IMG/VR virus record: IMGVR_UViG_3300035390_000014
Coordinates: 96,001-160,000 of that record
Source of the DNA: a virus
Taxonomy: Duplodnaviria > Caudoviricetes
Reading direction: 5' to 3' (one strand)
Length of the DNA stretch: 64,000 nt
Shown: piece after piece, positions 1-64,000 of the stretch
How the letters are laid out: every line of letters starts with the position of its first letter
Numbering within the stretch: the stretch's first letter is position 1
The notes under the pieces: generated by a model
What the model was told of the DNA's origin: nothing
What the model saw: only the letters and a program-made list of their open reading frames with translations
Databases searched by the model: none
Position numbers and translations under genes: made by a program

Positions 1-257
1 ATAAAACTGATGGTTGTCCAAGAGTTATATCAGAAATTTTAACAACAGGTACCCCACTATTTATAAGTGACCAAACCAGAGCTTTAAATTACTATAGATG
101 CCCAGGTGTTACATCCTTTAATGATGCTGATTTTGAAAGAACCGTTAATGTATGTATGAATGCATATTCTGGAATAAAAGAACAAATGATGAAAAGTAAA
201 CGTAGATTTACTATGGATTTGATTTGTAGAAGAAATTGGGAACAATGGAATAAATGA
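1..257 (+). CDS. partial GT-B glycosyltransferase (C-terminal part)
   Basis: Frame from nt 3 reads KTDGCPRVISEILTTGTP, resembling the GT4 E-x7-E motif region; TGA at 255-257. Confidence 0.5.
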   Translation, partial: KTDGCPRVISEILTTGTPLFISDQTRALNYYRCPGVTSFNDADFERTVNVCMNAYSGIKEQMMKSKRRFTMDLICRRNWEQWNK

Positions 258-321
258 GAAAGTATTTTTAATAATTGGAACATATTATTAAATAAAATGA
301 ATTTTAAAAGGGGAATAGTAT

Positions 322-870
322 ATGTATGATTTAGTGATATTGTATAGTGGCGGCGCAGATTCAAGAATAATGTTAGAACTTTGTAGAGAACTTGATCTTA
401 AACCTTATTGTATTATGATTGATTATGGGCAACTTAATAAAGAAGAATTAAAATTTGCAACTAGTCATCTTGAAAAAGCATTGATTGATCACCATACTGT
501 TTGGATTAAAGGATTGAATGTTGATAGTGGTTTAACAGGAAATGGAATCCCTGATTTTAGTGGAGATGTTCATACAATGCATGTCCCTGGAAGAAATACA
601 ATGTTTCTTAGTATAGCATATAGTATTGCTGAAAGTAAAGGTATTGATACAATTTGGTTGGGAAGTGATTGGGATGATAGATTAAATTTATTTCCTGATT
701 GTTATCAAGAATATATTGTTGCAATGAATGAGGCATTTAAATATGCAGGTCCAAAACCAATTAAAATAGAAGCACCTCTATCAGGTCTTTCAAAAGTAAA
801 TATTATTAAGATGCTTAAAAGTAGAGGAATTGAGGAGCATGAAATCTTTTCTGGATATGGAGATTTGTAA
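322..870 (+). CDS. queC: 7-cyano-7-deazaguanine synthase (short form)
   Basis: ILYSGGADS PP-loop, VPGRNTMFLSIA and FPDC motifs; no C-terminal CGxCxxC. Confidence 0.85.
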   Translation: MYDLVILYSGGADSRIMLELCRELDLKPYCIMIDYGQLNKEELKFATSHLEKALIDHHTVWIKGLNVDSGLTGNGIPDFSGDVHTMHVPGRNTMFLSIAYSIAESKGIDTIWLGSDWDDRLNLFPDCYQEYIVAMNEAFKYAGPKPIKIEAPLSGLSKVNIIKMLKSRGIEEHEIFSGYGDL

Positions 871-1046
871 TGGAGTTTATAAATAATTATTTTTGGATTG
901 CAGTTATATTTATACTGGTATGGTTTAAAATAGATTGTAGAAAATATAATAGGTTTGTGGTTGATAAATTTGAAGTGTTTATGTATTATATTTTTAGTTA
1001 TTTTACTGTTTTACATTTTATGACTAATGGAATATTTAGGGGTTGA
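870..1046 (+). CDS. small membrane protein (58 aa)
   Basis: Manually translated MEFINNYFWIAVIFILVWF...; fills the gap, start overlaps the queC stop. Confidence 0.5.
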   Translation: MEFINNYFWIAVIFILVWFKIDCRKYNRFVVDKFEVFMYYIFSYFTVLHFMTNGIFRG

Positions 1047-1612
1047 AAATGAAATTAAAATGTATTATTAATTTATTTGGTGGACCAGGTGTCGGTAAAA
1101 GTACTGTTGCTGCAGAATTATTTGCAGTGATGAAAAAAGTAAATTATAATGTAGAATTTGTTACTGAATATGCTAAAGAATTGACTTACGAAGGAAGGTA
1201 TAATATTCTAGAACAGGATCAATTATATGTCTTTGCAAAACAACATAGAAAAATAATGAGATTAAGAGACAAAGTTGAATATATTATAACTGATAGTCCT
1301 TTATTATTATCCGCAGTATATTCAGAATTAAATCCTTATAATGTTTTTGATCATGATTTATTTATAAACTTAGTATATAATATAAATGATAAATATAATA
1401 ACTTAAATATTCTTTTAGAAAGAAATATGAATTTTAATTATAAACAAGAGGGTAGATATCAAGATGAAGCAGGAGCTTTATTTGTAGATAATGCTATAAG
1501 AAAAACTATTGAAAAACAAAAAATAGATATAACGCCTATAATTTCAGATCATTGTACAATAGAAAAAATTATAGCCCTTCAAAAAGGAAAAATGAAAAAT
1601 GAAATGGGATGA
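1043..1612 (+). CDS. NadR-type AAA / nucleotide kinase
   Basis: Walker A FGGPGVGKST; ITDSPLLLS. Confidence 0.7.
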   Translation: MKMKLKCIINLFGGPGVGKSTVAAELFAVMKKVNYNVEFVTEYAKELTYEGRYNILEQDQLYVFAKQHRKIMRLRDKVEYIITDSPLLLSAVYSELNPYNVFDHDLFINLVYNINDKYNNLNILLERNMNFNYKQEGRYQDEAGALFVDNAIRKTIEKQKIDITPIISDHCTIEKIIALQKGKMKNEMG

Positions 1613-2129
1613 ATATTATTTAGGAATATGTGATGCAGTATCGAAAAAATCTAAATGTCATTCAAGACAAATTGGAGCAATATTAGTTAAAGATAAAATT
1701 GTTATATCAACCGGATATAATGGACCAGCAAGAGATGTTCCAGAATGTAGACTAAGATTATATAGAGATAAGAATATTGAGAAAGAATTAGAGAAAAGAG
1801 AAATAACCGATTCTCAGATAAAAGCTGCATATGATGCTAAAATGTGTCCAAGAAAAGTTATGGGATTTCCTTCTGGTGAAGGACTTGAATGGTGTAATGC
1901 TGTTCACTCTGAAAAAAATTGTTTGTTGGCTGCAGCGAGAATGGGTATATCTACTAAAGGTGCAATTCTTTATATGAATGCTGAAGTATCACCATGTACT
2001 CAATGTTATTCAGCTTGTATTAATGCTGGTATTAAAGAAATTGTATTGATTAAAAATAATATATATGATCCTTCTCTTGAATTTTGTATTGAATATGCAA
2101 AACTGCCAATAAGGGAATTTGATATATGA
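1599..2129 (+). CDS. dCMP deaminase family
   Basis: STGYNGP, HSEKN and PCTQC zinc deaminase motifs. Confidence 0.85.
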   Translation: MKWDEYYLGICDAVSKKSKCHSRQIGAILVKDKIVISTGYNGPARDVPECRLRLYRDKNIEKELEKREITDSQIKAAYDAKMCPRKVMGFPSGEGLEWCNAVHSEKNCLLAAARMGISTKGAILYMNAEVSPCTQCYSACINAGIKEIVLIKNNIYDPSLEFCIEYAKLPIREFDI

Positions 2130-2926
2130 AAAATATTTGTGTTATTGGTAATGGTTATGTTGGTGCGGCAATGGTTGAATTGTTAAAAGATAAACATATA
2201 GTTAAAATTAAAGAAATAGATGATGATTACAGAAATGTTAATGAATCAAATTTAGCTATTATATGTGTACCAACTGAAATGAGAGAAGATGGAACATGTG
2301 ATACTTCTATAGTTGAAAAAGTTATTGAAGAATCTAATGCTCCTTATTACTTAATTAAATCAACTGTAACGCCAGGTACCACTTTAGAATTATCTTACAA
2401 ATATAAAAAGAAAATAGTATTTTCACCCGAGTATATTGGAGAAGGAAATTACCCAACCCCTCATTGGGATGGGATTCCACATGCAACAAATATAAAACTA
2501 CATGAATTTCAAATATTTGGTGGCCAAAGAGATCACTGTGGTTTTATGATTGATATTTTTATGCCAATTCTTGGACCTTATTGCAAATTTATTCAAACAG
2601 ATTCAACTTCTGCTGAATTAGTTAAATATATGGAGAATACTTATCTTGCAACTAAAGTAGTTTTTAGTCATGAGTTCGCTCGTATATCAAAACTTTTTGG
2701 AAGAGATTATAATGAAATAAGAGAACTATTTCTTTTGGATAAAAGATGTGAGAGAGGATCTACTGCTATATTTAATGGTAAATTGGGTTTTGGTGGAAAG
2801 TGTTTACCTAAAGATATTGCAGGAATATATGCTGCTGCAAAGGAAAGAGGTTTTGATTCTAAATTTCTGAAGCAAGTTATTGATACTAATAAGGAACTAA
2901 AAAATGAAACAAAGAAAGATAGGTGA
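2126..2926 (+). CDS. UDP-glucose/GDP-mannose dehydrogenase family
   Basis: GNGYVG Rossmann motif, FSPEY, KYMENTYLATKV, GFGGKCLPKD. Confidence 0.85.
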   Translation: MKNICVIGNGYVGAAMVELLKDKHIVKIKEIDDDYRNVNESNLAIICVPTEMREDGTCDTSIVEKVIEESNAPYYLIKSTVTPGTTLELSYKYKKKIVFSPEYIGEGNYPTPHWDGIPHATNIKLHEFQIFGGQRDHCGFMIDIFMPILGPYCKFIQTDSTSAELVKYMENTYLATKVVFSHEFARISKLFGRDYNEIRELFLLDKRCERGSTAIFNGKLGFGGKCLPKDIAGIYAAAKERGFDSKFLKQVIDTNKELKNETKKDR

Positions 2927-3380
2927 AGAGTTAGAGAAAAATCAAATTAAAGGAGAAGCTATAAGATATGATTATGGTAAACTTCGTTGGGATTTGATGC
3001 CAGATGATGCACTTGAAAAAATTGTTGAAATATATACTCATGGAGCAATTAAATATAATGATGAAAATTGGCGTGATGGGTTTTCATGGAAGCGTTGTAT
3101 TGGTTCTCTAAAAAGACATTTAAAAGCATTCACTACCGGAGAAGATATTGATGAAGATAGTGGAGCATTACATTTAAGTCAAGTAGCATGGAACGCAATA
3201 ACTCTCTTATGGTTTCAAATACATGGTAAAGGAACTGATGATAGAGTTATAACATTTGATCATCCAGAGTTAATGATTCAATGTAAAGAAGATATACAAA
3301 AACAGATTGATATGTTTTGGGAAATTTGTGAAAAAAAGATGAAGGAGAAAGAGAATGGCAAAAGTATATCTAGCAGGTAG
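2904..3380 (+). CDS. dATP/dGTP diphosphohydrolase domain protein (DUF5664-like)
   Basis: RYDYGKLRWDLMP, GAIKY..NW, DEDSGALHLSQVAWNA. Confidence 0.75.
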   Translation: MKQRKIGEELEKNQIKGEAIRYDYGKLRWDLMPDDALEKIVEIYTHGAIKYNDENWRDGFSWKRCIGSLKRHLKAFTTGEDIDEDSGALHLSQVAWNAITLLWFQIHGKGTDDRVITFDHPELMIQCKEDIQKQIDMFWEICEKKMKEKENGKSISSR

Positions 3381-3792
3381 TATTTGGGAAACTGATTATC
3401 GTGAATATGTCCATAAAAATTATAAAGATAAATTAACAATTTTAGATCCATTAATTGAAAATGGAGTTACTGTAAATATTATAACTAAAACAGTTGATAG
3501 GACAAGAGAAAATTTTGAAATTGTTGAATTAGATAAAGAGATGATTAGAAAATCTGATATCTTTGTTGCTTTTATAAGACAATGGACGGCAGGAACTTTA
3601 ATGGAAATAATGTATGCATATGAAAATCATAAACCTGTATACATAATAACCGACCCGGACGCAGTATTGCATTTAGACATTTGGTTATCATATCATTACA
3701 CAAGAAACTTTTTCAATATTGAAACTTGCTTTGATCATATATTAAAACAAGTTGAATGTAAAGATCAACAAGAAACATTAAACAAAATATAA
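3355..3792 (+). CDS. nucleoside 2-deoxyribosyltransferase-like protein
   Basis: KVYLAG start, SDIFVA, GTLMEIMYA. Confidence 0.65.
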   Translation: MAKVYLAGSIWETDYREYVHKNYKDKLTILDPLIENGVTVNIITKTVDRTRENFEIVELDKEMIRKSDIFVAFIRQWTAGTLMEIMYAYENHKPVYIITDPDAVLHLDIWLSYHYTRNFFNIETCFDHILKQVECKDQQETLNKI

Positions 3793-3863
3793 TAACCATT
3801 CTATATATATTAATATACATATGAAGTATCAATTATTATATTAATTTTATAGGAGATTTTATT

Positions 3864-4079
3864 ATGACAGACTTTGGTGATGCAATTAGAGAGAATATTA
3901 TTTACACAAGATTTGGTAAAAAATATCTAAAATGTAAAAGAGATGAAGTTATTAAGGAAGGTGCAATGCAGTCTTGGTGCTTTGGTGAATTGCAACCAAT
4001 TATGAATACAGATAGTGAAACAATTGGTGATACTCCATCTTCTTTTTCAGACGAAAGAGATTTCTATAACCCATATTAA
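3864..4079 (+). CDS. hypothetical protein
   Basis: ORF with AGGAG RBS downstream of motif B. Confidence 0.55.
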   Translation: MTDFGDAIRENIIYTRFGKKYLKCKRDEVIKEGAMQSWCFGELQPIMNTDSETIGDTPSSFSDERDFYNPY

Positions 4080-4090
4080 TGAGGTGTTAA

Positions 4091-5401
4091 GTGGATCATA
4101 TTGATATTGTACGAAGGTTGTGTGACAACAACTGTAGCACCTATTTGGTAGGTGGTGGGATCAGGGATATGTTACTTGGTAACGATCCTGATGATTTTGA
4201 TGTTGTCACAGAAGCAACTCCTGATAAGGTGATGGAGTTGTTCAAAGATTGTAATGTAAAACAGGTTGGAAAATCATTTGGAGTTATTTTAGTTGAAGGT
4301 TATGAAGTTGCAACCTTTAGATATGATAGATATAAAGATTCTAAATGTATTGTTTCATTTGCAGATAATATTCATGAGGATTTAAAGAGAAGAGATTTAA
4401 CAGTTAATGCTATGGCATTTTGTGAATTAACTGGAGAATTGATTGATGATCATGGTGGACGAGATGATCTTGATAGAAGGATTATTAAATTTGTTGATGA
4501 TCCTGATATAAGAATTAAAGAAGATCCTTGTAGGATTCTTAGAGCTTGTAGATTTTTATCTAAAATTGATGGAACATTTGAGTATAATACATTCAAATCA
4601 TTAAAAAGAAATGTATGGAAATATAAAATTGCCCCTGAAAGAATTAGACTTGAAATTTTAAAAGCAATGAAAAATAAGGAAGCTTCTAAATTTTTTAAAG
4701 CTTTAAAATCAATTGGTATGTTGAAACATATTCTACCAAGTCTTGATAAATGTTGGAAACATGAACATGGGATCCATCATAAGGAAGATGTATTTGATCA
4801 CTGTATGTATTGTGGAGATTCAATTTCTTGTGATGACCCAATTCTTAAATTAACTGGCTATCTTCATGATGTTGGGAAACCAATTTCTTTTAAAGATGGA
4901 AAGTTTATTTATCATGAGATAGAAGGTGCTGAGGCATTAGAAAAAGAGTTGAAAGCATTAACATTTACTCTTGATGAAATTAAAAGAATATGTAGTCTGG
5001 TTAGATTACATATGAACTCAATTCAAAAAATGACTCCAAAAGCAATTAGAAAGTTGCTTAGAAAATTTGATGAATATGGGGTTATAATTGATGATTTCAT
5101 GGTATTGAGAAAAGCGGATAGAAGAGCTAACATTGCAAGAGAGGATTTTACACCAGAAGAATGGATTGCAATGGAACAACAACTAAGACAAGAGATTCTT
5201 GAAGATAAACCTTTTAACATTCATAGTCTTATATTTAAAGGTAGAGATATCATTGAAGTATTTGATTTATTACCTGGAGCAAGAATTGGTAAGATTCAAC
5301 ATTTGATGATGGATTATATTGTTGAAGAAGGTCAACAATATAATACTTATGAAGATTTAAAGGAATATGTTATTAAAGTTTTAAAAGAAAAATTGGTTTA
5401 G
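4091..5401 (+). CDS. cca: CCA-adding tRNA nucleotidyltransferase with HD domain
   Basis: LVGGGIRD, DFDVVT, DLKRRDLTVNAMA, EDPCRILRACRF, HDVGK; CCA versus poly(A) activity not resolvable by eye. Confidence 0.85.
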   Translation: MDHIDIVRRLCDNNCSTYLVGGGIRDMLLGNDPDDFDVVTEATPDKVMELFKDCNVKQVGKSFGVILVEGYEVATFRYDRYKDSKCIVSFADNIHEDLKRRDLTVNAMAFCELTGELIDDHGGRDDLDRRIIKFVDDPDIRIKEDPCRILRACRFLSKIDGTFEYNTFKSLKRNVWKYKIAPERIRLEILKAMKNKEASKFFKALKSIGMLKHILPSLDKCWKHEHGIHHKEDVFDHCMYCGDSISCDDPILKLTGYLHDVGKPISFKDGKFIYHEIEGAEALEKELKALTFTLDEIKRICSLVRLHMNSIQKMTPKAIRKLLRKFDEYGVIIDDFMVLRKADRRANIAREDFTPEEWIAMEQQLRQEILEDKPFNIHSLIFKGRDIIEVFDLLPGARIGKIQHLMMDYIVEEGQQYNTYEDLKEYVIKVLKEKLV

Positions 5402-5402
5402 T

Positions 5403-5439
5403 AAAAAAATGTCGTGCTTATATAGGCGACATTTTTTTT
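5403..5439 (+). terminator. intrinsic terminator
   Basis: AAAAAAATGTCG/CGACATTTTTTT inverted repeat plus T-run. Confidence 0.7.
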
Positions 5440-5498
5440 GTCAATTTTTTATACAAATGGAACATAATATAAATGAAATGTATATAGGAGAATTAAAA

Positions 5499-6569
5499 AT
5501 GAGCATCGTAGATAAACTAACCAGTCGAGGTTTAATCACCCCACCCCCACATCTTAAAACTAATATTCACTTTGAAGTTATGATGGGATCAATTGCTTAT
5601 GGTTGTAGTAATGATGCATCTGATTGTGATGTTTATGGTTTTAGTATTCCACCAAAAGATATAATCTTTCCTCATATAAATGGTTACATTATTGGGTTTG
5701 GTAGACAACCTAAAAAATTCGAGCAGTATCAGCAGCACCACATCAAGGATGAAATCCATAACAAAGAATATGATATTACCATTTATAATATCATTAAATA
5801 CTTCCAACTTGTAATGCAAAACAATCCTAATATGATTGATTCTTTATTTGTACCAAGAAGATGTATTTTACATTCAACTCAAGTTGGTGAAAGAGTTAGA
5901 GAAATGAGAAGATTATTTCTAACTAAAAAAGCATGGCATACATTTAAAGGTTATGCTTATTCTCAATTGAATAAATGTAAGAATAAAAGTATTCAACAAT
6001 ATATTGAATTATGTAAAAGAATGGAAATTGATTTTCATATCTCTATGGAAGATTTTGATACTTATAATGAGGAAAATTATGTATCAACAGTCAATAGAGA
6101 ATTATTTAAAGCATTATATTCTAAAGTTCATCAATCAGGTAAAATAACTAAACGATTAGACGTTATTGATAAATTTGGTTATGATGTTAAATTTGCTTAT
6201 CATATTGTAAGACTTTTAAATGAAGTTGAGCAAATTCTGGTTGAACAAGATTTAGACCTAGAACGAAATAGAGAACAATTAAAATCTATTAGACGTGGTG
6301 ATTGGACTCTTCCAGAAATTGAAAATTACTTTGCTGAAAAAGAATTATCATTAGAAAAGTTATATACTTCAAGTACTCTTAGACATTCACCAGATGAAGA
6401 AGGTATTAAAAAACTTCTAATGGAATGTTTAGAGATGCATTATGGTAGTTTAGATGCATGTGTTGTACAACCAGATAAAGCTATTGAGGCTTTAAAATTG
6501 ATTGAAGAAATTTCTGGAGGTATATTAAGAAAGAAAAATGAGTTCCTAATTACAGGAAAGGTTTATTAA
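5499..6569 (+). CDS. pol-beta superfamily nucleotidyltransferase (RlaP/YcgL-like)
   Basis: GSIAYG..SDCDVYG motif, NNPNMIDSLF, KFAYHIVRLL; start moved to ATG 5499 after GGAG RBS. Confidence 0.75.
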   Translation: MSIVDKLTSRGLITPPPHLKTNIHFEVMMGSIAYGCSNDASDCDVYGFSIPPKDIIFPHINGYIIGFGRQPKKFEQYQQHHIKDEIHNKEYDITIYNIIKYFQLVMQNNPNMIDSLFVPRRCILHSTQVGERVREMRRLFLTKKAWHTFKGYAYSQLNKCKNKSIQQYIELCKRMEIDFHISMEDFDTYNEENYVSTVNRELFKALYSKVHQSGKITKRLDVIDKFGYDVKFAYHIVRLLNEVEQILVEQDLDLERNREQLKSIRRGDWTLPEIENYFAEKELSLEKLYTSSTLRHSPDEEGIKKLLMECLEMHYGSLDACVVQPDKAIEALKLIEEISGGILRKKNEFLITGKVY

Positions 6570-6579
6570 GGAGTTTAAA

Positions 6580-6774
6580 ATGAAAGAAATAACTTTAAAA
6601 TTTGAAACAGAAGAATTGTATAATGATTTTATAGGTTGGTTTTGTGATGGTGGTGGAGAAGATAATTTTTATTCTACAATAGAATATACTGATAGAACAC
6701 CATTTATTACACATACAACTTTTGAAAATAGTAAAGTTAAATCAATTAATTTTAAAGAATGTAATAAAGAATAA
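6580..6774 (+). CDS. hypothetical protein
   Basis: ORF with AAGGAG RBS. Confidence 0.55.
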   Translation: MKEITLKFETEELYNDFIGWFCDGGGEDNFYSTIEYTDRTPFITHTTFENSKVKSINFKECNKE

Positions 6775-6816
6775 GAAGTTATTATTATCATAAAGAACAT
6801 ATTTAAAAGGTGAATT

Positions 6817-7416
6817 ATGAATAAGTATGACGGACATAGGCAAGATAAAACAGCTAATACTATAGATGAGATTGCTAACAAATTGAAAACAGTGGAGGAT
6901 GAAATGGATAAAGAAATTACAGGCGGAAATGAACAGGCGGTTAAAGTAACACCAATGGAAATTGCTAAATCACTATTGGTCAAAAGAACTTTGAAGGGTG
7001 GGCGAATGGGAATTGATGATGATCTTTGCAACACAAATCTAATTTCAAAGGATTATAGTCCAATGTTTATTAGAAAATTTAATGCGAAGGCCCTACATAA
7101 TTGGCCTCTATATGTATCAATGATTTGTGATGAAGATGTTAGTGATATTGATTCAGTTGTTAATGGTGCTTTGAAAGCTGCTGATGAAGCTGGACTTTTG
7201 GGTAATAATCTTCAGAATATGAGAAATTTGACAGGGATTATTTCTGAGACTCTATCAACATATTATAACAATAAAAAAGAAAATTGTGTTGAGGGAATTG
7301 CTGTAACATTATATATAGACAAAGCTTATATTCAAAGTCTTTCTGGAGACTTTATGAACCATGCCCAGTGTCGCAGTGAATATACTCAGGCATTGATGAT
7401 GATGACACAGATTTAA
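6817..7416 (+). CDS. hypothetical protein
   Basis: 199 aa ORF with AAGGTG RBS. Confidence 0.6.
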   Translation: MNKYDGHRQDKTANTIDEIANKLKTVEDEMDKEITGGNEQAVKVTPMEIAKSLLVKRTLKGGRMGIDDDLCNTNLISKDYSPMFIRKFNAKALHNWPLYVSMICDEDVSDIDSVVNGALKAADEAGLLGNNLQNMRNLTGIISETLSTYYNNKKENCVEGIAVTLYIDKAYIQSLSGDFMNHAQCRSEYTQALMMMTQI

Positions 7417-7572
7417 AATGAAAATTATAGAAGTAAAGTGTTGTGGGGGCTGTCCATATCTATCACCTTATGATTGGCAGTTACCCACAAAATGCACACT
7501 TTTTGATTTTATAATTAAAGATGAATCAATTGTTCATCCTAATTGTAAATTGAAAGATAAGGAAGAATAATT

Positions 7573-7908
7573 ATGGTAGCTAAAGCTCAAGTATATATGT
7601 GTCAATATTGCATGTCTTTATTTTTAGAAGAAGAAGATGCAATTAAATGTGAAGAGATTCATGCTTCTTATACAAATCTTGAAGTAGCTGATAGTAGACA
7701 GTTTGATGATATACATAATGAATATGGAGAACAAAGGTTCCCTAAACATATACTACTATCTGATAAAAGATATAGTGGAGTTTTAGCAGAATACCATCGG
7801 GGGTCAGTTGCTTCTATGGAGGATTTTTATGAACATGAACCTTGGTCTGATGAATCCAATAAAAAAGTTGATGACCGTATGGCGATTAAAACGACTAACG
7901 AAGAATAA
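7573..7908 (+). CDS. hypothetical protein, N-terminal CxxC
   Basis: ORF track. Confidence 0.55.
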   Translation: MVAKAQVYMCQYCMSLFLEEEDAIKCEEIHASYTNLEVADSRQFDDIHNEYGEQRFPKHILLSDKRYSGVLAEYHRGSVASMEDFYEHEPWSDESNKKVDDRMAIKTTNEE

Positions 7909-8136
7909 TAAAACTTTATTAACAGAAGGATCTACTATGGGATTTAAATCTACATCTACTATTTTCTATAGTAGATCCTGCATATATTATGATGAAATAG
8001 GGGTTTGTAATAAAAAACCAAGAGATGGTTTATATAGACAGGAATGTAAAGTTCCATGTTCAATTGGTAAGTTTAAAAGACCCCAACCACCACCTCCACC
8101 ACCACCAAGAAAAATTAATTATTAAAGGAGTTATAT

Positions 8137-8856
8137 ATGACAGACAAAGAAATAATTAAAAAAGTTAAAGAATGGTTTGACATGTACCCTCCTGAGTATG
8201 GTTCTATAGAAGAGTGGAATATAATTGATAAAATTAATAAGTTAAAATACCCAAAAAGATATTGGATTGCTGAAACCTTAATTCCAAATACTTGGTGGCC
8301 AATTACTCGAACTTATAATAAAATTGTTAGTTATATAAGATTTGGTTTCTTTGAAAAATTACATTTAATTGATACTAAATTACCTCATGACTATCAAGAA
8401 GTAGATACAAGACTTTTACATGGATCGTTTTCTTTGTTAGTTGATTTTGTTGAAATTGAAAAAGCATGGATGCAAGCAATATTTAGTGAAAATTATAAAA
8501 GACCATGGTGGAAATTAGATAGTCGTTTTAGAGATAGAGAATTAGGATTAAAGTATCTTGATTGGGAAATAACTTTAATCAACAGCGAATATTCTGATCT
8601 TCAAGGCATTAATGCTAAAATTATTAAAGAATTATATCTATGGTGGGTTGATAGTCGCCCAAATAGAATAGAGCCATATAGTATAATGGAAGATATACCA
8701 GAAGATTCAACCGGAAGAAAAGATTGGTTTGGTAAAAAAGATCCTAATAGAACTGAAACTTATAAAATAATTGATAAACTTGAAACAGATTATTTTAATG
8801 AAGATACTTTAATGTTGAAAAAATTAGTTTCAATCAGAGCATCATTGTGGACTTAG
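8137..8856 (+). CDS. hypothetical protein
   Basis: 239 aa Trp-rich ORF, AAGGAG RBS. Confidence 0.6.
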   Translation: MTDKEIIKKVKEWFDMYPPEYGSIEEWNIIDKINKLKYPKRYWIAETLIPNTWWPITRTYNKIVSYIRFGFFEKLHLIDTKLPHDYQEVDTRLLHGSFSLLVDFVEIEKAWMQAIFSENYKRPWWKLDSRFRDRELGLKYLDWEITLINSEYSDLQGINAKIIKELYLWWVDSRPNRIEPYSIMEDIPEDSTGRKDWFGKKDPNRTETYKIIDKLETDYFNEDTLMLKKLVSIRASLWT

Positions 8857-9646
8857 AATATGAATGTAAACTATGTAAAGGCACAGGGTTATTAAATGGT
8901 ACAGGATTAGCAAAAACTATAAAACCAGATATCCCACAATTTTTAGTTTATGAATGCTATGGTTGTCAAGGCACAGGAAAAGTTGATTGGATTACAAATG
9001 TAGTTGGATTTAATGGAGAGATATATCTTTCACGAAGAGTTATAACAAAAGGAGAATATAATGAACTTGAATCCAGGTGAAATAATTTGTGACGAATGTC
9101 TTGGAACAGGGGCGTCACTTGCTTATAATTTATGTCCTAAATGTCAAGGTGTTGGCAAACTTGATTGGATTGAAGCAGTAGTTGGTAAAAAAAATGAATT
9201 TATATGGGATAATACAGAAATTATAAAAACTCCACTAACTGCTAAAGAAAGAAGATTAAAAGATTTATGGAATATGGAATTTAAATTAGATGTAAAAAGC
9301 ATATACAGTGAGGATTTGTTCAATGGAATTAAACCCAGGTGAAATAATTTGTGATCAATGCAATGGTACTGGGAAAGAATATATTGGGGTACCTATACCA
9401 AGAGGCGATATTTATAATAATTGTCCTAAATGTCAAGGTGTTGGTAAACTTGATTGGATTGAAGCAGTAGTTGGTAAAAAAACAAAGAATAATATATTCA
9501 ATGGGGCAACTTGGATGGAACCTAATGGAAATCATCCTTCAAATCCTCAAGTTGGTCAAGCTTATATAAATACAAATAATAATGAGGCCTATGTTTATGA
9601 TGGTAATACATGGGTACAAGTAGTTTCATCTACAACCCAATTATAG
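8847..9646 (+). repeat. three tandem paralogous DnaJ-type zinc finger genes (8847-9080, 9061-9342, 9323-9646)
   Basis: CxxCxGxG twice plus GK(V/L)DWI in each; near-identical ~60 nt DNA blocks near 9130-9192 and 9420-9482. Confidence 0.8.
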
Positions 9647-9660
9647 GATTAAAAACTTAA

Positions 9661-10317
9661 ATGGATAATTCTTTATTTATAAATGAAATATGTATAGGAT
9701 TACTTGGTAAATGTAATTGGAATTGTAAATATTGTATAGCAAAGAATAATATTTCTTTTAATGAGGATGATATAATAGAACAAATAGTTCCTATGAAAGA
9801 TAAATTAAAAACATTGTGGTTATCTGGTGGTGAACCTGGAATATTATCTGATAATTTTTGGAACAAACTATTTAATTTAACAGAATATAAACTTAAAATT
9901 TGTACTAATGGAACATTTATTTTAAATGGATTTGCTGATAAATATGAATCTAAGATTAATGCAATTACGATTCATTGTGTAGAAGAATTAGATCAAGATA
10001 TTAATCCAATTGTTTTAAATTTTATTAAAACTACTAAAATTAAATTACAAGTCAATGTTGTTATACATAGATATAACGCTCATTTAATAAAATCTTTTTT
10101 ACAAAAATATAATGATATTAATATTGTATTTAATTTTTCTGATGAAAGCTTTTGCAAAATACCAGATTATAAATATTATATAAATAAAGATGCTGCAATT
10201 GAAATAATAAAGCAATTATCTGGTTTTAAACATTATGGTATTTATACAACACGTTTAGCTAAATGTATTATAAAAAATAATTTTAAATATATAAATCCAT
10301 GGTCAATCAAAAATTAA
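9661..10317 (+). CDS. radical SAM protein
   Basis: CNWNCKYC and SGGEP motifs. Confidence 0.75.
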   Translation: MDNSLFINEICIGLLGKCNWNCKYCIAKNNISFNEDDIIEQIVPMKDKLKTLWLSGGEPGILSDNFWNKLFNLTEYKLKICTNGTFILNGFADKYESKINAITIHCVEELDQDINPIVLNFIKTTKIKLQVNVVIHRYNAHLIKSFLQKYNDINIVFNFSDESFCKIPDYKYYINKDAAIEIIKQLSGFKHYGIYTTRLAKCIIKNNFKYINPWSIKN

Positions 10318-10338
10318 GTAGTTGATTTCTAAAACATA

Positions 10339-10355
10339 TAGAACATATTATAAAT
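10339..10355 (+). promoter_or_regulatory. motif A, GAACATA(T/A)TATAAA(T), putative phage late promoter (representative copy)
   Basis: GAAC starts at 5460, 10341, 13497, 19778, 23545, 27502, 28001, 29121, 29827, 32076, 39802, 40125, 46422, 46987, 49429, 50116, 53631, 61463; variant at 33555. All are upstream of or near the start of a + strand gene or RNA. Confidence 0.75.
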
Positions 10356-10366
10356 GAATGTATTGT

Positions 10367-10442
10367 AGGTCAGTAGCTCTAATGGGAGAGCACCAGACTC
10401 CAAATCTGGGTGTTGGGGGTTCGAATCCCTTCTGGCCTGCCA
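10367..10442 (+). tRNA. tRNA-Trp(CCA)
   Basis: Acceptor AGGTCAG/CTGGCCT, CCAGA-CTCCAAA-TCTGG, encoded CCA. Confidence 0.95.
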
Positions 10443-10451
10443 AAATTTTAT

Positions 10452-10527
10452 AGTCCATTAGCTTAATCGGGAAAGCACAGTCCTTATAAGACTGAGAGAC
10501 TGGGATCGTAACCCAGATGGACTACCA
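10452..10527 (+). tRNA. tRNA-Ile(UAU)
   Basis: AGTCCAT/ATGGACT, CAGTC-CTTATAA-GACTG, T-loop ATCGTAA, CCA. Confidence 0.9.
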
Positions 10528-10552
10528 AACTAATAAAGCAAAGAGGTGAATT

Positions 10553-10852
10553 ATGAATGATAGAGCGAGAACATCGGGAGTAGAAGTGATACCAAAACAA
10601 CAATCAATAGCGGAACTTATCAACAGTAATTTAAATGAAATTTTAGATAGAACTGGTGGTATGGTTAATCGTTTGAATGACATGGAGAGATTTATACTTG
10701 GGTCCAGACCAGACGATCCATCTGAAACCGAAAAAACTGATCCAGTTCTTAGTTCATGGAAACATAAAGTAATGGCCACTTTAAATAAAATTCAATCAAA
10801 TATATCCGATCAAGAAGAAGCAATTGAAAATCTAGAGCAATTTCATAAGTAA
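10553..10852 (+). CDS. hypothetical coiled-coil protein
   Basis: ORF with GAGGTG RBS. Confidence 0.55.
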   Translation: MNDRARTSGVEVIPKQQSIAELINSNLNEILDRTGGMVNRLNDMERFILGSRPDDPSETEKTDPVLSSWKHKVMATLNKIQSNISDQEEAIENLEQFHK

Positions 10853-10859
10853 AAAATAA

Positions 10860-10934
10860 TGGGGTTTGATCTAACGGCTAAGATATCAGGTTTTGATCCT
10901 GACAATGACAGTTCAATTCTGTCAACCCCTTCCA
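10860..10934 (+). tRNA. tRNA-Gln(UUG)
   Basis: TCAGG-TTTTGAT-CCTGA, T arm GACAG/CTGTC, CCA. Confidence 0.9.
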
Positions 10935-10953
10935 CATACGAAAGGATACTCAT

Positions 10954-11184
10954 ATGACTGAAAACTATGTTGAGGTTCTACCTATTGGAACTATTGTAAA
11001 AGTAGGTGGAGAAATAGACGCAGTAATAGCAGCCATTTCAATACGAGGTATAGAATCATCAATTGCATATGAATGTCAATGGGTTAACGATGTAGTTAAA
11101 ACTCAATGGGTTGATGAAATAATGGTCAAACCAGAAGAAGCTTCGGATAAAATTAAAATAGGATTTAACAAAAAAGGAAAATAA
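10954..11184 (+). CDS. hypothetical protein (YodC/DUF2158-like)
   Basis: GTIVKVGG...YECQW pattern. Confidence 0.45.
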   Translation: MTENYVEVLPIGTIVKVGGEIDAVIAAISIRGIESSIAYECQWVNDVVKTQWVDEIMVKPEEASDKIKIGFNKKGK

Positions 11185-11194
11185 GGAGGTTATC

Positions 11195-11704
11195 GTGGAG
11201 AGAGTAATTTTACTAAACAGCGACTATAGCTTTATCAATACTATTGATTGGAAAAAAGCTATGTGTCTATTAGCAAAAGGTAAAGTTGAAGTATTAAAAG
11301 CCACTGATAAAATCCTTAAAAGCTCTGAAAGAACATGGGAAATTTATATTCCTAAAGTTTTGCGTCTTGTTAAATTAGTTAGATCTATTTATCGAACTAA
11401 AGTGCCTTATAGTAAAAAGAATATTATTTATAGAGATAAATTCACTTGTCAATATTGTGGTAAGACAGATAAAAAAATGACAATTGATCATGTTCTACCA
11501 AGTTCAAGAGGTGGTAAATCATCATTTGAAAATTGTGTAGCTTCATGTAAACCTTGTAACAATATTAAAAATGATAAAACTCCAAGAGAAGCTAAAATGA
11601 CTTTAAAGAGACAACCTTTTCAACCAACCATTATGGAGTTTATTACTATTAAAATGAAATTACTTGGAATTGATAAAATACTATCAGATATATGGGATGA
11701 ATAA
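11195..11704 (+). CDS. HNH endonuclease
   Basis: RDKFTCQYCG, TIDHVLP.SRGG, ENCVASCKPCN. Confidence 0.85.
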   Translation: MERVILLNSDYSFINTIDWKKAMCLLAKGKVEVLKATDKILKSSERTWEIYIPKVLRLVKLVRSIYRTKVPYSKKNIIYRDKFTCQYCGKTDKKMTIDHVLPSSRGGKSSFENCVASCKPCNNIKNDKTPREAKMTLKRQPFQPTIMEFITIKMKLLGIDKILSDIWDE

Positions 11705-11707
11705 ATT

Positions 11708-12097
11708 ATGAAATTTGAATTGAATTTTTTGCCAGACGTTCCAACTGTGAATGGACGAATTTATGAAATGAAAGATCTAGAAGAAATATTTTCTAAACCT
11801 GATATTCCAGTAACATCATTTCCATCTAAAGGTATAGAAGTTAATATGTCAGAAATAATTGGTTATGCAAATCTAACTGAATTATCAGAAGATAAAGTTG
11901 AGTTTGAGGTTAGACCTGTTAAACTAGATATGTTAAATGCTATTACAAGTGGAAAATTAACTATTAATGCTTTTGGAGATGTTAAAAGAATTGATGTAAA
12001 AGATGAATGTGGGTTAATAACTGAGACTAAAAAAGTCGTTAAAGATCTTACATTATATCATTTATTTGCAGCTCATGAAACTAAGATAGAAGAATAA
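11708..12097 (+). CDS. hypothetical protein
   Basis: ORF track; stop abuts tRNA. Confidence 0.55.
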   Translation: MKFELNFLPDVPTVNGRIYEMKDLEEIFSKPDIPVTSFPSKGIEVNMSEIIGYANLTELSEDKVEFEVRPVKLDMLNAITSGKLTINAFGDVKRIDVKDECGLITETKKVVKDLTLYHLFAAHETKIEE

Positions 12098-12190
12098 GGT
12101 AGGTATCCGGCTGGATGAGGAGCCACTCTTGAAAAGTGGTATTAGGGTTTGTAGCTCTATTGGCGGGTTCAAGTCCCCCACCTACCTCCA
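12098..12190 (+). tRNA. tRNA-Ser(UGA)
   Basis: GGTAGGT/ACCTACC, CCACT-CTTGAAA-AGTGG, long variable arm, U73, CCA. Confidence 0.85.
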
Positions 12191-12191
12191 C

Positions 12192-12279
12192 GGAGAAGTT
12201 GACAGTAGGGAGTCAGCTACATTGGAAATGTAGTAAGTGTTAATAGCATTTGCGAGTTCGAGTCTCGCCTTCTCCGCCA
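12192..12279 (+). tRNA. tRNA-Ser(GGA)
   Basis: CTACA-TTGGAAA-TGTAG, variable arm, G73-CCA. Confidence 0.9.
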
Positions 12280-12385
12280 CAAATTAGGGTGGTAGTTAGA
12301 TAAGAGATATAACAGCGCAGAGGGTACTACGCCTTCAATTGTTAGTCCACCACTCTTTTAACTCATAAATGCATACAGGTGAATT

Positions 12386-12895
12386 ATGACTGATTTTGGA
12401 AAAGAGTTTATTGATAGCATTAAAAATCATTTTGATTTAGATAAAAGATATAAAGCATCTACTAATAGACAGAGCATTAGAAGTGGTGGTAAAAGTATTG
12501 TTGTAGATGGTGATAATGTTATCATCAATGGGAAACGAATTGGAATTGAAGATGAACATTTTGTTCCTAAGAGAGAACCTAAATTTAAAACAAGAGAAGA
12601 ATATGATGCTCATGTTAGTGAAGTAAAGCTTGCAGCACAAGAAAAAGTTCTTGAAAATACATTAAAATTAAAAGCTCTTCAAAGTATAACTGTAGAACAA
12701 TTGAATAAAAAACTTGAAGGGTATGAAATTAATGAATATATAGCTTCTATATTTCAGCAAAAAGTAGCGAACTTTATAGAACGAAGAGCCTATATGATTG
12801 TTGATGAAGCTTTAGAGGATCTTGAAGATGATGGTCGTGTTACAAGAGCAATAAGAGATAGTGTTATTATTAAAATTAAAAACGCTTTCAAATAA
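12386..12895 (+). CDS. hypothetical protein
   Basis: 169 aa ORF. Confidence 0.6.
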   Translation: MTDFGKEFIDSIKNHFDLDKRYKASTNRQSIRSGGKSIVVDGDNVIINGKRIGIEDEHFVPKREPKFKTREEYDAHVSEVKLAAQEKVLENTLKLKALQSITVEQLNKKLEGYEINEYIASIFQQKVANFIERRAYMIVDEALEDLEDDGRVTRAIRDSVIIKIKNAFK

Positions 12896-13074
12896 AAGGA
12901 GTTATCTATGTGGTTAATCGGAGTAGCAACAACATATATCGGTATAGGGGTATTACTTGCTTGGATACTTTCTACAGCGGGTGGTGAGAAATTTGTTTTA
13001 AATAAAGCAGCATTGCCATTTATTGTAACATGGCCAAAATTAGTTTGGGGAATGATTTTTAAATAATTTAATAT

Positions 13075-13464
13075 GGGGATGAAATGGTATCGCTATAGGT
13101 AGGAATTTTATACTGCGCTTCGTGAATGATTGAGTCACGTTAAAATTGATCATGTAAATACAACTGCAGACAATTTCGCAGATGATTACGCACTAGCAAT
13201 AGCAGCGTAATTCGTTCTAGTTAGTTTATATCTTCGGATTAATATAGGGCGTCGACTTAGAAGATTAGAATTATATTGGTTGGACATAAGATAATTCCAT
13301 GTGACTTTATAATTTGAAACTACTACAGAAATTTATCCTTCAACAATGTTGTTTTGTCAATTCCACATATAGTGATTTGTTGAAGTATTAAAAATTGACT
13401 ATAAGCGTAGATGTATTCTTGGAATATACTATATACTCGAGTTCGACTCTCGACATCTCCACCA
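13075..13464 (+). ncRNA. ssrA: tmRNA
   Basis: GGGGATG/CATCTCC acceptor with G3:U70, A73-CCA, T arm CGAG-TTCGACT-CTCG; tag frame 13166-13210 (A)ADNFADDYALAIAA-stop. Confidence 0.93.
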
Positions 13465-13481
13465 ACTTCAATTTGGTTGAT

Positions 13482-13517
13482 CTCCACTTTTATTTAGAAC
13501 ATATAATAAAAGTGGAG
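13482..13517 (+). promoter_or_regulatory. RBS-sequestering hairpin containing motif A
   Basis: 12-bp perfect IR CTCCACTTTTAT/ATAAAAGTGGAG, loop TTAGAACATATA. Confidence 0.75.
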
Positions 13518-13523
13518 GTATAT

Positions 13524-14264
13524 ATGAATCAAATATGTAAACATTGTGATAAATTTATAGAAGGAAAACATTCTGTTTATGCTAATCATGTTAGATGGTG
13601 TAAAAAAAATCCTAATAATAAAAAAGAAAATATTAAATTTGGTATTTTAAAAGGGTTAGATAAAAGATTAGGTAAAATAAAAGAATTTAAAGTTAAATGT
13701 AATAATTGTAATAAAATTTTTATTGTTAATGAAAGAGAAAAACAATTTCCTAAAAAAGATAAATATTTTTGTAATAGAAGTTGTGCTAACACCAGAAAAC
13801 ATTCAAAGGAAACTAAAGATAAAATAAGAAAATCATGTTCGCCTAAAATTAAAGAATATTGGAATAATCCAGAATATGTTAAAAAACAAATGTCAAAAAA
13901 TTCTATACTTTTTTCTAAAGGCGAGGTAGTAATTAGAACATATTTTAAATGGAATTTTCCTAATCAAAAATGGACTTTTGGTGGTTGTTTAAAACATAAT
14001 GATAGTAGACTAGTTAGAGATCTTTATTCTAAAAAATTAAAAGTTTGTATTGAATATGATGGTATATGGCATTTTGAAGATATACATGGTCAATTAAAAG
14101 ATAAACAAAAAATTGATAAAGCTCTTGAAGATTGGTGTATACAAAATGATTATAGATTGATTAGGATAAAAGAGGATGTTTTTTTAAAAGATGAAGATTT
14201 TTGGATCGATAAATTAGTTAAAGAAGTTAAATATGGTGTTGCTAAAATAATTAAATTTTATTGA
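13524..14264 (+). CDS. putative homing endonuclease, Zn-ribbon plus PD-(D/E)xK (Vsr/DUF559-like)
   Basis: Cys/His motifs; RDLYSKKLKVCIEYDGIWHF; start reassigned to ATG 13524. Confidence 0.75.
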   Translation: MNQICKHCDKFIEGKHSVYANHVRWCKKNPNNKKENIKFGILKGLDKRLGKIKEFKVKCNNCNKIFIVNEREKQFPKKDKYFCNRSCANTRKHSKETKDKIRKSCSPKIKEYWNNPEYVKKQMSKNSILFSKGEVVIRTYFKWNFPNQKWTFGGCLKHNDSRLVRDLYSKKLKVCIEYDGIWHFEDIHGQLKDKQKIDKALEDWCIQNDYRLIRIKEDVFLKDEDFWIDKLVKEVKYGVAKIIKFY

Positions 14265-14277
14265 AAGGTTTAGATTA

Positions 14278-14511
14278 ATGGCTGAGAAAATTAATACATA
14301 CTATAGAGCTCTATACCATGCTGAGGGGATGAACGGACCAGTATTAACAAAAAGGCAATTAATGAATGAGATAGAAACATCTCTTTTAAATATAAGTAGC
14401 ACTGAGCCTGAAATTTCATTTAGTGTTAGTAAGATGCAATTAACTGAAAAACAATTCAAGGAAAGATCAGACGACTTAAAAAATTATACTTATGCAGGTG
14501 TAGAGAATTAA
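14278..14511 (+). CDS. hypothetical protein
   Basis: ORF track. Confidence 0.5.
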   Translation: MAEKINTYYRALYHAEGMNGPVLTKRQLMNEIETSLLNISSTEPEISFSVSKMQLTEKQFKERSDDLKNYTYAGVEN

Positions 14512-14517
14512 AATTGT

Positions 14518-14605
14518 GGGGGAGTGGTGAAATTGGGTAAACACACAGCGCTTAAAACGCTGCGGATGGAAATCCTTGTCAGTTCGAGTCTGATCTCCCC
14601 TACCA
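14518..14605 (+). tRNA. tRNA-Leu(UAA)
   Basis: CAGCG-CTTAAAA-CGCTG, variable arm, A73-CCA. Confidence 0.92.
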
Positions 14606-14616
14606 TTTATTTATAG

Positions 14617-15177
14617 GTGAATATTATGAAAGACATGAATAAGCTAATACAGTTAAGAGAAGCTACACATAAAGATATGATCAAAGGTTTCCAAGAAAGA
14701 GCAAAAGACCTTAGAATGTCTTTTGAAAGACCAAAAAGAGAAAATGGTATGTTATGTGATTTTGGGTGTGGTCAACCAGCTACTTATATGATTCATGGTA
14801 TAAGTTGTTGTAATAAATATGAAAGTCGCTGTCCTGCATATGAAAGATACCAATCAGAAAAAAGACTAGAAATGGTTGGACAAATCCCTCATAGAAAAAT
14901 GAAGGACACGAAATTTAGTTGTTTTTTGAATTACTTTTTCCATGAGGAATGGTATATACATCAGATTATAAACCTCGTAAAATGGGGGTCTAATCGCGTT
15001 ATAAGACAACAGGGGTTTAGGGTATTACCTATAAATCAAGAATTAAAACCAATCAAAACTTGGGACAGAATAACCAGTCCTCACTTCATAATTAATGAAT
15101 CAATGTACATAAGTCAACCAAAAGGTCAATCAATTATAGCAGTACATATTGGAGAATTACCATATGAAACCAATTAG
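14617..15177 (+). CDS. hypothetical protein with CDFGCG..CC..CP zinc module
   Basis: Module shared with endonucleases at 19804, 28026 and 55840. Confidence 0.55.
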   Translation: MNIMKDMNKLIQLREATHKDMIKGFQERAKDLRMSFERPKRENGMLCDFGCGQPATYMIHGISCCNKYESRCPAYERYQSEKRLEMVGQIPHRKMKDTKFSCFLNYFFHEEWYIHQIINLVKWGSNRVIRQQGFRVLPINQELKPIKTWDRITSPHFIINESMYISQPKGQSIIAVHIGELPYETN

Positions 15178-15520
15178 ATGTGTAGTTTGTAGAACTGAAT
15201 TTGATCACGCTGAACTTGATGGGGCACGTGGTTGCCCGGTATGTGGTTATCAAGGACTTACTATGCTAACTAATGGAGATGTAGCTGTAAATATTAATTG
15301 GTTTGAACTTAGGTTGATATGTATGTGGGCTGAATCTTTAGCTTTACAAGTCGGTGATTCCCATAGTCTCAATGCTTTTTATTCAGTAGTTAATGAATTA
15401 AAGAAACAAATACCAGATTCTGGTAAAATAACAATGTTTGATAAAGCACCTGATCTCACTTGTGATTCAGATTATAATATAGATGATTTAGTAGTTCCGG
15501 ATGGGACGATATTCAATTGA
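15149..15520 (+). CDS. zinc-ribbon hypothetical protein
   Basis: CVVC...CPVCG. Confidence 0.5.
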   Translation: MENYHMKPIRCVVCRTEFDHAELDGARGCPVCGYQGLTMLTNGDVAVNINWFELRLICMWAESLALQVGDSHSLNAFYSVVNELKKQIPDSGKITMFDKAPDLTCDSDYNIDDLVVPDGTIFN

Positions 15521-16905
15521 AGACTAATAATGTTTTAGTGATAGGTGATATAATCCTTGATAAATATATCAAAGGTTCAGTATCCCGCATTTCACCAGAA
15601 GCTCCTGTTCCTATTATTAAAATAGATGATGAACATTACTCATTGGGTGGAGCTGCTAACGTAGCTAATAATTTATCCTCGTTAGGATGCAGTGTTAGTA
15701 TCATTGGTATCATTGGTCTTGATTCCGACGGAAATAAATTAAAACAATTATTTAAAGAAACTAATATTCATTGCTATTTTAATTATAATAAGAATTATAA
15801 AACAACATCTAAGACCAGAATAATTGGTAATAATCAACAGGTAGCAAGACTTGATTATAATGATAATAGTAAACCAGAAGAAATTAGTATTTTTACAATA
15901 GAGCAAACAATTAAAGATGTAATAGATCCATATGATATTGTTGTTATATCTGATTATGATAAAGGAGTTTGTACGAATAGAATATGTCGAACAATAATTC
16001 ATTTATGTAATCAAAAAAATATTCCAGTTATCGTTGATCCAAAGGGAACTGATTGGGATAAATATAGAAAAGCATATATGATAACTCCTAATCTAAAAGA
16101 AACATCTGAGTTAATTGGTAATGAAATTAAAAATACTAATATACAGATTAATGCTAAATGTAGAAATTTAAATGATCAAGTTAGATCTCAATACTTATTA
16201 ATAACAAGATCAGATAAAGGAATGTCTTTAGTTGATGAAGCTGGTATTATTCATATACCATCTAAATCTAAAGAAGTCTTTGATGTTACTGGTGCTGGTG
16301 ATACTGTTATAGCAACTATTGCAGCATTTATTAATAGAATGAAAATAATTGATGTTATTAATTTAGCTAATAAAGCGGCTGGAATAGCAGTATCAAAAAC
16401 AGGAACATCAACAGTAACACAAGATGAATTGAATAATGATCCTATTAGTAATAAGATAATGACTGTAGATTCTTTAATGAAACATGTTAAATTATGGAAA
16501 CAAAAAGAAGAGTCTATCGTATTTACTAATGGTTGTTACGATCTATTTCATAAAGGTCATGCTCATTCAATACATAAAGCATCTGAACTTGGTAATCGCT
16601 TAATAGTTGCTATTAATTCAGATGAATCAGTTCATAGAATTAAAGGTGATAATAGACCATTAAACAATGAATATGATAGAGCATTTGTTATAGCATCTAT
16701 TAATAATGTTGATGCAGTAATTATATTTAATGAGGTTACACCAGATAACATATTACAATTAATCAGACCCAGTGTATTAGTTAAGGGTGGGGATTATATG
16801 CTTCATGAGATTGTAGGAAGAGAATATGCGGATAGAGTTGAAGTTATTAATTATTTACATGGTTATTCAACTACTAAGATGGTTAAAAAAATAGAAGGTA
16901 AATAA
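15517..16905 (+). CDS. hldE: bifunctional heptose 7-phosphate kinase / heptose 1-phosphate adenylyltransferase
   Basis: VIGDIILD, SRISPEAPVP, DVTGAGDT (PfkB); FTNGCYDLFHKGH (cytidylyltransferase-like). Confidence 0.92.
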   Translation: MKTNNVLVIGDIILDKYIKGSVSRISPEAPVPIIKIDDEHYSLGGAANVANNLSSLGCSVSIIGIIGLDSDGNKLKQLFKETNIHCYFNYNKNYKTTSKTRIIGNNQQVARLDYNDNSKPEEISIFTIEQTIKDVIDPYDIVVISDYDKGVCTNRICRTIIHLCNQKNIPVIVDPKGTDWDKYRKAYMITPNLKETSELIGNEIKNTNIQINAKCRNLNDQVRSQYLLITRSDKGMSLVDEAGIIHIPSKSKEVFDVTGAGDTVIATIAAFINRMKIIDVINLANKAAGIAVSKTGTSTVTQDELNNDPISNKIMTVDSLMKHVKLWKQKEESIVFTNGCYDLFHKGHAHSIHKASELGNRLIVAINSDESVHRIKGDNRPLNNEYDRAFVIASINNVDAVIIFNEVTPDNILQLIRPSVLVKGGDYMLHEIVGREYADRVEVINYLHGYSTTKMVKKIEGK

Positions 16906-17267
16906 TGGAAAAAATAAAAAAAACATGGGGATGGGAACATTGGTTTGAAAATAATGAAAAATATTGTGGCAAACTGATATTTATAGATTTTAATAAATGG
17001 TCTTCTAAAGGAAAATTTCATTATCATAAATTAAAAGATGAAACTTTCTTTGTTTTGAAAGGTTGTTTAACTCTACAATATTATGAAGATGATATTAAGC
17101 ATTGTTTGAAAATACAGGAAGGTGAATCTTTTCGTATAATGCCAGAGGTTAAACATAGATTTAAAACAAATACAATCAAAGGTTGTGAATTTATTGAAGT
17201 ATCTACACAACACTTTGATGAAGATTCATATAGAACTAAACTTGTAAATGGTGAATGGACAGGATGA
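16905..17267 (+). CDS. cupin, sugar isomerase-like
   Basis: KTWGWE..YCGKL..HYHKLKDETF..HRF. Confidence 0.7.
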   Translation: MEKIKKTWGWEHWFENNEKYCGKLIFIDFNKWSSKGKFHYHKLKDETFFVLKGCLTLQYYEDDIKHCLKIQEGESFRIMPEVKHRFKTNTIKGCEFIEVSTQHFDEDSYRTKLVNGEWTG

Positions 17268-17905
17268 AAAAGATATTAGCAATTGGTGGAGCTGTTATAA
17301 AAACTGCCAAGGGAGAGTTAAGAGAATACATTGAGAATGATCAAATAGAGATGCTTATTCATAACGGAGGGTCTATATTTCACGATTTTCAACAAGCTAT
17401 TGATCCTAATCTCACTTCTCATTCATACCCTTTAAATGATCTAATAAACGATTATTCATGTAATAAAGAAGCTAGTACTTATGTTTGGGAATTTGTAAAT
17501 TATAACACAGCACCAGAAGAGTCAATTACTAAGTTGTGTGTTGATAAAGGTATTCCAGTATTATTATTCACTGGACTTGGTTGTGATTTTTGGCATTTAT
17601 TTGCAACTCCGGATTTATGGTCAGATTATGGCAGACAATCGTATTATTATTTTGAAGAATTATGGAAACGGTTTAAAGATCCTTTTCATTATATTTGTAT
17701 GGGATCAGCAGTTATTCATCCAGAAGTGTTTACTAAAGCAATAGCAGTTGCAAAGAATAAAAATTTTAAATCAGATGTTGTTGATTTTAAATATATGTAT
17801 AGACCTCAGACAAGAATTTCAATTTATGGAACATATTATCATATGACCCATAAAAGATTTTTAGGAGATCAAAATGCCTTATATAAAACCAGAAAGAAAA
17901 AGTGA
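17264..17905 (+). CDS. deoxyhypusine synthase-like fold protein
   Basis: GGAVIK and MGSAVIHPEVFTKA resemble a DHS-like family recalled from heptose gene clusters. Confidence 0.5.
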   Translation: MKKILAIGGAVIKTAKGELREYIENDQIEMLIHNGGSIFHDFQQAIDPNLTSHSYPLNDLINDYSCNKEASTYVWEFVNYNTAPEESITKLCVDKGIPVLLFTGLGCDFWHLFATPDLWSDYGRQSYYYFEELWKRFKDPFHYICMGSAVIHPEVFTKAIAVAKNKNFKSDVVDFKYMYRPQTRISIYGTYYHMTHKRFLGDQNALYKTRKKK

Positions 17906-18116
17906 ACTCGTTAATGAACAAGCAAATTATTCAGGTGAATTGAATTATAAAATTACTGAGTTAGCTATTGAATACTTAGATCATAAAGGCAAATCATACG
18001 ATACCATTAATGAGATTATGGGAGCAATGGAATGTGCTAAGTTAGAATTTTATCGTAGAGTAGCAGTTCCATATGAGGAAACAAAGAAAGAAGAAAATGG
18101 TGACGTCTATGGCTAA
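17874..18116 (+). CDS. conserved phage protein (MPYIK..GELNY family)
   Basis: Recognisable N-terminal motif. Confidence 0.55.
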   Translation: MPYIKPERKSELVNEQANYSGELNYKITELAIEYLDHKGKSYDTINEIMGAMECAKLEFYRRVAVPYEETKKEENGDVYG

Positions 18117-18337
18117 ACAGGTTTGGAAATGTGATTATTGTAGTAAGACTGATGAATCTCATGATGTTATAGTTTCTCATGAATTTAAATGTTCATTTAA
18201 TCCAAAAAATAAATATTGTTGGACCTGTTCTAATCATATAGGTGATGGTTTTTGGATTTATGGTGAAAGTTATACATGTGCTATAAATTTAAATAAAGAT
18301 GATGGTGAAGAAGAAGGTGGCTGTAAAGGGTGGACAA

Positions 18338-18691
18338 ATGAAACCACGTAAACTATTATTCTCAGTTGGTAAAAAAGACTTTATAATCCAGACATTTAAA
18401 GCTGGAGGTAAAGGTGGCCAACATCAAAATAAAACAGATTCAGCAGTTCGTATAATTCATCCGGAGTCAGGAGCAGTTGGAGTTAGTCGAAATGATAGAA
18501 GTCAATTTAAAAATAAAAAAATAGCATTTGAAAGATTAACAAAAACAATAAAATTTAAATTATGGATTACTAAACGAGTTAATGAAATTGATGTTGGTAA
18601 AACAATTGAACAACAAGTCGAAGAAGATATGAAACCTCATAATTTAAAAGTTGAAGTTAAAGATGAGAATGGAAAATGGTCAATTGAATAA
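18338..18691 (+). CDS. class I release-factor GGQ domain protein (ArfB/PrfH-like)
   Basis: GGKGGQHQNKTDSAVRIIH...RSQFKNK. Confidence 0.85.
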   Translation: MKPRKLLFSVGKKDFIIQTFKAGGKGGQHQNKTDSAVRIIHPESGAVGVSRNDRSQFKNKKIAFERLTKTIKFKLWITKRVNEIDVGKTIEQQVEEDMKPHNLKVEVKDENGKWSIE

Positions 18692-18700
18692 AATTACTTT

Positions 18701-18721
18701 CTATATATATTAATATACATA
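18701..18721 (+). promoter_or_regulatory. motif B, CTATATATATTA(A/T)TA, putative second promoter class (representative copy)
   Basis: + copies at 3801, 18701, 20723, 38039, 41430, 47683; - copies ending at 29070, 36512, 53580. Confidence 0.7.
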
Positions 18722-18744
18722 AGATAGTTTGTATTAATATTATA

Positions 18745-19746
18745 TTGGAGAAATATATGCGAAAAACTTTAATTGTTGGTGGTGGTATCCAGAGAATGAA
18801 TAATTCTGGAATTGTTACTAAAATGGCTAAACATCTAGGTGGTATGATTACAATGTGTAATGGTATTCTACCTACCTTTCCTCTTGATCAAGATTTAATT
18901 ATATGGATGCCTGATATTGATAATGAGAAGCCGAAAGATTATCCTAAAAAGAAACAAGGAGCAGTTTTAATTTGCTCTAAAGTAATGAGAGAAGGGTATA
19001 CTCATATTGATTCAGTATCACGAATCTTTAAAATGAGAGGTAACGCAGTAATTGAAATTTATAAAAATGAATACGGTATTTATGAATTTGAATTACGAGA
19101 TGCTTTAAATAATTCATGGTGTAATCGAACTTCTAATTTAATATATCTTGTTGATAGTATAATTGAATTATATATCTGGACAAAGTGTAGTATAAGAAAG
19201 AGTCTTGAAAAAGGACTATTTTCTGAACCTGTTATTGATAATATAGAAGAAGTTGAAAGATTTCTTCGTATTAATGAAGAGTTATCACATAAAGTTGCAG
19301 TTGGATGTGGTAATAGATATTTTGGAAATTATAGTACACGATGTACAAGATTATTTCCAAATATGATTTCAAATGAAAATTGGTATTTATTTTCAGGAAG
19401 AAATACTCCAAAGGATTGCATTAAAATTGAAGATATGGTTCCTTGCACTGATGAACGTTATTATGGGGATCGAAAACCTTCTGTTGATGCTCCTGTACAA
19501 ATAGACATATATAAGAAATTTCCTGAATTAAAATTTATGATTCATGGTCATGCCTTTATTGTTAATAATGAAACAACTAAAAATTATTTTCCTTGTGGTG
19601 ATTTGAGGGAAGTTAAAGAAGTTGTTGAAATGATTAAGATAGGCATTAGAACAATTAATCTTAAGAATCATGGATTTCTTATAGTTGGTGAATCAGTAGA
19701 TGAAATAATTAGCCATGCTAATGATTGTGAATTTGTAACATTATAA
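18745..19746 (+). CDS. protein with C-terminal class II aldolase/adducin domain
   Basis: KPSVDAP, IHGHAF, LKNHGFL. Confidence 0.7.
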   Translation: MEKYMRKTLIVGGGIQRMNNSGIVTKMAKHLGGMITMCNGILPTFPLDQDLIIWMPDIDNEKPKDYPKKKQGAVLICSKVMREGYTHIDSVSRIFKMRGNAVIEIYKNEYGIYEFELRDALNNSWCNRTSNLIYLVDSIIELYIWTKCSIRKSLEKGLFSEPVIDNIEEVERFLRINEELSHKVAVGCGNRYFGNYSTRCTRLFPNMISNENWYLFSGRNTPKDCIKIEDMVPCTDERYYGDRKPSVDAPVQIDIYKKFPELKFMIHGHAFIVNNETTKNYFPCGDLREVKEVVEMIKIGIRTINLKNHGFLIVGESVDEIISHANDCEFVTL

Positions 19747-19758
19747 AAAATATTTAAG

Positions 19759-19801
19759 TCGAACTCCTTTTTATTTAGAACATATTTAAAAAGGAGTTCG
19801 A
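19759..19801 (+). promoter_or_regulatory. RBS-sequestering hairpin containing motif A
   Basis: 15-bp perfect IR TCGAACTCCTTTTTA/TAAAAAGGAGTTCGA. Confidence 0.75.
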
Positions 19802-19803
19802 AT

Positions 19804-20568
19804 ATGATTTGTGAATATTGTAAAGAAGAGCATGATGGTGAATATGGATCTGGTAGATTTTGTAACTCTAAATGTGCGAGAGGATTTTCTACTAAAGCTA
19901 AAAGAAAAGATATAAATAAAAATCTTTCTGAAAAAATGAAAGGGTATAAAACTATACCTGGTGGAATGATTAAACTTTGTGATTATGGTTGTGGAAAAGA
20001 AGCGAAATTTGAAATGACTAATGGAAATTGGTGTTGTGAAAACCATTATTCTAAATGTCCATCTATTATTAAAAAGAATTCAATAGCTTTAAAATCTGCT
20101 TATAAAAGTGGTAGAAAATCAAAATTTATTATGCCACAAGAAGCTTTAGATAGATCTTTAGAAACAAGAAAAAATAATCTATGTGAATATTATAATTCTA
20201 TACCATTTGAAAAGAAACCTGATGCTGAAAGACGAAGAATTATTTTAAATGAACAAGATGAAAAATGTTTGATTTGTGGCATTAAGGATTGGAATAATAA
20301 ATCTTTAGTATTACATCTTGATCATATTGATGGTAATAATCAAAATAATAAAAGAGAAAATTTAAGAATTATTTGTCCGAATTGTCATAGTCAAACAGAT
20401 ACATATTGTAGAGGAAAACCAAAAAATATATCAGATAAAAAATTATCTAAATTACTTATAAAAAATAATTTTAATTTTTGTAAAACATTAAATGAAGTAG
20501 ATTTAGTTCCTGGTGGTTATAACTGGGAACGAATTACAAAATTAGCGAATAAGATTATGCCCGCGTAG
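19804..20568 (+). CDS. HNH homing endonuclease
   Basis: LHLDHIDGNNQNN..ENLRIICPNCH; stop lies inside tRNA-Leu. Confidence 0.85.
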   Translation: MICEYCKEEHDGEYGSGRFCNSKCARGFSTKAKRKDINKNLSEKMKGYKTIPGGMIKLCDYGCGKEAKFEMTNGNWCCENHYSKCPSIIKKNSIALKSAYKSGRKSKFIMPQEALDRSLETRKNNLCEYYNSIPFEKKPDAERRRIILNEQDEKCLICGIKDWNNKSLVLHLDHIDGNNQNNKRENLRIICPNCHSQTDTYCRGKPKNISDKKLSKLLIKNNFNFCKTLNEVDLVPGGYNWERITKLANKIMPA

Positions 20569-20645
20569 AAGAATTGGTTTATTCAGCAGACTTAGACCCT
20601 GTGCTTTTAATAGGCGTGTGAGTTCGAATCTCACCGTGGGTACCA
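20559..20645 (+). tRNA. tRNA-Leu(UAG)
   Basis: GCCCGCG/CGTGGGT, loop CTTAGAC, variable arm, A73-CCA. Confidence 0.85.
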
Positions 20646-20651
20646 TATAAT

Positions 20652-20692
20652 AAAAGCGGTTACTTGTATATTATAAGTAACCGCTTTTCTTC
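20652..20692 (+). terminator. intrinsic terminator
   Basis: AAAAGCGGTTACT/AGTAACCGCTTTT. Confidence 0.75.
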
Positions 20693-20770
20693 CATAATTC
20701 CACTCAATTAAAAAATCCCAATCTATATATATTAATATACATAACACAATAGATTATTACTTATTTTAAT

Positions 20771-20856
20771 CAACGTCCGAAAAGGCACGGGACATAGGAG
20801 CTCCCACGCAAAGTCACAGGTCATATTTATATGATGGCTGGTCTACCGAAGCGTCC
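20771..20856 (+). promoter_or_regulatory. c-di-GMP-I (GEMM) riboswitch, copy 1
   Basis: AAGGCAC-GGGA..TCCC-ACGCAAAGTCACAGGTC..GATGGCTGGTCTACCGAA matches the recalled GEMM core. Confidence 0.8.
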
Positions 20857-20875
20857 TTACTGGGAGGATGTTTTA

Positions 20876-21376
20876 ATGAAACGAATGCTAATTTTATTAG
20901 TGTTTATGATCTTATCAACTGGATGTGCAATAAAACCTGTTTATCAAGTGAATGGCTATCCAGTCCCTAATAATGTCATTAAGGCAAAAACATTTGCTTT
21001 AGATTTAACAATAACTTATAATTTACAAAAAACCTTTAATGTAAAAGAAGGCAAAGAATCATATCAAACTTATGATTTTCTACCTTTGACTGATTCAACA
21101 ATATTTAAAATTAAGGATGATGAAAAATTAATTTTTAATATTGATGTTTTCAATCCATTAAAGAAATACTATAAGTTAGTTCAATATACAACTATAGAAG
21201 GAGGTGGTGGAGATGAAGTAGTATTGTACGAAGGTGAATTAAGCAGAAAACATGTATCTGTACATTTACCATTGATCCCAACCAAGTTGGTTAGTTTTTA
21301 TTATGATGCATGTAGTAAAAACGATGACTTGGTTTTTAGGTCCTTTCAAAATCAGTATATTTTCTCTGAATATTGA
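20876..21376 (+). CDS. lipoprotein
   Basis: MKRMLILLVFMILSTG-C lipobox; GGGAGG RBS. Confidence 0.75.
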   Translation: MKRMLILLVFMILSTGCAIKPVYQVNGYPVPNNVIKAKTFALDLTITYNLQKTFNVKEGKESYQTYDFLPLTDSTIFKIKDDEKLIFNIDVFNPLKKYYKLVQYTTIEGGGGDEVVLYEGELSRKHVSVHLPLIPTKLVSFYYDACSKNDDLVFRSFQNQYIFSEY

Positions 21377-21396
21377 AGGATGAATTTTTTATACGT

Positions 21397-21490
21397 GAAC
21401 GAACGAAAAAGGCACGGGATCACGTGGTCCCACGCAAAGTCACAGGTCTTTTATAAAGGATAAAAGATGGCTGGTCTACCGAAAACGTTC
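21397..21490 (+). promoter_or_regulatory. c-di-GMP-I (GEMM) riboswitch, copy 2
   Basis: Same core; P1 GAACG/CGTTC; P2 and P3 loops differ from copy 1. Confidence 0.8.
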
Positions 21491-21522
21491 TAATTAATTT
21501 TATTTAATTAGGAGTTTTCAAG

Positions 21523-22482
21523 ATGAAAAAAATGTTTAAAAGTTTAGTTATTGGTTTGGCAATTGTTGGTCTGATCGCATCCACAGGTTATGCACGCGGT
21601 GGTTATAATGAAAGCGTTGTAGGCGGCGGCGATATTCAGTTTAACGGTGCTACAATTCCCAATGGAGCTGCTGGCGGTATTTCAGGATCTGGCGGTTTTA
21701 GTGCTGCCCAGTCTGCTGGCGGTGGTTGGGGTCGTGTTGGTGGTGATATTTCCATTGCTGCTGGTGGTGTAACTGATACTACTTCAGGTACATATGTTAA
21801 TAACCACAGAGGTTATACTGAGATTGGTGTTTATAGTCGAAGTGAAAACCTTGCAACCACAAATGGTTTTACCACTATTAATGGTCAGGGTGCTGTAGTA
21901 GCTGAAAGTACTATGATCGGTGGTGCTGCTGAGGGAACATTGAATGGTTCTGTAATTGGGAAATCTCCAAGGTTCTTTACTACTGATGGTGTTAGTGGTG
22001 GAGTTGCTGGTCAGGGTGCTGTAGGTGGATTTGTTGGAGTTTCTGGTCTTGCTCTTGAAGGCGATGTTTCCATGAGAGCTAATCTAGAGTTCTCTGGATC
22101 TTCTTATTCAGATTCTTTTAGATTTGTAGAACGTGATCGCCAAAACGGAACTAAAACAGAAGGTATGGGCACTTATGTTGGAGCCAATACTAATGTTAGA
22201 ACTGATGGTTGGGTAGATCCCAATGGTTTTGTTGAAGGTGGTTTTGTTGCAGCCGGTGGAGCAGCATCTAAAACAGTTCAGAAAAGTGATACTGGATTTG
22301 CCAAAGCTTCTACAGTTGGTACTTATTCAGGTTCAGGTTCTTTAGGTGATAATTATACTGGAAAAGCTAATGGTTATACCAAAACTAGCATTACTCAGTA
22401 TAGAGGTATGACTGGAAGCATCGTTACATCTTCAGCTGGAATGCATGTTGTTTCTACAACATCTCCTGTTCAACATAATTAA
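21523..22482 (+). CDS. secreted Gly/Ala/Ser-rich protein
   Basis: Signal peptide (..TGYA), low-complexity beta-rich body. Confidence 0.7.
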   Translation: MKKMFKSLVIGLAIVGLIASTGYARGGYNESVVGGGDIQFNGATIPNGAAGGISGSGGFSAAQSAGGGWGRVGGDISIAAGGVTDTTSGTYVNNHRGYTEIGVYSRSENLATTNGFTTINGQGAVVAESTMIGGAAEGTLNGSVIGKSPRFFTTDGVSGGVAGQGAVGGFVGVSGLALEGDVSMRANLEFSGSSYSDSFRFVERDRQNGTKTEGMGTYVGANTNVRTDGWVDPNGFVEGGFVAAGGAASKTVQKSDTGFAKASTVGTYSGSGSLGDNYTGKANGYTKTSITQYRGMTGSIVTSSAGMHVVSTTSPVQHN

Positions 22483-22563
22483 ATTACCAATTAACTAAAC
22501 ATCATACCCCCAAGCTTAGATAGTTGGGGGTATAAAATTTGAATTAAACGTAAGAGAATAAAA

Positions 22564-23406
22564 TTGAAAATTTATAAATTTGCATTACTTAGTATTATGA
22601 GTATGTTGATTATGGTGATGTTCACAGTCCCGTCATTTGCTGGTGCGGATGCGGATGCTGATGCTAAAGCTAAAGCTGGTGCAACATCATCCATTGATTC
22701 TCATGATAATATTACCAATCAACGTGGTTATGCCATTCAGGGTCAGGTACAGTACCCCGGAATGCCCGGATACTTTGGTCCCAATAACAAACCCGGTCAT
22801 CAGTTCATTTCCCTTAATAAATTGTTGATGTATAACACAGCTTGGAACATTAAAGCTGAATACGGTTCTACAACCGGCCAGACAATCAATATAACTCCCC
22901 ATGCCAAAATGGTTACCCCGGAAGAAAGAAGTAAAGTTGTCATCTGCACCAAGGATATCTTTGACAAGACCAAATTTGAAATTGATCTCCTTGCAGTCGG
23001 TGCCATTAATTCAACCCAGAAAAATGTTATTTCTTCTGACTTGTTGGATTATGTTTTAGCAACGGCAGCCAAATATGGCGCCACCCATGTCCAGTTTCTG
23101 GCTGAGGGTACTAACACTGAACTCCAGTCTTCTGGTTGGGGTATTGGTCTTAATTATACCAAAGCTACAGATACATCAGTATCAACTGGCGGCACCGGGT
23201 TCTCAACTGGATGGTCCGGTTATCAGAATCTACCCTGGCAGCAATTCTTCTTTTTGAAGGTTGTTAATCCTGGAGCAGTTGCTTCAATTACACCTGATAT
23301 TGAAAAAGCAGATGTTGTTGAAAACGACGTAATTGTAAAAGATAATACCAAAGTAGATAATGCTGTGAAAGAAGCCTCTACAAAACAGGGTGGAAATCAC
23401 AACTAA
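22564..23406 (+). CDS. secreted protein
   Basis: Signal peptide (..PSFA), ADADADAKAKA repeat. Confidence 0.7.
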   Translation: MKIYKFALLSIMSMLIMVMFTVPSFAGADADADAKAKAGATSSIDSHDNITNQRGYAIQGQVQYPGMPGYFGPNNKPGHQFISLNKLLMYNTAWNIKAEYGSTTGQTINITPHAKMVTPEERSKVVICTKDIFDKTKFEIDLLAVGAINSTQKNVISSDLLDYVLATAAKYGATHVQFLAEGTNTELQSSGWGIGLNYTKATDTSVSTGGTGFSTGWSGYQNLPWQQFFFLKVVNPGAVASITPDIEKADVVENDVIVKDNTKVDNAVKEASTKQGGNHN

Positions 23407-23441
23407 GAATTAAAATTGAGTTAAGTTTATTTAGTGAGTTT

Positions 23442-23481
23442 AAAAAATGAGTCGTCAAGTTATTAGGCGACTCATTTTTTT
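23442..23481 (+). terminator. intrinsic terminator
   Basis: AAAAAATGAGTCG/CGACTCATTTTTT. Confidence 0.75.
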
Positions 23482-23598
23482 GTCATTTTTTTATGAGTAT
23501 AAAACTTGAAGTCCCCTACTGCTAGTTGATTTCTCTAAGCTATTGAACATATTATAAATACTAGTTATTGTATGTTAATTCTTTAATAGAGAGGTTAT

Positions 23599-24933
23599 AT
23601 GAATATAATTGTTCAAATTCCAGATGAAGTTTCTCAAGTTTTAGAAGGCGAAGGTACTAATAAACAAAAAACTAATCGGTTGGCAATGGTTGGATACTCA
23701 GGATATCAGATAAAATATTATTTGAAAGTATGGAGTGAACAAAATAAAGAACCACTAAACTCTTCTGATAATGTTTTACTAGTAAATGGTACTCCTAATA
23801 TTAATAAAGAATTTAAAAACAACAAGGCATCAATTGAAATTGTTTCAACAACAATTAAAACAATTGATGAAGGAATTGCTGCTGCAAATATAGACTTTGA
23901 TGTTTGGGAAGTTGAAAGTGCAAAGGTTGGATCATGGAACACAACAATGAAAATTGATGATGCTCCAGTCCAGGTAGTCAATTATAAAGTTCAGATTAAA
24001 TTAAAAGCAATAGTAAAAAATCATGTTAAAGAAACATTTGAAAAACTATTTGAAAAACTTCCAATAAATAACACATTATATCCAAAACTCCCATCAAAAC
24101 CTAACCCTCAATATATGCTAGAAGTTGGTCTTGTAGATCAACATTTTGGTATGTTAGCATGGGCAAAAGAAACCCTATCAGATTATGATCTTAAAATTGC
24201 TGAACTATTATATATAGAATCAGCAAAGAAAGCCATCAATAGGATAAAAAATCCAGAACAAATAGGTAAAATACTCCTTCCAATTGGTCATGACTTTTTC
24301 CACATTAATGATCAATCCAATACAACTCCAAGAGCAGGCCATCGTTTAGATGTAGATGGACGTCTAGCCAAAGTCTTTTCAGTAGGTATGAGAGCTGCAG
24401 TTAAAGCTATTGATTATTTAAAAACAATTGCTCCTGTTGAAATAGTTTTTGTACCTGGAAATCATGACCCTCAAATGAGCTATTACCTATGTATTACTCT
24501 ACAAGCTTGGTATAGAAATTGTCCAGATATATATTTTGATATAGATCAAGAAGGAATTGTAAATCCTACTGCTAGAAAATATGTGGCATGGGGAAAAGGA
24601 CTATTAGGGATGAGCCATGGATTAGATGAGAAAATGTCTGACCTTCCAGGTATTATGGCTAACGAGGCAAAACATTTATGGGCAAATGCAATATATAAAG
24701 AAATTCATATTGGACATTTTCATAAAGTAAGATCTTCATCAACATTCAAACATTTCACCGATACAGTAAATCAAACAGTTGTTAGAACTTTACCAAGTTT
24801 ATGTGGGAGCGATGATTATTCATATGCACATGGTTGGTTATCAGAAGGAGTGCAGGCAGCTGAATTTTATCTATGGGATAAAGAATATGGACCTGTACAA
24901 TATATCTCAGTAAAAGCAGAAGAAATATTATAA
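23599..24933 (+). CDS. calcineurin-like metallophosphoesterase
   Basis: DQHFG, GHDFFH, PGNHD, SHG and GHFH motifs. Confidence 0.75.
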   Translation: MNIIVQIPDEVSQVLEGEGTNKQKTNRLAMVGYSGYQIKYYLKVWSEQNKEPLNSSDNVLLVNGTPNINKEFKNNKASIEIVSTTIKTIDEGIAAANIDFDVWEVESAKVGSWNTTMKIDDAPVQVVNYKVQIKLKAIVKNHVKETFEKLFEKLPINNTLYPKLPSKPNPQYMLEVGLVDQHFGMLAWAKETLSDYDLKIAELLYIESAKKAINRIKNPEQIGKILLPIGHDFFHINDQSNTTPRAGHRLDVDGRLAKVFSVGMRAAVKAIDYLKTIAPVEIVFVPGNHDPQMSYYLCITLQAWYRNCPDIYFDIDQEGIVNPTARKYVAWGKGLLGMSHGLDEKMSDLPGIMANEAKHLWANAIYKEIHIGHFHKVRSSSTFKHFTDTVNQTVVRTLPSLCGSDDYSYAHGWLSEGVQAAEFYLWDKEYGPVQYISVKAEEIL

Positions 24934-24949
24934 TTAAAAAGAGGAATAA

Positions 24950-25879
24950 ATGAAAATTTTAATTACTGGTGGTGCTGGATTTGCAGGATGTGGTATTGTT
25001 AAAAGATTTTTGAAATTAAATCATGAAGTAACTGTTATAGATATAGTTCCAAAATCACATTCAAATTTACATAATGTTAACGATCATAATTTTTCATATA
25101 TATGGAAATCTGTACATGATGTTAATAAAGAAGATATTAAAGATAAAGAGATTATAATACATTTAGCTGCTCAGGCTGATGTTCCTATGGCATTTGGATC
25201 ACCAAGATGGACTTCATTTCAAAACATTGATGGTTTGTTAGCTATGTTAGAAGTTTGTCGTGGGGAAAAACATATTAAAAAATTTGTAGTAGCTTCATCT
25301 GGTAATGTATTTGGAAGATATAAATATATACCAATAGATGAAAAACATCAATACATGCCACATAATCCATATGCATTTTCTAAAGCTTCTCAAGAGTTAG
25401 CAGCCATGAGTTATTATAGATGTTATAATATACCTATAATTATTTTAGCAACAGGTGTAGTAGCTGGTCCATATATGAGAAAAGAAGTTTTTATTTATAA
25501 ATGGTTATATAATATCCTTACAAATAAACCAACTTATTTAGAAGGTGGGTCCCAAACAAGAGATTTAACATATGTAACAGATACTATAGATGTTTTTAAT
25601 TTAGCTATAGAGGCTCCTGATGAAAAAGTTATTGGCGAAAAATTCTTAATATCATATGGAGAAGAAAATTCAGTTAAGGATCTTCTTGATATGTGTTATA
25701 GTGTTACTGGAGATAAACCAAATATTATTCATACAGATTTCAGACCAGGAGAAGAAGGACAAAGAGAATATTTTGATAATACAAAAGCTAGAAAAATATT
25801 AGGATATACTCCAAAAGTTGATCCACTAGAAACAATTGGGAATATAGCTAATTGGATAAAAAATATAATACTTAAATAA
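24950..25879 (+). CDS. NAD-dependent nucleotide-sugar epimerase/dehydratase
   Basis: ITGGAGFAG, HLAAQ, YAFSK, RDLTYV. Confidence 0.88.
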   Translation: MKILITGGAGFAGCGIVKRFLKLNHEVTVIDIVPKSHSNLHNVNDHNFSYIWKSVHDVNKEDIKDKEIIIHLAAQADVPMAFGSPRWTSFQNIDGLLAMLEVCRGEKHIKKFVVASSGNVFGRYKYIPIDEKHQYMPHNPYAFSKASQELAAMSYYRCYNIPIIILATGVVAGPYMRKEVFIYKWLYNILTNKPTYLEGGSQTRDLTYVTDTIDVFNLAIEAPDEKVIGEKFLISYGEENSVKDLLDMCYSVTGDKPNIIHTDFRPGEEGQREYFDNTKARKILGYTPKVDPLETIGNIANWIKNIILK

Positions 25880-25890
25880 AAGAGGAAAAA

Positions 25891-26613
25891 ATGATTGTAT
25901 ACAAGTATACTGCAGGCACATATATAATAGAAGATTTTAATCAAGAAGTGAATGATGAATTATTCAACAATGTTGTAAATAATTATTTGAAGGCAAGAAA
26001 TGAATTAGATACTAATGCCGAAGTTAAACGGATAATGAGAAAAAATGGCTTTCTTATAGTATGTGGATATGCTAGTTTAAGTAATATTAATTTAGTAAAT
26101 GTTATTAAAGCTTTTTTAGAAATACATAATTTTGTTGTTAATTATATGGAAGATACTCCATCTGAAATTATTAATATTTTGAAGAATTTTTTGCCTGTTA
26201 TAAGTAAAAGAAAAGGAGATCAGTGTGGTGGTATTAATCCTGATACACCATCTATTGATCCTGGGATTTTAGCATTGAGTAATTCTTTAAATTTATTTCC
26301 TGGTATAAAAACATTTTCATCTTGTGAAGGTCATATTAAACAAGACAGTGGCACAATGTATATATTATTTACAGCAGAAACAATGGAGAATTTATCTGAT
26401 CTAGCATTTGTTTTATGGAATGGATTAGAAGAAGTAGCTTCCATTTATCCTGATCTCCCTATGTTTAAATTAACTTTCGATTTTGGTCAATGGCCAAGTA
26501 TTAAGAAAGCATATTTTGAAATGAGATTAGTATATCAAGAAAAATATAGGGTAGATGTTTTTGAATCAGCAGAGATTCTAGCACGGTACATTAAGACCCA
26601 TTCAGTGGGGTAA
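25891..26613 (+). CDS. hypothetical protein
   Basis: 240 aa ORF; TFSSCEGH motif. Confidence 0.55.
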   Translation: MIVYKYTAGTYIIEDFNQEVNDELFNNVVNNYLKARNELDTNAEVKRIMRKNGFLIVCGYASLSNINLVNVIKAFLEIHNFVVNYMEDTPSEIINILKNFLPVISKRKGDQCGGINPDTPSIDPGILALSNSLNLFPGIKTFSSCEGHIKQDSGTMYILFTAETMENLSDLAFVLWNGLEEVASIYPDLPMFKLTFDFGQWPSIKKAYFEMRLVYQEKYRVDVFESAEILARYIKTHSVG

Positions 26614-26615
26614 CT

Positions 26616-27252
26616 ATGACATCTTTAAATATATTAATGAAAGATCCAGATTGGCAATTTTTAAGAAAAAAATTGTTAAATAAATGGATGTGTAGACCTG
26701 ATTGGTGTTGTATGGAACTTAGAAAGTATATGGGTAGATATCTTAATACATCACCAAATATTAAATTAAAAATAGTATCAACTTATTTATCTAGTTCTGG
26801 GTTTAGAGTTGGAGCTATTAATCATCCACGTATAACACAATTAAAAACTGAGTTATATTTGGAGATTAAAAAAAGAAAAAATAATAATAAATGGAGTTGA
26901 CAAAAAATATGTTATATAGGACACATTAAACGAGTTAAGGAGTCATATATAACACATTAAAGGAGTTACTATGAAACCAATACGAGAGATAGTAAAAAGT
27001 CCAAAATGGCAAAAGGTTAGAGAAAGTCTCTTAGGTAAATGGAATCATGAACCTGAATGGTGTTGTCAACAACTAAGAAAATTTATAAGTCCTTTACATA
27101 AAGCTTCTATAAATGAATTAAGAATAATGATGAATTATTTAACTATAACACCAATAAGAATTGGTAAGATAAAACATCCTTGTATAAATAAATTAAGATT
27201 AGAAGTTTCAATAGAAATGAAAAAGCGTAAAGCAAAGGGGATTTGGAAATGA
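26616..27252 (+). repeat. two tandem paralogous small basic proteins (26616-26900, 26971-27252)
   Basis: Shared WQ.R..LL.KW..P.WCC..LRK..I.HP.I..L..E pattern. Confidence 0.75.
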
Positions 27253-27794
27253 TGCATATAAATGATATAGACGGAGAAGAACTTGGTAAATTTTTAAATG
27301 ATGTGCATATTAATTTTTATGGTAATAGTAATTCAAAGGCTAATTTATTTGAAGGTGGAAATGTAGGTCAAGCTATATTAGGTTTAGCTATAGTAGAAGC
27401 ATCTAAAAATATTAAAAAAGGGTTGATTGAACTAGCAAATGCAATAGAAAAGTTATAAGAAACGAACTGTAATAAACACCAGTTAACATCTAAAACTTTT
27501 AGAACATATTATAAATGATCAATTCATGATCTATTAATTACTTTTAGGAGCGTAAAATGAAAATCACCGACTATTGTTATAAACATAGTTTTACGGTTGA
27601 TACAGATTTTACCGCTGATATGGCGCCAGCTTATATTAGTAATCCTGAAACAAATAATCATATTCCGCACAGAAGGCTCTAAGCACATCATCGCTGTCCT
27701 TCTTTGGAATTATAAAAGAGGGAATAAGCTCAGACACAACCCTCTTCTTTTATTAAAAAACAAACAAAAAAATACATGAGCGTGAGTTTATTCC

Positions 27795-27871
27795 GGTGGC
27801 GTAGTGTAACTGGCTACACGTCTGATTGTCTATCAGAAAATATGCGGGTTCGAGTCCCGTCGCCATCGCCA
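27795..27871 (+). tRNA. tRNA-Asp(GUC)
   Basis: TCTGA-TTGTCTA-TCAGA, G73-CCA. Confidence 0.92.
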
Positions 27872-27885
27872 AAAATATTTTATGT

Positions 27886-27962
27886 ACCCTTGTAGTGTAA
27901 CTTGGCGAGCACGATTGGCTGTTAACCAATAAGTTCGGGTTCAAATCCTGACTAGGGTGCCA
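27886..27962 (+). tRNA. tRNA-Asn(GUU)
   Basis: ATTGG-CTGTTAA-CCAAT, G73-CCA. Confidence 0.92.
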
Positions 27963-28025
27963 CACAATACTGTTAATCTAGTCAATAGTAATAGCCATTA
28001 GAACATATTATAAAAAGGATATAAT

Positions 28026-28697
28026 ATGTTATGTGATTATGGTTGTGGGCAAGAAGCTAGATATACAATAGGTAATGGTAAATTATGTTGTTCTAAACAT
28101 TATAATTCATGCCCGGAACTTAGAAGAAAGAATAGTAATTCTGTTAAAAAAAGTAGAGAAAAAGAAAAAGAGTTGGGAATAAAAAGATATTCTCCACAAT
28201 ATTTAAAAGTTAAATGTCAATATTGTGATAGAATAACTACACAAAACATGATAAAAAGACATGAAAAATTTTGTTATTTAAATCCATTAAATATAAAATT
28301 ATGCCCTGTTTGTAATAAACCAGTTAAAGATTATAAAAATGCAACTACATGTTCTCAACAATGTGGTCAAAGATATTTCAGAAGTATGTTTGATAAGGTT
28401 AGACGTGAAAGAAATATGAGTTGGATTGATGATTTATATGATGGTGGTTCACATTATAAGACTATTTGTTTTAGATATCATGAGAAAAAATGTATTATAT
28501 GTGGTGAAGATATAGCAGTATCTGTTCATCATTATGATGGAAATCATGATAATAATAAACCAGAAAATTTAGTTCCTTTATGTATGAATCATCATGTTTA
28601 TATACATAGTACAGTTGAAAATATGTATATTATAAAAGAATGTGTTGATGAATATGTTAAGGAATATTGTAAGAAAAACAATTTAATGCACCTGTAA
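28026..28697 (+). CDS. HNH homing endonuclease
   Basis: CDYGCG module; VHHYDGNHDNN.PENLVPLCMNHH; stop lies inside tRNA-Thr. Confidence 0.85.
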   Translation: MLCDYGCGQEARYTIGNGKLCCSKHYNSCPELRRKNSNSVKKSREKEKELGIKRYSPQYLKVKCQYCDRITTQNMIKRHEKFCYLNPLNIKLCPVCNKPVKDYKNATTCSQQCGQRYFRSMFDKVRRERNMSWIDDLYDGGSHYKTICFRYHEKKCIICGEDIAVSVHHYDGNHDNNKPENLVPLCMNHHVYIHSTVENMYIIKECVDEYVKEYCKKNNLMHL

Positions 28698-28761
28698 TTC
28701 AATGGTAGAATGCAAGTTTTGTAATCTTGTTATGGGGGTTCAAATCCTCTCAGGTGCTCCA
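28688..28761 (+). tRNA. tRNA-Thr(UGU)
   Basis: GCACCTG/CAGGTGC, loop TTTGTAA, CCA. Confidence 0.88.
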
Positions 28762-28770
28762 AACAAATAT

Positions 28771-28847
28771 GCAACTGTAGCTCAGTCTGGTAGAGCGTCT
28801 GGGTGAAGTCCAGAGCGTCGGGGGTTCAATTCCTCTCGGTTGCACCA
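28771..28847 (+). tRNA. tRNA-Phe(GAA)
   Basis: TCTGG-GTGAAGT-CCAGA, A73-CCA. Confidence 0.9.
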
Positions 28848-28857
28848 ATAATTTTAT

Positions 28858-28949
28858 GGGTTCGTCACCTAGATGGCCGATGGTACCAGACTTTTAATCT
28901 GGAGCGGATATCAATCCCCACGTGAGTTCGAATCTCACCGAACCCACCA
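28858..28949 (+). tRNA. tRNA-Lys(UUU) with long variable arm
   Basis: GGGTTCG/CGAACCC, CCAGA-CTTTTAA-TCTGG, variable stem GGAT/ATCC; 92 nt. Confidence 0.85.
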
Positions 28950-29161
28950 TAAAATTTATACAAAAAAAAGATAGACTGACAGATAGATAACGAAATCCCA
29001 AAGGGACCCGTTATAGATAGACAGGGGTTAGTACAATAATCTCTTATATACTAGTTAATAATATATATAGTAATATTTACTATAATGGATTGTATTATAA
29101 GAAACTTTCTTTTTCATATAGAACATATTATAAATGATAACCGTGTATAGGAGAATTTATT

Positions 29162-29677
29162 ATGAGTGTCAAAGATTTGGTAGAAAAAGGTCGTGTCGAT
29201 AAAGAACTAGAATGGATTAAAAAAAGAGAAGCTGAAAAACAAACTCATATTGATGAAAAAGCAAAAAGAGTTAAACAAGCTCAAGCACATATTGATAGTT
29301 TAATGACTGCATTTGAAAAAATATATTTTGATATTGATGCAACTGATGAAGAAGTTGCTAAATGTATATTAGAAGAAAATTATAGTATTATGGATAGTAA
29401 CCAATGTCTGTATAGTCAATTAGCTTTCAGAGAGAAAGATGTTCGTAAATATGTAGATGCTGAAAGACATTCATGGGGGACATCATCTCCACGTGATCAT
29501 GAATTTTATTTAATATCAAAATATGAAAAATATAATATATGGAAAAAAGCTTTAGAAGATAAATTTGGTATATTTATTCAATTCAGAGAAGAAGAACATG
29601 AGGGAGCAAGCAGAGGTTATAATGCTCCACCTGAAAGAGATTCATCTGGCATTGAATGTATTTTAAGTATTAAATAG
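29162..29677 (+). CDS. hypothetical protein
   Basis: AGGAG RBS after motif A. Confidence 0.6.
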   Translation: MSVKDLVEKGRVDKELEWIKKREAEKQTHIDEKAKRVKQAQAHIDSLMTAFEKIYFDIDATDEEVAKCILEENYSIMDSNQCLYSQLAFREKDVRKYVDAERHSWGTSSPRDHEFYLISKYEKYNIWKKALEDKFGIFIQFREEEHEGASRGYNAPPERDSSGIECILSIK

Positions 29678-29853
29678 GAGTCTAAAATGCAAAAAGCTTT
29701 ATATAGAAAACACAATGATAGGCAAATGAATAGTAGTACATATCATAAGAAAGATGGTACTAACATTAGAGCTAAATTAAAAATTCAATTAAAGAAACGT
29801 ATTCAAGAAACTATTTCAGACAAATAGAACATAATATAAATGAATGAGGTTAT

Positions 29854-30027
29854 ATGAAAACCATAGAATGTCCTTTATGTAAAGAGATTATTAAGAAAAA
29901 TAATCTTAAAGGTCATTGTTGGTATGCTCATGCACTTAGTATATCGAAAGATCCTAATAAAAAAAATAAACCATGGGATCAAGTAGGTATTGATAAAATT
30001 AAAAAAGTAATTGGTGGGTTCCCATAA
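29854..30027 (+). CDS. small C2H2 zinc finger protein
   Basis: Manual translation MKTIECPLC...GHCWYAH; stop lies inside tRNA-Ser(GCU). Confidence 0.5.
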   Translation: MKTIECPLCKEIIKKNNLKGHCWYAHALSISKDPNKKNKPWDQVGIDKIKKVIGGFP

Positions 30028-30099
30028 TCGGCATTGGAAGTGATTGCTAATCACTCGGGCTTCACAGCTTTGCAGGTTCAAGTCCTGTACCCACCGCCA
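30013..30099 (+). tRNA. tRNA-Ser(GCU)
   Basis: AGTGA-TTGCTAA-TCACT, variable arm, G73-CCA. Confidence 0.92.
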
Positions 30100-30197
30100 A
30101 AATATGGACAGGTTGCTCAATGGCAGAGCAGCTTTAAAAATATTTATATTTTTAGGGTGTAAGGTGGCTCGAAACCATCCAAGTGCATCAACTATGA

Positions 30198-30372
30198 GCC
30201 TGTATAGCTTTTGGATAAGCATTATAGATTAAGTAATCTTTAATAGTGTACATAAAATTAGATAAAAGAACTATAATTAGTAGATTTTTTTTATTATTTA
30301 TTTTGATGCGCATTGAGATATTTATATAAGAATTTTCAGTGATCTATCGGGGTTCGATCCCCCTTGCAGGCA
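30198..30372 (+). ncRNA. tRNA-like RNA with anticodon arm replaced by ~120 nt AT-rich insert
   Basis: GCCTGTA/TGCAGGC acceptor, D arm GCTT/AAGC, T arm GGGG-TTCGATC-CCCC. Confidence 0.55.
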
Positions 30373-30379
30373 TACCTAT

Positions 30380-30491
30380 GAGCGTGATCTAATAATCGGT
30401 AATATACGTCAGGTAGTATCAAGACAATGCAACCGGGCCTCGCCAAGAAGTACTGATGTAGATATGGGTTCAAGTCCCATTCACGCTCCCA
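30380..30491 (+). ncRNA. tRNA-like RNA with expanded anticodon region
   Basis: GAGCGTGA/TCACGCTC plus CCA; T arm ATGGG-TTCAAGT-CCCAT; 8-bp TACGTCAG/CTGATGTA enclosing ~40 nt. Confidence 0.6.
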
Positions 30492-30694
30492 ACCATTAAA
30501 CGTATATAGGTGAAATGATGGATGAAAAACTAGATGTATTACAAGATGATTTAAAAATTAAACCCATATCTAAATCAAAATGGTATCAGTTTAATAAAAA
30601 AGAAAAAGAAGGTCTGGCCATTACAGGTATTATAACTGCACTTGTTAGTGTAGGTTTTTATTACTTTATTAAGATTGCTGGATAATAACAATTG

Positions 30695-30783
30695 TGCGCT
30701 ATAGAGTAGTTGGTCAACTCACTTGTCTCATAAGCAAGACTCCCTAACCGGAGACGTAGGTTCGAATCCTACTAGCGCTCCCA
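30695..30783 (+). tRNA. tRNA-Met(CAU) with long variable arm
   Basis: CTTGT-CTCATAA-GCAAG, variable stem CTCC/GGAG, 1:72 mismatch, CCA. Confidence 0.85.
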
Positions 30784-30824
30784 AACAACTAAATGTGTAT
30801 TAGTGAATCTAAGGAGAATGTGAA

Positions 30825-31076
30825 ATGGCGTTATTTGGAAATGGTAATGGCAAAAAGAAAACAGTTGCGGGTATTACAGAATCATTAACTAGAATTAAAA
30901 CTGATCTTCAAATTCTTGAACAAGAGACTGCTGAGGAATTGGAACAATATAACCTTGAACAGATGGCGCTTCAACTTAAAATTGAAGGTGCTAAATCTGA
31001 AAAGAGTAAGGGATTTACAATATTTAAAAATATTTCTGCTCTTTTAGGAGAACCTGTAGAAGAAGAAGCTGTTTAG
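30825..31076 (+). CDS. hypothetical coiled-coil protein
   Basis: AAGGAG RBS; ends TAG TAA TGA. Confidence 0.6.
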   Translation: MALFGNGNGKKKTVAGITESLTRIKTDLQILEQETAEELEQYNLEQMALQLKIEGAKSEKSKGFTIFKNISALLGEPVEEEAV

Positions 31077-31085
31077 TAATGATAT

Positions 31086-31157
31086 GCCGAGAATCTAAGG
31101 AGATATCTATGTTTCATACGCAAAGACTAGTGGATTCGATTTCCACTCTCGGCACCA
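31086..31157 (+). tRNA. tRNA-Met/Ile2(CAU), atypical
   Basis: GCCGAGA/TCTCGGC, loop TTCATAC, short D arm, A73-CCA. Confidence 0.7.
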
Positions 31158-31177
31158 AATTAAATTGGGAAGAGAAT

Positions 31178-31759
31178 ATGAATTATATAATTTATAAAAC
31201 TACAAATAAAATAAATTCTAAAATTTATATTGGAGCTCATAAAACAAATAATCTTAAAGATAATTATTTGGGATCAGGAGATCTTCTAATTAAAGCTATT
31301 AAGAAATATGGAACTAAAAACTTTAAAAGAGAAATACTTAAAATTTTTGATAATTCTGATGATATGTATATTATGGAAAAAATGATTGTAAATAAATGTT
31401 TTGTTGAAAGATTAGATACTTATAATTTAAAAATTGGAGGAGTAGGAGGATGGGATTCAGAACCTCGTAAAAGATTTAAATTATTAATGGAAGATGAAGA
31501 ATATGTTAAATGTTTTAGTGAAAAAATTAAAAATGGACAAAAAATTTATATTAAAGATCCTGAAAAAAGAAAAACTTTTTTAAATAAAACTCACAATGAA
31601 GAATCAAAAAAGAAAATAAGTAATTCTAAAAAAGGCACAGGATGTGGAAAAAATAATTCACAATTTGGAACAATGTGGATAACCAATAATATTAAAAATA
31701 AAAAAATAAAGAAAACAGATCTTATTCCAGAAGGATGGAATAAGGGAAGAAAATTCTGA
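31178..31759 (+). CDS. GIY-YIG homing endonuclease
   Basis: YIIY..KIYIGAH..YLGSG; start reassigned past the tRNA. Confidence 0.85.
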   Translation: MNYIIYKTTNKINSKIYIGAHKTNNLKDNYLGSGDLLIKAIKKYGTKNFKREILKIFDNSDDMYIMEKMIVNKCFVERLDTYNLKIGGVGGWDSEPRKRFKLLMEDEEYVKCFSEKIKNGQKIYIKDPEKRKTFLNKTHNEESKKKISNSKKGTGCGKNNSQFGTMWITNNIKNKKIKKTDLIPEGWNKGRKF

Positions 31760-31988
31760 CTTATCCTGTACAACGTATCCATAGAGGATGTGACCCTTTT
31801 AATTAAGGGTGAAGAGCGGGTGTTGACACAGCCAAGCCGGATACTGCTAGTCAACACAATTAGGTTAAGTTGGGCATGTTTTAAATGTGTGATGGTCAAA
31901 AGTGTTTAAAGGATACTGCTGAAATGCTACGTTAGTTAAATAGAGGCTTCCTTGCCCTTGCATTAGGCAGCCATCACACATTTATTTT

Positions 31989-32064
31989 GGTTCCATCGTC
32001 TAATGGTTAGGACATAAGGTTTTCAACCTTAAAATCGAGGGTTCAATTCCCCGTGGAATCACCA
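31989..32064 (+). tRNA. tRNA-Glu(UUC)
   Basis: TAAGG-TTTTCAA-CCTTA, CCA. Confidence 0.9.
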
Positions 32065-32101
32065 ATAATTCTTTAGAACATATTATAAAATTACATATAA
32101 T

Positions 32102-32848
32102 ATGGAGTACAATATGAATGAATATCTAAAATATTTGCAGGAAAACTTATCAGAACCTCAAGAAGATATTATAGTAAATGAAATGTCATACTTTGTTTCA
32201 GGAAGTGTTAAACAAATTTTAAATAGAGTACCAGTGGTTACTAAAAAAGAAATGTTATCCAGATTACAAATTGGAGATATTATGGTGGCTTTTACTGCTA
32301 ATAAACCTTTGAGAGATAAATTTGGTGCTAAACAATATGGTAAAATATTAGCAGCATTTCAAGGTAGTCCTTATACATCTAGTAAAGTTGTAGTAGATAA
32401 AAATTATGCAGCTGGTTATGGCATTACAACAAATATGAAAGTGCCTTCTGATAATAAAGTTGAAAAAGTTCCATTAGCTCAAGCTATAAGAGATCGATCT
32501 GAAATATGTTTGATAAGAGTTAATACCTCAGATGCTATAAAGAAAAAAGCAATGAAGTGGGTTAATTCTAAAATGGGTTTAGCATATGCTGAATCTGATC
32601 TTTTAAAAACTACATGGGATAGATTTACTAATAGAAAATTTCTTCCATTTTTTAAGAAAAACAATATGGATCCAAATGAATTAAAAGATTTGCAACACCC
32701 TTTATTTTGTAGTACTATTATTTCAATAGCTTATTATGTAGCTGGATATAGAGATAAATTTAATGATCATCATCCTTATGATGTATGGCCAAGAGATTTT
32801 ATATTGGATAATAATACAGAAAAAATTTGTAAAATAGATTATAGTTAA
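32102..32848 (+). CDS. permuted papain-like (YiiX/NlpC-P60) protein
   Basis: LQIGDIM, FCSTII, VWPRDF. Confidence 0.6.
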   Translation: MEYNMNEYLKYLQENLSEPQEDIIVNEMSYFVSGSVKQILNRVPVVTKKEMLSRLQIGDIMVAFTANKPLRDKFGAKQYGKILAAFQGSPYTSSKVVVDKNYAAGYGITTNMKVPSDNKVEKVPLAQAIRDRSEICLIRVNTSDAIKKKAMKWVNSKMGLAYAESDLLKTTWDRFTNRKFLPFFKKNNMDPNELKDLQHPLFCSTIISIAYYVAGYRDKFNDHHPYDVWPRDFILDNNTEKICKIDYS

Positions 32849-32854
32849 AAATAT

Positions 32855-32937
32855 GCGTCGGCTGGGTATAGGTGAACCCAAGAGACTGTAAATCTCCCGC
32901 TTCGGCTGTGTAGGTTCAATTCCTACTCGGCGCACCA
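32855..32937 (+). tRNA. tRNA-Tyr(GUA)
   Basis: Loop CTGTAAA, variable arm, A73-CCA. Confidence 0.9.
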
Positions 32938-32940
32938 TAT

Positions 32941-33024
32941 GCACGGACTGAGTATTTGATGAACTCAAGAGAAGGTACCCTCCGCTTTAGAGCTTTGGTG
33001 GTTTGAATCCATCTCCGTGCACCA
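32941..33024 (+). tRNA. Tyr-like tRNA with non-canonical anticodon loop
   Basis: Perfect GCACGGA/TCCGTGC plus ACCA; loop region AAGGTACC lacks U33. Confidence 0.55.
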
Positions 33025-33057
33025 TTTATTAATAACAGTGAAACAAGGTGAGACAAA

Positions 33058-33534
33058 ATGAAGATTATTTCTGGTGGTCAGACAGGGGCAGACTTAGCTG
33101 GACTTGATGTAGCAAAAGATCTTGGTATTAAAACAGGCGGATGGGCGCCAAAAGGTTGGAAAACATCAGATGGTCCCAGGCAAAAATTACTTGAAAGTTA
33201 TAACCTACAAGAATCTACATTAGGTTATAGAGGGCGGACTCATGAAAATGTAAAAGATTCAAACGCAACAATTAGGTTGGCAGTTGATTTTACTACACCT
33301 GGTGAAGTATGTACAATGAATGCTATTAATAGTTGTAAAAAACCTTGGATCGATATTGATCTATTATCCCAAAGACCAGTTCAAGAAGTTATTGAATTTT
33401 TGATTTTGGTTAAACCTACCACTTTAAATATTGCTGGTAATACTCAACATACAAAAGGTTATGATATTCATAGATTAACTTATATGTATTTGAAAAAAGT
33501 TTTAAGTGAGTATAAACGAATCTATTTGAAATAA
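33058..33534 (+). CDS. SLOG-family 'molybdenum carrier'-like protein
   Basis: KIISGGQTGADLAGLD, RTHENVKDSNAT. Confidence 0.75.
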   Translation: MKIISGGQTGADLAGLDVAKDLGIKTGGWAPKGWKTSDGPRQKLLESYNLQESTLGYRGRTHENVKDSNATIRLAVDFTTPGEVCTMNAINSCKKPWIDIDLLSQRPVQEVIEFLILVKPTTLNIAGNTQHTKGYDIHRLTYMYLKKVLSEYKRIYLK

Positions 33535-33664
33535 GAAATTATTTCAAATCATTGTAACATATTATAAATAATATATAGGCTGGTCGATCGCATGACCGTT
33601 CCGATAGGTAAGAGCAAAGGTCGTTAATATTGCCGCCAGTCAAACTAAAATAGGAAAATTATTT

Positions 33665-34018
33665 ATGAGACAATGGATGGTTGATCCAAAGTGTATGTGT
33701 CAAAAGCATTTATGTGGCTGTCATGTCGAACATCATATGTTTGTTGGTAGTATGAAAAAGAAAATAAAGATGGATGGTTATTTAAAAAATAATTTGTTAG
33801 AACCTAGATCTTTATTTGAAAGACATAAAGTTCTTTCAGAAGAAATGACAAGACGAGGAATGAATCATAAAAGTCCTCTTGAAGAAAATGAATGTGAATG
33901 TATTTGTTATTTAGATGAATATCAACAAAATTGGGAAATTGATAAAGAATCAGCTTTAAAGGATTTACTAAGTAGATGTCCTGAATGTAAAAAACGATAT
34001 AAGGAAAATTGTAAATGA
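33665..34018 (+). CDS. pyrimidine dimer DNA glycosylase-like protein
   Basis: MRQWMVDP..C.KHL.G.H.E.H; RH..L..EM..RG..H.SP. Confidence 0.65.
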   Translation: MRQWMVDPKCMCQKHLCGCHVEHHMFVGSMKKKIKMDGYLKNNLLEPRSLFERHKVLSEEMTRRGMNHKSPLEENECECICYLDEYQQNWEIDKESALKDLLSRCPECKKRYKENCK

Positions 34019-34476
34019 AAATCTATACAGCAGGTCCAATCTCTGGACAGAGTTATGATCAAGTAATGACTAGATATAGAGGTCAGGTTAAAGCTCTTCA
34101 AGAAATGGGGTATGATGTTATTTGTCCTATGACTGGAAAAGAATATCTTAGAACTGAAATTGAACTTAAAGCTCATGGACTTGACCAACACCCAGTATCT
34201 ACTAATCATGCTATTAAAGAAAGAGATAGATGGATGGTTGGATCAGTTGATGTTGTATTAGTTGATTTTACCGAATGTGCTGGAGTTGTTTCTATTGGTT
34301 CATGTATGGAATTAGCTTGGGCTGATGAACTTAAAAAACATTCAATTGTTGTTATGGAAGAAGGTAATATTCATCAACATTGTTTTATTCTTGAATGTGC
34401 TGATATAGTATTCCCAACAATGGAGCAAGCATATAGATATTTACTTCATCTTTCAATGGGAATTACAATGGAATGA
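34015..34476 (+). CDS. nucleoside 2-deoxyribosyltransferase-like protein
   Basis: KIYTAGPI, RDRWMV..VDVVLV, GSCMELAWA. Confidence 0.7.
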   Translation: MKIYTAGPISGQSYDQVMTRYRGQVKALQEMGYDVICPMTGKEYLRTEIELKAHGLDQHPVSTNHAIKERDRWMVGSVDVVLVDFTECAGVVSIGSCMELAWADELKKHSIVVMEEGNIHQHCFILECADIVFPTMEQAYRYLLHLSMGITME

Positions 34477-34629
34477 AAACTGAATTTGATGTAATGTATA
34501 GACCAAGATGCATTGCTTTAGGTCTTAATATTGGTAATAATCATATAGTAAAAAAGAAATGGAAGAATATTTTTTTTGAACTTGATGTATTATTTTGGAC
34601 TTTTGGTTTAGAGTTTAAGTGGAGTTAAT

Positions 34630-34884
34630 ATGGAATTTATAAATTGGTTATCTTTAGGCTCAGGTTTAATATCAGCAATATGTTGGTATTATGCAAGTGT
34701 TGTTAAAGTTAGTCATAAACAAGAAGTTGAGTGGCGAAAAAAACATGGTATAAGTAATTTTAGTGGCATTGAGTTAGATGGAAGCGACATATCTGGATCT
34801 TTCAGAGTTCAGAGACAATATAACTGTGTTGCTTCTATTTTTGCAGGAATTGCAATTATACTTCAAGGACTTGTAAATATATAA
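34630..34884 (+). CDS. small membrane protein
   Basis: Two hydrophobic segments. Confidence 0.5.
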   Translation: MEFINWLSLGSGLISAICWYYASVVKVSHKQEVEWRKKHGISNFSGIELDGSDISGSFRVQRQYNCVASIFAGIAIILQGLVNI

Positions 34885-34892
34885 TAAAATAT

Positions 34893-34980
34893 GGTAGGAA
34901 TGTTGAAATTGGTAAACATGCGAGGTTGTGATCCTCGTGCCTTAAGTGGTTTGCGGGTTCGAATCCCGTTTCCTACCCCA
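34893..34980 (+). tRNA. tRNA-His(GUG) with long variable arm
   Basis: G-1:C73, CGAGG-TTGTGAT-CCTCG, Leu-like D arm, variable stem GCC/GGT. Confidence 0.88.
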
Positions 34981-34998
34981 AAATTAAAATGAGGTATT

Positions 34999-35649
34999 AT
35001 GAAAAAATATATTATTTATAGAATTACTAATACTATAAATAATATGATTTATATTGGAGTCCATCAAACATTTGATTTAAATGATGATTATATGGGGTCT
35101 GGTAAATATCTTATTAATGCTATTAATAAGTATGGCATAGAAAATTTTAGTAAAGAAATAATGCAAATATTTAATTCATCTAAACAAATGTATGAAATGG
35201 AAAGTTTATCAGTTGATGAAAATTTTGTTAAACGAAAAGATACTTATAATTTAAAAGTTGGTGGATTTGGCGGGTTTGATCATGTAAATCAAAACTCAGA
35301 TATGCAACGAGAGAAAGTATATTTAGCTCTTAAAAAAATGAAAGAATTAGCTAAAGATCATGAATGGACTAAACAAAGATCTGATAAAATATCTAATTCT
35401 ATGAAACAACAATATAAAGATGGTAAAAGAAAACCACTAGATCCTTATTCTTTTTTAGGTAGAACTCATACAGATGAATCAAAAGAAAAAATAGGTCAAA
35501 TGAACTCTTTTCATCAATTAGGAAAAAAGAATTCTCAATATGGTACTTACTGGATATATAATAATAATTTAAAACAAAATAAAAAAATACCAAAAGATGA
35601 ATTTGATATGTGGAAATCTAAAGGTTGGTTAAGAGGTAGAAAATTTTAA
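34999..35649 (+). CDS. GIY-YIG homing endonuclease
   Basis: YIIY..MIYIGVH..YMGSG. Confidence 0.85.
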   Translation: MKKYIIYRITNTINNMIYIGVHQTFDLNDDYMGSGKYLINAINKYGIENFSKEIMQIFNSSKQMYEMESLSVDENFVKRKDTYNLKVGGFGGFDHVNQNSDMQREKVYLALKKMKELAKDHEWTKQRSDKISNSMKQQYKDGKRKPLDPYSFLGRTHTDESKEKIGQMNSFHQLGKKNSQYGTYWIYNNNLKQNKKIPKDEFDMWKSKGWLRGRKF

Positions 35650-35666
35650 ATTAAAAGGAATATATA

Positions 35667-36251
35667 ATGGCAATATTTGAAATAGAATTTAATAAAACTA
35701 TGGGCCATGAAGGTGGTTATAGTTATGATCCAGATGATGTTGGAGGTGAAACTTATAAAGGAATCGCTAGAAGATATCATAAGGGGTGGAGTGGATGGAA
35801 TATTGTTGATTCTTTAAATGATAATTTAGATTTCCCTAACTGTTTAAATAGAAATGAAGAATTACAATTTAAAGTTAAATCATTTTATAAACAACATTTC
35901 TGGGATCGCTTTCAAGGAGATTTAATTCATGATCAAAGTATTGCTGGTGAGTTATTTGATACTGGTGTAAATATGGGTCTTAAGCGAGCAGTTAAATTTT
36001 TACAGAGATCATTGAATTATTTAAATCGTAATGGTAATCTTTTTCCTGATATGGTTGATGATGGAGTCTTGGGTCGTGGTACATTAAAATGTTTAAATTA
36101 TTATTTAAATAGAGATAATCCAGAGATACTTCTTAAAATAATGAATGTATTACAGGGACAACATTACTTAAATTATATGAGTAAAAGTCCAAGACAGGAG
36201 AAGTATTGTAGAGGTTGGTTTAATAGAGTAACTTTATCAAAAGGTTATTAA
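35667..36251 (+). CDS. GH108 lysozyme (endolysin) with peptidoglycan-binding domain
   Basis: HEGGY..DPDDVGGETYKGI, FLQRSLN, GWFNRV. Confidence 0.88.
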   Translation: MAIFEIEFNKTMGHEGGYSYDPDDVGGETYKGIARRYHKGWSGWNIVDSLNDNLDFPNCLNRNEELQFKVKSFYKQHFWDRFQGDLIHDQSIAGELFDTGVNMGLKRAVKFLQRSLNYLNRNGNLFPDMVDDGVLGRGTLKCLNYYLNRDNPEILLKIMNVLQGQHYLNYMSKSPRQEKYCRGWFNRVTLSKGY

Positions 36252-36551
36252 AAAAGATACAAAAAAAAGACAATATATAAATTATATAAATTATATTGTC
36301 TTCAAAAAGAAATTACTTTCTTTTTATGAGGAGGTTAAATTCCTTATAAAGGAAACCCGATCTATGCTGAAATAGCACATCATACCATCAAACTTTTTAG
36401 AGTTATAATTTAAGACCATAAGTATTGGGTAAGATTACAATCGACCATGCAAAAAATATATAGAAAGGAAATCAGGACAAAACTTTCTACATATGGTTAT
36501 TAATATATATAGAATTAAATCTTATTATGGAAGAAGGAAACAGGTGAAAAT

Positions 36552-37106
36552 ATGTCAGAATTGCTAAAGTTAATGAAAGACGATTTGCATAAAGCAATGA
36601 AACGTGAAGTAGAATTTCGTAAAGATGGAATTAAATCCGGACTCATATATGAAACTTGTATGGCTGTTAAAGATGTCGTTAGAGCTATAATATCTATGTA
36701 TCCAGAAATAAAAATTAAACCTGATAATGCAACAGATGATGATACAATTAAACTTCTTAAAAAATTTATAACTTTAGAAAAAGTTAGAGAATTATATCTA
36801 CAACATCATTTATCTGGAAGTATGGTTACTGGACTATCAGCAAGTAAGTTAAATGTTTTACAAAAAAGTACAATAACTGATCTTGGTGATAAACTTACTT
36901 CACCAAAAATTAAAATAGCTCAAACTTATCTTCCTGATACAGCTACTTTTACTGCTGATGATATTCATGAGTGGATTAAAAGAAATATTAATTGGGATAA
37001 CTACAAAAATAAAATGCAAGCTATGGGTCCAATTATGAAACATTTTGTTGGAGCTGATGGTAATATAGTTAGAAGAATCATTGAAGGGTATACTAAATAT
37101 GAGTGA
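36552..37106 (+). CDS. GatB/YqeY domain protein
   Basis: LMKDDLHKAMK start, YLP, AMGPIMK. Confidence 0.6.
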   Translation: MSELLKLMKDDLHKAMKREVEFRKDGIKSGLIYETCMAVKDVVRAIISMYPEIKIKPDNATDDDTIKLLKKFITLEKVRELYLQHHLSGSMVTGLSASKLNVLQKSTITDLGDKLTSPKIKIAQTYLPDTATFTADDIHEWIKRNINWDNYKNKMQAMGPIMKHFVGADGNIVRRIIEGYTKYE

Positions 37107-37301
37107 TTTATTTAATGATCTATATCAATTGGAATTATATATAAAAAGAAAGATTGAAGCTTTTGAAAATTCAAATAAATGTACGGTTGCATCAATTGAT
37201 TATAAATCTTATTTGTTTGATGCATCAGAAGATAGTTTATGTCCAACATTAGGTAGAACAGTTAGTGTATCAATCAAAAGAAAGATAAGTTAAAATAATA
37301 T

Positions 37302-37377
37302 CGAGGATGTGGTGTAATCTGGTAACACGTACGCTTTGGGAGCGTGAGTCGCAGTTCGAATCTGACATCCTCGACCA
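37302..37377 (+). tRNA. tRNA-Pro(UGG)
   Basis: TACGC-TTTGGGA-GCGTG, CG..CG-A-CCA. Confidence 0.88.
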
Positions 37378-37388
37378 AAACCATTTTA

Positions 37389-37462
37389 CGGGAAGCGATC
37401 AAGGAGACAAGTATGCTTTGGAAGTATGCGATAGGCTGGTTCGATCCCAGTCTTCCCGACCA
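37389..37462 (+). tRNA. tRNA-Pro(UGG), second divergent copy
   Basis: CGGGAAG/CTTCCCG, loop TTTGGAA, weak D arm. Confidence 0.75.
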
Positions 37463-37477
37463 ATTTAAAGGTGACAT

Positions 37478-37660
37478 ATGAGAGATCCTAAGCGAATAAA
37501 AAGAATTCTAAAAGCAATAGAAATTATTTGGATAAATAGTCCTGATTTACGTTTAACTCAAATAATAATGAATGCTTTAAAAAGCAATAACGATCCATAT
37601 TATATTGAAGATGATGATTTGGAAAAAGCTCTTAATGAGTATATGAAGGATATGCAATGA
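37478..37660 (+). CDS. conserved small phage protein (MRDPKRI family)
   Basis: MRDPKRI..IW..PDLRLTQ. Confidence 0.6.
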   Translation: MRDPKRIKRILKAIEIIWINSPDLRLTQIIMNALKSNNDPYYIEDDDLEKALNEYMKDMQ

Positions 37661-38028
37661 ATAAAATAAAAAAAATCTATTATGCTCACCCCGTAAGTTT
37701 GTATAATACTCCACAAGAAGAAAGAGATTTAGCAACCCTTAAATATCTATGGCCAGATGCAGTAATTTATAATCCTAATTCACATCATGATCAACAAGGT
37801 TATAAAGAATGGGGATTTAATTGGTTTCTTGATAGAGTTAGTGATTGTGATTTACTTGTATTTAGATCTTTTCCTGATGGCAAAATAGGTGCTGGTGTTT
37901 GGAAAGAAGTAAACTGGGCTAATGTAGAATGTGCTATTCCTGTAATAGAAATACCAATGTTAATGGAATCTCGAGTATTAAGTGTTGATGATACCAGAGA
38001 ATATTTAAAACATACTGGTAAGAGATAA
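37657..38028 (+). CDS. deoxyribosyltransferase-fold hypothetical protein
   Basis: IYYAHP, GAGVWKEV. Confidence 0.5.
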   Translation: MNKIKKIYYAHPVSLYNTPQEERDLATLKYLWPDAVIYNPNSHHDQQGYKEWGFNWFLDRVSDCDLLVFRSFPDGKIGAGVWKEVNWANVECAIPVIEIPMLMESRVLSVDDTREYLKHTGKR

Positions 38029-38101
38029 TTTCCTTTAACTATATATATTAATATACATAACATAGTATAAAGTATTTGTATATTAATTTTATTTAAAAGG
38101 A

Positions 38102-38500
38102 GTGAAAATGGAAGAAAAAACATCAGTAGGTATTTCAAAAGTTAAAGAGTGGAAAGGTTCAAGTGTCTGGTATAAAGTTAACTGTGCATGTATGGCTGGA
38201 GAATGCGATTCATTAATTCAAATGTCTTTTGATAAAGATTTTGGACATATTGATGTTGAGTTTTATAAAACCATTATGTGGGGTGATTATTATCAGAAAA
38301 AATGGTGGTGGCAAAGAGGTTGGTTAAGAATTAAAATGGCTACTAAAATTATCTTTAAAGGTTATACTGAACATGAAGGATCTTTTATGATTGAAGGTAT
38401 AGATCATTTAAATTCTTTTATTACAGCTCTTGAGGAAGGAAGAGGGAAACTGAAGCAATTTCAAATTGACTTTGAAAAGGAGAATAAAAGTGACTCTTGA
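38102..38500 (+). CDS. hypothetical protein
   Basis: Follows motif B; AAGGAG RBS. Confidence 0.55.
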   Translation: MKMEEKTSVGISKVKEWKGSSVWYKVNCACMAGECDSLIQMSFDKDFGHIDVEFYKTIMWGDYYQKKWWWQRGWLRIKMATKIIFKGYTEHEGSFMIEGIDHLNSFITALEEGRGKLKQFQIDFEKENKSDS

Positions 38501-39089
38501 TTATAAAGATCCAGATGAAATAGTAAAAGGTAAAGATTTGAAAGAAGGTGATTGTGTTAGATCAAGATCATGGTCAGAAACAAAAGATGGTAATGATATG
38601 GGTATTATTTTATCAACAACATTTCATGATACCGAACGTGGTAAAAAATTAAAAAAGTTTTATGGTGATGAACCAGCATATGAAATATATGATATTAATT
38701 GTCCATGTGATAGTTCATTATTAACCAGATTAGATCCCGAAGCAGAGTTTAAAGTTATTCGTTCAAGAAAGGATATACTTTATACTTTCAGAACAATTGA
38801 TTATCAACTTCTTCAACGTTCAAGATCTTTAATGGCTGAAAGTATTGAATTAGGAAAGGTTCAAGATGAAGCTGTTGAGCGTATGAATGACAGGTGTGAT
38901 AAAATAAAGAAAGAATTGGAAAAAGATTTTACTTGTAAACATGCTCATGCAAATATTGATAAAATATTTTGTGATACACCAGATATTAATAGTTGTCCAG
39001 ACGGATATCAAAAATTGTATACAGCAGAAAATTGCCCAGAATTAAAAAAAATAGAAAAACCTTTTGATAAAGGTATAGAAATAATTTAA
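38466..39089 (+). CDS. hypothetical protein
   Basis: ORF track. Confidence 0.55.
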   Translation: MTLKRRIKVTLDYKDPDEIVKGKDLKEGDCVRSRSWSETKDGNDMGIILSTTFHDTERGKKLKKFYGDEPAYEIYDINCPCDSSLLTRLDPEAEFKVIRSRKDILYTFRTIDYQLLQRSRSLMAESIELGKVQDEAVERMNDRCDKIKKELEKDFTCKHAHANIDKIFCDTPDINSCPDGYQKLYTAENCPELKKIEKPFDKGIEII

Positions 39090-39246
39090 CAAATGTGTGC
39101 AACACTGACGGAATCTTTAAGGTCTGGAACTTTGCAACTTCCCACCTTTTGTAAGATTTTGTGTATTACGGCGATACCAAAGATGGAAGTCGGTAATAGG
39201 TAGACGTACCGTTTGGGTTGGATCCCATGGAGCACATAACAATTTT

Positions 39247-39320
39247 AGCGCTATAGCTCAATGGTAGAGCATCCGGCTGATAACCGGGCGACGAAAGTTC
39301 AACTCTTTCTAGTGCTACCA
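39247..39320 (+). tRNA. tRNA-Ile(GAU)
   Basis: TCCGG-CTGATAA-CCGGG, A73-CCA. Confidence 0.92.
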
Positions 39321-39336
39321 AACCTTAAAAGGAACT

Positions 39337-39795
39337 GTGATGGAATTTTTTAAATTTCGAGCGAATAAGATATTATTGGGTTCATTTTTATTAATCTATT
39401 TAATTGGTTATACAGCAGCAATATGTTCTGCAAATATTGATGTAGTTTATGTATATAAAGTATGTCCTGTATTTAATGTATATACAACTCACTTTATTGA
39501 TGATGAAACAGGATCAAATAAAGGTATTATAAATGTAATAAGACCAGAAGATAGAGATACTAATGTCGTAAAACATGAACTAATTCATGCTAAACAATGT
39601 TATAGGACTTTCTATTTAGGAACAATCTTTGCTTACTTCAATAAATCATACTTAGCTAAATGTGAGGCAGAAGCATATTCTATTGAGATTAATAATGAAT
39701 TTGGAGTAGTTGAATATGCTAAACTGATACAAGATTGCTATGCTCCTAATGTGCCAATTGAAAAAATTGAAGGTTATATAAGAAACTATTTATAA
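39337..39795 (+). CDS. membrane/secreted protein with HExxH motif
   Basis: Hydrophobic N-terminus, HELIH, EAEAY. Confidence 0.5.
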   Translation: MMEFFKFRANKILLGSFLLIYLIGYTAAICSANIDVVYVYKVCPVFNVYTTHFIDDETGSNKGIINVIRPEDRDTNVVKHELIHAKQCYRTFYLGTIFAYFNKSYLAKCEAEAYSIEINNEFGVVEYAKLIQDCYAPNVPIEKIEGYIRNYL

Positions 39796-39818
39796 CATAT
39801 AGAACATAATATAAATGA

Positions 39819-40124
39819 ATGATGTGTATAGGAGAATTAGTTATGACTTGGGATTGGGAAAAATTAATAGATGAACAACAAAAAAAAGAACAAGAAAAAC
39901 AGAAATCCAAACCAATAAAAAAATCAATATCTACTAAAATTCTAACATGGTTTGAAAATAACATGATTGTATTTTATTTATTATTGGCATTGTTAATTAT
40001 AGGATTTGTATTTTCAATGTTTTGGATTACTAAAACTGGCAGTTATTGGCTATTCTATGAGGACATGGTCCAGGATACAATTAAAGAAATGGTAAAACCA
40101 GAGTACTTAATTCATCTTAAATAA
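39819..40124 (+). CDS. single-pass membrane protein
   Basis: Hydrophobic segment; follows motif A. Confidence 0.55.
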   Translation: MMCIGELVMTWDWEKLIDEQQKKEQEKQKSKPIKKSISTKILTWFENNMIVFYLLLALLIIGFVFSMFWITKTGSYWLFYEDMVQDTIKEMVKPEYLIHLK

Positions 40125-40160
40125 GAACATAATATAAATCCTAATCAAGGAGATTATATT

Positions 40161-40784
40161 ATGACTGAAATATTTAATGATAATGAAGGTAATTCTTCAT
40201 CAATGAATTTAGTTTGGTTATTATCATTAATAACAATCGTAGGAACTTGGATATTATTATCAATAAAAACTGGTACATTGCAACATGTTACTGGTGGTGA
40301 TGCTTTATGGTTTACATCTTTATTTAGCGGAAAGATAGTTCAAAATTTTTATGAAAAGAGAAAACCATCACCAATACCAGTACCAGGTGTCAAATCTGGA
40401 ATAATTCAAGATAGTGAAGGCAACATAAGTCTTTCTAGAATAGTATGGATATTAGCTGTATTAGGAATAGTAGGAACTTGGGCATTTATATCTTTTAAGT
40501 TAGCATTATTACAACATTTTTCAACTGGTGATGCTGCTTGGTTTACTGCTTTATTTGGTAGTAAGGTTGGTGGAACTGTCATTGAAAGGAGTAATTATGC
40601 TTCTTACGGTGAAGGCGACTATGATGATTCAGATGGTTTTGAAAGATCAATGGGAGATGGAGAAATGGGATCTGCCGATAAAGATAAATTGATTATCCAA
40701 CTTCAAGAAACGATTAAAGTCCAAACAGATTTTAATAAAAATTTAGTTGAAACAATACATCCTAAAGATAAAGAGGAATTATAA
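40161..40784 (+). CDS. membrane protein with internal tandem duplication (holin-like candidate)
   Basis: D.EGN.S...VW.L..GTW..H...GDA.WFT.LF..K occurs twice. Confidence 0.55.
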   Translation: MTEIFNDNEGNSSSMNLVWLLSLITIVGTWILLSIKTGTLQHVTGGDALWFTSLFSGKIVQNFYEKRKPSPIPVPGVKSGIIQDSEGNISLSRIVWILAVLGIVGTWAFISFKLALLQHFSTGDAAWFTALFGSKVGGTVIERSNYASYGEGDYDDSDGFERSMGDGEMGSADKDKLIIQLQETIKVQTDFNKNLVETIHPKDKEEL

Positions 40785-41323
40785 TGACTAAAAAACTATT
40801 ATATGAAACTTATCTTGAAAAAACAGGTGATAGAATTTCTTTTGAAGAATGGATATTATCAGAATCTAAAGTGAAGAAATTAGGTTCTTATTGGGATGCA
40901 ATGAAACGATATGGAATTGTTGGATTAGCTTCTTATATATCTGGAAATAAAAGTATAACTGATAGTGCAACTGGTGGAGTATTATCAGTTCCTCTTAGTA
41001 TGGTATTATCTGCTGGATATAAAAAAACATCATCTATTTGTGCATCTAGATGTAAAAATCAATTATGTAAACAAAAATGTTATTTAAATTCATGTGGTAT
41101 AGTAATAAAAGAAATACATGATGCAATGAAAGATGTTAAATCTAAAACAAAAGATTCAAAAAAAATATTAAAAAAATTAGACAAACAACTAGTTAAATGG
41201 GTTAAAAGATATAACCAACATAGAAGTAAAATTAAAGAACTAGTTGATGAAGAACAGAAACCAGATAATAATTCAGTTGCAAGTATGGCTAAATATTATG
41301 TAGGTAACCAGGATGATTTATAA
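40784..41323 (+). CDS. hypothetical protein
   Basis: ORF track. Confidence 0.55.
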   Translation: MTKKLLYETYLEKTGDRISFEEWILSESKVKKLGSYWDAMKRYGIVGLASYISGNKSITDSATGGVLSVPLSMVLSAGYKKTSSICASRCKNQLCKQKCYLNSCGIVIKEIHDAMKDVKSKTKDSKKILKKLDKQLVKWVKRYNQHRSKIKELVDEEQKPDNNSVASMAKYYVGNQDDL

Positions 41324-41328
41324 ATAAT

Positions 41329-41402
41329 GGGGACATCGTATAGCGGGAATACATTGCCCTTGCACGGCAAAAACCAGAGTTCGATTCTCTGTGTCTCCAC
41401 CA
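41329..41402 (+). tRNA. tRNA-Ala(UGC)
   Basis: GGGGACA/TGTCTCC with G3:U70, TTGCC-CTTGCAC-GGCAA. Confidence 0.93.
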
Positions 41403-41464
41403 TTATTAATTCATTATAAAAAACAATTATTATATATATTAATAACTATAATGCAACACATTAA

Positions 41465-41618
41465 TTTGTATTTTATAAAAGGTTAAGAACGGAAAGATTA
41501 TACATAAAATAACTCAGGTGGTAGAGTATTTGCCTCAAAAGCAAACTGTCGTTGGTTCAATTCCAACTTTTAACAAAACCTAATCTTTTATATTACTTAA
41601 CCTTTTATAAGATACAAA
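41465..41618 (+). ncRNA. Y-RNA-like unit 1 (tRNA body joined at the acceptor end)
   Basis: 23-bp terminal IR, GAACG/ATTACT internal loop; D arm, TTTGC-CTCAAAA-GCAAA, T arm GTTGG-TTCAATT-CCAAC. Confidence 0.8.
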
Positions 41619-41622
41619 TTTA

Positions 41623-41761
41623 AATGAGAGAACGAAAAATGATTACAGATTATTACTATGATTAAGTAAAGGTCGCAGGTTCGAGTCCTGTCATAAGGGA
41701 AACTTTATGTAACTCAGTTGGTAGAGATTATATCAACAATCATTTTTATATTACTCTCATT
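41623..41761 (+). ncRNA. Y-RNA-like unit 2 (circularly permuted tRNA: anticodon, T, acceptor, D)
   Basis: AATGAGAG/CTCTCATT stem; TTACT-ATGATTA-AGTAA; GCAGG-TTCGAGT-CCTGT; CATAAG/CTTTATG; ACTC-AGTTGGTA-GAG. Confidence 0.8.
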
Positions 41762-41872
41762 ACATTTTTGTAGATCGCCGGTGGGTGACTATGCACCTTG
41801 GAAAACATAACTTTAGATGACTGGTAATTATCCGGTATATATCTAATTTCCCGGGGATCTACAATACAATTT

Positions 41873-42002
41873 GCCCTCATTGAGAGCGTTTCTACCAAGG
41901 AGCCATAATGTTGAATCTAGATAGATGTTATGGAAATTGATTAGAGCGAGAGGTATTCTCATTGGTCTTAGGATCAGATAGGTTCGAGTCCTATTGGGGG
42001 CT
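41873..42002 (+). ncRNA. tRNA-like RNA (acceptor plus T arm) with large central domain
   Basis: GCCCTCA/TGGGGGC, ATAGG-TTCGAGT-CCTAT; nested stems TGAGA/TCTCA and CCATAA/TTATGG. Confidence 0.55.
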
Positions 42003-42012
42003 GAATAATTTT

Positions 42013-42160
42013 AATGGAAGAACGGAAAATAATTACAGTAGTCCATTAGGAGGACGTGTTTGGAGGTTCGAATCCTTCTTTCCCCACCACACATTTATGG
42101 GGAAATAGGCAAACTGGTACAGCCGCGTAATACAACAATTATTTTTAAATTACTTCCATT
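42013..42160 (+). ncRNA. Y-RNA-like unit 3 (permuted tRNA with internal ACCA)
   Basis: AATGGAAG/CTTCCATT; GTCC-ATTAGGA-GGAC; GGAGG-TTCGAAT-CCTTC; TTTCCCCA/TGGGGAAA; D arm GGC..GCC. Confidence 0.8.
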
Positions 42161-42240
42161 ACTTTTTTATGCCGGGTGATACGTATGTTTATCCATACGC
42201 CGGCTCCATTATTATAATAATAAAAAACAGGGAGATTAGG

Positions 42241-42717
42241 ATGAAAATGAAAACAAGTTTAATTTATGGTTTAATTTTGGTAATGGTTTCTATGTTAGCA
42301 ATTTCATGTAGTCAAAGGAAATTGGTAACAACTCCTGTTTTTAAAATGACTATTGCTGAAGTAAAAGTTGCAGCTCCTGAACCTGCAACAGTAACTGATA
42401 TCAGAGAAAGCATAATGTTTAAATATGATAGCTCTGTTATTGAAGAAATTGAAATGAAAAAGGTTGAAGAAATTGCTGGAGTAATGGCACTTTATTCTGA
42501 TACAGACCTAGTCCTTAAAGGTTATGCAAGTTCAGAAGGTACAACCGAATATAATACTGAACTTTCTTTAGCAAGGGCTGAAGTTGTAAAAGCTGAATTA
42601 CTAAGCCTGGGTGTTTCAGAAGATCGCATTCTTATACTAGGTCATGGAGCAACCAATGAATTTGGTGAGCTTCTAGATTTAAACAGAAGAGTCCTTGTTT
42701 TAAGCATGGATGAATAA
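42241..42717 (+). CDS. OmpA-family peptidoglycan-binding lipoprotein
   Basis: LAIS-C lipobox; GYASSEG..YN..LS..RA..VK; NRRV. Confidence 0.85.
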   Translation: MKMKTSLIYGLILVMVSMLAISCSQRKLVTTPVFKMTIAEVKVAAPEPATVTDIRESIMFKYDSSVIEEIEMKKVEEIAGVMALYSDTDLVLKGYASSEGTTEYNTELSLARAEVVKAELLSLGVSEDRILILGHGATNEFGELLDLNRRVLVLSMDE

Positions 42718-42725
42718 CAATATTT

Positions 42726-42810
42726 AAGTCAGAACGAAAAGAGATTACAGTAAAAATTAATGCTTCCAAACAGCAATACAATACAACAATTTCTTTTGAA
42801 TTACTGACTT
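42726..42810 (+). ncRNA. Y-RNA-like unit 4 (stem plus single hairpin)
   Basis: AAGTCAG/CTGACTT, GAACG/ATTACT; TGCT-TCCAAAC-AGCA. Confidence 0.7.
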
Positions 42811-42824
42811 TACATTTTTAAACT

Positions 42825-43090
42825 ATATGAGGTTTGTCGTTTTGAAATATGAAACGAATACTTTAATCAGGATTTGTATTTTGCTATTTTATTGCCCTGG
42901 ATAATACCGGCCCCCAATGGGACTGCCTGGTTACTGGGCCTGCATAACCCACGCGCGTGGTTGGCACTTTAGATCCTGAAAAAGTAAAAAATAGCTGAAA
43001 ACGTGGAGACTATCCACTACTAGATTTGACAACCTAGAAACTAGTACACAGTAAGCTGAGATTGTCAGTCTTAGAATCTGTGCCTCATAT
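42825..43090 (+). ncRNA. unclassified structured RNA, ~265 nt
   Basis: ATATGAGG/CCTCATAT closing stem, several nested stems, GC-rich core, possible pseudoknot. Confidence 0.55.
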
Positions 43091-43102
43091 TACAATTTTT
43101 AG

Positions 43103-43249
43103 AGAGTTAGAACGAAAAAATATTCCAGATATACAATATAGGTTCAATCCCTATTTTGGGCTCCAAGCATGCCCATGCTGACAATTGGCTGTCAACTTGT
43201 CTTAAACAACAGGTGTAATAAATAAAATATTTTTTAAATTACTAACTCT
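43103..43249 (+). ncRNA. Y-RNA-like unit 5 (permuted tRNA: T, acceptor, D, anticodon)
   Basis: AGAGTTAG/CTAACTCT; ATAGG-TTCAATC-CCTAT; TGGGC/GCCCA; TGAC/GTCA; CTTGT/ACAGG. Confidence 0.8.
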
Positions 43250-43350
43250 TTTATTTAAAATATTCGTCATAACCTTAACCAGTTATGACGAATATTTTTT
43301 TGCCGACAATAGGAACGAATCATTTTAAACGTGAAAAGGAGAAAATCCGA

Positions 43351-44958
43351 ATGGTTAATTTACCTGTTCGAATTGAAGAAAAATTTGTTAACGCAAATTT
43401 AAGAAAAATTGGGCAAGACATTGAAACAACTATGTCTTTATTTGGCACTGATATGAACAGAGCTACACATTATAACACCAAAGAAGAGTTAGCAGCTATG
43501 AGCGAAAAAGAACATAGAAATATGTTTTCTATTGATCGTTCAATCTATGGCTGTATTGCTTGTCTACCTGGTACAACTGATATTTCTAAAATGAAAGTTG
43601 TTACCAATCTTTTAGGTATCTCATGGGAGCATGGATCTGATTTTCAAGTCACTACTCCTATTCTTACAATAGAACAGGAAAGATTAATCATTGATCATCT
43701 GGTATCAACACTTCCTCCAAATAGAATGATAAATTTGTTTGCTTCTTTTGAGGATAGTCGAGTTAACAATACCCGTATGAGAAAAACAGTTCTTCCTTTT
43801 ATTCTTAACTCAGGTAGTCTTGGGTGGTGGGCAGTTAAGTATAGAAGTAAATTGAAAACTGTATTATCTCATTGTTGGGGTAAAAAGATGACAAGTGTTA
43901 TTGTTTCTATCATTGGGAAAAGAGCAAAGACCCAAAAAGAAAATGATATCCTTGATTCCTTTATTGGTAAGTATATTGTTATCGTTGAGAAGACTAAACG
44001 TAAGGCTATATTTGAATGTCTACGTTTTATCTTTTCTGTTGGTGATAATTTTACCAACCATCTTTTTGTAAATTTCCATGCTTCAAAAACTGATTTCTCA
44101 AAAGCAAAAGGTTTGCCAAAAGAAGTAATTGAAGGTATAAGAGCGGCTTATCACCCAACTCTGGATAAAGCTGAAACCTTAAAAGTTGCTGAGTCGTCAA
44201 TGACTAACAAGGAAAAACGTTTGGTCCAAAACCAGGCTGTTAAAACTGGAGTTAAAATTGAATGGGACCCTAAGACACAACCATTGGTCGAACTCTTTAT
44301 ATACGGGTTTAAAATGGGGTTCACCAATGCAATACATGATGCTATTCTACAAAAATCTGATAGAGCTGGTCAAGCATTGCCATTTACCTATGATAAAGTT
44401 GGGATCATTTGTGACGATAGTTTTTCAATGAGTGGTTCTGAAGATCAGAAACTGAAAGCATTGGCTATAAGTTATGCTACAGTTGAAACATTGAAAGGTG
44501 TTGGTTCTACGACTCTGGTGGCATCTACTTCTGGTAGACGTCCATCATATACCAATAGTCCAATGGGTGAATCAAATCTGGCAAAACCTTTACTTAAATT
44601 GTTAAAGAGAGATGTAGATGTTATCTTTGTTGTATCTGATGGTTATGAAAATGCACCAGAAGGTAGATTTGGAGAAGTGTTGAAAATTGCCAGGGATAAA
44701 GCTGGAGTAACAACCCCAGTATATCATTTTAATCCAGTTGGAGCTGCTGAAAGTAAAGTTGCTGTAAAAAGATTATCTAATGATGTTCCGGTGACTCCGG
44801 TGACTAATCCAGAGAAAATGGGTCTTTCATTATTTAAGACAATGATAGCAGCTGATCCAAAACAAGGGATTGTTAGATTGTTTAACATGGTTCTTCCAGA
44901 ATTGGAAAAGACTAAACTATTATACTCTCGGGTTAACCTAGAAGCTATAAGCGAATAA
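43351..44958 (+). CDS. TROVE/Ro60-like protein with C-terminal vWA domain
   Basis: vWA MIDAS CDDSFSMSG and SDGYEN; long predicted helical N-terminus; start at ATG 43351 after AAGGAG. The TROVE relationship is inferred. Confidence 0.65.
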   Translation: MVNLPVRIEEKFVNANLRKIGQDIETTMSLFGTDMNRATHYNTKEELAAMSEKEHRNMFSIDRSIYGCIACLPGTTDISKMKVVTNLLGISWEHGSDFQVTTPILTIEQERLIIDHLVSTLPPNRMINLFASFEDSRVNNTRMRKTVLPFILNSGSLGWWAVKYRSKLKTVLSHCWGKKMTSVIVSIIGKRAKTQKENDILDSFIGKYIVIVEKTKRKAIFECLRFIFSVGDNFTNHLFVNFHASKTDFSKAKGLPKEVIEGIRAAYHPTLDKAETLKVAESSMTNKEKRLVQNQAVKTGVKIEWDPKTQPLVELFIYGFKMGFTNAIHDAILQKSDRAGQALPFTYDKVGIICDDSFSMSGSEDQKLKALAISYATVETLKGVGSTTLVASTSGRRPSYTNSPMGESNLAKPLLKLLKRDVDVIFVVSDGYENAPEGRFGEVLKIARDKAGVTTPVYHFNPVGAAESKVAVKRLSNDVPVTPVTNPEKMGLSLFKTMIAADPKQGIVRLFNMVLPELEKTKLLYSRVNLEAISE

Positions 44959-44968
44959 GGAGAATAAA

Positions 44969-45994
44969 ATGGAAATTACAATTGCAGAAGTGTTGAAAGG
45001 ATGTACTCCTGGTCGTATGCAAAGCGCTGGGTATATGCAGATGGTTCCATTACTATCTGAACCTGATATGATTGATAAAAGATTTGGAGCATTTACTGGA
45101 ATACTATCAAGTACCCATGATTATGGAACAGTTCATTTAGAAAATAAAGAAGACTTTCCAACAATCATGCCCATGGGAACTGCTATTTTAACTACACAAA
45201 GTGCTCAGAATCATGCTCTTGGTAAAGTTAAATTAATGACCAGAATGTCCGAATCAAATATTGATACAGCAGCTTGTATCCAGGATACTCAGGGTGGGAT
45301 CATTAGAAGCGGTGTTCATAGTTTATCAATCCTCCCATATTCAATTCGTGAGAAAGCGTTGGAAATAAAGGATAAGAGAGGTTATAGTAAACTATGGCCT
45401 GCTATCAAAGTATTTAATGAGGAAGTTGGGATTGAAGAAGGTAACTACCGTTCCATGGGTCATCTTGAACATTACCTGGAAACATTTGGTGATAAGCTTG
45501 ACGAGTTCATTGGTCAGTTTGAAATTGTTCCAAATCAAGTCGGAGCAATTATTTTGTTAAATGGTCAAATTGCTGGTGTTGAAAGAGCACCCAATTATGA
45601 TTTCTGGAAAGAATTGTGGAAACCATTGATTCGTGAATGTTATGGTTCTGCATCTTTGGTATTTGCTAAGAAAGGTGAGAAACCTTCACCACCACTTGGA
45701 AGAATGCCGATTAATGATCACTTGGTTAAAAACATTGATGATCTTGAAACTGAATATAATAAGGCTGAAAAACATGAAGAAGATACTGTAAAGAATCTTA
45801 TTCGGAATTTTATTCAGCAACCATTTACTGCCACTCGGGAAGAAAATGAACCCAATGGTACTATTTGTGTGGATCATCTTAGTGGTGGTCAATTCACTGG
45901 ACAGATTGTTAGAGACAGCGCATTTGTTGTTTATGCCAGTCTGGTTCCAGATAAGAATGCTCGATTTAATACAGCAGCAGCATTTACAATTTAA
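44969..45994 (+). CDS. ARPP/DUF6569-like protein
   Basis: QMVPLL, G..L....AQNH, AACIQ..QGG, QVGAIILLNG..AGVE resemble ARPP-type domains recalled as vWA gene neighbours. Confidence 0.5.
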   Translation: MEITIAEVLKGCTPGRMQSAGYMQMVPLLSEPDMIDKRFGAFTGILSSTHDYGTVHLENKEDFPTIMPMGTAILTTQSAQNHALGKVKLMTRMSESNIDTAACIQDTQGGIIRSGVHSLSILPYSIREKALEIKDKRGYSKLWPAIKVFNEEVGIEEGNYRSMGHLEHYLETFGDKLDEFIGQFEIVPNQVGAIILLNGQIAGVERAPNYDFWKELWKPLIRECYGSASLVFAKKGEKPSPPLGRMPINDHLVKNIDDLETEYNKAEKHEEDTVKNLIRNFIQQPFTATREENEPNGTICVDHLSGGQFTGQIVRDSAFVVYASLVPDKNARFNTAAAFTI

Positions 45995-45997
45995 TAA

Positions 45998-46144
45998 TAT
46001 GCCTACCTAACACAGTAATTGGTGAGGGTGAAAGCGTCCCGTGGAGGGAACAATGCTAATTGTCGGCAGGGTTCGACCCCCGATAAAAGCGACCGGAGCG
46101 AGCATAAAGCGGAGGTCATAAACGCAGATCATGCAAAAGGCATA
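45998..46144 (+). ncRNA. unclassified structured RNA
   Basis: TATGCCT/AGGCATA closing stem; GC-rich; TGTCGG/CCGATA arm with GGTTCGACC. Confidence 0.5.
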
Positions 46145-46145
46145 T

Positions 46146-46198
46146 AGTTGGGGTGGTGATATTAATTTATCATCATCCCAACTAACTATTTTTTTTTT
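46146..46198 (+). terminator. intrinsic terminator
   Basis: AGTTGGGGTGGTGAT/ATCATCATCCCAACT plus T-run. Confidence 0.75.
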
Positions 46199-46226
46199 GT
46201 ATTCTTTTTTATAAAAAAGGTGATGT

Positions 46227-46406
46227 ATGAAATATTTTGAAGATGATGGTAAACCAGTTAAATGTCATAAATGTGGAAGTGAAAAAATTAAATTAACAAC
46301 TAAAGATATGATTGATAATATGGTATGTGAAGTTGAATATTCATGTGGTGATTGTGGAACATATCTTGCATATTGGTCATATGGATATTTTGAAACGGAT
46401 TGTTAA
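46227..46406 (+). CDS. small zinc-ribbon protein
   Basis: Manual translation with CHKCG and CGDCG. Confidence 0.55.
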   Translation: MKYFEDDGKPVKCHKCGSEKIKLTTKDMIDNMVCEVEYSCGDCGTYLAYWSYGYFETDC

Positions 46407-46436
46407 TTTTAAATACAAATAGAACATATTATAAAT

Positions 46437-46512
46437 GGTCCCATAGCTCAGTGTGTAGAGCATCTGGCTTACATCCAGAATGTCCCTAGTTCAAATCTAG
46501 GTGGGATCACCA
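46437..46512 (+). tRNA. tRNA-Val(UAC)
   Basis: TCTGG-CTTACAT-CCAGA, A73-CCA. Confidence 0.92.
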
Positions 46513-46533
46513 AAACCAATAAGGAAAAATGAA

Positions 46534-46974
46534 ATGATTGAATCTAAACTAGTGAAAATTAAGAAATTACATAAAGATGCTATTATACCAAAATATCAAA
46601 CAATAGGTTCTGCTGGATTTGATTTAAGTTCTATTATTGATTGTAAACTTTTTCCAAATCAACAAGAGTTAATCCCAACAGGACTTTCCGTTGAAATCCC
46701 ATTAGGGACTGAATTACAAATTAGACCTAGAAGTGGACTTGCTAAAAATTCTATGATATCAATAACTAATTCACCAGGTACATTAGATTCAGACTATAGA
46801 GGTCCTATAGGAATCATTCTTATAAATCATAGTCCTTTTGTTTTTGAAATAAAGAAAGGTGATAGAGTAGCTCAAGCAGTATTATGTCCAGTGTATCAAG
46901 CTAACTTTGAAGTTGTTGATGAACTCTCAAACACAGACCGTGGAGAAAACGGTTATGGAAGCACTGGTAAATAA
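46534..46974 (+). CDS. dut: trimeric dUTPase
   Basis: AGFDL, RPRSG, GTLDSDYRG, GDRVAQ, RGENGYGSTG. Confidence 0.95.
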   Translation: MIESKLVKIKKLHKDAIIPKYQTIGSAGFDLSSIIDCKLFPNQQELIPTGLSVEIPLGTELQIRPRSGLAKNSMISITNSPGTLDSDYRGPIGIILINHSPFVFEIKKGDRVAQAVLCPVYQANFEVVDELSNTDRGENGYGSTGK

Positions 46975-47048
46975 CACTCTTTTTTAGAACAAATTATAAA
47001 TGGTTATAGGCCCGAATTAAATTTATAATTTGTTTAAGGGAGCGTTAA

Positions 47049-47357
47049 ATGGCTAAAATTGGTAAAAAACGTCTAACTGGAACTAAGTTAAGAGATTACA
47101 ATTTTATTCACTCACAAAAAAGAGCAAGACAAAGATATAATTTAGTTATATCTAGATCTAATTATGAACAGCTCTGTACGGAGATAAAACAAAAAAAATT
47201 TGTATCTCTAACGCGCACCTATAAAAAGAGTTATCAAGAAGTATACAAAGTTAAGTTTAAAAATACAACCTTGTATGTATTATATAAAGAAGATGGTAAT
47301 AGAATAACAACAATGTTACCTTTTCAAAGATTTGAAAGATTAAAAAAAGAAGCATAA
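47049..47357 (+). CDS. hypothetical basic protein
   Basis: H.QKRA.QRY..ITTML pattern. Confidence 0.55.
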   Translation: MAKIGKKRLTGTKLRDYNFIHSQKRARQRYNLVISRSNYEQLCTEIKQKKFVSLTRTYKKSYQEVYKVKFKNTTLYVLYKEDGNRITTMLPFQRFERLKKEA

Positions 47358-47363
47358 TTAAAT

Positions 47364-47446
47364 GCAGAAGTCGGTCAACGGTAGATCACCTGCCTTCCAA
47401 GCAGGCGCTTTAAGCATTGCGGGTTCGATTCCCGTCTTCTGCTCCA
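47364..47446 (+). tRNA. tRNA-Gly(UCC) with long variable arm
   Basis: GCAGAAG/CTTCTGC, U73, CCTGC-CTTCCAA-GCAGG, 13-nt variable region GCT/AGC. Confidence 0.88.
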
Positions 47447-47465
47447 AAATAAAGATGAGGTCGAT

Positions 47466-47678
47466 ATGAAATTTGAATTAATTGGTGATGAACTAAGATC
47501 ATTTCAACAATGGAATAGTGAACATAAGAAAGTATGTAAATTAATAAACGGTGAAAATCAGCCTGCTATTGGCGGTCGTCTAACATTTTCATTTACTCCA
47601 ACTGGTTTAGGTCCAGCGATCAGTGTAAAATGCGCTTGTGGTGAGATGCATAATTGCACTAATTATGATTCCTGGTAG
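47466..47678 (+). CDS. conserved small phage protein
   Basis: AIGGRLTFSFTPTGLG..VKC.CG. Confidence 0.6.
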   Translation: MKFELIGDELRSFQQWNSEHKKVCKLINGENQPAIGGRLTFSFTPTGLGPAISVKCACGEMHNCTNYDSW

Positions 47679-47742
47679 TAAACTATATATATTAATATAC
47701 ATAATATAATAAGTATTTGTATATTAATTAAAGGAGATTAAT

Positions 47743-48654
47743 ATGAAAAGACAAGCGTTAGTAGATCAATTCAAAAAGGTTGGATTGGTGCTAAAAATTA
47801 CCAATGGTCCGATTGGTAGAACAACAAATGATGATATCTTTCAAATGGACGTTGGTCGTAAGGTCACTGGAACAAGACGTATTGAATGGTTTGAAATCTG
47901 GCCTGGTCATGATGATAACAAAATTCAAATTCTTGATATTGACAATAAACTTAATCAGGTTCTTCTTTTGGTTCATGAACCTGAAAGAATTTTTGAAACA
48001 GAAGAGAAAAAGCAAACTGGAAAATGGAGAGATACTCCAGAAGAAAGAAAACAATGGTTTGAAAACAATAGAGTTAAATATCGTGAAACTGAAACTCATT
48101 TCTATATCATTGAAAAATCTCCATCTTTTGTTAGGCATTTTCTCATGGGTGTTGATGAACGTCAACTTTTTGTTGCTCAACTCATTAATGGAACAACATC
48201 TATTAATGAGGCAAGAAAACAATTAGGAAGTAGTGTTAAGTTTCATGAAGGTGTTAGAAAAATGTCACCTAAACGTCAAGGTGAATGGTTCTTTCTTAGA
48301 GCAACCAGAAAACAAGAAGACTTGATTGATTTGTTAATTCAAAAAAATAAAGCATGGATTGTTAAAAAAGCCAATATTGGTGCTTATTCAGGTAAGCCAA
48401 GAGGTAATCCACATGTTGCTGATGAATTAGTTGTAATTAATGTTCATCCTGAATCTCTTGAAAGACTTGGTTGGTCTAAAAATAAACGTAAGAGAAATCC
48501 TAGAAGAGGAATTCCTATTAGAACAACCCAGGTTTATGTTCGTGGTGCCATTAGGCATATTGATCATAAAACTATTAAGTATTCTCATTGGTATCAGGTT
48601 GTTCTTAACAACGAAGGTAATACTGAAAGTGCTACTCAAAGCTGGATAGATTAA
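47743..48654 (+). CDS. hypothetical protein
   Basis: 303 aa; RQGEWFF; AAGGAG RBS after motif B. Confidence 0.65.
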   Translation: MKRQALVDQFKKVGLVLKITNGPIGRTTNDDIFQMDVGRKVTGTRRIEWFEIWPGHDDNKIQILDIDNKLNQVLLLVHEPERIFETEEKKQTGKWRDTPEERKQWFENNRVKYRETETHFYIIEKSPSFVRHFLMGVDERQLFVAQLINGTTSINEARKQLGSSVKFHEGVRKMSPKRQGEWFFLRATRKQEDLIDLLIQKNKAWIVKKANIGAYSGKPRGNPHVADELVVINVHPESLERLGWSKNKRKRNPRRGIPIRTTQVYVRGAIRHIDHKTIKYSHWYQVVLNNEGNTESATQSWID

Positions 48655-48662
48655 ATTAAATA

Positions 48663-48737
48663 GGTGGTATGGTCCGAGAGGCTAGGCACTGGATTGCAAA
48701 TCCAGATACGTGGGTTCGACTCCCTCTACCACCTCCA
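48663..48737 (+). tRNA. tRNA-Cys(GCA)
   Basis: CTGGA-TTGCAAA-TCCAG, U73-CCA. Confidence 0.93.
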
Positions 48738-48749
48738 ATTAAAAGGTGA

Positions 48750-49349
48750 ATGATGAAATCTCAAGTAATGGAATCGTTGGATTTAAAGATTACTGGACAT
48801 TTGAATTTATTTAAACTAACGTATGAGAATAAGAATGGGGATATAAAACCTTGGTTATTGGCATCCAGAAAAAGTGTGCCTAAAGTAATGTCAAGAGATT
48901 TTTCTCCGGATGCAGTTGTTATAATGGCTATGGTGAAAGAAACGCTTGAGTATGTTATTCTTAGAGAGTATCGACCAAGTGTTGATGGGGTAATGATTGA
49001 ATTTCCAGCCGGGAAAATTGATCCTGGTGAATCAATTGAGGATGCTGTTAGAAGAGAATTAAAAGAAGAAACAGGGTTTGACTTAGTAGGAATAACACAT
49101 CAAAGTCCGCCCTTATATTCATCCTCAGGAATGACAGATGAATCAATAGTGTTTGTTAAATGTATGTGTGAAGGCGAACTCTCAATAGACGGTCTTGAGG
49201 AATCAGAAGAGATTCAACCTTTTACATGTAGTCCTCTTTATCTTCAAGAACTCCTACATGAAGAAAATGTTTTCTATGATGTTAGGTTGTGGATGGCACT
49301 TAATACTATTGATATACCAAGGAACATTACAGGGGTTAGAAATAGATAA
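48750..49349 (+). CDS. NUDIX hydrolase (ADP-ribose pyrophosphatase-like)
   Basis: AGKIDPGESIEDAVRRELKEETG Nudix box. Confidence 0.9.
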   Translation: MMKSQVMESLDLKITGHLNLFKLTYENKNGDIKPWLLASRKSVPKVMSRDFSPDAVVIMAMVKETLEYVILREYRPSVDGVMIEFPAGKIDPGESIEDAVRRELKEETGFDLVGITHQSPPLYSSSGMTDESIVFVKCMCEGELSIDGLEESEEIQPFTCSPLYLQELLHEENVFYDVRLWMALNTIDIPRNITGVRNR

Positions 49350-49526
49350 AAAAGAATAAAAAAGGGTTGCTCATTTAGGACTCTTTTTTTTTTGTATAAA
49401 TTTTGTGAGATAGAAACATAAACATATAGAACATATTATAAATGATAGAGTCGACTATAAAATAAATAAATTACCATATCTGAGTTGGTCGCAGATTCAA
49501 GGTATTAAATTAAGGAAATAAGTAAC

Positions 49527-49727
49527 ATGGCACAAGGAACAGTAAAATGGTTTAACGACGAAAAGGGTTTTGGATTCATTGAAAGAGATGGAGCTCCAGA
49601 TGTATTTGTACATTATTCAGAAATTCAGAGTAATGGTTTTAAAAAATTAGAAGAAGGCGATAAGGTCTCTTTTGATGTAGAAGAAGGTACAAAAGGTCCA
49701 CAGGCTAAGAATGTAATCAAATCTTAA
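49527..49727 (+). CDS. cspA: cold-shock protein
   Basis: [26 protein letters not shown]. Confidence 0.93.
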
Positions 49728-50152
49728 AGGTGAATCATGGGTGATTGGAGTGTTCCAATATCAATAATAGCGTTATATATTGCTATGTTTATATTTGCAA
49801 TATTGTGGTTTGAAGAAATTTTAAAAATTAAATTTTATTGTCAACTTTATTTAACAATAACTTGTACTGCAATACTTTGGTGTTTTTATTTAGGAAGCAA
49901 AAGTTATACAATAATTTATTCTTCAAATAAAGATGAAGCAGGTGTTAAACGATTTATAGAATTTCCAATCATCTGGATGTAATATGTAATATACAACCAC
50001 GTTGAGGGATGAAAGATTCCCAAAGTTGAAATCCTTAGGGAGACGAGATATCAATGAACCCTTTGAAGTAAGTAAACTACGTGGTTTACACATTAGAAAT
50101 TTTCTTTGACATATAGAACATATTATAAATGATGAATTTATATAGGTGATAT

Positions 50153-50650
50153 ATGTATGAATGTTATAAATGTGGAAGAGAATTTAGTAAAGCTGAGGGG
50201 TTATCCAAACATGTAAAATCATGTGTTGGTAAAAGGTATTGTAAACAGTGTGGCATAGAAACAAAAAATCCAAAATTTTGCTCATCTAGTTGCGCTGAAA
50301 CTTATAACAATACTCAGTATTTATTAGAAACAAAAAAAGAAGAGGCAGTATCTTATGAACTATCTGCTAAACCTTATTTTGAATTATCAATACATGACAG
50401 AAAAGAAATTTTATGGCTTGAACAAAAGCACAAATGTTTGACTTGTGAATTTGATTTGTATGATCCTATAAATGTACCATATGAAATATATCATGTAGAT
50501 GGTAATGATACTAATAAACAAAGATCTAATGAACAATTGTTATGTTGCAATTGTTATAATATGAAACCAAATTATAGATTCAAAGGTATAAAGCATACTA
50601 AAGAATCTAAAAAAATAAAGAAAAAGATGTTAACAATTATGCCCCTATAG
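50153..50650 (+). CDS. zinc finger / HNH-like endonuclease, possibly degenerate
   Basis: IYHVDGNDTN..NEQLLCCNC; stop lies inside tRNA-Arg. Confidence 0.65.
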   Translation: MYECYKCGREFSKAEGLSKHVKSCVGKRYCKQCGIETKNPKFCSSSCAETYNNTQYLLETKKEEAVSYELSAKPYFELSIHDRKEILWLEQKHKCLTCEFDLYDPINVPYEIYHVDGNDTNKQRSNEQLLCCNCYNMKPNYRFKGIKHTKESKKIKKKMLTIMPL

Positions 50651-50715
50651 CTCAGCGAAAAGAGCATGAGGTTTCTACCCTCTGTGCGCAGGTTTGATTC
50701 CTGCTAGGGGTTCCA
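50641..50715 (+). tRNA. tRNA-Arg(UCU)
   Basis: GAGG-TTTCTAC-CCTC, CCA. Confidence 0.85.
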
Positions 50716-51075
50716 TTTTTAAAAGGTAGATTATGAATAAGATAACAGTTTTATATTGGATAGGATATAATTATTCAGATATAAATATAGACCATGAACA
50801 ATCATATGACTATTCAGAAAAAACAAAAAATGAACTTATCAATCTATTTTTAGGTCACGGTCATCATGTAATGTTACAACAACGAGATGAAACATTATTA
50901 ATATCAATAGATGATCGTCAATTTAAACAAAGATAAAAGGAGGTCAACATGAAAAAAATGTATTGGAAAGGTAACTGGGCATAGGTAAATAGACCACCCT
51001 AATACAAAGTATAATTTATATTAACGACTAAAATCTAGTTAAAACAAATTATATTTATTATTAGGAGAACTACAA

Positions 51076-51405
51076 ATGACTTTCAAAGAATTAAAAAACA
51101 GTATCAAAAAACAATTAAAAGAAACAGCTAACACTATTCGTATTTTAAAAGCAGCAAGAAAACCTCATGTCTATAATAGCAACCCTGCATTATATGATAA
51201 GTTAGGTGATCTAGATTCACTCAGGTATAGTATAAGACATAAACACATTGCTTATTGCATGTTTTTCAATGGAACTGAATATGGTGATATTGAAAGAAAA
51301 TGTAATGAGAGTCCATACATTGGTAGAATTGATCAGTATAAAAAAGAATGGTCTTATATTGTGGAGGCGAATCAAGATGCAAAAACTGTACGTGATAGTG
51401 CGTAA
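51076..51405 (+). CDS. hypothetical protein
   Basis: AGGAG RBS; RHKHIAYC. Confidence 0.6.
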   Translation: MTFKELKNSIKKQLKETANTIRILKAARKPHVYNSNPALYDKLGDLDSLRYSIRHKHIAYCMFFNGTEYGDIERKCNESPYIGRIDQYKKEWSYIVEANQDAKTVRDSA

Positions 51406-51667
51406 GGATCTAAGTCCTTCACAAATAGCTGTTCAAGCAGGTCACGCAGTAGCAGAATATTTAGTTAATGATTCAAAGACTTGGAAAAATGAGATCCTAA
51501 TTTATTTGGGAGTTCCTGGTCTTAGACAGTTACATAGATGGATGATGAAACTTGATAATCAAGATGTTAAATATACTGCATGGCGAGAACCTGATATTAA
51601 TAATGAAGTGACAGCAATAGCAAGCACTGGTTCAAGTGAATTTTTTAAAACATTGAACCTATTATAA
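51377..51667 (+). CDS. peptidyl-tRNA hydrolase 2-like protein
   Basis: KLYVIVRKDL..QIAVQAGHA; WREPD..TAIA. Confidence 0.75.
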   Translation: MQKLYVIVRKDLSPSQIAVQAGHAVAEYLVNDSKTWKNEILIYLGVPGLRQLHRWMMKLDNQDVKYTAWREPDINNEVTAIASTGSSEFFKTLNLL

Positions 51668-51743
51668 GCCGGTGTAGCTTATTGGGAGAGCCGAGAACTC
51701 TAAATTCTTGATTGAGTAAGTTCGATCCTTACCATCGGCACCA
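51668..51743 (+). tRNA. amber suppressor tRNA (CUA)
   Basis: GCCGGTG/CATCGGC, GAGAA-CTCTAAA-TTCTT, canonical D and T arms, A73-CCA. Confidence 0.88.
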
Positions 51744-51771
51744 AAATAATAATCATCCTGGGGATTAAAAT

Positions 51772-52407
51772 ATGTATTATACACTTTATAAAACTACCAA
51801 TATATTAAATGGGAAATTTTATATTGGGTGTCATAAAACAAATGATCTCCATGATGATTATATTGGTTCAGGCAAATATTTAACTAATTCTATTAATAAA
51901 TATGGTATAGAAAATTTTATCAAAGAAATAATGCAATTATTTTTTTCATCTGAACAAATGTATGAGATGGAAAGTTTATTAGTTGATGAAAAATTTGTTG
52001 AAAGAAAAGATACTTATAATTTAAAAGTTGGTGGTGAAGGCGGTTTTGATTATATTAATGAAAATGGATTAAAATGTAAAACTCCTTTTATGTCTGATGC
52101 ATTTATTAATGCTAGAGAAAAAGTAATATTAAAAAGAAAAACCGATCTTGAATATGCTAAACAACATTATAAAAAAACAAGAGAAGGTTTAAAAAAATAT
52201 TATAAAACTAATTATAATGCATTTAAAAATCAACAACATACTGAAGAAACAAAAAAGAAAATAGGTTTAAACACCTCTTTTCATCAAAAGGGTAAAAAAA
52301 ATTCTCAGTATGGGACAATGTGGATAACCGATGGTATTAATAATAAAAAAATAAAAAAAGTTTCTATGATTCCAGAAGGTTGGAATAAAGGTAGAAAATT
52401 GAAATAA
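51772..52407 (+). CDS. GIY-YIG homing endonuclease
   Basis: YTLY..KFYIGCH..YIGSG. Confidence 0.85.
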   Translation: MYYTLYKTTNILNGKFYIGCHKTNDLHDDYIGSGKYLTNSINKYGIENFIKEIMQLFFSSEQMYEMESLLVDEKFVERKDTYNLKVGGEGGFDYINENGLKCKTPFMSDAFINAREKVILKRKTDLEYAKQHYKKTREGLKKYYKTNYNAFKNQQHTEETKKKIGLNTSFHQKGKKNSQYGTMWITDGINNKKIKKVSMIPEGWNKGRKLK

Positions 52408-52486
52408 GTCCCTGTATACCCTCTGATTACGAACCAGATGAAAGGTTAACGGACACATGGAGGTTCGAATCCTCTCAGGGATACCA
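52408..52486 (+). tRNA. rearranged tRNA-Arg(ACG)-like gene
   Basis: GTCCCTG/CAGGGAT plus ACCA; T arm; TCTGA-TTACGAA-CCAGA arm begins 7 nt after the acceptor strand. Confidence 0.65.
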
Positions 52487-52655
52487 AAAGTAAGCACCGG
52501 AGTTATCGGTGAAAAGATTGCTGGTGGAAGTCAACATGTTCATGCGATGGGGTTTAATTGGAGGGTATCTACGAATGCCCTCCAATTATTCCGTTGGAAA
52601 ATTTATACAAAAAAAAGAGACTTACCACATATGTAATGTGTGCTCTTTTTTTGTA

Positions 52656-52850
52656 TTAATTTAATTTATATTTTAATTCTTTAACTTTTCTATTAAATTC
52701 ATCAACTTTACTTTCATATTTTTTTCTGGCTTCTTTCATTCTATGATCTGATGATGTTGTGAGACCTAAAAATATAGCTGTATTTAAATTAAGTTTAATT
52801 AAATCCAATTCAATTTGCATCTCATTAATTTTTTCAATAATATTTGACAT
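52656..52850 (-). CDS. hypothetical coiled-coil protein
   Basis: Part of the minus-strand island. Confidence 0.55.
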   Translation of the reverse strand: MSNIIEKINEMQIELDLIKLNLNTAIFLGLTTSSDHRMKEARKKYESKVDEFNRKVKELKYKLN

Positions 52851-53253
52851 AATGACTTATTTTTCCTTCTTTTCAGATTTCTTTTCTTCATCTTCATCAA
52901 TTTTCTTCAAAAACCAATAACAATTAACAAATAAATTTTTAGATATTTGTTCATCTGTTATGTCTTCCGCCATTATTATTCTCCTTTAAATTCAAAGGTT
53001 GTAACAAAGATAATGTCTTAGCGGATATATAAACATTGATATAACCCATTACCTTTGTCACACCCTTATTAAGATTGCTAAGATGAACCTTAGTAAGAGT
53101 GTGACCGACATTAGTTTTCCTTCCCCAATGCCTTCGGAAGTTTAAAAATTTTATTTTTTCTTTGCGAGATATATCAATCCCCAAAGAACCAGCCCGACCA
53201 TAACTATGTATGGCCAATAATTACAGAAAAATAACATATTTTTTCTCCATAAA

Positions 53254-53499
53254 TTAATAATTAATAGTATAAGTATAACCAAATTCATTATACTTAGATA
53301 CATCCACATCCTTTATTGCTCCAGCCTTTTTTAGAACTATTATAGCTCTAAAAATATGCATAACAGGAACATTAGGAAGTAACTCAGTCACATCTTGATC
53401 CCGAAAGAAAAATGGGAACCCATTCCAATTATAATCTGTTTTAGAATGACGATCTTGAAGAGTTCTAACTGCTGCCAGGACTTGAATAAATAAATTCAT
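53254..53499 (-). CDS. hypothetical protein, possible winged helix
   Basis: AGGAG RBS; downstream of minus-strand motif B. Confidence 0.55.
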   Translation of the reverse strand: MNLFIQVLAAVRTLQDRHSKTDYNWNGFPFFFRDQDVTELLPNVPVMHIFRAIIVLKKAGAIKDVDVSKYNEFGYTYTINY

Positions 53500-53661
53500 G
53501 TTATTCTCCTATAAAAAATTATATATACCGGAATATCTGAGTGATAATCCTTATATGCTATTACTCAATAATATATATAGTAAATCCATCTAAATGGGAT
53601 CCCTAAATAAGAAACTATTTTCAACAAAAGGAACATATTATAAATTAAAGGAGAATGATTT

Positions 53662-54132
53662 ATGAGCGAAACAATTATTGTAGCACCACATTCAGACGAC
53701 GAAATTATTGGATGTTTTCAAATTTTGGACAACCCAGATATAAAACCTATTATTATTTACACAGAAGATATGGACAAAGAAAGACAAAATGAATGTAGAG
53801 GAATAAGAGAACATTTCTCAATTAAAGGTCAAATGTTTCTCCATAGTATCCCACCTCAATTTTTAAATACATTAAATACATTTTATTTTCCAGGTCCTGA
53901 TGAAATTCACCCAGCTCATAGAACTCAAGCAGCTATAGGTGAAGCGTTGGCAAGACAAGGGTTGAATGTTATTTTTTATTCTACAAATATGAATGTTCCT
54001 TTTATTGAGGAAGAAACATTTCCAGATAGAAAAAAAGAAATGTTAGATAAAATTTATCCTAGTCAATCTGATTTATGGAAGTATGACCATAAGTACTTTT
54101 TGTTTCGTGGATTTATGAAATGGATCTTCTAA
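53662..54132 (+). CDS. PIG-L/LmbE family deacetylase
   Basis: VAPHSDDE, HPAH. Confidence 0.75.
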   Translation: MSETIIVAPHSDDEIIGCFQILDNPDIKPIIIYTEDMDKERQNECRGIREHFSIKGQMFLHSIPPQFLNTLNTFYFPGPDEIHPAHRTQAAIGEALARQGLNVIFYSTNMNVPFIEEETFPDRKKEMLDKIYPSQSDLWKYDHKYFLFRGFMKWIF

Positions 54133-54362
54133 GTAATATAGTTGGTTGTATATCATTAATAACAACTGTCATTGGAATGTATTATGTTTCTAAAAAAATA
54201 AAAACTGGTTTTATATATTATAGTATAAGTTTAATTGCTCAATTGATTTTATTTATACTAATATCTAATTGGTTTTTAGTTTTACAAATGGTAGTATTAT
54301 TATCATCTAATGTATATATTTATTGGAAATGGAGAAAAGACGATGTCATTAGTAATAATTGA
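54120..54362 (+). CDS. PnuC-like small membrane protein
   Basis: Three hydrophobic segments, C-terminal YWKW. Confidence 0.45.
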   Translation: MDLLSNIVGCISLITTVIGMYYVSKKIKTGFIYYSISLIAQLILFILISNWFLVLQMVVLLSSNVYIYWKWRKDDVISNN

Positions 54363-54636
54363 AGATGATATATTAGAGAAATGTATTGATAAATGGGGTG
54401 CTAATTTTCAGGTTGAATTAGCAGTAGAAGAGATTGGTGAATTAATTGAACAATTAGGTTCAACTCTTAAATCAATTAATCAATATAAAAGAGATAGAAT
54501 TGGGTTAGAAAGATTAATGGAAGAATTTGCTGATGTATTTTTAATGATGCAGCAAATGAGAGCAATTGATCAAAAATTATTTGATGATATTTCTGAATAT
54601 AAAGTGGAGAGATTAAAGGAGAGATTAGAAAAATGA
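54343..54636 (+). CDS. MazG-like NTP pyrophosphatase
   Basis: EEIGEL and EEFADV. Confidence 0.7.
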   Translation: MSLVIIEDDILEKCIDKWGANFQVELAVEEIGELIEQLGSTLKSINQYKRDRIGLERLMEEFADVFLMMQQMRAIDQKLFDDISEYKVERLKERLEK

Positions 54637-54860
54637 AAGATCTTAGTTTTGTATTGAGTATTGGTAGTAGTGAAGATGGGGAAATAGCAAGTAGACAATT
54701 AACTGTTGAATGGAATAAAGAATTAGAAACTAATATGAAAGTATATCATAATTTAGATCTTAAAAATTCTATTAGTGGGATACTTTTAGATCAAATAAAA
54801 GAATCAATTACTTTAGAATTAATAGAAGAATTAATAGATGATGCCTTAGAGGTGAATTAA

Positions 54861-55835
54861 ATGAGTAGATTAATTTATGTTCCTCAATATCCAGCTAACA
54901 TGCGCTATCAGGAATGGTGGCTTTCTGAGTTCACTAAAGAGTTTGAAAAAGAATATGATGAAGTAGAAATTCTTGGACTAAATTGGTTGGTACAAAATAT
55001 GGATTATGTTAGTAGTGAATATGATACAGCCATGTTTTCTCCAATTAATAAAGCTGCTAGATTTGAAACATCACAAATGGATGACTATATGGCTCTTGAT
55101 ATACGTGATGATGATACCCTATTTCTCTCTGACATAAGCTTTCCTGGGTTGTTTTGTAATGTCCTATACCATAAGACGTGTCCAAAAATGTACGCGTTCT
55201 GCCACGCCACATCGCTTAATAAGTATGATTATTTTGCACCTATGCGTAAACATAAAAAGAAAATTGAATTAAATCACGCTCAGTTATTTGATGGTATTTT
55301 CTTTGGAAGTTATTATAGTATAAATAAAACTAAATGGTCTGAAAAAGGTATTAAGTGTCATAGAGTAACACTACCAGCGCCTCCAGAAGATTTAATTAAA
55401 CCAGTCCATGTCAGTGATTATAGAGATATTGATATTGTTTCTGTTTGTAGACCTTCTATTCAAAAGGTAAATAAAAAACTTGAGAAAAAAGTTGAACAAG
55501 CTTTAGGTATTAAAATACATAGAGAAGAAGTTAATACTTGGGAACAGTATAATATTTTACTAGCCAGATCAAAAGTATTACTAATTTCGACAAAAGAAGA
55601 CACTTTTAACTACACGATCATGGATGCTATTAGATGTGGTTGTATTCCGTTGGTTCCTAATACATTATGTTTCCCTGAAATTGTTCCATTGTATTGGCGA
55701 TATAGTCATGCAGGAAATTTAATTTTAAAATTGCAACATATATTTAATGATAAAACATTTATTTTACCAGAAATGATTTGTCAAGATGAAGTTGATAATT
55801 TTTTTAAAAATATAATTAAAATAATGAAGAGGTAA
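54861..55835 (+). CDS. GT-B glycosyltransferase
   Basis: EDTFNYTIMDAIRCGCIPLVP...FPE. Confidence 0.7.
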   Translation: MSRLIYVPQYPANMRYQEWWLSEFTKEFEKEYDEVEILGLNWLVQNMDYVSSEYDTAMFSPINKAARFETSQMDDYMALDIRDDDTLFLSDISFPGLFCNVLYHKTCPKMYAFCHATSLNKYDYFAPMRKHKKKIELNHAQLFDGIFFGSYYSINKTKWSEKGIKCHRVTLPAPPEDLIKPVHVSDYRDIDIVSVCRPSIQKVNKKLEKKVEQALGIKIHREEVNTWEQYNILLARSKVLLISTKEDTFNYTIMDAIRCGCIPLVPNTLCFPEIVPLYWRYSHAGNLILKLQHIFNDKTFILPEMICQDEVDNFFKNIIKIMKR

Positions 55836-55839
55836 ACAT

Positions 55840-56694
55840 ATGTTATGTGATTATGGTTGTGGTAAAGAGGCTACTCACCAATTTAAAAACGGTAAGTGGT
55901 GTTGTTCTAAACTATCAGTACATTGAGCTAAAATAGTTTCTATTAGGTCAATAGAAATAAAGAAAACTGCTAATACTCAAAAACATAAAGATAAAATGAG
56001 TAAAGTAATTAAAAAAATATGGAAAGACCCAAATCATATTTATAATGATAAAGAACATCAGAAAAAGAGAAATAAAATCTTAAGTAAAGCTCATTCTAAA
56101 CCAGAAACAAAAAAACTTAGATCAAAAATAATGAAAGAAAAATGGAAAGATAAAAATTCTGGATTGAATAACTCTAAAAGAAGTGAAGGAGCTTCAGAAT
56201 CAATGATAAAAGTTTGGAGTTCTCTTAGTGAAGAAGAAAGAAATCAGTGGTGTATTAACTGTTCTGTAGGATGGACTGAAGAAAAAAGGATAGAAAAATC
56301 TAAAGTTGCTAAACAAAAATGGTCAGAAGATGATTATAGAATTAAAATGAAAGATGGTAGACATAACTCTCCAAATAAGGAAGAAGAACAACTAGAAGAA
56401 TTATTAAATAATTTATTTCCCAATGAATATAAATTTGTAGGAAATTTTGATTTATTTATAAATGGTAAAAATCCAGATTTTGTAAATATTTTAAGTAAAA
56501 AAGTTATAGAATATTTTGGTTCTTATTGGCATAGTGAATTAATGACAGGTGAAAAAGAATATATTCATGAAAATAAAAGAATAAATCATTTTATAAATAG
56601 TGGATATAATTGTTTAATTATTTGGGATTTTGAATTTAAAAATAAGAAAGAACTTATTAAAAAATTAAAAAAATTTAATCAGGAGATATTATAA
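55840..56694 (+). CDS. Zn-module plus PD-(D/E)xK endonuclease with in-frame TGA (candidate selenoprotein or pseudogene)
   Basis: GAGG RBS and ATG 55840, MLCDYGCG..CCSKLSVH-TGA(55924)-AK, in frame with track ORF 55996; NPDF..IEYFGSYWH. Confidence 0.65.
55937..55957 (+). promoter_or_regulatory. candidate bacterial SECIS element
   Basis: TTTCTATT-AGGTC-AATAGAAA hairpin starting 11 nt after the TGA. Confidence 0.5.
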
Positions 56695-57200
56695 TGCCTT
56701 TTCGGACTTTTTTTGACTGGTGTTTTGATGGAAACATTAAAAATGAAATACCTAGTGGTGAAGGGGTTCCTGAGATTTTAAAATATAATTCACCAATTCA
56801 TTCAGATTTTTTGATGAAATCTTTTGTTACAAATGGTAAGTTGAATCATTACTTAAATAAATATCTTAATAATATTGGAGTTAGATATATTAGTAAAGAA
56901 GATTTATTTTATTTTTATAAACAATGTGTAATTGATTTTAAAATTAAAAGAGGTGATATTCATTATGTTGGGTGGTCAAAAAATGATATCTTATTTACTA
57001 AATTATCAAAGAAAAGACCTTTATTAAAGAAAGATGAAATACAAATATTATGTGAAATAATTGATAAATCAGATGATAAGGATTCTATATATAGGTCACT
57101 TGGTATTGATAAAAAAGAAGTAGAGAAAAAGAAAATAAAAAAGAAAGTCACCAAGATAAGTAGTAAGAATTTTATTGCTCAAAATTTTGGAATAATGTAG
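56694..57200 (+). CDS. hypothetical protein (possible replication accessory)
   Basis: Upstream of the polymerase; no clear motif. Confidence 0.55.
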   Translation: MPFRTFFDWCFDGNIKNEIPSGEGVPEILKYNSPIHSDFLMKSFVTNGKLNHYLNKYLNNIGVRYISKEDLFYFYKQCVIDFKIKRGDIHYVGWSKNDILFTKLSKKRPLLKKDEIQILCEIIDKSDDKDSIYRSLGIDKKEVEKKKIKKKVTKISSKNFIAQNFGIM

Positions 57201-57394
57201 GAGATTTTTATGAATTGTCATAATTGTAAAGCAAGTATGAAAAAAATGGGACAAACCAATACCTGGATACAAAAACATTTTTACTGGTGCCCAGAATGTG
57301 GAACATTTGCAATAGAAGAACACGACATTAAACTCCAACCAGATACTATATGGTATAAACCAGGTTATTTATTAGAATTTAATAAGGGGAAGAA

Positions 57395-60300
57395 ATGAAA
57401 ATAATGCAATCATTTGCAGATTGTTTAGGTTGTAAATTAATTGATGCAGATTCATGCATTATGGATACTAATTCAAGAGCTGATTTAACCCAGGTTGATG
57501 TTGTTTTTGTTGCCGAAAATCCAGGTAAGGATGAAATTAAACAAGAGAAACCAATGGTTGGTAGATCAGGAAAAACATTCAGAAAATTTTTTGACCAATA
57601 TATTAAAAAAGATTATAAATGGCTATTAACCAATGCTGTTATGTGTTTAACATTAGATGAAAAAGGTAATACAGGAACTCCTGATGACGAAACAATTGAA
57701 AGATGTAAAGTAAATTGTTTTAATATAATTAAAACTTGTAAACCAAAATTGATAGTACTTCTTGGGACTAGTCCAATGAAAGCATTTGGTATTGCTGAAA
57801 ATGGAGTAACCAAAAGACGTGGTCAATTTTTTAAATGGGAAGGGTTTGATGTTCTATTAACAATTCATCCAAGTTATGTTAATAGGGATAGAAAAGAAAG
57901 AGAACCTATATTTGAAGAAGATATAAAAACTGCGGCTGAGTTTCTTAGTTCTGATGAAGTGGGAAGTTTTGATCTTACTCCAAAAACAGCATTTACTAAT
58001 GATAGTTTAGCAGTTGGTAATAAAGGAATCTATAGATATCAAATACCAAAAAAGTTTTACACAGAAGACTATAGATTGGTTGATATACAATTCCTGAGTC
58101 GAGCTGAGAAGGTCTTATACATTTTTAGGGATAAGGATAACAATAAAGTATATCACACTGAAAATGATGACTATTACTGTTATCAATCACCTGCTGATGT
58201 TGAGGCAAGAAAGATTGTGTCTTATGATAAATTAGATATTGTTAAATTGCCTTATAAAGATAAAATAAAATTAAATAGTGATATAACATATGAAGGTGAT
58301 TTAAGAATAACTGTTAAACATGCCTTTGATTACTATGCCCAAAACAAAGGTGAAGCAAAAAGAATATCATCTAATATTATGTTTTGTGATATTGAAATTG
58401 ATGTTGGAATTAACAATCAAACATTTCCTCAACCAAGTGAAGCATTGTATCCAGTTGATTTAATCACAAGCATATTTCAAACACCTAAAAAGAAAATTTG
58501 TTATATATTGGATAATGGGTCAGAAGAAATTAAACCAATTGAAGATGTTGAATTTAAAATCTTTAAAAATGAAAAGAATTTAATTTTAGCATGGATTAGA
58601 GATTTTAAATTTTATGATCCTGATTTTATGTCTGGTTGGAATTTTATTGGTTTTGATATGGAATATATGTTCAACAGAATGAAGAGACTTAAAATTCCAA
58701 TTTCAACTATGTCAAAATTTAAAGAGTTTTATTGTGATGGTGAAAGATTTTTATGTAAGTTACCTGGTTGTATTGTATTGGATCAGATGCATCTTTATAA
58801 AATGTTTACCTTTACTAAAATGGAAAATTATAAATTAGACTTTATTGCTTACCATGAATTAAAAAGAAATAAATTGGAGTTGCCTGCAAAGTTTAATAAA
58901 ATGTATTGGGAGCATTTGAATACTCTAATTGAATACAATGTTTTAGATACTGTATTGCTTGAAGAGTTGGAGAATAAAGTAAACCATATTAATCTTTTAA
59001 ATGAGTTGAGGACTATTTGTACTGCAAGTTTTGAAGCAGCTGCTTCACCTCAAAATCAGGTCGATTCAATTGTTGTTAATTTTTTAAGAGAAAAAGGTCT
59101 TTCATCTAAGAATGCTGAAACCCATGCTAAAAAGAAATACCCTGGAGCATTTGTATTAACTCCAGACCCAGGCATTTATGATACAGCAGTTGACTTTGAT
59201 TTTAAATCTCTATATCCATCTCTTATTAGAACTTATAACATTGGACTAAACAACTTTATAATGAGAACAAAAGAACCCATATTAGGTTATGATCTTGCAT
59301 ATAATAGAGATTTACTTCCGGATAAAATTTCAATGATAATGGATCCAATGTTTTCAAATAAAGAAGTTGTAATGAATAAAGAAGATATCTTTAAACAAAT
59401 TGAAGATGAAGAATTGATTCATACAGTTAATGGTTGTTTCTATACTAACCATGAAAAAGAACTTTCTTGGTATAGTTTAATTCTGGAGAATCTTCTTAAT
59501 TCCAGAACCAATTATAAAAACTTAATGTTTAAAGCTAAAGATGAAGGCAACAAAGAATTAAAGGAATTGTATTTTACTAAGCAGTTAGTATATAAGGTTG
59601 TCGCAAATACACTTTATGGTGTCATTGCTAATAAATCATTTAGATTCTTTAATTTAGCTTGTGCAGCAGCTATCACATTAAGTGGGCAAGAGGCATTGAA
59701 AGCTTCTGTTATTGAAGGTAATAATTATATGTCTCATTTAAAAACTGGTGATGCATTAGTTAGAGAACCAATAGCAAGTAAAGTTGAAATGTATCATGAT
59801 CCTGAATCACCAACTGGAGCATTTCCAACAAGAGAATTTGATTATATAATAACAGGAGATACCGATTCAATTTTTTGTTGTTTTGAAGCATTTAAAGGTG
59901 ATAAATCAGATGAAGTAATACATGGACATTGTGGAAAAATTCAAGATTATTTGAATGGTGAAATAATGAAAGAAATAGTTGAAGCTCATAATGTTAGATT
60001 TGAAGAATGTAAATTAGTTTTAAAAAATGAGTTGATTATTTCAAGAGGATTATTTCTTGCTAAAAAGAGATATGCTATTCATGTAACTAATAATGAAGGC
60101 GTTAAATGTGATGAAGTTAATTACATGGGAATTGAAGTTAAAAGGTCCGACTTTCCAAGTCATTCAAAAGTGTTTCTAAAAGAGTTACTTGATATTGTTT
60201 TAAAACAAGAGAATATAACAGTACCAAAACTTTTTAAATTTGTTCATAGTAAAGAAAAAGAGTTTAGAAAATTAATTTTACAAGGAAGTAAAACAGTAGG

Positions 60301-60670
60301 CCGTCCAGTTTCTTTTGGTAAAGAGCTAAAGAAATATAAAACTATACCTCAAGGGGTAAGAGCTATGTTAGCTTTTAATGATATCTCATATACAGCACAT
60401 TACCCTGGTTCGAGGGGATATATGTTTAGGGTTAGAGGGATTGATTATACTAAGGCGCCACAGGAAGTAATTGATAATTACGAAAAGAATTTTATTGTTA
60501 AAGGTAGAAAGTTAGAGGTTATAGCTATACCTGATGAAGAAGATTTTTTGCCAGATTATTATATTCCTGATGTTACAGGTAATCTTGATTTTGCTTATAC
60601 AGCAAGATATAAATTAATGTTGGATCCATTAATTAAAGTCCAACAGGCACAAAGGATATTAACTATATGA
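57395..60670 (+). CDS. family B DNA polymerase with N-terminal family 4 uracil-DNA glycosylase domain
   Basis: UDG: CxxC, AENPGKDE, PMVGRSG, TNAVMC, TIHPSY; exonuclease: CDIEID, GWNFIGFD; polymerase: DFKSLYPS, KVVANTLYG, GDTDS, KKRY. Confidence 0.92.
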   Translation: MKIMQSFADCLGCKLIDADSCIMDTNSRADLTQVDVVFVAENPGKDEIKQEKPMVGRSGKTFRKFFDQYIKKDYKWLLTNAVMCLTLDEKGNTGTPDDETIERCKVNCFNIIKTCKPKLIVLLGTSPMKAFGIAENGVTKRRGQFFKWEGFDVLLTIHPSYVNRDRKEREPIFEEDIKTAAEFLSSDEVGSFDLTPKTAFTNDSLAVGNKGIYRYQIPKKFYTEDYRLVDIQFLSRAEKVLYIFRDKDNNKVYHTENDDYYCYQSPADVEARKIVSYDKLDIVKLPYKDKIKLNSDITYEGDLRITVKHAFDYYAQNKGEAKRISSNIMFCDIEIDVGINNQTFPQPSEALYPVDLITSIFQTPKKKICYILDNGSEEIKPIEDVEFKIFKNEKNLILAWIRDFKFYDPDFMSGWNFIGFDMEYMFNRMKRLKIPISTMSKFKEFYCDGERFLCKLPGCIVLDQMHLYKMFTFTKMENYKLDFIAYHELKRNKLELPAKFNKMYWEHLNTLIEYNVLDTVLLEELENKVNHINLLNELRTICTASFEAAASPQNQVDSIVVNFLREKGLSSKNAETHAKKKYPGAFVLTPDPGIYDTAVDFDFKSLYPSLIRTYNIGLNNFIMRTKEPILGYDLAYNRDLLPDKISMIMDPMFSNKEVVMNKEDIFKQIEDEELIHTVNGCFYTNHEKELSWYSLILENLLNSRTNYKNLMFKAKDEGNKELKELYFTKQLVYKVVANTLYGVIANKSFRFFNLACAAAITLSGQEALKASVIEGNNYMSHLKTGDALVREPIASKVEMYHDPESPTGAFPTREFDYIITGDTDSIFCCFEAFKGDKSDEVIHGHCGKIQDYLNGEIMKEIVEAHNVRFEECKLVLKNELIISRGLFLAKKRYAIHVTNNEGVKCDEVNYMGIEVKRSDFPSHSKVFLKELLDIVLKQENITVPKLFKFVHSKEKEFRKLILQGSKTVGRPVSFGKELKKYKTIPQGVRAMLAFNDISYTAHYPGSRGYMFRVRGIDYTKAPQEVIDNYEKNFIVKGRKLEVIAIPDEEDFLPDYYIPDVTGNLDFAYTARYKLMLDPLIKVQQAQRILTI

Positions 60671-61281
60671 AAGAAATAAGAGATTATGATTGGTATAGTA
60701 ACGAATGGCCATTTTTATTTCAAGTTGAAGATTTAAAAAGAGATTTAAAAACTAATGGAGTTTTGGGTCATTGTAAAAATAAAAATTGTAAACATTCTGT
60801 GGAAAATGATGGATGGTATTTGTTAAATAATGCTGATCTTTATTATAGAAATTGGGGATTAATAAGAAATTGGGATACTTATAATTTTTATTGTAGTCAA
60901 GAATGTAAAGAAGAATGTCCTATATATGGTAAAACAGCTTCCGCATTAATTAAACAATATGGATTAATTATAACTGATAATGATGAAGATGCTGATGAAT
61001 GGGGAAGTGAACCTTATACTTCATCAGAAAAACAAGAGTGGAGAATAAATGTTTTTGAAAGAGAAAATGGGAAGTGTCAATTTTGTGGAGGAAAAGCAAT
61101 ACATGTTCACCATGAAAAACCTGTTAAAACTCACCCAATATTTGCATTAGATCCTGATAATGGTATATGTGCTTGTATTAAATGTCATTATAAATATGGA
61201 CATAAAACAGGAACCCCATGCTCTACTGGAAATTTAGCTCAAACAATTTGTAAAAAAATTGTGAAGGAGGTATCATTATGA
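60667..61281 (+). CDS. HNH endonuclease
   Basis: CQFCG..HVHHEKP..DPDNG.CACIKCH. Confidence 0.8.
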   Translation: MKEIRDYDWYSNEWPFLFQVEDLKRDLKTNGVLGHCKNKNCKHSVENDGWYLLNNADLYYRNWGLIRNWDTYNFYCSQECKEECPIYGKTASALIKQYGLIITDNDEDADEWGSEPYTSSEKQEWRINVFERENGKCQFCGGKAIHVHHEKPVKTHPIFALDPDNGICACIKCHYKYGHKTGTPCSTGNLAQTICKKIVKEVSL

Positions 61282-61489
61282 AAAGAGATTATTCAAATTT
61301 TATTGATGAAACTTATATACATAATGAAGACTTAGTACCATGTATAAAAGAGGAAATTAAAAAAACTATTAAGGAAGATCCTATAGATGATGCAGTTGAA
61401 AATATTATGGAATTAATATTTGAAACTAGATATGAATGGTAGGAAATAATTTAACATAATAAGAACATATTATAAATTAAAGGAGAGCT

Positions 61490-62146
61490 ATGGAAACCGT
61501 TAAGCTAATCGAATGTATTAACACATGGCAGGGAGAAGGTGTAGATACCGGACAAAGAATGTTGTTGTGTAGATTTAAGTATTGTAATAGAAAATGTTCT
61601 TGGTGTGATACTCTTGTTAAAATGAGAGCAGTCCAGGAAGCTGAATTTAAATTGGCCAAACTTCAAGAAATTATAGATGAAGAACGCACTGGTTTAATGA
61701 TAACAGGTGGTGAACCAACATTTTCAAGTCAGTTGCAACAAACAATTTCCATGTTAAATACTTTAGATTATCCTGTTGCTAATGTAGAAACAAATGGTTT
61801 AGGGTTGTTGGAATTGATTAAGGAAGTTAGTCATGATAAAAATGTTCATTATAGTTTTTCACCAAAATTATTCAATGATCAAGATATTGAAGATGCACTT
61901 GACTTAGCAGAAATACTTAGTTCTAACCCTAATGTATTTCTAAAAATTGTATTTGGATATGAAAAATTAACTATAGAATTTATTGAAGATGTTATTAAAT
62001 TCTTTCCTGCAAATAGGATTTATTTAATGCCTCTTGGTAAAGATAGAGATCAAATGTTTGGTAATGCTCCAGACGTATTTGATGCAGCAGAAAAGTATAA
62101 AACTAACATTAGTAGTCGTATGCATCTTGTATATGATTTTGTGTAG
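61490..62146 (+). CDS. queE: 7-carboxy-7-deazaguanine synthase (radical SAM)
   Basis: WQGEG, CNRKCSWCDT, ITGGEP, VETNG. Confidence 0.88.
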   Translation: METVKLIECINTWQGEGVDTGQRMLLCRFKYCNRKCSWCDTLVKMRAVQEAEFKLAKLQEIIDEERTGLMITGGEPTFSSQLQQTISMLNTLDYPVANVETNGLGLLELIKEVSHDKNVHYSFSPKLFNDQDIEDALDLAEILSSNPNVFLKIVFGYEKLTIEFIEDVIKFFPANRIYLMPLGKDRDQMFGNAPDVFDAAEKYKTNISSRMHLVYDFV

Positions 62147-62152
62147 TTTGTT

Positions 62153-62398
62153 ATGAAAAATAAAAAATTAATCGACTGGTTAAGTGAATACCCAGATGAT
62201 TATGATATTAATTTTTCTCAATATACCTCAATAATTGACGAAGATACTGATGAAGAATATTTCATAGTTTTAGATGATCCAATTGTTGGTATATTGAAAA
62301 ATGATGATACTAAAGAAATTCGTTTATTCACAAGATCAAGTAAAGAGAGAGTTGTAAAACAAATAGAATCTGGTGAAAACTGGAAAAAATTAATTTAA
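62153..62398 (+). CDS. hypothetical protein
   Basis: ORF track. Confidence 0.5.
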   Translation: MKNKKLIDWLSEYPDDYDINFSQYTSIIDEDTDEEYFIVLDDPIVGILKNDDTKEIRLFTRSSKERVVKQIESGENWKKLI

Positions 62399-62410
62399 GG
62401 GGAACTAAAA

Positions 62411-62737
62411 ATGGGTATGATTCCAATCGCAGTAGGTGACAATGTAATTTGTAAGGCAATCGCTGAAAGTATGAAAACAGATGGTGGTCTTTATATTCCA
62501 TCAACTGCACAGAAACAGCTACCACAGAAAAATGCAGTAGTTGTATCAGTTGGTGAAAAATGTGAATCTATTTTTAAAACAGGAGACACAGTAGTTGTAC
62601 ATCAGCAAGCTGGACAAGCAATGGTATATGGTAAAGATGTTTATATGGTTTTTAAAGAACCAGAAATTTATGGTATTGTAGATAGAGCTGAGATGACCGA
62701 AGCAGAGGCTATTGACGAAACTATGAAACGTAGATAA
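62411..62737 (+). CDS. groES: co-chaperonin GroES
   Basis: P.GDNV..KTDGGLYIP..VVSVG..GDTV. Confidence 0.8.
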   Translation: MGMIPIAVGDNVICKAIAESMKTDGGLYIPSTAQKQLPQKNAVVVSVGEKCESIFKTGDTVVVHQQAGQAMVYGKDVYMVFKEPEIYGIVDRAEMTEAEAIDETMKRR

Positions 62738-62795
62738 ATAAAAATGGGGAAGTGTTATAGATATTTAATAACACTTCCCTTTTAAGGAGAATAAA

Positions 62796-63143
62796 ATGGG
62801 TGAAAAACCATATATAGAAACTAAGCGAATTATGATTGATAGAAAATATAATCCTAAGTATGGTGACGATAAAATTTGTAAATGTGGTCATCCATATTAT
62901 AGACATTTTGATAGTTATGAAAATATGAACCCTTGTGGTTGTAAATATTGTGATTGTTTTACATTTGAATTAAAAATAAATGTTGTTAATTATTTAGTTC
63001 ATATTACTGATACTGGTAGACGAACGATTGAATGTGAAACGAAAGAACAAGTTTACGATGCCCTTGGTGAAACATCATTAGGAGCATTATATGAAGTAAC
63101 TAGTCCTACTGGTAAAGATATAGAAGAATTTATTCCATTTTAA
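62796..63143 (+). CDS. hypothetical protein
   Basis: CKCGH.Y.RH..C.C motif. Confidence 0.55.
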   Translation: MGEKPYIETKRIMIDRKYNPKYGDDKICKCGHPYYRHFDSYENMNPCGCKYCDCFTFELKINVVNYLVHITDTGRRTIECETKEQVYDALGETSLGALYEVTSPTGKDIEEFIPF

Positions 63144-63153
63144 GGAGAAAAAA

Positions 63154-63819
63154 ATGATTTTAGTGAAACCAAGTTTTGAGATTAGAACTGATCTCGATGG
63201 TATGAAAATGCTTAGAAACATTGAAGAAGCTGGTAGAGTATGTTATAAATCAGAAGATAAAATTACTGATGAATCTGCTGAAAAATTTGTGAGAGGAATT
63301 ATAAAAAGTGGTCATCATTCAGTGATTGAACATGAATCATTGAGCGTTAAATTTATTTGCGACCGTGGTGTTACTCATGAAATGGTAAGACATAGACTTG
63401 CTGCTTATTCTCAAGAAAGTACTAGATATTGTAACTATGGTAAAGATAAATTTAAAAATCAAGTTACTTATATTATTCCGGTTTGGTCAAATATTCCAGA
63501 AGGAGTGTACAACGATACATATATTTGTAAAACAGGCGGTGAACAAATATGGTTTAATGCTATGCTTAATTTAGAACAAGATTATTTAAATCTTTTAAAT
63601 GTAGGTTGGGTTCCTCAACAGGCTAGATCTATTCTTCCAAACTCATTAAAAACTGAAATTGTAATGACATGTAACGTTAGAGAGTGGAGACATGTATTCA
63701 ATTTAAGAACTTCAATGGCCGCTCACCCTCAAATTGTTGAAGTTATGAAACCACTACAACAAAAACTTCAAGAGATGGTCCCAGTAATTTTTGATCAGGA
63801 AAAGAAAGTTAATAAATAG
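63154..63819 (+). CDS. thyX: FAD-dependent thymidylate synthase
   Basis: GHHSVIEH, HEMVRHRLAAYSQESTRY, ARSILP. Confidence 0.95.
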   Translation: MILVKPSFEIRTDLDGMKMLRNIEEAGRVCYKSEDKITDESAEKFVRGIIKSGHHSVIEHESLSVKFICDRGVTHEMVRHRLAAYSQESTRYCNYGKDKFKNQVTYIIPVWSNIPEGVYNDTYICKTGGEQIWFNAMLNLEQDYLNLLNVGWVPQQARSILPNSLKTEIVMTCNVREWRHVFNLRTSMAAHPQIVEVMKPLQQKLQEMVPVIFDQEKKVNK

Positions 63820-63828
63820 AGGTAACTA

Positions 63829-64000
63829 ATGGAAATTATATCCAAAGACATTAAAATAAATAAAGATCTTTTTGATCAAACTTATCCTTTACTAGATAAG
63901 TTTAAAACTTTAGCTCCAGGCACATTTAAACATTCCCAAAATGTAGTTAATATGTGTGAAACTGTAGCTGTTGAATTAGGACTTAATGTCGATGTTTTAA
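63829..64000 (+). CDS. partial HD-domain protein
   Basis: TFKHSQNV..MCETVA.ELGL resembles an HDIG N-terminus; truncated by the window edge. Confidence 0.5.
   Translation, partial: MEIISKDIKINKDLFDQTYPLLDKFKTLAPGTFKHSQNVVNMCETVAVELGLNVDVL

What the first reader, a model, noticed from the sequence alone, without database searches (positions are those of the whole stretch)
41465..43249. The tRNA cloverleaf is grafted onto the shared stem at different permutation points, with anticodon arms kept
Seen: unit 1 runs D, anticodon (CAA), T and is joined at the acceptor end. Units 2 and 3 run anticodon (GAT; TAG), variable, T, closed acceptor, D and are joined at the D/anticodon junction. Unit 5 runs T, acceptor, D, anticodon (TAA-like) and is joined in the variable loop. 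Unit 4 has only a 7-nt-loop hairpin (centre CAA). Known: in canonical YrlA the Ro-binding stem replaces the anticodon arm. Here anticodon loops survive and are mostly Leu-type. Inference: protein-tethered anticodon decoys or tRNA-mimic adaptors that present different tRNA faces.
Basis: partly seen in the sequence, partly recalled or inferred. Interest (0 to 1): 0.85.

Follow-up and report, generated by a model that had tools for sequence, protein, structure and literature searches.

The report
Phage Y-like RNAs carrying rearranged tRNAs
A large phage encodes five small RNAs that share one protein-binding handle and, in four of them, carry a tRNA-shaped head attached at three different points of the cloverleaf; this extends the known Y RNA tRNA mimics that partner Ro60 proteins.

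Summary
Five + strand units (41482-43247) share a bulged two-helix handle. The motif AGAACGRAAA occurs five times in the whole 202.7 kb record, all here.

- U1 holds an unpermuted tRNA joined at a 5-bp acceptor stem, without CCA.
- U2 and U3 run anticodon-like hairpin, variable loop, T arm, closed acceptor, D arm.
- U5 runs T arm, acceptor, D arm, anticodon arm, and is joined in the variable region.
- U4 has only a small hairpin, which relatives do not keep.

Relatives keep all three designs, with compensatory base changes (93.6-97.1% of cells paired, against 37-60% when partners are slid). The U5 design is the most widespread: 67 of 78 loci with matches, always upstream of the same gene. That gene has the Ro60 fold, and an ARPP-1 gene follows it in 90 of 96 loci.

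- The U2/U3 joint may lie two nucleotides inside the anticodon stem.
- The Leu-type anticodons are not conserved. Loop positions 32, 33, 37 and 38 are kept, but 34-36 are nearly random (23 triplets in 48 units).

Best reading: Y-RNA-like adaptors of a divergent phage Ro60-ARPP complex that display generic tRNA mimics. A decoy role is untested. This is a new variant of a known kind. The scan has noted similar Ro60-like handle RNAs in Felix O1-type phages.

The parts
41463..41620 (+). U1: handle plus unpermuted tRNA-like head (design A). Core unit 41482-41601. The lower helix extends to a 25-nt inverted repeat. tRNA-like part 41503-41575, anticodon loop CUCAAAA, no CCA.
41625..41759 (+). U2: handle plus permuted head (design C, closed type). 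Order: anticodon-like hairpin 41653-41669, AGGUC, T arm, 7-bp acceptor capped by GAAA, D arm.
   Evidence: (Rfam YrlA 35.8 bits, E 1.3e-5, below the gathering score of 69)
42015..42158 (+). U3: handle plus permuted head (design C, CCA type). Order: 3-4-bp hairpin with loop AUUAGGA, 5-nt variable loop, T arm, 7-bp acceptor whose loop begins ACCA, 3-bp D stem.
42727..42809 (+). U4: handle with a short head. The 4-bp hairpin with 7-nt loop UCCAAAC (42761-42775) is not conserved in relatives.
43105..43247 (+). U5: handle plus permuted head (design B). Order: T arm, acceptor with UCCA and spacer in its loop, D arm, anticodon arm (8-nt loop holding UUAAAC). Joined to the handle in the variable region. 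This is the most widespread design.
43257..43298 (+). Perfect 17-bp hairpin followed by a T run. Likely terminator between the RNA array and the Ro60-like gene.
   Evidence: (I8); role inferred
43308..43368 (+). Handle look-alike in the leader of the Ro60-like gene (AACG and AATTTA loops). The Shine-Dalgarno sequence lies in the apical loop and the ATG (43351) in the 3' strand of the upper helix. Possible autoregulatory operator.
   Evidence: role inferred
43351..44958 (+). Ro60-like protein (helical-repeat ring plus vWA/MIDAS domain). No Pfam hit, but Ro60 fold.
44969..45994 (+). ARPP-1 family protein, the conserved downstream partner. Predicted to dock on the vWA/MIDAS face of the Ro60-like protein.

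Best explanation
The five units are Y-RNA-like small RNAs of a divergent phage Ro60-ARPP-1 module.

Anatomy:
- Each RNA pairs its 5' and 3' ends into one conserved handle. The handle is a lower helix, an internal loop AACG opposite RAAUUA, a 9-bp upper helix, and the linkers UACAG(U/A)A and ACAACA.
- By analogy with Ro60 and Y RNAs, the handle is the docking site of the ring protein encoded just downstream.
- On top of the handle sits a tRNA-shaped head.

The head is the same object cut open at different places:
- at the acceptor end (U1);
- at or just inside the top of the anticodon stem (U2, U3);
- in the variable region (U5).

The ring therefore holds an L-shaped tRNA mimic by a different corner each time and leaves different faces free. 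The heads keep generic tRNA features: T loop, D-loop GG, the 15-48 tertiary pair, and a 7-nt anticodon-type loop with U33 and A37 A38. They do not keep any particular anticodon, so they mimic 'a tRNA' rather than one isoacceptor.

The likely job is to tether tRNA-recognising enzymes or factors to the Ro60-like/ARPP complex, or to present mimic substrates to them.

What is shown and what is inferred:
- Shown: the structures, their conservation, the gene linkage and the protein fold.
- Inferred: protein-RNA binding, processing, and the adaptor role.
For: Handle:
- It is unique to this locus: 5 of 5 exact motif matches in the 202.7 kb record. Only these five are full-length matches of model R1.
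- Its helices covary.
- It holds the CGAA-type motif reported for Ro60-binding Y RNAs (PMC12135203, PMC4201824).

Heads:
- Design A: 93.6% of cells paired, 27 of 34 pairs with changes on both sides.
- Design B: 95.5% paired, 27 of 35.
- U3 type: 93.8% paired, 17 of 34.
- U2 type: 97.1% paired, 12 of 29.
- Slid controls give 37-60% paired.
- The anticodon arm has 5 of 5 pairs compensated in designs A and B.
- The 15-48 tertiary pair covaries: G-C 28, A-U 14, other 3 of 45.
- ARAGORN calls the rotated heads tRNAs; 0 of 24 shuffles gave a call.

Linkage:
- 202 model matches, all on the + strand (the strand of the Ro60-like gene) and nearly all in the stretch upstream of it.
- The order A-(short)-C-C-(short)-B is kept in the close clade.

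Proteins:
- The top 13 PDB fold matches are all Ro60.
- ARPP-1 lies downstream in 90 of 96 loci.
- Complex prediction: score 0.64, best of 3 controls 0.00. That mark was reached by 58 of 80 solved complexes and 2 of 110 mismatched pairs. The runs share at least 88% of contacts, and the partner's pLDDT is at least 82.

Not ordinary tRNA genes:
- U1 lacks CCA, while all 25 other tRNAs in the window encode it.
- The design A acceptor stem is 5 bp.
Against: - There are no expression, end-mapping or binding data. No RNA library is listed for this DNA.
- No unit reaches Rfam's YrlA gathering score, and the protein has no Pfam TROVE hit.
- The Ro60 fold match has modest TM-scores (0.35-0.46).
- The U3-type hairpin is weakly supported.
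- The handle differs from published Ro60-binding stems, so binding is by analogy only.
- The partner recruited by the tRNA heads is unknown.
Confidence: 0.7

Rival explanations
1. Permuted, two-piece tRNAs. RNase P and 3' trimming open the CCA-bearing acceptor loops of U3 and U5. This gives split molecules, held together by the handle, with a free CCA end. These are charged and act in translation, or as chargeable tRNA-like factors.
For: - 7-bp acceptor stems with NCCA in exact register 73-76: 31 of 51 design B units and 13 of 19 design C units.
- M. smegmatis YrlA is cleaved by RNase P and receives CCA in vivo (PMC4201824).
- The same gene order occurs in permuted tmRNA genes; there is a weak Rfam tmRNA_permuted hit, E 1.3.
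- The phage encodes a CCA-adding enzyme family protein.
Against: - Anticodon positions are nearly random among orthologous units.
- The window's triplets mostly duplicate tRNAs the phage already has.
- 20 of 51 design B units have short closed loops without CCA.
- U5 has a U-U mismatch in its acceptor stem and an 8-nt loop.
- Processing alone would be compatible with the best explanation.
Confidence: 0.12
2. Anticodon decoys. The tethered heads soak up host anticodon nucleases or other tRNA-targeting defence toxins, and the variable anticodons reflect an arms race.
For: - Generic anticodon-loop geometry is kept while 34-36 vary: 23 triplets in 48 units.
- The phage carries a large tRNA set, which is often read as a counter to tRNA-targeting defence (general knowledge).
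- Ro60 systems are linked to tRNA damage responses (PMC7790460).
Against: - There is no conserved anticodon within orthologous units, and no resemblance to cognate tRNAs.
- Variation at 34-36 is equally explained by lack of constraint.
- Many loops have A or G at position 33, so they lack the U-turn of real substrates.
- No nuclease target is known for this uncultured phage's host.
Confidence: 0.12
3. Structured leader. The array, or at least U4-U5, is a cis-acting 5' leader that regulates the Ro60-like/ARPP operon, with the tRNA-like parts acting as sensors.
For: - U5 lies about 100 nt upstream of the gene.
- A handle look-alike overlaps the start codon.
Against: - A strong hairpin followed by a T run separates U5 from the gene.
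- An OmpA-family gene splits the array in this window but not in L088.
- Each unit is a self-closed module with its own covarying terminal helix.
Confidence: 0.04
4. Decayed tRNA genes or junctions of tandem tRNA genes without function.
For: - Junctions of ordinary tandem tRNAs give partial matches to the design B model.
- Permuted heads could have arisen from a tandem tRNA duplicate.
Against: - Compensatory changes occur in every helix, including the acceptor stem that joins the two 'halves' (7 of 7 pairs).
- The units are conserved down to 25% protein identity of the neighbouring gene.
Confidence: 0.02

Closest known systems
YrlA (Rfam RF02553), the tRNA-like Y RNA of bacterial and phage Ro60/Rsr (PMC4201824; 10.1101/312249)
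   Same: - Encoded next to a Ro60-fold gene.
- The ends pair into a bulged handle with a CGAA-type motif.
- The head has T arm, closed acceptor stem and D arm in that order (U2, U3).
- The 15-48 tertiary pair covaries.
   Different: - In YrlA the stem leading to the Ro60 site takes the place of the anticodon arm, and there is no anticodon loop. Here U2/U3 keep a hairpin with a 7-nt loop followed by a normal 5-nt variable loop, and U1 and U5 are joined elsewhere.
- No unit reaches the Rfam gathering score (35.8 against 69).
- The handle sequence and the protein are divergent.
Deinococcus radiodurans Yrn1 as modelled by Chen et al. 2014 (PMC4201824)
   Same: Like U1, the T and D arms are in tRNA order, with an anticodon-arm-like hairpin between them and the Ro60-binding stem at the acceptor position. 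That paper already noted that YrlA and Yrn1 differ in orientation.
   Different: - Yrn1 has a 6-nt loop, no variable region and a doubtful D arm.
- U1-type heads are complete cloverleaves (Rfam tRNA 54.2 bits).
- The two orientations were known from different species, not from one locus.
Mycobacterium smegmatis YrlA, cleaved by RNase P and given CCA (PMC4201824)
   Same: A 7-bp acceptor stem in a closed head, which can be opened into a two-piece RNA still bound by Rsr.
   Different: Here NCCA and a spacer are already encoded in the loop (U3, U5). Cleavage has not been tested.
Circularly permuted tmRNA genes (Rfam RF04321) and permuted tRNA genes of Cyanidioschyzon (from my own knowledge)
   Same: The 3' acceptor strand with CCA lies upstream of the 5' acceptor strand, separated by a spacer.
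   Different: - Those RNAs are translation components with fixed identity.
- No bulge-helix-bulge splice motif is seen here, and the anticodons are not conserved.
- The termini form a protein-binding handle.
Thermus phage phiLo Ro60 with Yrl1/Yrl2 (PMC12135203)
   Same: A phage-encoded Ro60 with several Y-like RNAs encoded upstream and a CGAA motif in a bulged stem.
   Different: - The phiLo Yrls are described as stem-bulge-stem RNAs without permuted tRNA heads.
- There is no ARPP-1 partner.

Membership tests
YrlA (RF02553) | Reaches the Rfam gathering score (69 bits) | tested here: not met
   U2 35.8 bits (E 1.3e-5), U3 17.3 bits (E 3); U1, U4 and U5 have no match.
YrlA (RF02553) | Encoded beside a Ro60 ortholog | tested here: met
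   The downstream gene has the Ro60 fold. Units lie upstream of its relatives in 78 loci.
YrlA (RF02553) | 5' and 3' ends form a bulged stem with the GNCGAA-type motif in the 5' strand | tested here: inconclusive
   The covarying two-helix handle has AACG in its 5' internal loop. CGAA is present in U2, U4 and U5, and CGGA in U1 and U3. The match to the published motif is partial.
YrlA (RF02553) | Head is T arm, closed acceptor, D arm, with the Ro60-binding stem in place of the anticodon arm and no anticodon loop | tested here: not met
   U1 and U5 are joined at the acceptor end and in the variable region. U2 and U3 keep a hairpin with a 7-nt loop before the variable loop.
YrlA (RF02553) | Bound by Ro60/Rsr | not testable with these tools
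   Needs EMSA or immunoprecipitation.
tRNA (RF00005), for U1 | Cloverleaf reaching the gathering score | tested here: met
   54.2 bits against 29; ARAGORN calls tRNA-Leu(CAA).
tRNA (RF00005), for U1 | 7-bp acceptor stem and a 3' CCA, as in this phage's own tRNA genes | tested here: not met
   The first two acceptor pairs are mismatched. There is no CCA, while 25 of 25 other tRNAs in the window encode it. The same 5-bp stem occurs in 18 relatives.
Permuted or split tRNA genes | 3' half with CCA upstream of the 5' half, complementary acceptor strands | tested here: met
   U3 and U5; 7 of 7 acceptor pairs compensated in design B.
Permuted or split tRNA genes | Anticodon identity conserved among orthologs, as a decoding function requires | tested here: not met
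   23 triplets in 48 design B units; information 0.01-0.5 bit at positions 34-36.
Ro60/TROVE protein family (downstream gene) | Pfam TROVE domain match | tested here: not met
   No family at E up to 10 except an irrelevant weak hit. Distant sequence homologs are named TROVE by their sources.
Ro60/TROVE protein family (downstream gene) | Helical-repeat ring closed by a vWA domain with MIDAS residues | tested here: met
   Model pLDDT 84.5. The top 13 PDB matches are all Ro60, E 3e-6 to 2.5e-3. D355, S357 and S359 are invariant.

The most novel reading that the evidence does not exclude
The phage family makes Ro60-tethered, complete tRNA look-alikes. In the widespread variable-region design they carry both an anticodon loop and an encoded CCA end. 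RNase P opens them into two-piece, chargeable tRNA-like molecules. These would be the first permuted or split tRNAs of a bacteriophage. They would serve as baits or sensors for host factors that attack tRNAs, with the fast-changing anticodon positions recording an arms race. ARPP-1, docked on the MIDAS face of the ring, would be the enzyme that acts on what the bait catches.
Probability: 0.1. Interest if true: 0.9.

Novelty: new variant of a known kind. Interest (0 to 1): 0.62.

Why it matters
What the tRNA-like domain of bacterial Y RNAs is for has been open since 2014.

- This family offers a natural experiment. The same handle and the same protein pair hold a tRNA mimic by the acceptor end, by the anticodon stem or by the variable region, sometimes all in one locus.
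- The family shows which tRNA features are kept (elbow, 15-48 pair, generic anticodon-loop frame) and which are free (the anticodon itself).
- That narrows the kind of partner to look for. It also gives defined RNAs for binding, RNase P and structural work.
- The work links a divergent Ro60 clade to ARPP-1, a domain so far discussed in ADP-ribose conflict systems. The predicted contact is at the MIDAS site, whose role in Ro60 is unknown.

Tried and rejected
- A single-protein search of viral contigs found no relatives. It worked once an alignment was used.
- blastn against GenBank phages gave only one 109-nt match.
- A 15-base handle pattern in viral contigs gave only single matches per contig, which I took for chance. 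The two-part pattern gave 0 in viral contigs and 6 useful metagenome loci.
- ARAGORN in intron mode found nothing in the odd tRNA-like element 41870-42004.
- RtcB was not found in the record, which is 65% complete.
- 'Mostly Leu-type' as a family property: rejected.
- Heads as recent copies of the phage's cognate tRNAs: rejected. The best matches are non-cognate, at 64-69% identity.
- U4 as an anticodon mimic: rejected. The hairpin is not conserved.
- An unconstrained stem scan of the window was too permissive in this A+T-rich DNA. It was replaced by loop-anchored scans.
- The review PMC6047535 is not held.
Full report
**What is there**

The window is part of a 202.7 kb phage record. It holds 26 tRNA genes, a tmRNA and many short genes.

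Between tRNA-Ala (41329-41402) and a 535-aa gene (43351-44958) lie five + strand units:
- Each unit starts with a short helix strand, then AACG, then a 9-nt A-rich strand and UACAG.
- Each ends with ACAACA-like sequence, the complementary 9-nt strand, RAAUUA and the complementary outer strand.
- The 10-mer AGAACGRAAA occurs exactly five times in the window and in the whole record, all at these units.
- A covariance model of one design finds only these five as full-length matches in the record.

**The four cloverleaf arrangements**

- U1 contains a 73-nt sequence that Rfam scores as tRNA at 54.2 bits and ARAGORN calls Leu(CAA). Its first two acceptor pairs are mismatched. It also lacks CCA, whereas all 25 other tRNAs in the window encode NCCA.
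- U2 runs 5-bp hairpin with 7-nt loop, AGGUC, T arm, 7-bp acceptor stem closed by GAAA, D arm. Rfam's YrlA model matches it at 35.8 bits (E 1.3e-5), below the gathering score of 69.
- U3 has the same order, but its acceptor loop begins ACCA followed by a 9-nt spacer.
- U5 runs T arm, acceptor (UCCA plus spacer), D arm, anticodon arm.
- U4 has a 4-bp hairpin only.

When the heads of U2 and U3 are cut in the acceptor loop, rotated and stripped of the linkers, ARAGORN calls them tRNA-Ile(GAU) and tRNA-Leu(UAG). Their relatives behave the same way. None of 24 dinucleotide shuffles gave any call, and U5 itself gave none. The rotated heads are 72-77 nt long.

**Relatives**

- The downstream protein has 95 homologs. 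An alignment of them (A1) retrieved 80 viral loci.
- Look-ups of close homologs and one pattern scan of metagenomes added 16 more loci.
- A locus at 60% protein identity (L088) shows the same array, unit by unit, with changed but still complementary stems.
- A loop-anchored stem scan and the model R1 found 202 matches in 97 sources. All are on the + strand, the strand of the Ro60-like gene, and nearly all lie in the stretch upstream of it.
- Among 111 distinct units, 51 have the U5 design (B), 22 the U1 design (A), 19 the U2/U3 design (C) and 19 are short.
- Design B is present in 67 of 78 loci with matches and always lies nearest the gene.
- The order A-(short)-C-C-(short)-B is kept in the window's clade. 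More distant phages mostly have A-B or B alone. Design C with a hairpin is confined to the close clade.

**Covariation**

| Design | Sequences | Cells paired | Pairs changed on both sides | Anticodon-type helix |
|---|---|---|---|---|
| B (U5) | 14 | 95.5% | 27 of 35 | 5 of 5 pairs compensated |
| A (U1) | 18 | 93.6% | 27 of 34 | 5 of 5 pairs compensated |
| C, U2 type | 6 | 97.1% | 12 of 29 | 100% paired, two compensated pairs |
| C, U3 type | 10 | 93.8% | 17 of 34 | 76.9% paired, one compensated pair |

- In every case the slid controls give 37-60% paired, and 0 of 500 shuffles reach the observed covariation score.
- In the U3 type, the outer pair of the hairpin is unpaired in 7 of 9 sequences.
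- The tRNA tertiary pair 15-48 covaries in design B: G-C 28, A-U 14, other 3 of 45. This is the same argument Chen et al. used for YrlA (PMC4201824).

**Where exactly U2 and U3 are joined**

- In both subtypes the two nucleotides after N26 can pair with positions 42-43, which are the 3' end of the hairpin.
- This pairing shows one double change in each subtype. In the U3 type, C-G becomes U-A in L212. In the U2 type, U-A (4 sequences) alternates with C-G (2 sequences).
- The top two pairs of the hairpin show no double change.
- So the handle may leave the cloverleaf after nucleotide 28, making a three-way junction, rather than at 26. Probing is needed to decide.

**The anticodon question**

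- In design B, 48 of 51 distinct units have a perfect 5-bp stem and a 7-nt loop.
- Positions 32, 33, 37 and 38 are conserved (C/U, U, A, A). Positions 34-36 carry 0.01-0.5 bit, with 23 different triplets.
- Leu-type triplets are 5 of 48 in design B, 3 of 14 in design A and 0 of 8 in the U2 type.
- Only the U3 lineage is mostly UAG or CAG (6 of 10).
- The rotated heads resemble non-cognate phage tRNAs best.
- The loops therefore mimic a generic anticodon loop, not leucine tRNAs.

**CCA in the acceptor loop**

- NCCA stands in exact register in 31 of 51 design B units and 13 of 19 design C units. The rest have short closed loops.
- Junctions of ordinary tandem tRNAs give partial matches to the design B model.
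- This suggests that permuted heads arose from a tandem tRNA duplicate trimmed at both ends. That origin is inference.

**The proteins**

- The 535-aa protein has no Pfam hit. Its model (pLDDT 84.5) matches only Ro60 structures in its 13 best PDB hits, including Rsr and phage phiLo Ro60.
- The next gene is ARPP-1. It follows the Ro60-like gene in 90 of 96 loci.
- A complex prediction scored 0.64, against 0.00 for the best of 3 controls. That mark was reached by 58 of 80 solved complexes and 2 of 110 mismatched pairs. The runs share at least 88% of contacts, and the partner's pLDDT is at least 82. The interface is on the MIDAS residues. This supports binding but does not show it.
- ARPP has been discussed only in ADP-ribose-centred conflict systems (PMC9503650).

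**Comparison with what is known**

- Canonical YrlA lacks an anticodon loop and a free CCA end, and its anticodon-stem equivalent leads to the Ro60 site (10.1101/312249).
- Yrn1 was modelled in the opposite orientation. The authors noted the difference between species (PMC4201824).
- M. smegmatis YrlA is opened by RNase P and gets CCA (PMC4201824).
- Phage Ro60 with Y-like RNAs is known (PMC12135203, PMC7824862).
- What I did not find in the literature searched:
  - the variable-region design with a full anticodon arm;
  - the coexistence of three designs on one handle in one locus;
  - the ARPP-1 partnership.
- Earlier notes of this scan describe comparable handle RNAs beside Ro60-like genes in Felix O1-type phages.

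**Verdict**

The adaptor interpretation is plausible and fits the context. The Leu-decoy part is not supported as a family property. I rate this a new variant of a known kind.

Noticed in passing
window 43308-43368: A look-alike of the RNA handle sits over the start of the Ro60-like gene. The Shine-Dalgarno sequence is in the loop and the ATG in the upper helix. It is kept in L086, L087 and L212, and with changed but still pairing upper-helix strands in L091. This looks like an autoregulatory operator.
   Followed up: partly
window 41870-42004; L088:4993-5127: A 135-nt tRNA-like RNA with a 7-bp acceptor stem, a T arm and a small variable-arm-like hairpin, plus a large conserved insertion (hairpin CCAUAA.../...UUAUGG) where the D/anticodon region should be. 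ARAGORN does not call it, even with introns allowed. The L088 copy encodes CCA.
   Followed up: partly
window 41766-41866: A 100-nt element closed by a 9+4-bp G+C-rich stem, between U2 and the odd tRNA-like RNA. No Rfam match.
   Followed up: no
window 42825-43095; L088:5620-5900: A roughly 270-nt G+C-rich structured RNA between U4 and U5. Its 3' part (GGAGACUAUCCA ... CAGUAAGCUGAG) is conserved in L088. No Rfam match.
   Followed up: partly
window 42244-42717: An OmpA-family lipoprotein-like gene is inserted inside the RNA array, between U3 and U4. It is present in the 88% relative's contig but absent from L088.
   Followed up: no
window 43351-45994 and 90 related loci: The Ro60-like gene and an ARPP-1 gene form a strictly conserved pair. 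The predicted contact is at the vWA MIDAS site of the Ro60-like protein (score 0.64, best of 3 controls 0.00).
   Followed up: yes
window 51668-51743: A tRNA with anticodon CUA (reads UAG) among the phage tRNAs. This is a possible sign of stop-codon reassignment or suppression late in infection.
   Followed up: no
window 10415-10497 and 28734-28814: Junctions of tandem tRNA genes (Trp/Ile, Thr/Phe) partly match the permuted-head model. This fits an origin of the permuted heads from tandem tRNA duplicates.
   Followed up: partly
L088:5406-5460: A 55-nt unit that is nothing but the handle with a 15-nt apical loop. It is a natural minimal handle, useful as a binding control.
   Followed up: no
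window 21401-21483: A c-di-GMP-I riboswitch match (39.1 bits, gathering score 35) inside the phage tRNA region.
   Followed up: no

What the first reader, a model, noticed from the sequence alone, without database searches (positions are those of the whole stretch)
52408..52486. tRNA with rearranged arm order (no D arm before the ACG anticodon arm)
Seen: intact acceptor, T arm and ACCA, but the TCTGA-TTACGAA-CCAGA arm comes only 7 nt after the acceptor 5' strand. A 20-nt segment (TGAAAGGTTAACGGACACAT) lies between it and the T arm and may pair back with TACCCT. Inference: a non-standard tRNA fold or a mimic that standard scanners would miss.
Basis: seen in the sequence. Interest (0 to 1): 0.6.

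Follow-up and report, generated by a model that had tools for sequence, protein, structure and literature searches.

The report
Phage arginine tRNA with relocated D-arm
This 79-base phage gene is very probably a working arginine tRNA in which half of the D-arm lies after the anticodon arm instead of before it; over a hundred phage sequences share this non-cloverleaf layout, gene finders miss it, and I could not find it described in the literature.

Summary
Window 52408-52486 has a 7-bp acceptor stem, only 7 nt where the D-arm should be, an ACG anticodon arm, a 20-nt segment, a normal T-arm, A73 and CCA. ARAGORN misses it, and Rfam's tRNA model scores 26.7 bits against a cut-off of 29.

It is not a decayed gene. 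Pattern scans found 117 distinct genes on 109 viral contigs with the same layout. They are almost all arginine: ACG, UCU, UCG or CCU. Acceptor, anticodon and T stems covary strongly. A new short helix joins the 5' linker (ACC here) to the 3 nt (GGU) just before a D-loop-like motif, UAAYUGGA. Its middle pair is 99% paired, using all four Watson-Crick types.

The chain order reads 8-9, 22-26, anticodon arm, 10-21, then the T-arm. U8, A14, A15-U48, G18G19 and the ArgRS determinant A20 are kept.

In this 203-kb phage, CGN is the only sense-codon box without a conventional tRNA. phiCbK, published as lacking any Arg tRNA, carries one of these genes unannotated.

Expression, charging and the 3D fold are untested. 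This scan had already flagged the same architecture on other phage DNA. I found no publication describing it.

The parts
52408..52414 (+). Acceptor stem, 5' strand (GUCCCUG).
   Evidence: It pairs 7/7 with 52476-52482, with G1.U72 as a wobble. This helix is 99% paired across the family, and all 7 pairs show double-sided changes.
52415..52416 (+). U8 and A9.
   Evidence: Both are invariant in 117 of 117 family members. My search patterns did not impose them.
52417..52420 (+). Strand acting as the D-stem 3' strand (positions 22-25): U, then ACC.
   Evidence: ACC pairs with GGU at 52444-52446. The three family pairs are 100%, 99% and 57% paired. None of 2000 shuffles reaches the observed total, and slid registers give only 23-35%.
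52421..52421 (+). Single nucleotide (C) in the place of position 26, between the new helix and the anticodon stem.
   Evidence: Every 7-nt linker parses as 8, 9, 22-25, 26.
52422..52438 (+). Anticodon arm: stem UCUGA/CCAGA (4 pairs plus A31.C39) and loop UUACGAA, with anticodon ACG at 52429-52431.
   Evidence: The stem is 94-96% paired across the family with double-sided changes at all 5 pairs. The A.C at 31-39 is unique to this copy among 117.
52439..52443 (+). Unpaired joint UGAAA between the anticodon stem and the relocated D-stem strand.
   Evidence: Its length varies across the family, and there is a weak inverse trend with the segment after the D-loop motif (r = -0.39).
52444..52446 (+). 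Relocated D-stem 5' strand (positions 10-12), GGU.
   Evidence: It pairs with ACC at 52418-52420. The middle pair ranks 7th of all column pairs in an unbiased mutual-information scan.
52447..52453 (+). D-loop look-alike UAACGGA, read as U13, A14, A15, C16, G18, G19, A20.
   Evidence: The same GTAAYTGGA string forms the ordinary D-stem strand plus D-loop in conventional phage tRNA-Arg genes L089 and L115. The GG-A is kept in every member found by scans that did not fix it. A20 is the main determinant for E. coli ArgRS (PMC9976931).
52454..52458 (+). Joint CACAU leading into the T-stem. The last U is in the place of U48, opposite A15.
   Evidence: An A15...U48-like combination occurs in 115 of 117, plus one G...C. 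The final 'AU' occurs in 113 of 117 and was not imposed by the searches.
52459..52475 (+). T-arm: stem GGAGG/CCUCU and loop UUCGAAU.
   Evidence: The stem is 100% paired across the family.
52476..52486 (+). Acceptor 3' strand CAGGGAU, discriminator A73 and the encoded CCA.
   Evidence: Position 73 is G, U or A in all 117 Arg members, and those are the bases allowed for bacterial Arg identity. CCA is encoded in 86 of the 128 parsed hits.
52487..52660 (+). Structured 3' trailer. It holds a 14-bp hairpin at 52555-52588 capped by CUACGA, then a terminator-like hairpin with a U-run at about 52608-52653.
   Evidence: The fold has z = -4.6, and 0 of 200 shuffles fold as well. The hairpin occurs only once in the window. 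Whether it belongs to the tRNA's function is unknown.

Best explanation
The element is a genuine phage gene for an arginine tRNA with anticodon ACG. Host TadA would presumably deaminate it to ICG, so that it reads CGU, CGC and CGA.

It belongs to a large phage family in which the segment equivalent to positions 10-21 (the D-stem 5' strand plus the D-loop) has moved from before the anticodon arm into the variable region. The chain runs:
- acceptor 5' strand;
- U8 and A9;
- a short strand in the role of 22-25, then nt 26;
- the anticodon arm and a short joint;
- a strand in the role of 10-13;
- a D-loop look-alike (A14, A15, Y16, G18, G19, A20) and a short joint ending in U48;
- the T-arm, the acceptor 3' strand, N73 and CCA.

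The two short strands pair around the anticodon arm and stack on it as a D-stem would. The relocated loop can still make the U8-A14, A15-U48 and G18G19/T-loop contacts, and it presents A20 to ArgRS.

In a canonical tRNA, each of the three new chain junctions (9 to 22, 44/45 to 10, and 21 to 46-48) joins nucleotides that already lie next to each other. This follows from the known 9-12-23, 45-10-25 and 46-13-22 triples. The L-shape can therefore be kept with a different chain order.

What is shown:
- the gene layout;
- family-wide covariation of all four helices;
- conservation of the tertiary-contact and Arg-identity nucleotides;
- the fit of these genes to gaps in phage tRNA sets.

What is inferred:
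- the 3D fold;
- processing and I34 formation;
- charging by ArgRS;
- use on the ribosome.
For: 1. Family and stems. 117 distinct Arg-anticodon genes on 109 viral contigs share the layout. Acceptor, anticodon and T stems are 99%, 96% and 100% paired with many double-sided changes, and 0 of 500 shuffles reach the observed values. On 111 model-aligned members, 95.1% of cells are paired, against 39-47% in slid controls.

2. The new helix. A register-independent parse gives 100%, 99% and 57% paired for its three pairs. The middle pair is GC 46, CG 45, UA 18 and AU 7. None of 2000 shuffles reaches the total, and slides give 23-35%. The same pair ranks 7th of all column pairs in an unbiased mutual-information scan, and no rival pairing inside the 3' segment appears.

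3. Tertiary and identity nucleotides. U8 and A9 are kept in 117/117, A15...U48 in 115/117 plus one G...C, GG-A always, A37 in 117/117, and position 73 is only G, U or A. The review PMC9976931 gives bacterial Arg identity as A20, C35, U/G36 and A/G/U73.

4. Motif homology. The relocated motif is the ordinary D-stem strand plus D-loop of conventional phage tRNA-Arg genes (L089 and L115).

5. Restriction to arginine. Anticodons are ACG 44, UCU 56, UCG 9 and CCU 8. The rare Ile(GAT) copy in Mildred21 has G16 and U20, which are Ile determinants.

6. Fit to decoding gaps.
- This genome's 26 conventional tRNAs give one per codon box, and CGN is the only sense box left uncovered. CGN makes up 18% of Arg codons, mostly CGU and CGA.
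- phiCbK has no conventional tRNA-Arg among 29 ARAGORN calls, but carries this gene inside its tRNA array.
- Mildred21 has only a conventional CCU; rearranged ACG, UCG and UCU genes complete the Arg set without duplicating it.

7. This copy. It scores 73.2 bits on the family model, all three new-helix pairs form, and CCA is encoded.
Against: - There are no expression, processing, modification or charging data.
- The new helix has only 2-3 pairs. RNAalifold on the unfitted alignment does not predict it. Nearest-neighbour energy is neutral for this copy, -16.5 against -16.4 kcal/mol, and the single-sequence MFE (-19.0) is a different fold with z = -0.2. The helix therefore rests on covariation alone.
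- The third pair of the helix forms in only about half of members.
- Some of the motif's invariance was imposed by my search patterns and parser. The scan fixed GTAAYTGGA.
- This copy has an A.C mismatch at 31-39, which none of the other 116 has.
- This phage also carries several non-decoding tRNA look-alikes, according to unchecked notes, so a non-decoding role cannot be dismissed on context.
- No 3D model could be computed.
Confidence: 0.75

Rival explanations
1. It is a non-decoding tRNA look-alike: a decoy or ligand. The RNA would keep a tRNA-Arg outline to bind or titrate a protein such as ArgRS, TadA, a tRNA-directed defence nuclease or a phage enzyme. It would not deliver arginine on the ribosome.
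For: - The core is non-canonical, and standard models reject it.
- According to unchecked scan notes, this phage holds other tRNA-shaped RNAs without decoding function. My model gave weak hits at several of those places.
- A second hairpin with a CUACGA loop sits 70 nt downstream.
Against: - A decoy would not need a full 7/5-bp acceptor/T branch, an encoded CCA, and a canonical 7-nt anticodon loop with U33 and A37 all at once.
- The family spans all four kinds of Arg anticodon. In three genomes its members fill exactly the anticodons that conventional tRNAs leave open.
- phiCbK would otherwise have no Arg tRNA at all.
Confidence: 0.13
2. It is a truly D-armless tRNA with a long, unstructured or self-folding variable region, which is the alignment Infernal chose. 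The 3' segment would not pair with the 5' linker, and the resemblance to a D-loop would be incidental, as in the reduced mitochondrial tRNAs.
For: - Rfam aligns it as a D-arm deletion plus a 17-nt variable insertion.
- RNAalifold predicts only three helices.
- The energy gain from the new helix is about zero.
- ViennaRNA can draw a small hairpin inside the segment.
Against: - The linker and the segment covary with four Watson-Crick pair types, and the signal survives shuffles and slid controls.
- No covarying pair lies inside the 3' segment.
- The motif is identical to the D-stem strand plus D-loop of conventional phage tRNA-Arg genes.
- The 7-nt linker has exactly the length of positions 8, 9 and 22-26.
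- Overall length is normal (median 79 nt), not reduced.
Confidence: 0.08
3. It is a decayed or recombined tRNA-Arg pseudogene left beside a homing endonuclease gene, or a chance resemblance.
For: - It lies 1 nt after a homing endonuclease ORF.
- The anticodon stem has an A.C mismatch.
- It scores below the Rfam threshold.
Against: - It has over a hundred homologs with compensatory changes in every helix.
- The core is 91% identical to the copy in Streptomyces phage Mildred21, while the acceptor stems differ in a compensated way.
- It scores 73.2 bits on the family model.
- All conserved positions are intact.
Confidence: 0.02

Closest known systems
Canonical bacterial and phage tRNA-Arg(ACG), class I cloverleaf, Rfam RF00005 (for example E. 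coli tRNA-Arg ICG, or the conventional phage copies in L089 and L115).
   Same: - 7-bp acceptor stem, 5-bp T-stem with a UUCRANU loop, and N73-CCA.
- CU/UU-ACG-AA anticodon loop.
- U8, A14, A15-U48, G18G19 and A20.
- The same GUAAYUGGA string.
   Different: - The D-stem 5' strand and the D-loop lie after the anticodon arm instead of before it.
- The D-stem therefore encloses the anticodon arm, and there is no D hairpin.
- The score is below the Rfam gathering score, and ARAGORN does not see it.
Non-circular permutations of ribozymes (hairpin and hammerhead; Eckert et al., NAR 2023, PMC10085705).
   Same: A natural RNA in which internal segments occur in a different 5'-to-3' order while the same contacts can form, with no circularisation step.
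   Different: That work concerns self-cleaving ribozymes and does not treat tRNA. It states that no such permutation was known in natural RNAs before it.
Circularly permuted tRNA genes of Cyanidioschyzon merolae and other algae (Soma 2014, cited in PMC10085705).
   Same: The gene order of tRNA parts differs from the mature cloverleaf order.
   Different: - In those genes the 3' half precedes the 5' half.
- Processing through a circular intermediate restores a standard tRNA.
- Here both acceptor strands are at the gene ends, and no processing step I know of could restore the standard order.
D-arm-lacking mitochondrial tRNAs of nematodes and mites (for example PMC2797822).
   Same: There is no D hairpin between the acceptor and the anticodon arm, yet the tRNAs work in translation.
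   Different: Those tRNAs are shortened, lose G18G19 and the elbow contacts, and need adapted partner proteins. This family keeps normal length and a D-loop look-alike.
Allo-tRNAs and 8/4 or 9/3 tRNAs (Mukai et al., NAR 2017, PMC5389517).
   Same: Non-standard tRNA architectures found in metagenomes and phage tRNA clusters.
   Different: Those change how the acceptor/T branch is partitioned and have long variable arms. Their D-arm is in its normal place.

Membership tests
Canonical tRNA (Rfam RF00005 cloverleaf) | A 7-bp acceptor stem, a discriminator base and a 3' CCA. | tested here: met
   GUCCCUG pairs 7/7 with CAGGGAU, followed by A73 and CCA.
Canonical tRNA (Rfam RF00005 cloverleaf) | A T-arm with a 5-bp stem and a UUCRANU loop. 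| tested here: met
   GGAGG-UUCGAAU-CCUCU.
Canonical tRNA (Rfam RF00005 cloverleaf) | An anticodon arm with a 5-bp stem and a 7-nt loop carrying U33 and a purine at 37. | tested here: met
   The loop UUACGAA has U33 and A37. The stem has 4 pairs plus A31.C39.
Canonical tRNA (Rfam RF00005 cloverleaf) | A D hairpin between positions 9 and 26. | tested here: not met
   Only 4 nt lie there in the Infernal alignment, where the model has 15 positions.
Canonical tRNA (Rfam RF00005 cloverleaf) | A score at or above the curated gathering score. | tested here: not met
   26.7 bits against 29. It is absent from the gathering-threshold search, and ARAGORN is silent.
Bacterial tRNA-Arg identity set (ArgRS substrates) | A20 in the D-loop, C35, G36 or U36, and A, G or U at position 73. 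| tested here: met
   At sequence level, the copy has an A directly after GG in the relocated loop, anticodon ACG and A73. The identity set is from PMC9976931.
Bacterial tRNA-Arg identity set (ArgRS substrates) | Arginylation by ArgRS. | not testable with these tools
   This needs an in vitro charging assay or acid-gel analysis.
   A-U, C-G and C-G all form. The motif here is UAACGGA. The copy scores 73.2 bits on R1.
Class II tRNA (long variable arm) | A self-paired hairpin in the variable region, with its own covariation. | tested here: not met
   No covarying pair lies within the 3' segment. The segment pairs with the 5' linker instead.
Circularly permuted tRNA genes | The 3' half is encoded upstream of the 5' half, so the acceptor strands meet in the middle of the gene. 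| tested here: not met
   The acceptor strands are at the two ends of the gene.
D-armless mitochondrial-type tRNA | Reduced length and loss of the G18G19 elbow contacts. | tested here: not met
   The copy is 76 nt before CCA, the family median is 79 nt, and GG is kept.
YrlA / Y-RNA tRNA-like domain (RF02553) | A match to the family model, with the tRNA-like module embedded in a Y-RNA stem. | tested here: not met
   There is no such hit even at E up to 10 over 52300-52700. The acceptor stem is terminal and carries CCA.

The most novel reading that the evidence does not exclude
The family is a natural non-circular permutation of the tRNA core that still folds into an L-shape, is charged by ArgRS and decodes on the ribosome. 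Phages keep it because the rewired D-region makes their arginine tRNAs poor substrates for host, or phage-deployed, enzymes that recognise a canonical D-arm, such as tRNA-directed defence nucleases. The phage would thus keep arginine decoding while conventional tRNA-Arg is attacked.
Probability: 0.2. Interest if true: 0.9.

Novelty: new variant of a known kind. Interest (0 to 1): 0.78.

Why it matters
The cloverleaf chain order is among the most conserved features of tRNA. If these genes work, the L-shaped adaptor tolerates a different wiring of its core. That bears on how ArgRS, RNase P, EF-Tu, modification enzymes and the ribosome recognise tRNA, and on the design of orthogonal tRNAs.

It also has practical consequences:
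- tRNA finders miss or mislabel these genes. Examples in deposited records are 'tRNA-Phe(gaa)', 'tRNA-OTHER' and 'hypothetical protein'.
- Phage tRNA complements and codon-usage analyses are therefore systematically incomplete for arginine. phiCbK, for example, was published as lacking any Arg tRNA.

Cultured carriers make the idea directly testable. They include phiCbK on Caulobacter, Mildred21 on Streptomyces, and phages of Vibrio, Microbacterium and Brevundimonas.

Tried and rejected
- **Single-sequence folding.** The MFE is a different fold and no better than shuffles, so it is uninformative, as is common for tRNAs.
- **RNAalifold on the unfitted alignment.** It recovers only the three standard helices, so it gives no independent energetic support for the new helix.
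- **Energy evaluation.** The new helix is energetically neutral.
- **Pfam on the upstream ORF.** It gave nothing useful. PHROGs and nucleotide similarity identify a homing endonuclease instead.
- **Scan of cellular genomes.** 83 of 120 loci were chance matches in coding sequence or class II tRNAs. 37 loci held true members, all Arg, on MAG contigs and in three Bradyrhizobium isolates. I did not examine prophage context.
- **Downstream CUACGA hairpin.** It has no other copy in the window, and I could not assign it a role.
- **Stop-codon recoding as a reason for the neighbouring CUA tRNA.** Reading TAG as sense barely lengthens ORFs, so I rejected it.
- **Literature.** I found no description of a relocated D-arm tRNA. 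The library lacks most subscription journals, so this does not prove absence.
- **Considered and rejected:** an intron-containing tRNA (no known intron type restores the standard order), a circularly permuted gene, and a YrlA-type RNA.

Full report
**Observation**

The region 52408-52486 reads, 5' to 3': a 7-nt acceptor strand, UAUACCC, an arm UCUGA-UUACGAA-CCAGA, a 20-nt segment, a standard T-arm GGAGG-UUCGAAU-CCUCU, the complementary acceptor strand, A73 and CCA.

ARAGORN finds 26 tRNAs and a tmRNA in the window but nothing here. Rfam at gathering thresholds likewise finds nothing. With permissive settings the Rfam tRNA model gives 26.7 bits, below its cut-off of 29. It aligns the element with 4 nt in place of the 15-position D-arm and a 17-nt insertion in the variable region.
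- The anticodon stem has 4 pairs plus an A.C mismatch.
- Only ACC, not the whole of TACCCT, pairs back to the 3' segment.

**Setting**

The window is bases 96001-160000 of a 202,719-base IMG/VR virus record, about 65% complete by CheckV and 30% G+C. All of the record's scanner-detectable tRNAs lie in this window, scattered among small ORFs and homing endonuclease genes.
- The ORF 51772-52407 ends 1 nt before the element and is a homing endonuclease (phrog_314, E = 5e-40). It is about 71% identical in DNA to Seg-like GIY-YIG genes of T4-like phages.
- Downstream lies a strongly structured trailer (z = -4.6) ending in a terminator-like hairpin with a U-run. After it, the ORFs run on the opposite strand.
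- The element is therefore the last gene of the plus-strand tRNA island.

**Homologs**

A scan of IMG/VR for the ACG loop and the T-loop separated by an over-long spacer gave first homologs with completely different stem sequences. A wider pattern gave 32 distinct ACG genes. A pattern that fixed only the D-loop-like motif close to the T-loop brought in other anticodons.

Altogether I parsed 117 distinct genes on 109 contigs. Their anticodons are ACG (44), UCU (56), UCG (9) and CCU (8). All are arginine, apart from one clean Ile(GAT) gene and a handful of mis-parsed class II tRNAs.

**Standard helices**

On the MAFFT alignment of the 32 ACG genes, the acceptor, anticodon and T stems are 99%, 96% and 100% paired. 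17 of 20 pairs show double-sided changes, 0 of 500 shuffles reach the observed values, and slid registers give 36-49%. On 111 genes aligned to a covariance model, 95.1% of cells are paired, against 39-47% for slid registers. This is a selected, structured RNA and not a relic.

**The new helix**

In every member the 5' linker is U8-A9 followed by 5 or 6 nt. The three nucleotides before its last one pair with the three nucleotides that immediately precede a UAAYUGGA motif on the 3' side of the anticodon arm.

In a parse that does not depend on any alignment, the three pairs are 100%, 99% and 57% paired. The middle pair is GC 46, CG 45, UA 18 and AU 7. None of 2000 shuffles reaches the observed total, and sliding the partner by 1-2 nt drops pairing to 23-35%.

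The first pair's C-G bias is partly imposed, because the scan fixed the G. In the scan that left it free, A-U (this window, L068, L084, L123) and U-A (L090, L116) also occur.

The counting tool gives the same picture on the model-fitted alignment. An all-against-all mutual-information scan ranks the middle pair 7th of all column pairs, among the canonical stem pairs, and shows no rival pairing inside the 3' segment. In the window's copy all three pairs form: A52418-U52446, C52419-G52445 and C52420-G52444.

**What the 3' segment is**

Two conventional tRNA-Arg(ACG) genes caught by the same scan (L089 and L115) carry the identical GUAAUUGGA string, but as their ordinary D-stem 5' strand plus D-loop. 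In the rearranged genes the motif therefore reads as position 13, A14, A15, Y16, (U17), G18, G19 and A20. The 7-nt linker has exactly the length of positions 8, 9, 22-25 and 26.

The simplest description is that positions 10-21 have been transposed into the variable region.

Positions that make the tRNA core are kept:
- U8 and A9 in 117/117.
- A15 with a U in the place of 48 in 115/117, plus one G...C.
- GG always, and the T-loop UUCRANU.

From the established structure of canonical tRNA, the three new chain junctions connect nucleotides that are already neighbours. The relevant contacts are the triples 9-12-23, 45-10-25 and 46-13-22 and the pairs 8-14, 15-48, 18-55 and 19-56. An unchanged L-shape is therefore plausible. 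This is inference: I could not compute a 3D model.

**Identity**

The review PMC9976931 gives bacterial arginine identity as A20 (the main determinant for E. coli ArgRS), C35, U/G36 and A/G/U73.
- Every member has an A right after GG, including members from scans that did not fix it.
- Every member has C35, and G36 or U36.
- Position 73 is G, U or A in all 117.
- The rearranged Ile(GAT) gene of Mildred21 instead reads UAAGUGGU, with G16, U20 and A73, which the same review lists as Ile determinants. That is one example only.

**Fit to decoding needs**

- **This genome.** The 26 conventional tRNAs give one tRNA per codon box, and CGN is the only sense box left uncovered. CGN is 18% of Arg codons in long ORFs, mostly CGU and CGA, which are the codons an ICG anticodon reads best.
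- **phiCbK.** ARAGORN finds 29 tRNAs and none for Arg. The rearranged ACG gene sits in an unannotated gap of the tRNA array, between tRNA-Gln and tRNA-Gly. The genome paper states that phiCbK is the only phage of its group to lack an Arg tRNA (PMC3556154).
- **Mildred21.** The only conventional Arg tRNA is CCU. Rearranged ACG, UCG and UCU genes complete the set. The deposited record leaves the ACG gene unannotated, labels the UCG gene 'tRNA-Phe(gaa)' and the UCU gene 'tRNA-OTHER'.
- **Other cultured carriers.** These are Brevundimonas, Vibrio, Microbacterium and Rhodococcus phages, with the gene unannotated or called 'hypothetical protein'.
- **Similarity to the window.** The window's core is 91% identical to the Mildred21 copy, while the acceptor stems differ in a compensated way.

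**Cellular genomes**

The motif scan of one genome per prokaryotic species gave 37 loci with true members, all Arg. They lie mostly on MAG contigs, plus three Bradyrhizobium isolates. The other 83 loci were chance matches or class II tRNAs. I did not test whether the true members lie in prophages.

**Limits**

- There is no evidence on expression, processing, I34, charging or ribosomal use.
- The new helix is short. It is not predicted by RNAalifold and is energetically neutral.
- Its third pair forms in about half of members.
- The window's copy alone has A.C at 31-39, although it keeps 4 of 5 stem pairs, as do many relatives.
- According to unchecked notes, the phage also holds non-decoding tRNA look-alikes, so a decoy role keeps some weight.

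**Prior knowledge**

Eight literature searches and four papers read gave no description of a tRNA with a relocated D-arm. The nearest concept is the non-circular permutation reported for ribozymes (PMC10085705).

This scan's own earlier notes show that the same architecture was flagged before on other phage DNA. I reached the reading before consulting them (note) and re-tested it here.

**Verdict**

The element is a real member of a widespread and apparently undescribed family of phage arginine tRNAs with a rewired D-region. It is probably functional in decoding (about 0.75).

Noticed in passing
window 28858-28949 (Lys), 30695-30783 (Met), 34894-34980 (His), 47364-47446 (Gly): ARAGORN draws these tRNAs at 83-92 nt with long variable regions, which is unusual for these identities. 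phiCbK's annotated Lys tRNAs are also 88 and 91 nt. Mukai et al. report long-arm 8/4 tRNA-His in alpha-proteobacterial phages. An earlier scan note covers the Lys gene.
   Followed up: partly
window 51668-51743: There is a tRNA with a CUA (amber-reading) anticodon, yet reading TAG as sense barely lengthens ORFs: 151 against 160 ORFs of at least 150 aa. TAG also ends 21 of 151 long ORFs. The phage therefore does not look recoded. Earlier notes on this genome agree.
   Followed up: partly
window 52555-52588: A 14-bp hairpin capped by CUACGA, the core of a tRNA-Arg(ACG) anticodon loop but as a 6-nt loop, sits 70 nt after the tRNA inside a strongly structured trailer (z = -4.6). It occurs only once in the window. 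Its role is unknown.
   Followed up: partly
window 50153-50650 and 51772-52407; L366 (Mildred21 record 90931-91365): Homing or HNH endonuclease ORFs abut tRNA genes. One overlaps the start of tRNA-Arg(UCU) at 50641. One ends 1 nt before the rearranged Arg(ACG). In Mildred21 an HNH gene ends 2 nt before the rearranged Arg(UCG).
   Followed up: no
window 21401-21483: A c-di-GMP-I riboswitch aptamer hit above the Rfam gathering score (39.1 bits against 35) lies inside the phage tRNA island.
   Followed up: no
window 13075-13464: A phage-encoded tmRNA with tag peptide ADNFADDYALAIAA.
   Followed up: no
window 42023-42086, 41970-41994, 43082-43162, 31086-31154, 30456-30480, 54412-54477: The rearranged-tRNA model gives weak hits (E = 0.05-0.16) at places ARAGORN does not call. 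Several coincide with tRNA-shaped or Y-RNA-like RNAs described in earlier notes on this genome.
   Followed up: no
L366 / NC_042008.1 (Mildred21) 73703-73779; L151: Rearranged genes with an Ile (GAT) anticodon. The Mildred21 copy has G16 and U20 in the relocated loop and lies unannotated between a tRNA nucleotidyltransferase gene and an FtsK-like gene.
   Followed up: partly
phiCbK NC_019405.1 69516-69611 (complement); Mildred21 NC_042008.1 97925-97997: ARAGORN reports 'tRNA-???' genes with a 4-base (ccgc) anticodon and a 2-base (gc) anticodon in these two cultured phages.
   Followed up: no
window, whole tRNA set: The set is one tRNA per codon box, with U34 anticodons for every four-codon box except CGN, and includes Ile(UAU). 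This is a minimal, near-complete decoding set for a phage.
   Followed up: partly

Follow-up and report, generated by a model that had tools for sequence, protein, structure and literature searches.

A candidate selenocysteine site in a jumbo-phage homing-nuclease gene, with two further UGA-for-cysteine sites in the same genome

Bacterial selenoprotein genes such as E. coli fdhF, and the selD and fdh genes of Desulfobacterota, carry an in-frame UGA that aligns with Cys in homologues and is followed directly, within the coding sequence, by a SECIS hairpin that starts about 11 nt downstream. Bacterial Sec insertion is site-specific and relies on factors of the cell (PMC13449736). Among viruses, the review consulted here names only the glutathione peroxidase homologues of molluscum contagiosum virus and fowlpox virus as selenoproteins, in which the UGA of a virus gene is read as Sec by the host machinery and, in fowlpox, the SECIS lies in the coding region (PMC8310308); those are captured cellular selenoenzymes with eukaryotic SECIS elements. 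In phages, stop codons are also read as sense where TAG or TGA is recoded genome-wide with a phage suppressor tRNA. A further system of relevance is that of the EDxHD / PD-(D/E)XK homing endonucleases, represented by I-Bth0305I (PDB 3r3p) and Vsr. Here we describe a phage gene of the latter type whose reading frame is interrupted by a single UGA that is probably read as selenocysteine.

The window analysed is a stretch of 64,000 nucleotides, bases 96001-160000 of the 202.7-kb IMG/VR record IMGVR_UViG_3300035390_000014 (Caudoviricetes), which is about 65% complete, has about 29% G+C, and comes from sediment metagenomes. The gene starts at ATG 55840 (+), which is preceded at a distance of 6 nt by the Shine-Dalgarno-like GAAGAGGT (55826-55833). 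The first 28 codons (55840-55923; MLCDYGCGKEATHQFKNGKWCCSKLSVH) encode an N-terminal zinc knuckle with C3, C7, C21 and C22, and are followed by TGA at 55924-55926, after which the same frame (55927-56694) stays open for 255 more codons to TAA at 56692-56694. The downstream part contains NUMOD3-like repeats and a C-terminal nuclease domain (56482-56691). The hairpin consists of TTTCTATT (55937-55944), the loop AGGTC (55945-55949), and AATAGAAA (55950-55957); it starts 11 nt after the TGA, extends to 9 bp with a G.U pair at 55936/55958, and places GGU at +20 to +22 after the UGA. The stem is A/U-rich and weak, folding at -6.1 kcal/mol, and 2 of 200 shuffles of the local 36 nt fold as well. The paralogous modules at 28026, 19804 and 14617 read CCSKHYNSCP, CCENHYSKCP and CCNKYESRCP, respectively, and the TGA aligns with their invariant last Cys. 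The observation of the earlier note, namely a TGA at a conserved Cys of an endonuclease with a SECIS-like hairpin behind it, is therefore confirmed, and so is its comparison with E. coli fdhF, in which the UGA is followed by 17 nt and then by the loop AGGUCU at +18.

To define the protein family, we searched the read-through product against sequence and profile collections. Searches of the region by blastn and tblastn against 50,697 deposited phage genomes gave no match, and the single read-through protein gave nothing significant against Pfam and PHROGs. By contrast, a profile built from an alignment of homologues hit the mobile intron protein 3r3p at E 1.6e-7 and Vsr (1vsr, 1cw0, 1odg) at about 4e-3; DUF559 and Vsr were found in homologues, and six of 16 homologues carry NUMOD3 repeats. 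Full-length orthologues P0003 (59% identical), P0004 (54%) and P0005 (63%) start with the same knuckle and read CCSKLSVH-C-P or close variants. They are syntenic in related contigs, lying after a protein of about 320 aa and before a 168-aa protein and a UDG-fused DNA polymerase B, from which the gene is separated by one to three small genes in four related contigs. The gene is thus a free-standing homing endonuclease of the Vsr-like / EDxHD type, which differs from I-Bth0305I in an extra N-terminal CxxxC...CC...C knuckle, shared with HNH-type paralogues of the same genome, and in the UGA. Cleavage activity and target were not assayed, and neither structure nor complex prediction was carried out. 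The gene is variably present, since a 90-95% identical relative in sample X4 lacks it at this place (between 55801 and 56758), and in the P0005 lineage it is frameshifted inside the nuclease domain (253 + 49 aa; loci L029:6001-6908, L030 and L031); both observations fit a mobile gene that can decay.

Next, we compared the site with its orthologues at the DNA level. Orthologues P0003, P0004 and P0005 have TGT-CCA where the window has TGA-GCT, so that the Pro after the Cys, conserved in these orthologues and in the three paralogues, is Ala here. The closest one at this level (locus L026) has no hairpin (-0.9 kcal/mol). The 39 nt after the TGA differ from L026 at about half of their positions, against roughly 20% elsewhere as counted by eye, and these changes create the 5' arm of the stem. 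Conservation of TGA and hairpin among homologues had been set out in the earlier note as a test of its proposal, and for the nuclease this test failed: no TGA was present at the site in P0003-P0016 or in 16 knuckle loci from IMG/VR, and pattern scans for knuckle genes with TGA at the same position returned only out-of-frame chance matches in IMG/VR (11 hits) and in metagenome contigs (5 hits). With no second TGA-bearing lineage for comparison, the 255 intact downstream codons leave it undecided whether this part of the nuclease gene is under purifying selection. A perfect hairpin of 8 bp or more at SECIS-like spacing follows about 1% of all TGA triplets in this genome (43 of 4477 on the + strand), and the looser motif of 7 or more pairs with a GGT loop follows 0.8% (71 of about 8950 on both strands), so the hairpin alone is only mildly unusual. 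On these facts alone, a recent TGT-to-TGA nonsense mutation in a decaying homing endonuclease gene would be the better reading, with the hairpin a chance feature of an A/T-rich, fast-evolving linker (P0004 and P0005 carry a 19-residue insert there) and no full-length protein made.

The genome context changes these odds. TGA is an ordinary stop in this phage: coding cover under table 11 is 93%, TGA ends 69 of 313 greedy-selected genes, and DNA polymerase B ends at TGA with the same 1091 aa as its orthologues. A first coding-score screen for in-frame TGAs was swamped by antisense frames and was replaced by a greedy ORF screen that ignored structure, which found only three mid-gene TGAs with protein-like sequence on both sides. 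Besides the nuclease, these are a 95-codon PAAR spike-tip gene on the + strand, 6826 bases before the window's start (record positions G000:C1:88888-89175; locus L032:888-1175), with TGA at 89029 (codon 48; WAAHC-TGA-GIPCHGG), and a zinc ribbon before the primase on the minus strand (G000:C1:69528-69283; locus L033:783-1028), with TGA at 69345 completing its second CxxC (CPDCG...DCIG-TGA-NH). Read through, the zinc-ribbon frame ends in an ATGA overlap with the primase start, so recoding could also control translational coupling to the primase. All three TGAs are at Cys positions: the knuckle Cys is invariant, PAAR homologues have TGC or TGT at this codon in 67 of 80 cases, and the zinc-ribbon homologue P0178 reads CQNC. 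All three are also followed by a hairpin with GGU in the loop, which is GCCAUGG-AGGUU-CCCUGGC with GGU at +19 for PAAR, the AGGUC-loop hairpin with GGU at +20 for the nuclease, and AAUGUAU-GGUU-AUACAUU with GGU at +22 for the zinc ribbon. In 169 kb of related phage loci the motif with open flanks occurs three times, and two of those are the orthologous sites. The combination of the hairpin with a conserved-Cys position and with two more such sites in the same genome is, in our assessment, not chance. Genome-wide reassignment of TGA or TAG is rejected. For TGA, only three mid-gene sites are involved, each with its own hairpin, and no tRNA(UCA) is present; this is site-specific recoding, not a code change.

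The two other sites are maintained by selection. Two proteins of this comparison, P0058 and P0177, translate only with TGA read as sense. Locus L034, a zinc-ribbon orthologue of 69% identity, has the same TGA and an identical hairpin. Among PAAR orthologues, L035 (72%) has the same TGA with a single change in the hairpin and identical wobble bases, while L048 (67%) has TGA at the same codon followed by a different hairpin. Conversely, Cys-bearing homologues lack the hairpin: it is found in 0 of 79 non-TGA PAAR homologues, including those that encode the same GIPCHGGSLA peptide, and is absent from the Cys-bearing zinc ribbon L036 as well as from the nuclease locus L026. Downstream of the PAAR TGA, synonymous sites are near saturation (pS 0.73) while pN is 0.22, giving dN/dS of about 0.1 between two TGA-bearing orthologues; that half of the gene has therefore been translated throughout their divergence. 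The PAAR site is the strongest Sec candidate in the genome. A different case is the PAAR gene of an unrelated, more G+C-rich phage (L126:601-891; IMGVR_UViG_2657245172_000002), which has TGA at another conserved Cys (CTGHG-TGA-WP) with the rest of the frame intact but no GGU-loop hairpin, and which is either a broken gene or another recoding site.

We then asked who might read the UGA. All 26 tRNA genes and the tmRNA gene of the record lie in the window. No tRNA(UCA), no tRNA-Sec above threshold, and no selB or selD were found in this incomplete record, in which selA was not sought, so any recoding must use host factors. Rfam searches matched no SECIS or tRNA-Sec family at the three sites or in the window, which we do not count as evidence against because the library may not model such bacterial SECIS elements well. 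The best hit of the tRNA-Sec model, a long-variable-arm tRNA(UCC), was checked as a hidden tRNA-Sec and is not one, since its anticodon loop reads CUUCCAA. Four tRNAs (28858-28949, 30695-30783, 34894-34980 and 47364-47446) have long variable arms but anticodons for Lys (UUU), Met (CAU), His (GUG) and Gly (UCC), a shape unusual for these specificities, and their identity and charging were not established. A tRNA with anticodon CUA (51668-51743; amber suppressor type, labelled tRNA-Pyl by ARAGORN) is present although TAG ends 42 of 313 genes; its role was not examined. The tmRNA (13075-13464; RF00023, 94 bits) is of the one-piece kind with tag peptide ADNFADDYALAIAA, and a c-di-GMP-I riboswitch aptamer (21401-21483; RF01051, 39.1 bits against a gathering score of 35) lies inside a more G+C-rich stretch of the phage.

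A hint to the host came from a 530-aa Cache-type membrane sensor histidine kinase (G000:C1:90911-92503, + strand; locus L128:911-2503), which finds mainly Desulfobacterota among its best 80 hits in species-representative genomes, with 45-47% identity over the kinase core for the top hits, proteins of Desulfobacteraceae and other Desulfobacterota. This is not a host assignment, and with the host unidentified the availability of Sec machinery, a point the earlier note had asked to be confirmed, was left undecided. Five of five such genomes nevertheless have selB above the curated cut-off, and all their selD genes contain one in-frame TGA. Their SECIS loops start with GG at +19 to +24, including CCAGG-GGA-CCUGG of selD with the loop at +21 and GUGGCA-GGUCU-UGCCGC of an fdh-like gene of Desulfobacula with the loop at +19. 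The phage hairpins fit this pattern in both spacing and loop sequence. Specifically, the nuclease hairpin, with its loop starting 19 nt after the UGA, satisfies the bSECISearch criteria of an apical loop roughly 16-37 nt from the UGA with G among its first bases. It differs from the bacterial cases in that the phage has no Sec machinery of its own, the site is a structural zinc-knuckle Cys of a nuclease rather than a redox or Mo/Ni active site, the stem is weak, and the site is not conserved in orthologues.

Together, these data lead us to propose that the gene 55840-56694 encodes one 284-residue homing endonuclease in which codon 29 is recoded rather than terminating. In this view the hairpin 55936-55958 would act as a bacterial SECIS, bound by host SelB.GTP.Sec-tRNASec, which delivers selenocysteine to the UGA in place of the last zinc-knuckle cysteine, while ribosomes that are not rescued release a 28-residue peptide. 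What our analysis demonstrates is the anatomy of the gene, the Cys/TGA correspondence, the appearance of the hairpin only together with TGA, and the maintenance under selection of two other UGA-plus-hairpin sites by this genome and its relatives; that SelB is the reader, that the residue is Sec, that the host (probably a Desulfobacterota sulfate reducer) supplies the machinery, and that the nuclease site works like the two conserved sites is inferred. We put about 0.6 on SelB/SECIS-type recoding of the nuclease site, most likely to Sec, whereas decoding of UGA at the PAAR and zinc-ribbon sites is much better supported and held with high confidence, although selenocysteine as the inserted residue is an inference at all of these sites. 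Selenium incorporation was not measured, and no expression or protein data exist. The interpretation of the earlier note as a selenoprotein is thus partly supported, mostly by evidence from outside the nuclease gene, and its suggestion that nuclease expression is tied to selenium status is possible but pure inference. Against our reading stand the singleton nature of the site in a decay-prone family, the weak stem, the Ala in place of Pro, and the fact that no selenoprotein with Sec as a structural zinc ligand is known to us.

Several alternatives appear less likely. A fresh nonsense mutation, although favoured by the uniqueness of the TGA, is less likely: it would have to hit one of five conserved Cys codons in a Lys/Glu-rich gene that offers, by a rough estimate that was not computed, on the order of 150 possible nonsense changes, and to sit before a hairpin of the same type and spacing as the two maintained sites; moreover, no second lesion exists downstream, the strong RBS is kept at 55840, and the allele is identical in two samples. 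Readthrough without Sec, either by Cys insertion through a SelB-dependent noncanonical tRNA or by near-cognate Trp/Cys insertion helped by the hairpin, is improbable but compatible with the sequence evidence, which shows decoding and not the identity of the residue. SelB-dependent Cys insertion by special tRNAs has been described in bacteria, and the phage encodes its own tRNA-Trp(CCA) and tRNA-Cys(GCA); however, it has no tRNA with anticodon UCA, GGU loops at E. coli-like spacing are what SelB-bound SECIS elements look like, and Trp at a metal-site Cys would probably be non-functional. Still less likely is that the functional product is the 232-residue ORF called by gene callers from the internal ATG 55996-55998 (P0002), with the 28-codon ORF a leftover or leader peptide. 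The nuclease and NUMOD3-like parts do lie downstream of this ATG, but no RBS precedes it, the Met is an internal residue in P0003 and P0005 and Ile in P0004, and the upstream 28 codons are better conserved than the rest (about 82% identical to P0003 by our count, against 59% for the whole protein). Lastly, a sequencing or assembly error, which had been raised beforehand as a point to exclude, is very unlikely: the TGA and hairpin are identical in contigs of two sediment samples, X1 (the likely source) and X2, with no variant listed at 55924-55926, although contigs at a depth of about 9x and not raw reads were compared, and an error would not explain the accompanying hairpin.

Full-text searches found no report of a phage selenoprotein, in a library that is incomplete. 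The mechanism would be the known bacterial one; new would be the phage setting, the kinds of proteins involved, and Sec at or beside structural metal sites. Unlike the poxvirus peroxidases, these are genuine phage genes (spike tip, zinc ribbon, homing nuclease), in which the Cys-to-Sec changes seem to have arisen within the phage lineage. A broader reading, which we consider slightly more likely than not, is that a clade of sediment jumbo phages makes its own selenoproteins by borrowing the host's SelB/tRNASec system, with Sec replacing cysteines at or beside metal sites in a virion spike tip, in a zinc ribbon translationally coupled to the primase and, in this phage, in a homing endonuclease where the site arose recently; these would be a rare case of Sec at structural metal sites, and the UGA/SECIS could work as a gate that makes these products only in Sec-proficient, selenium-replete hosts. 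If confirmed, phage genes are systematically mis-called at such sites, as gene callers split or truncate all three genes here or read them with code 4. The host's Sec machinery would then become a host-range and nutrient-dependent factor for phage replication, since a spike tip and a primase-coupled protein depend on it, and the nuclease site would be a rare snapshot of a Cys codon and its SECIS being converted together.
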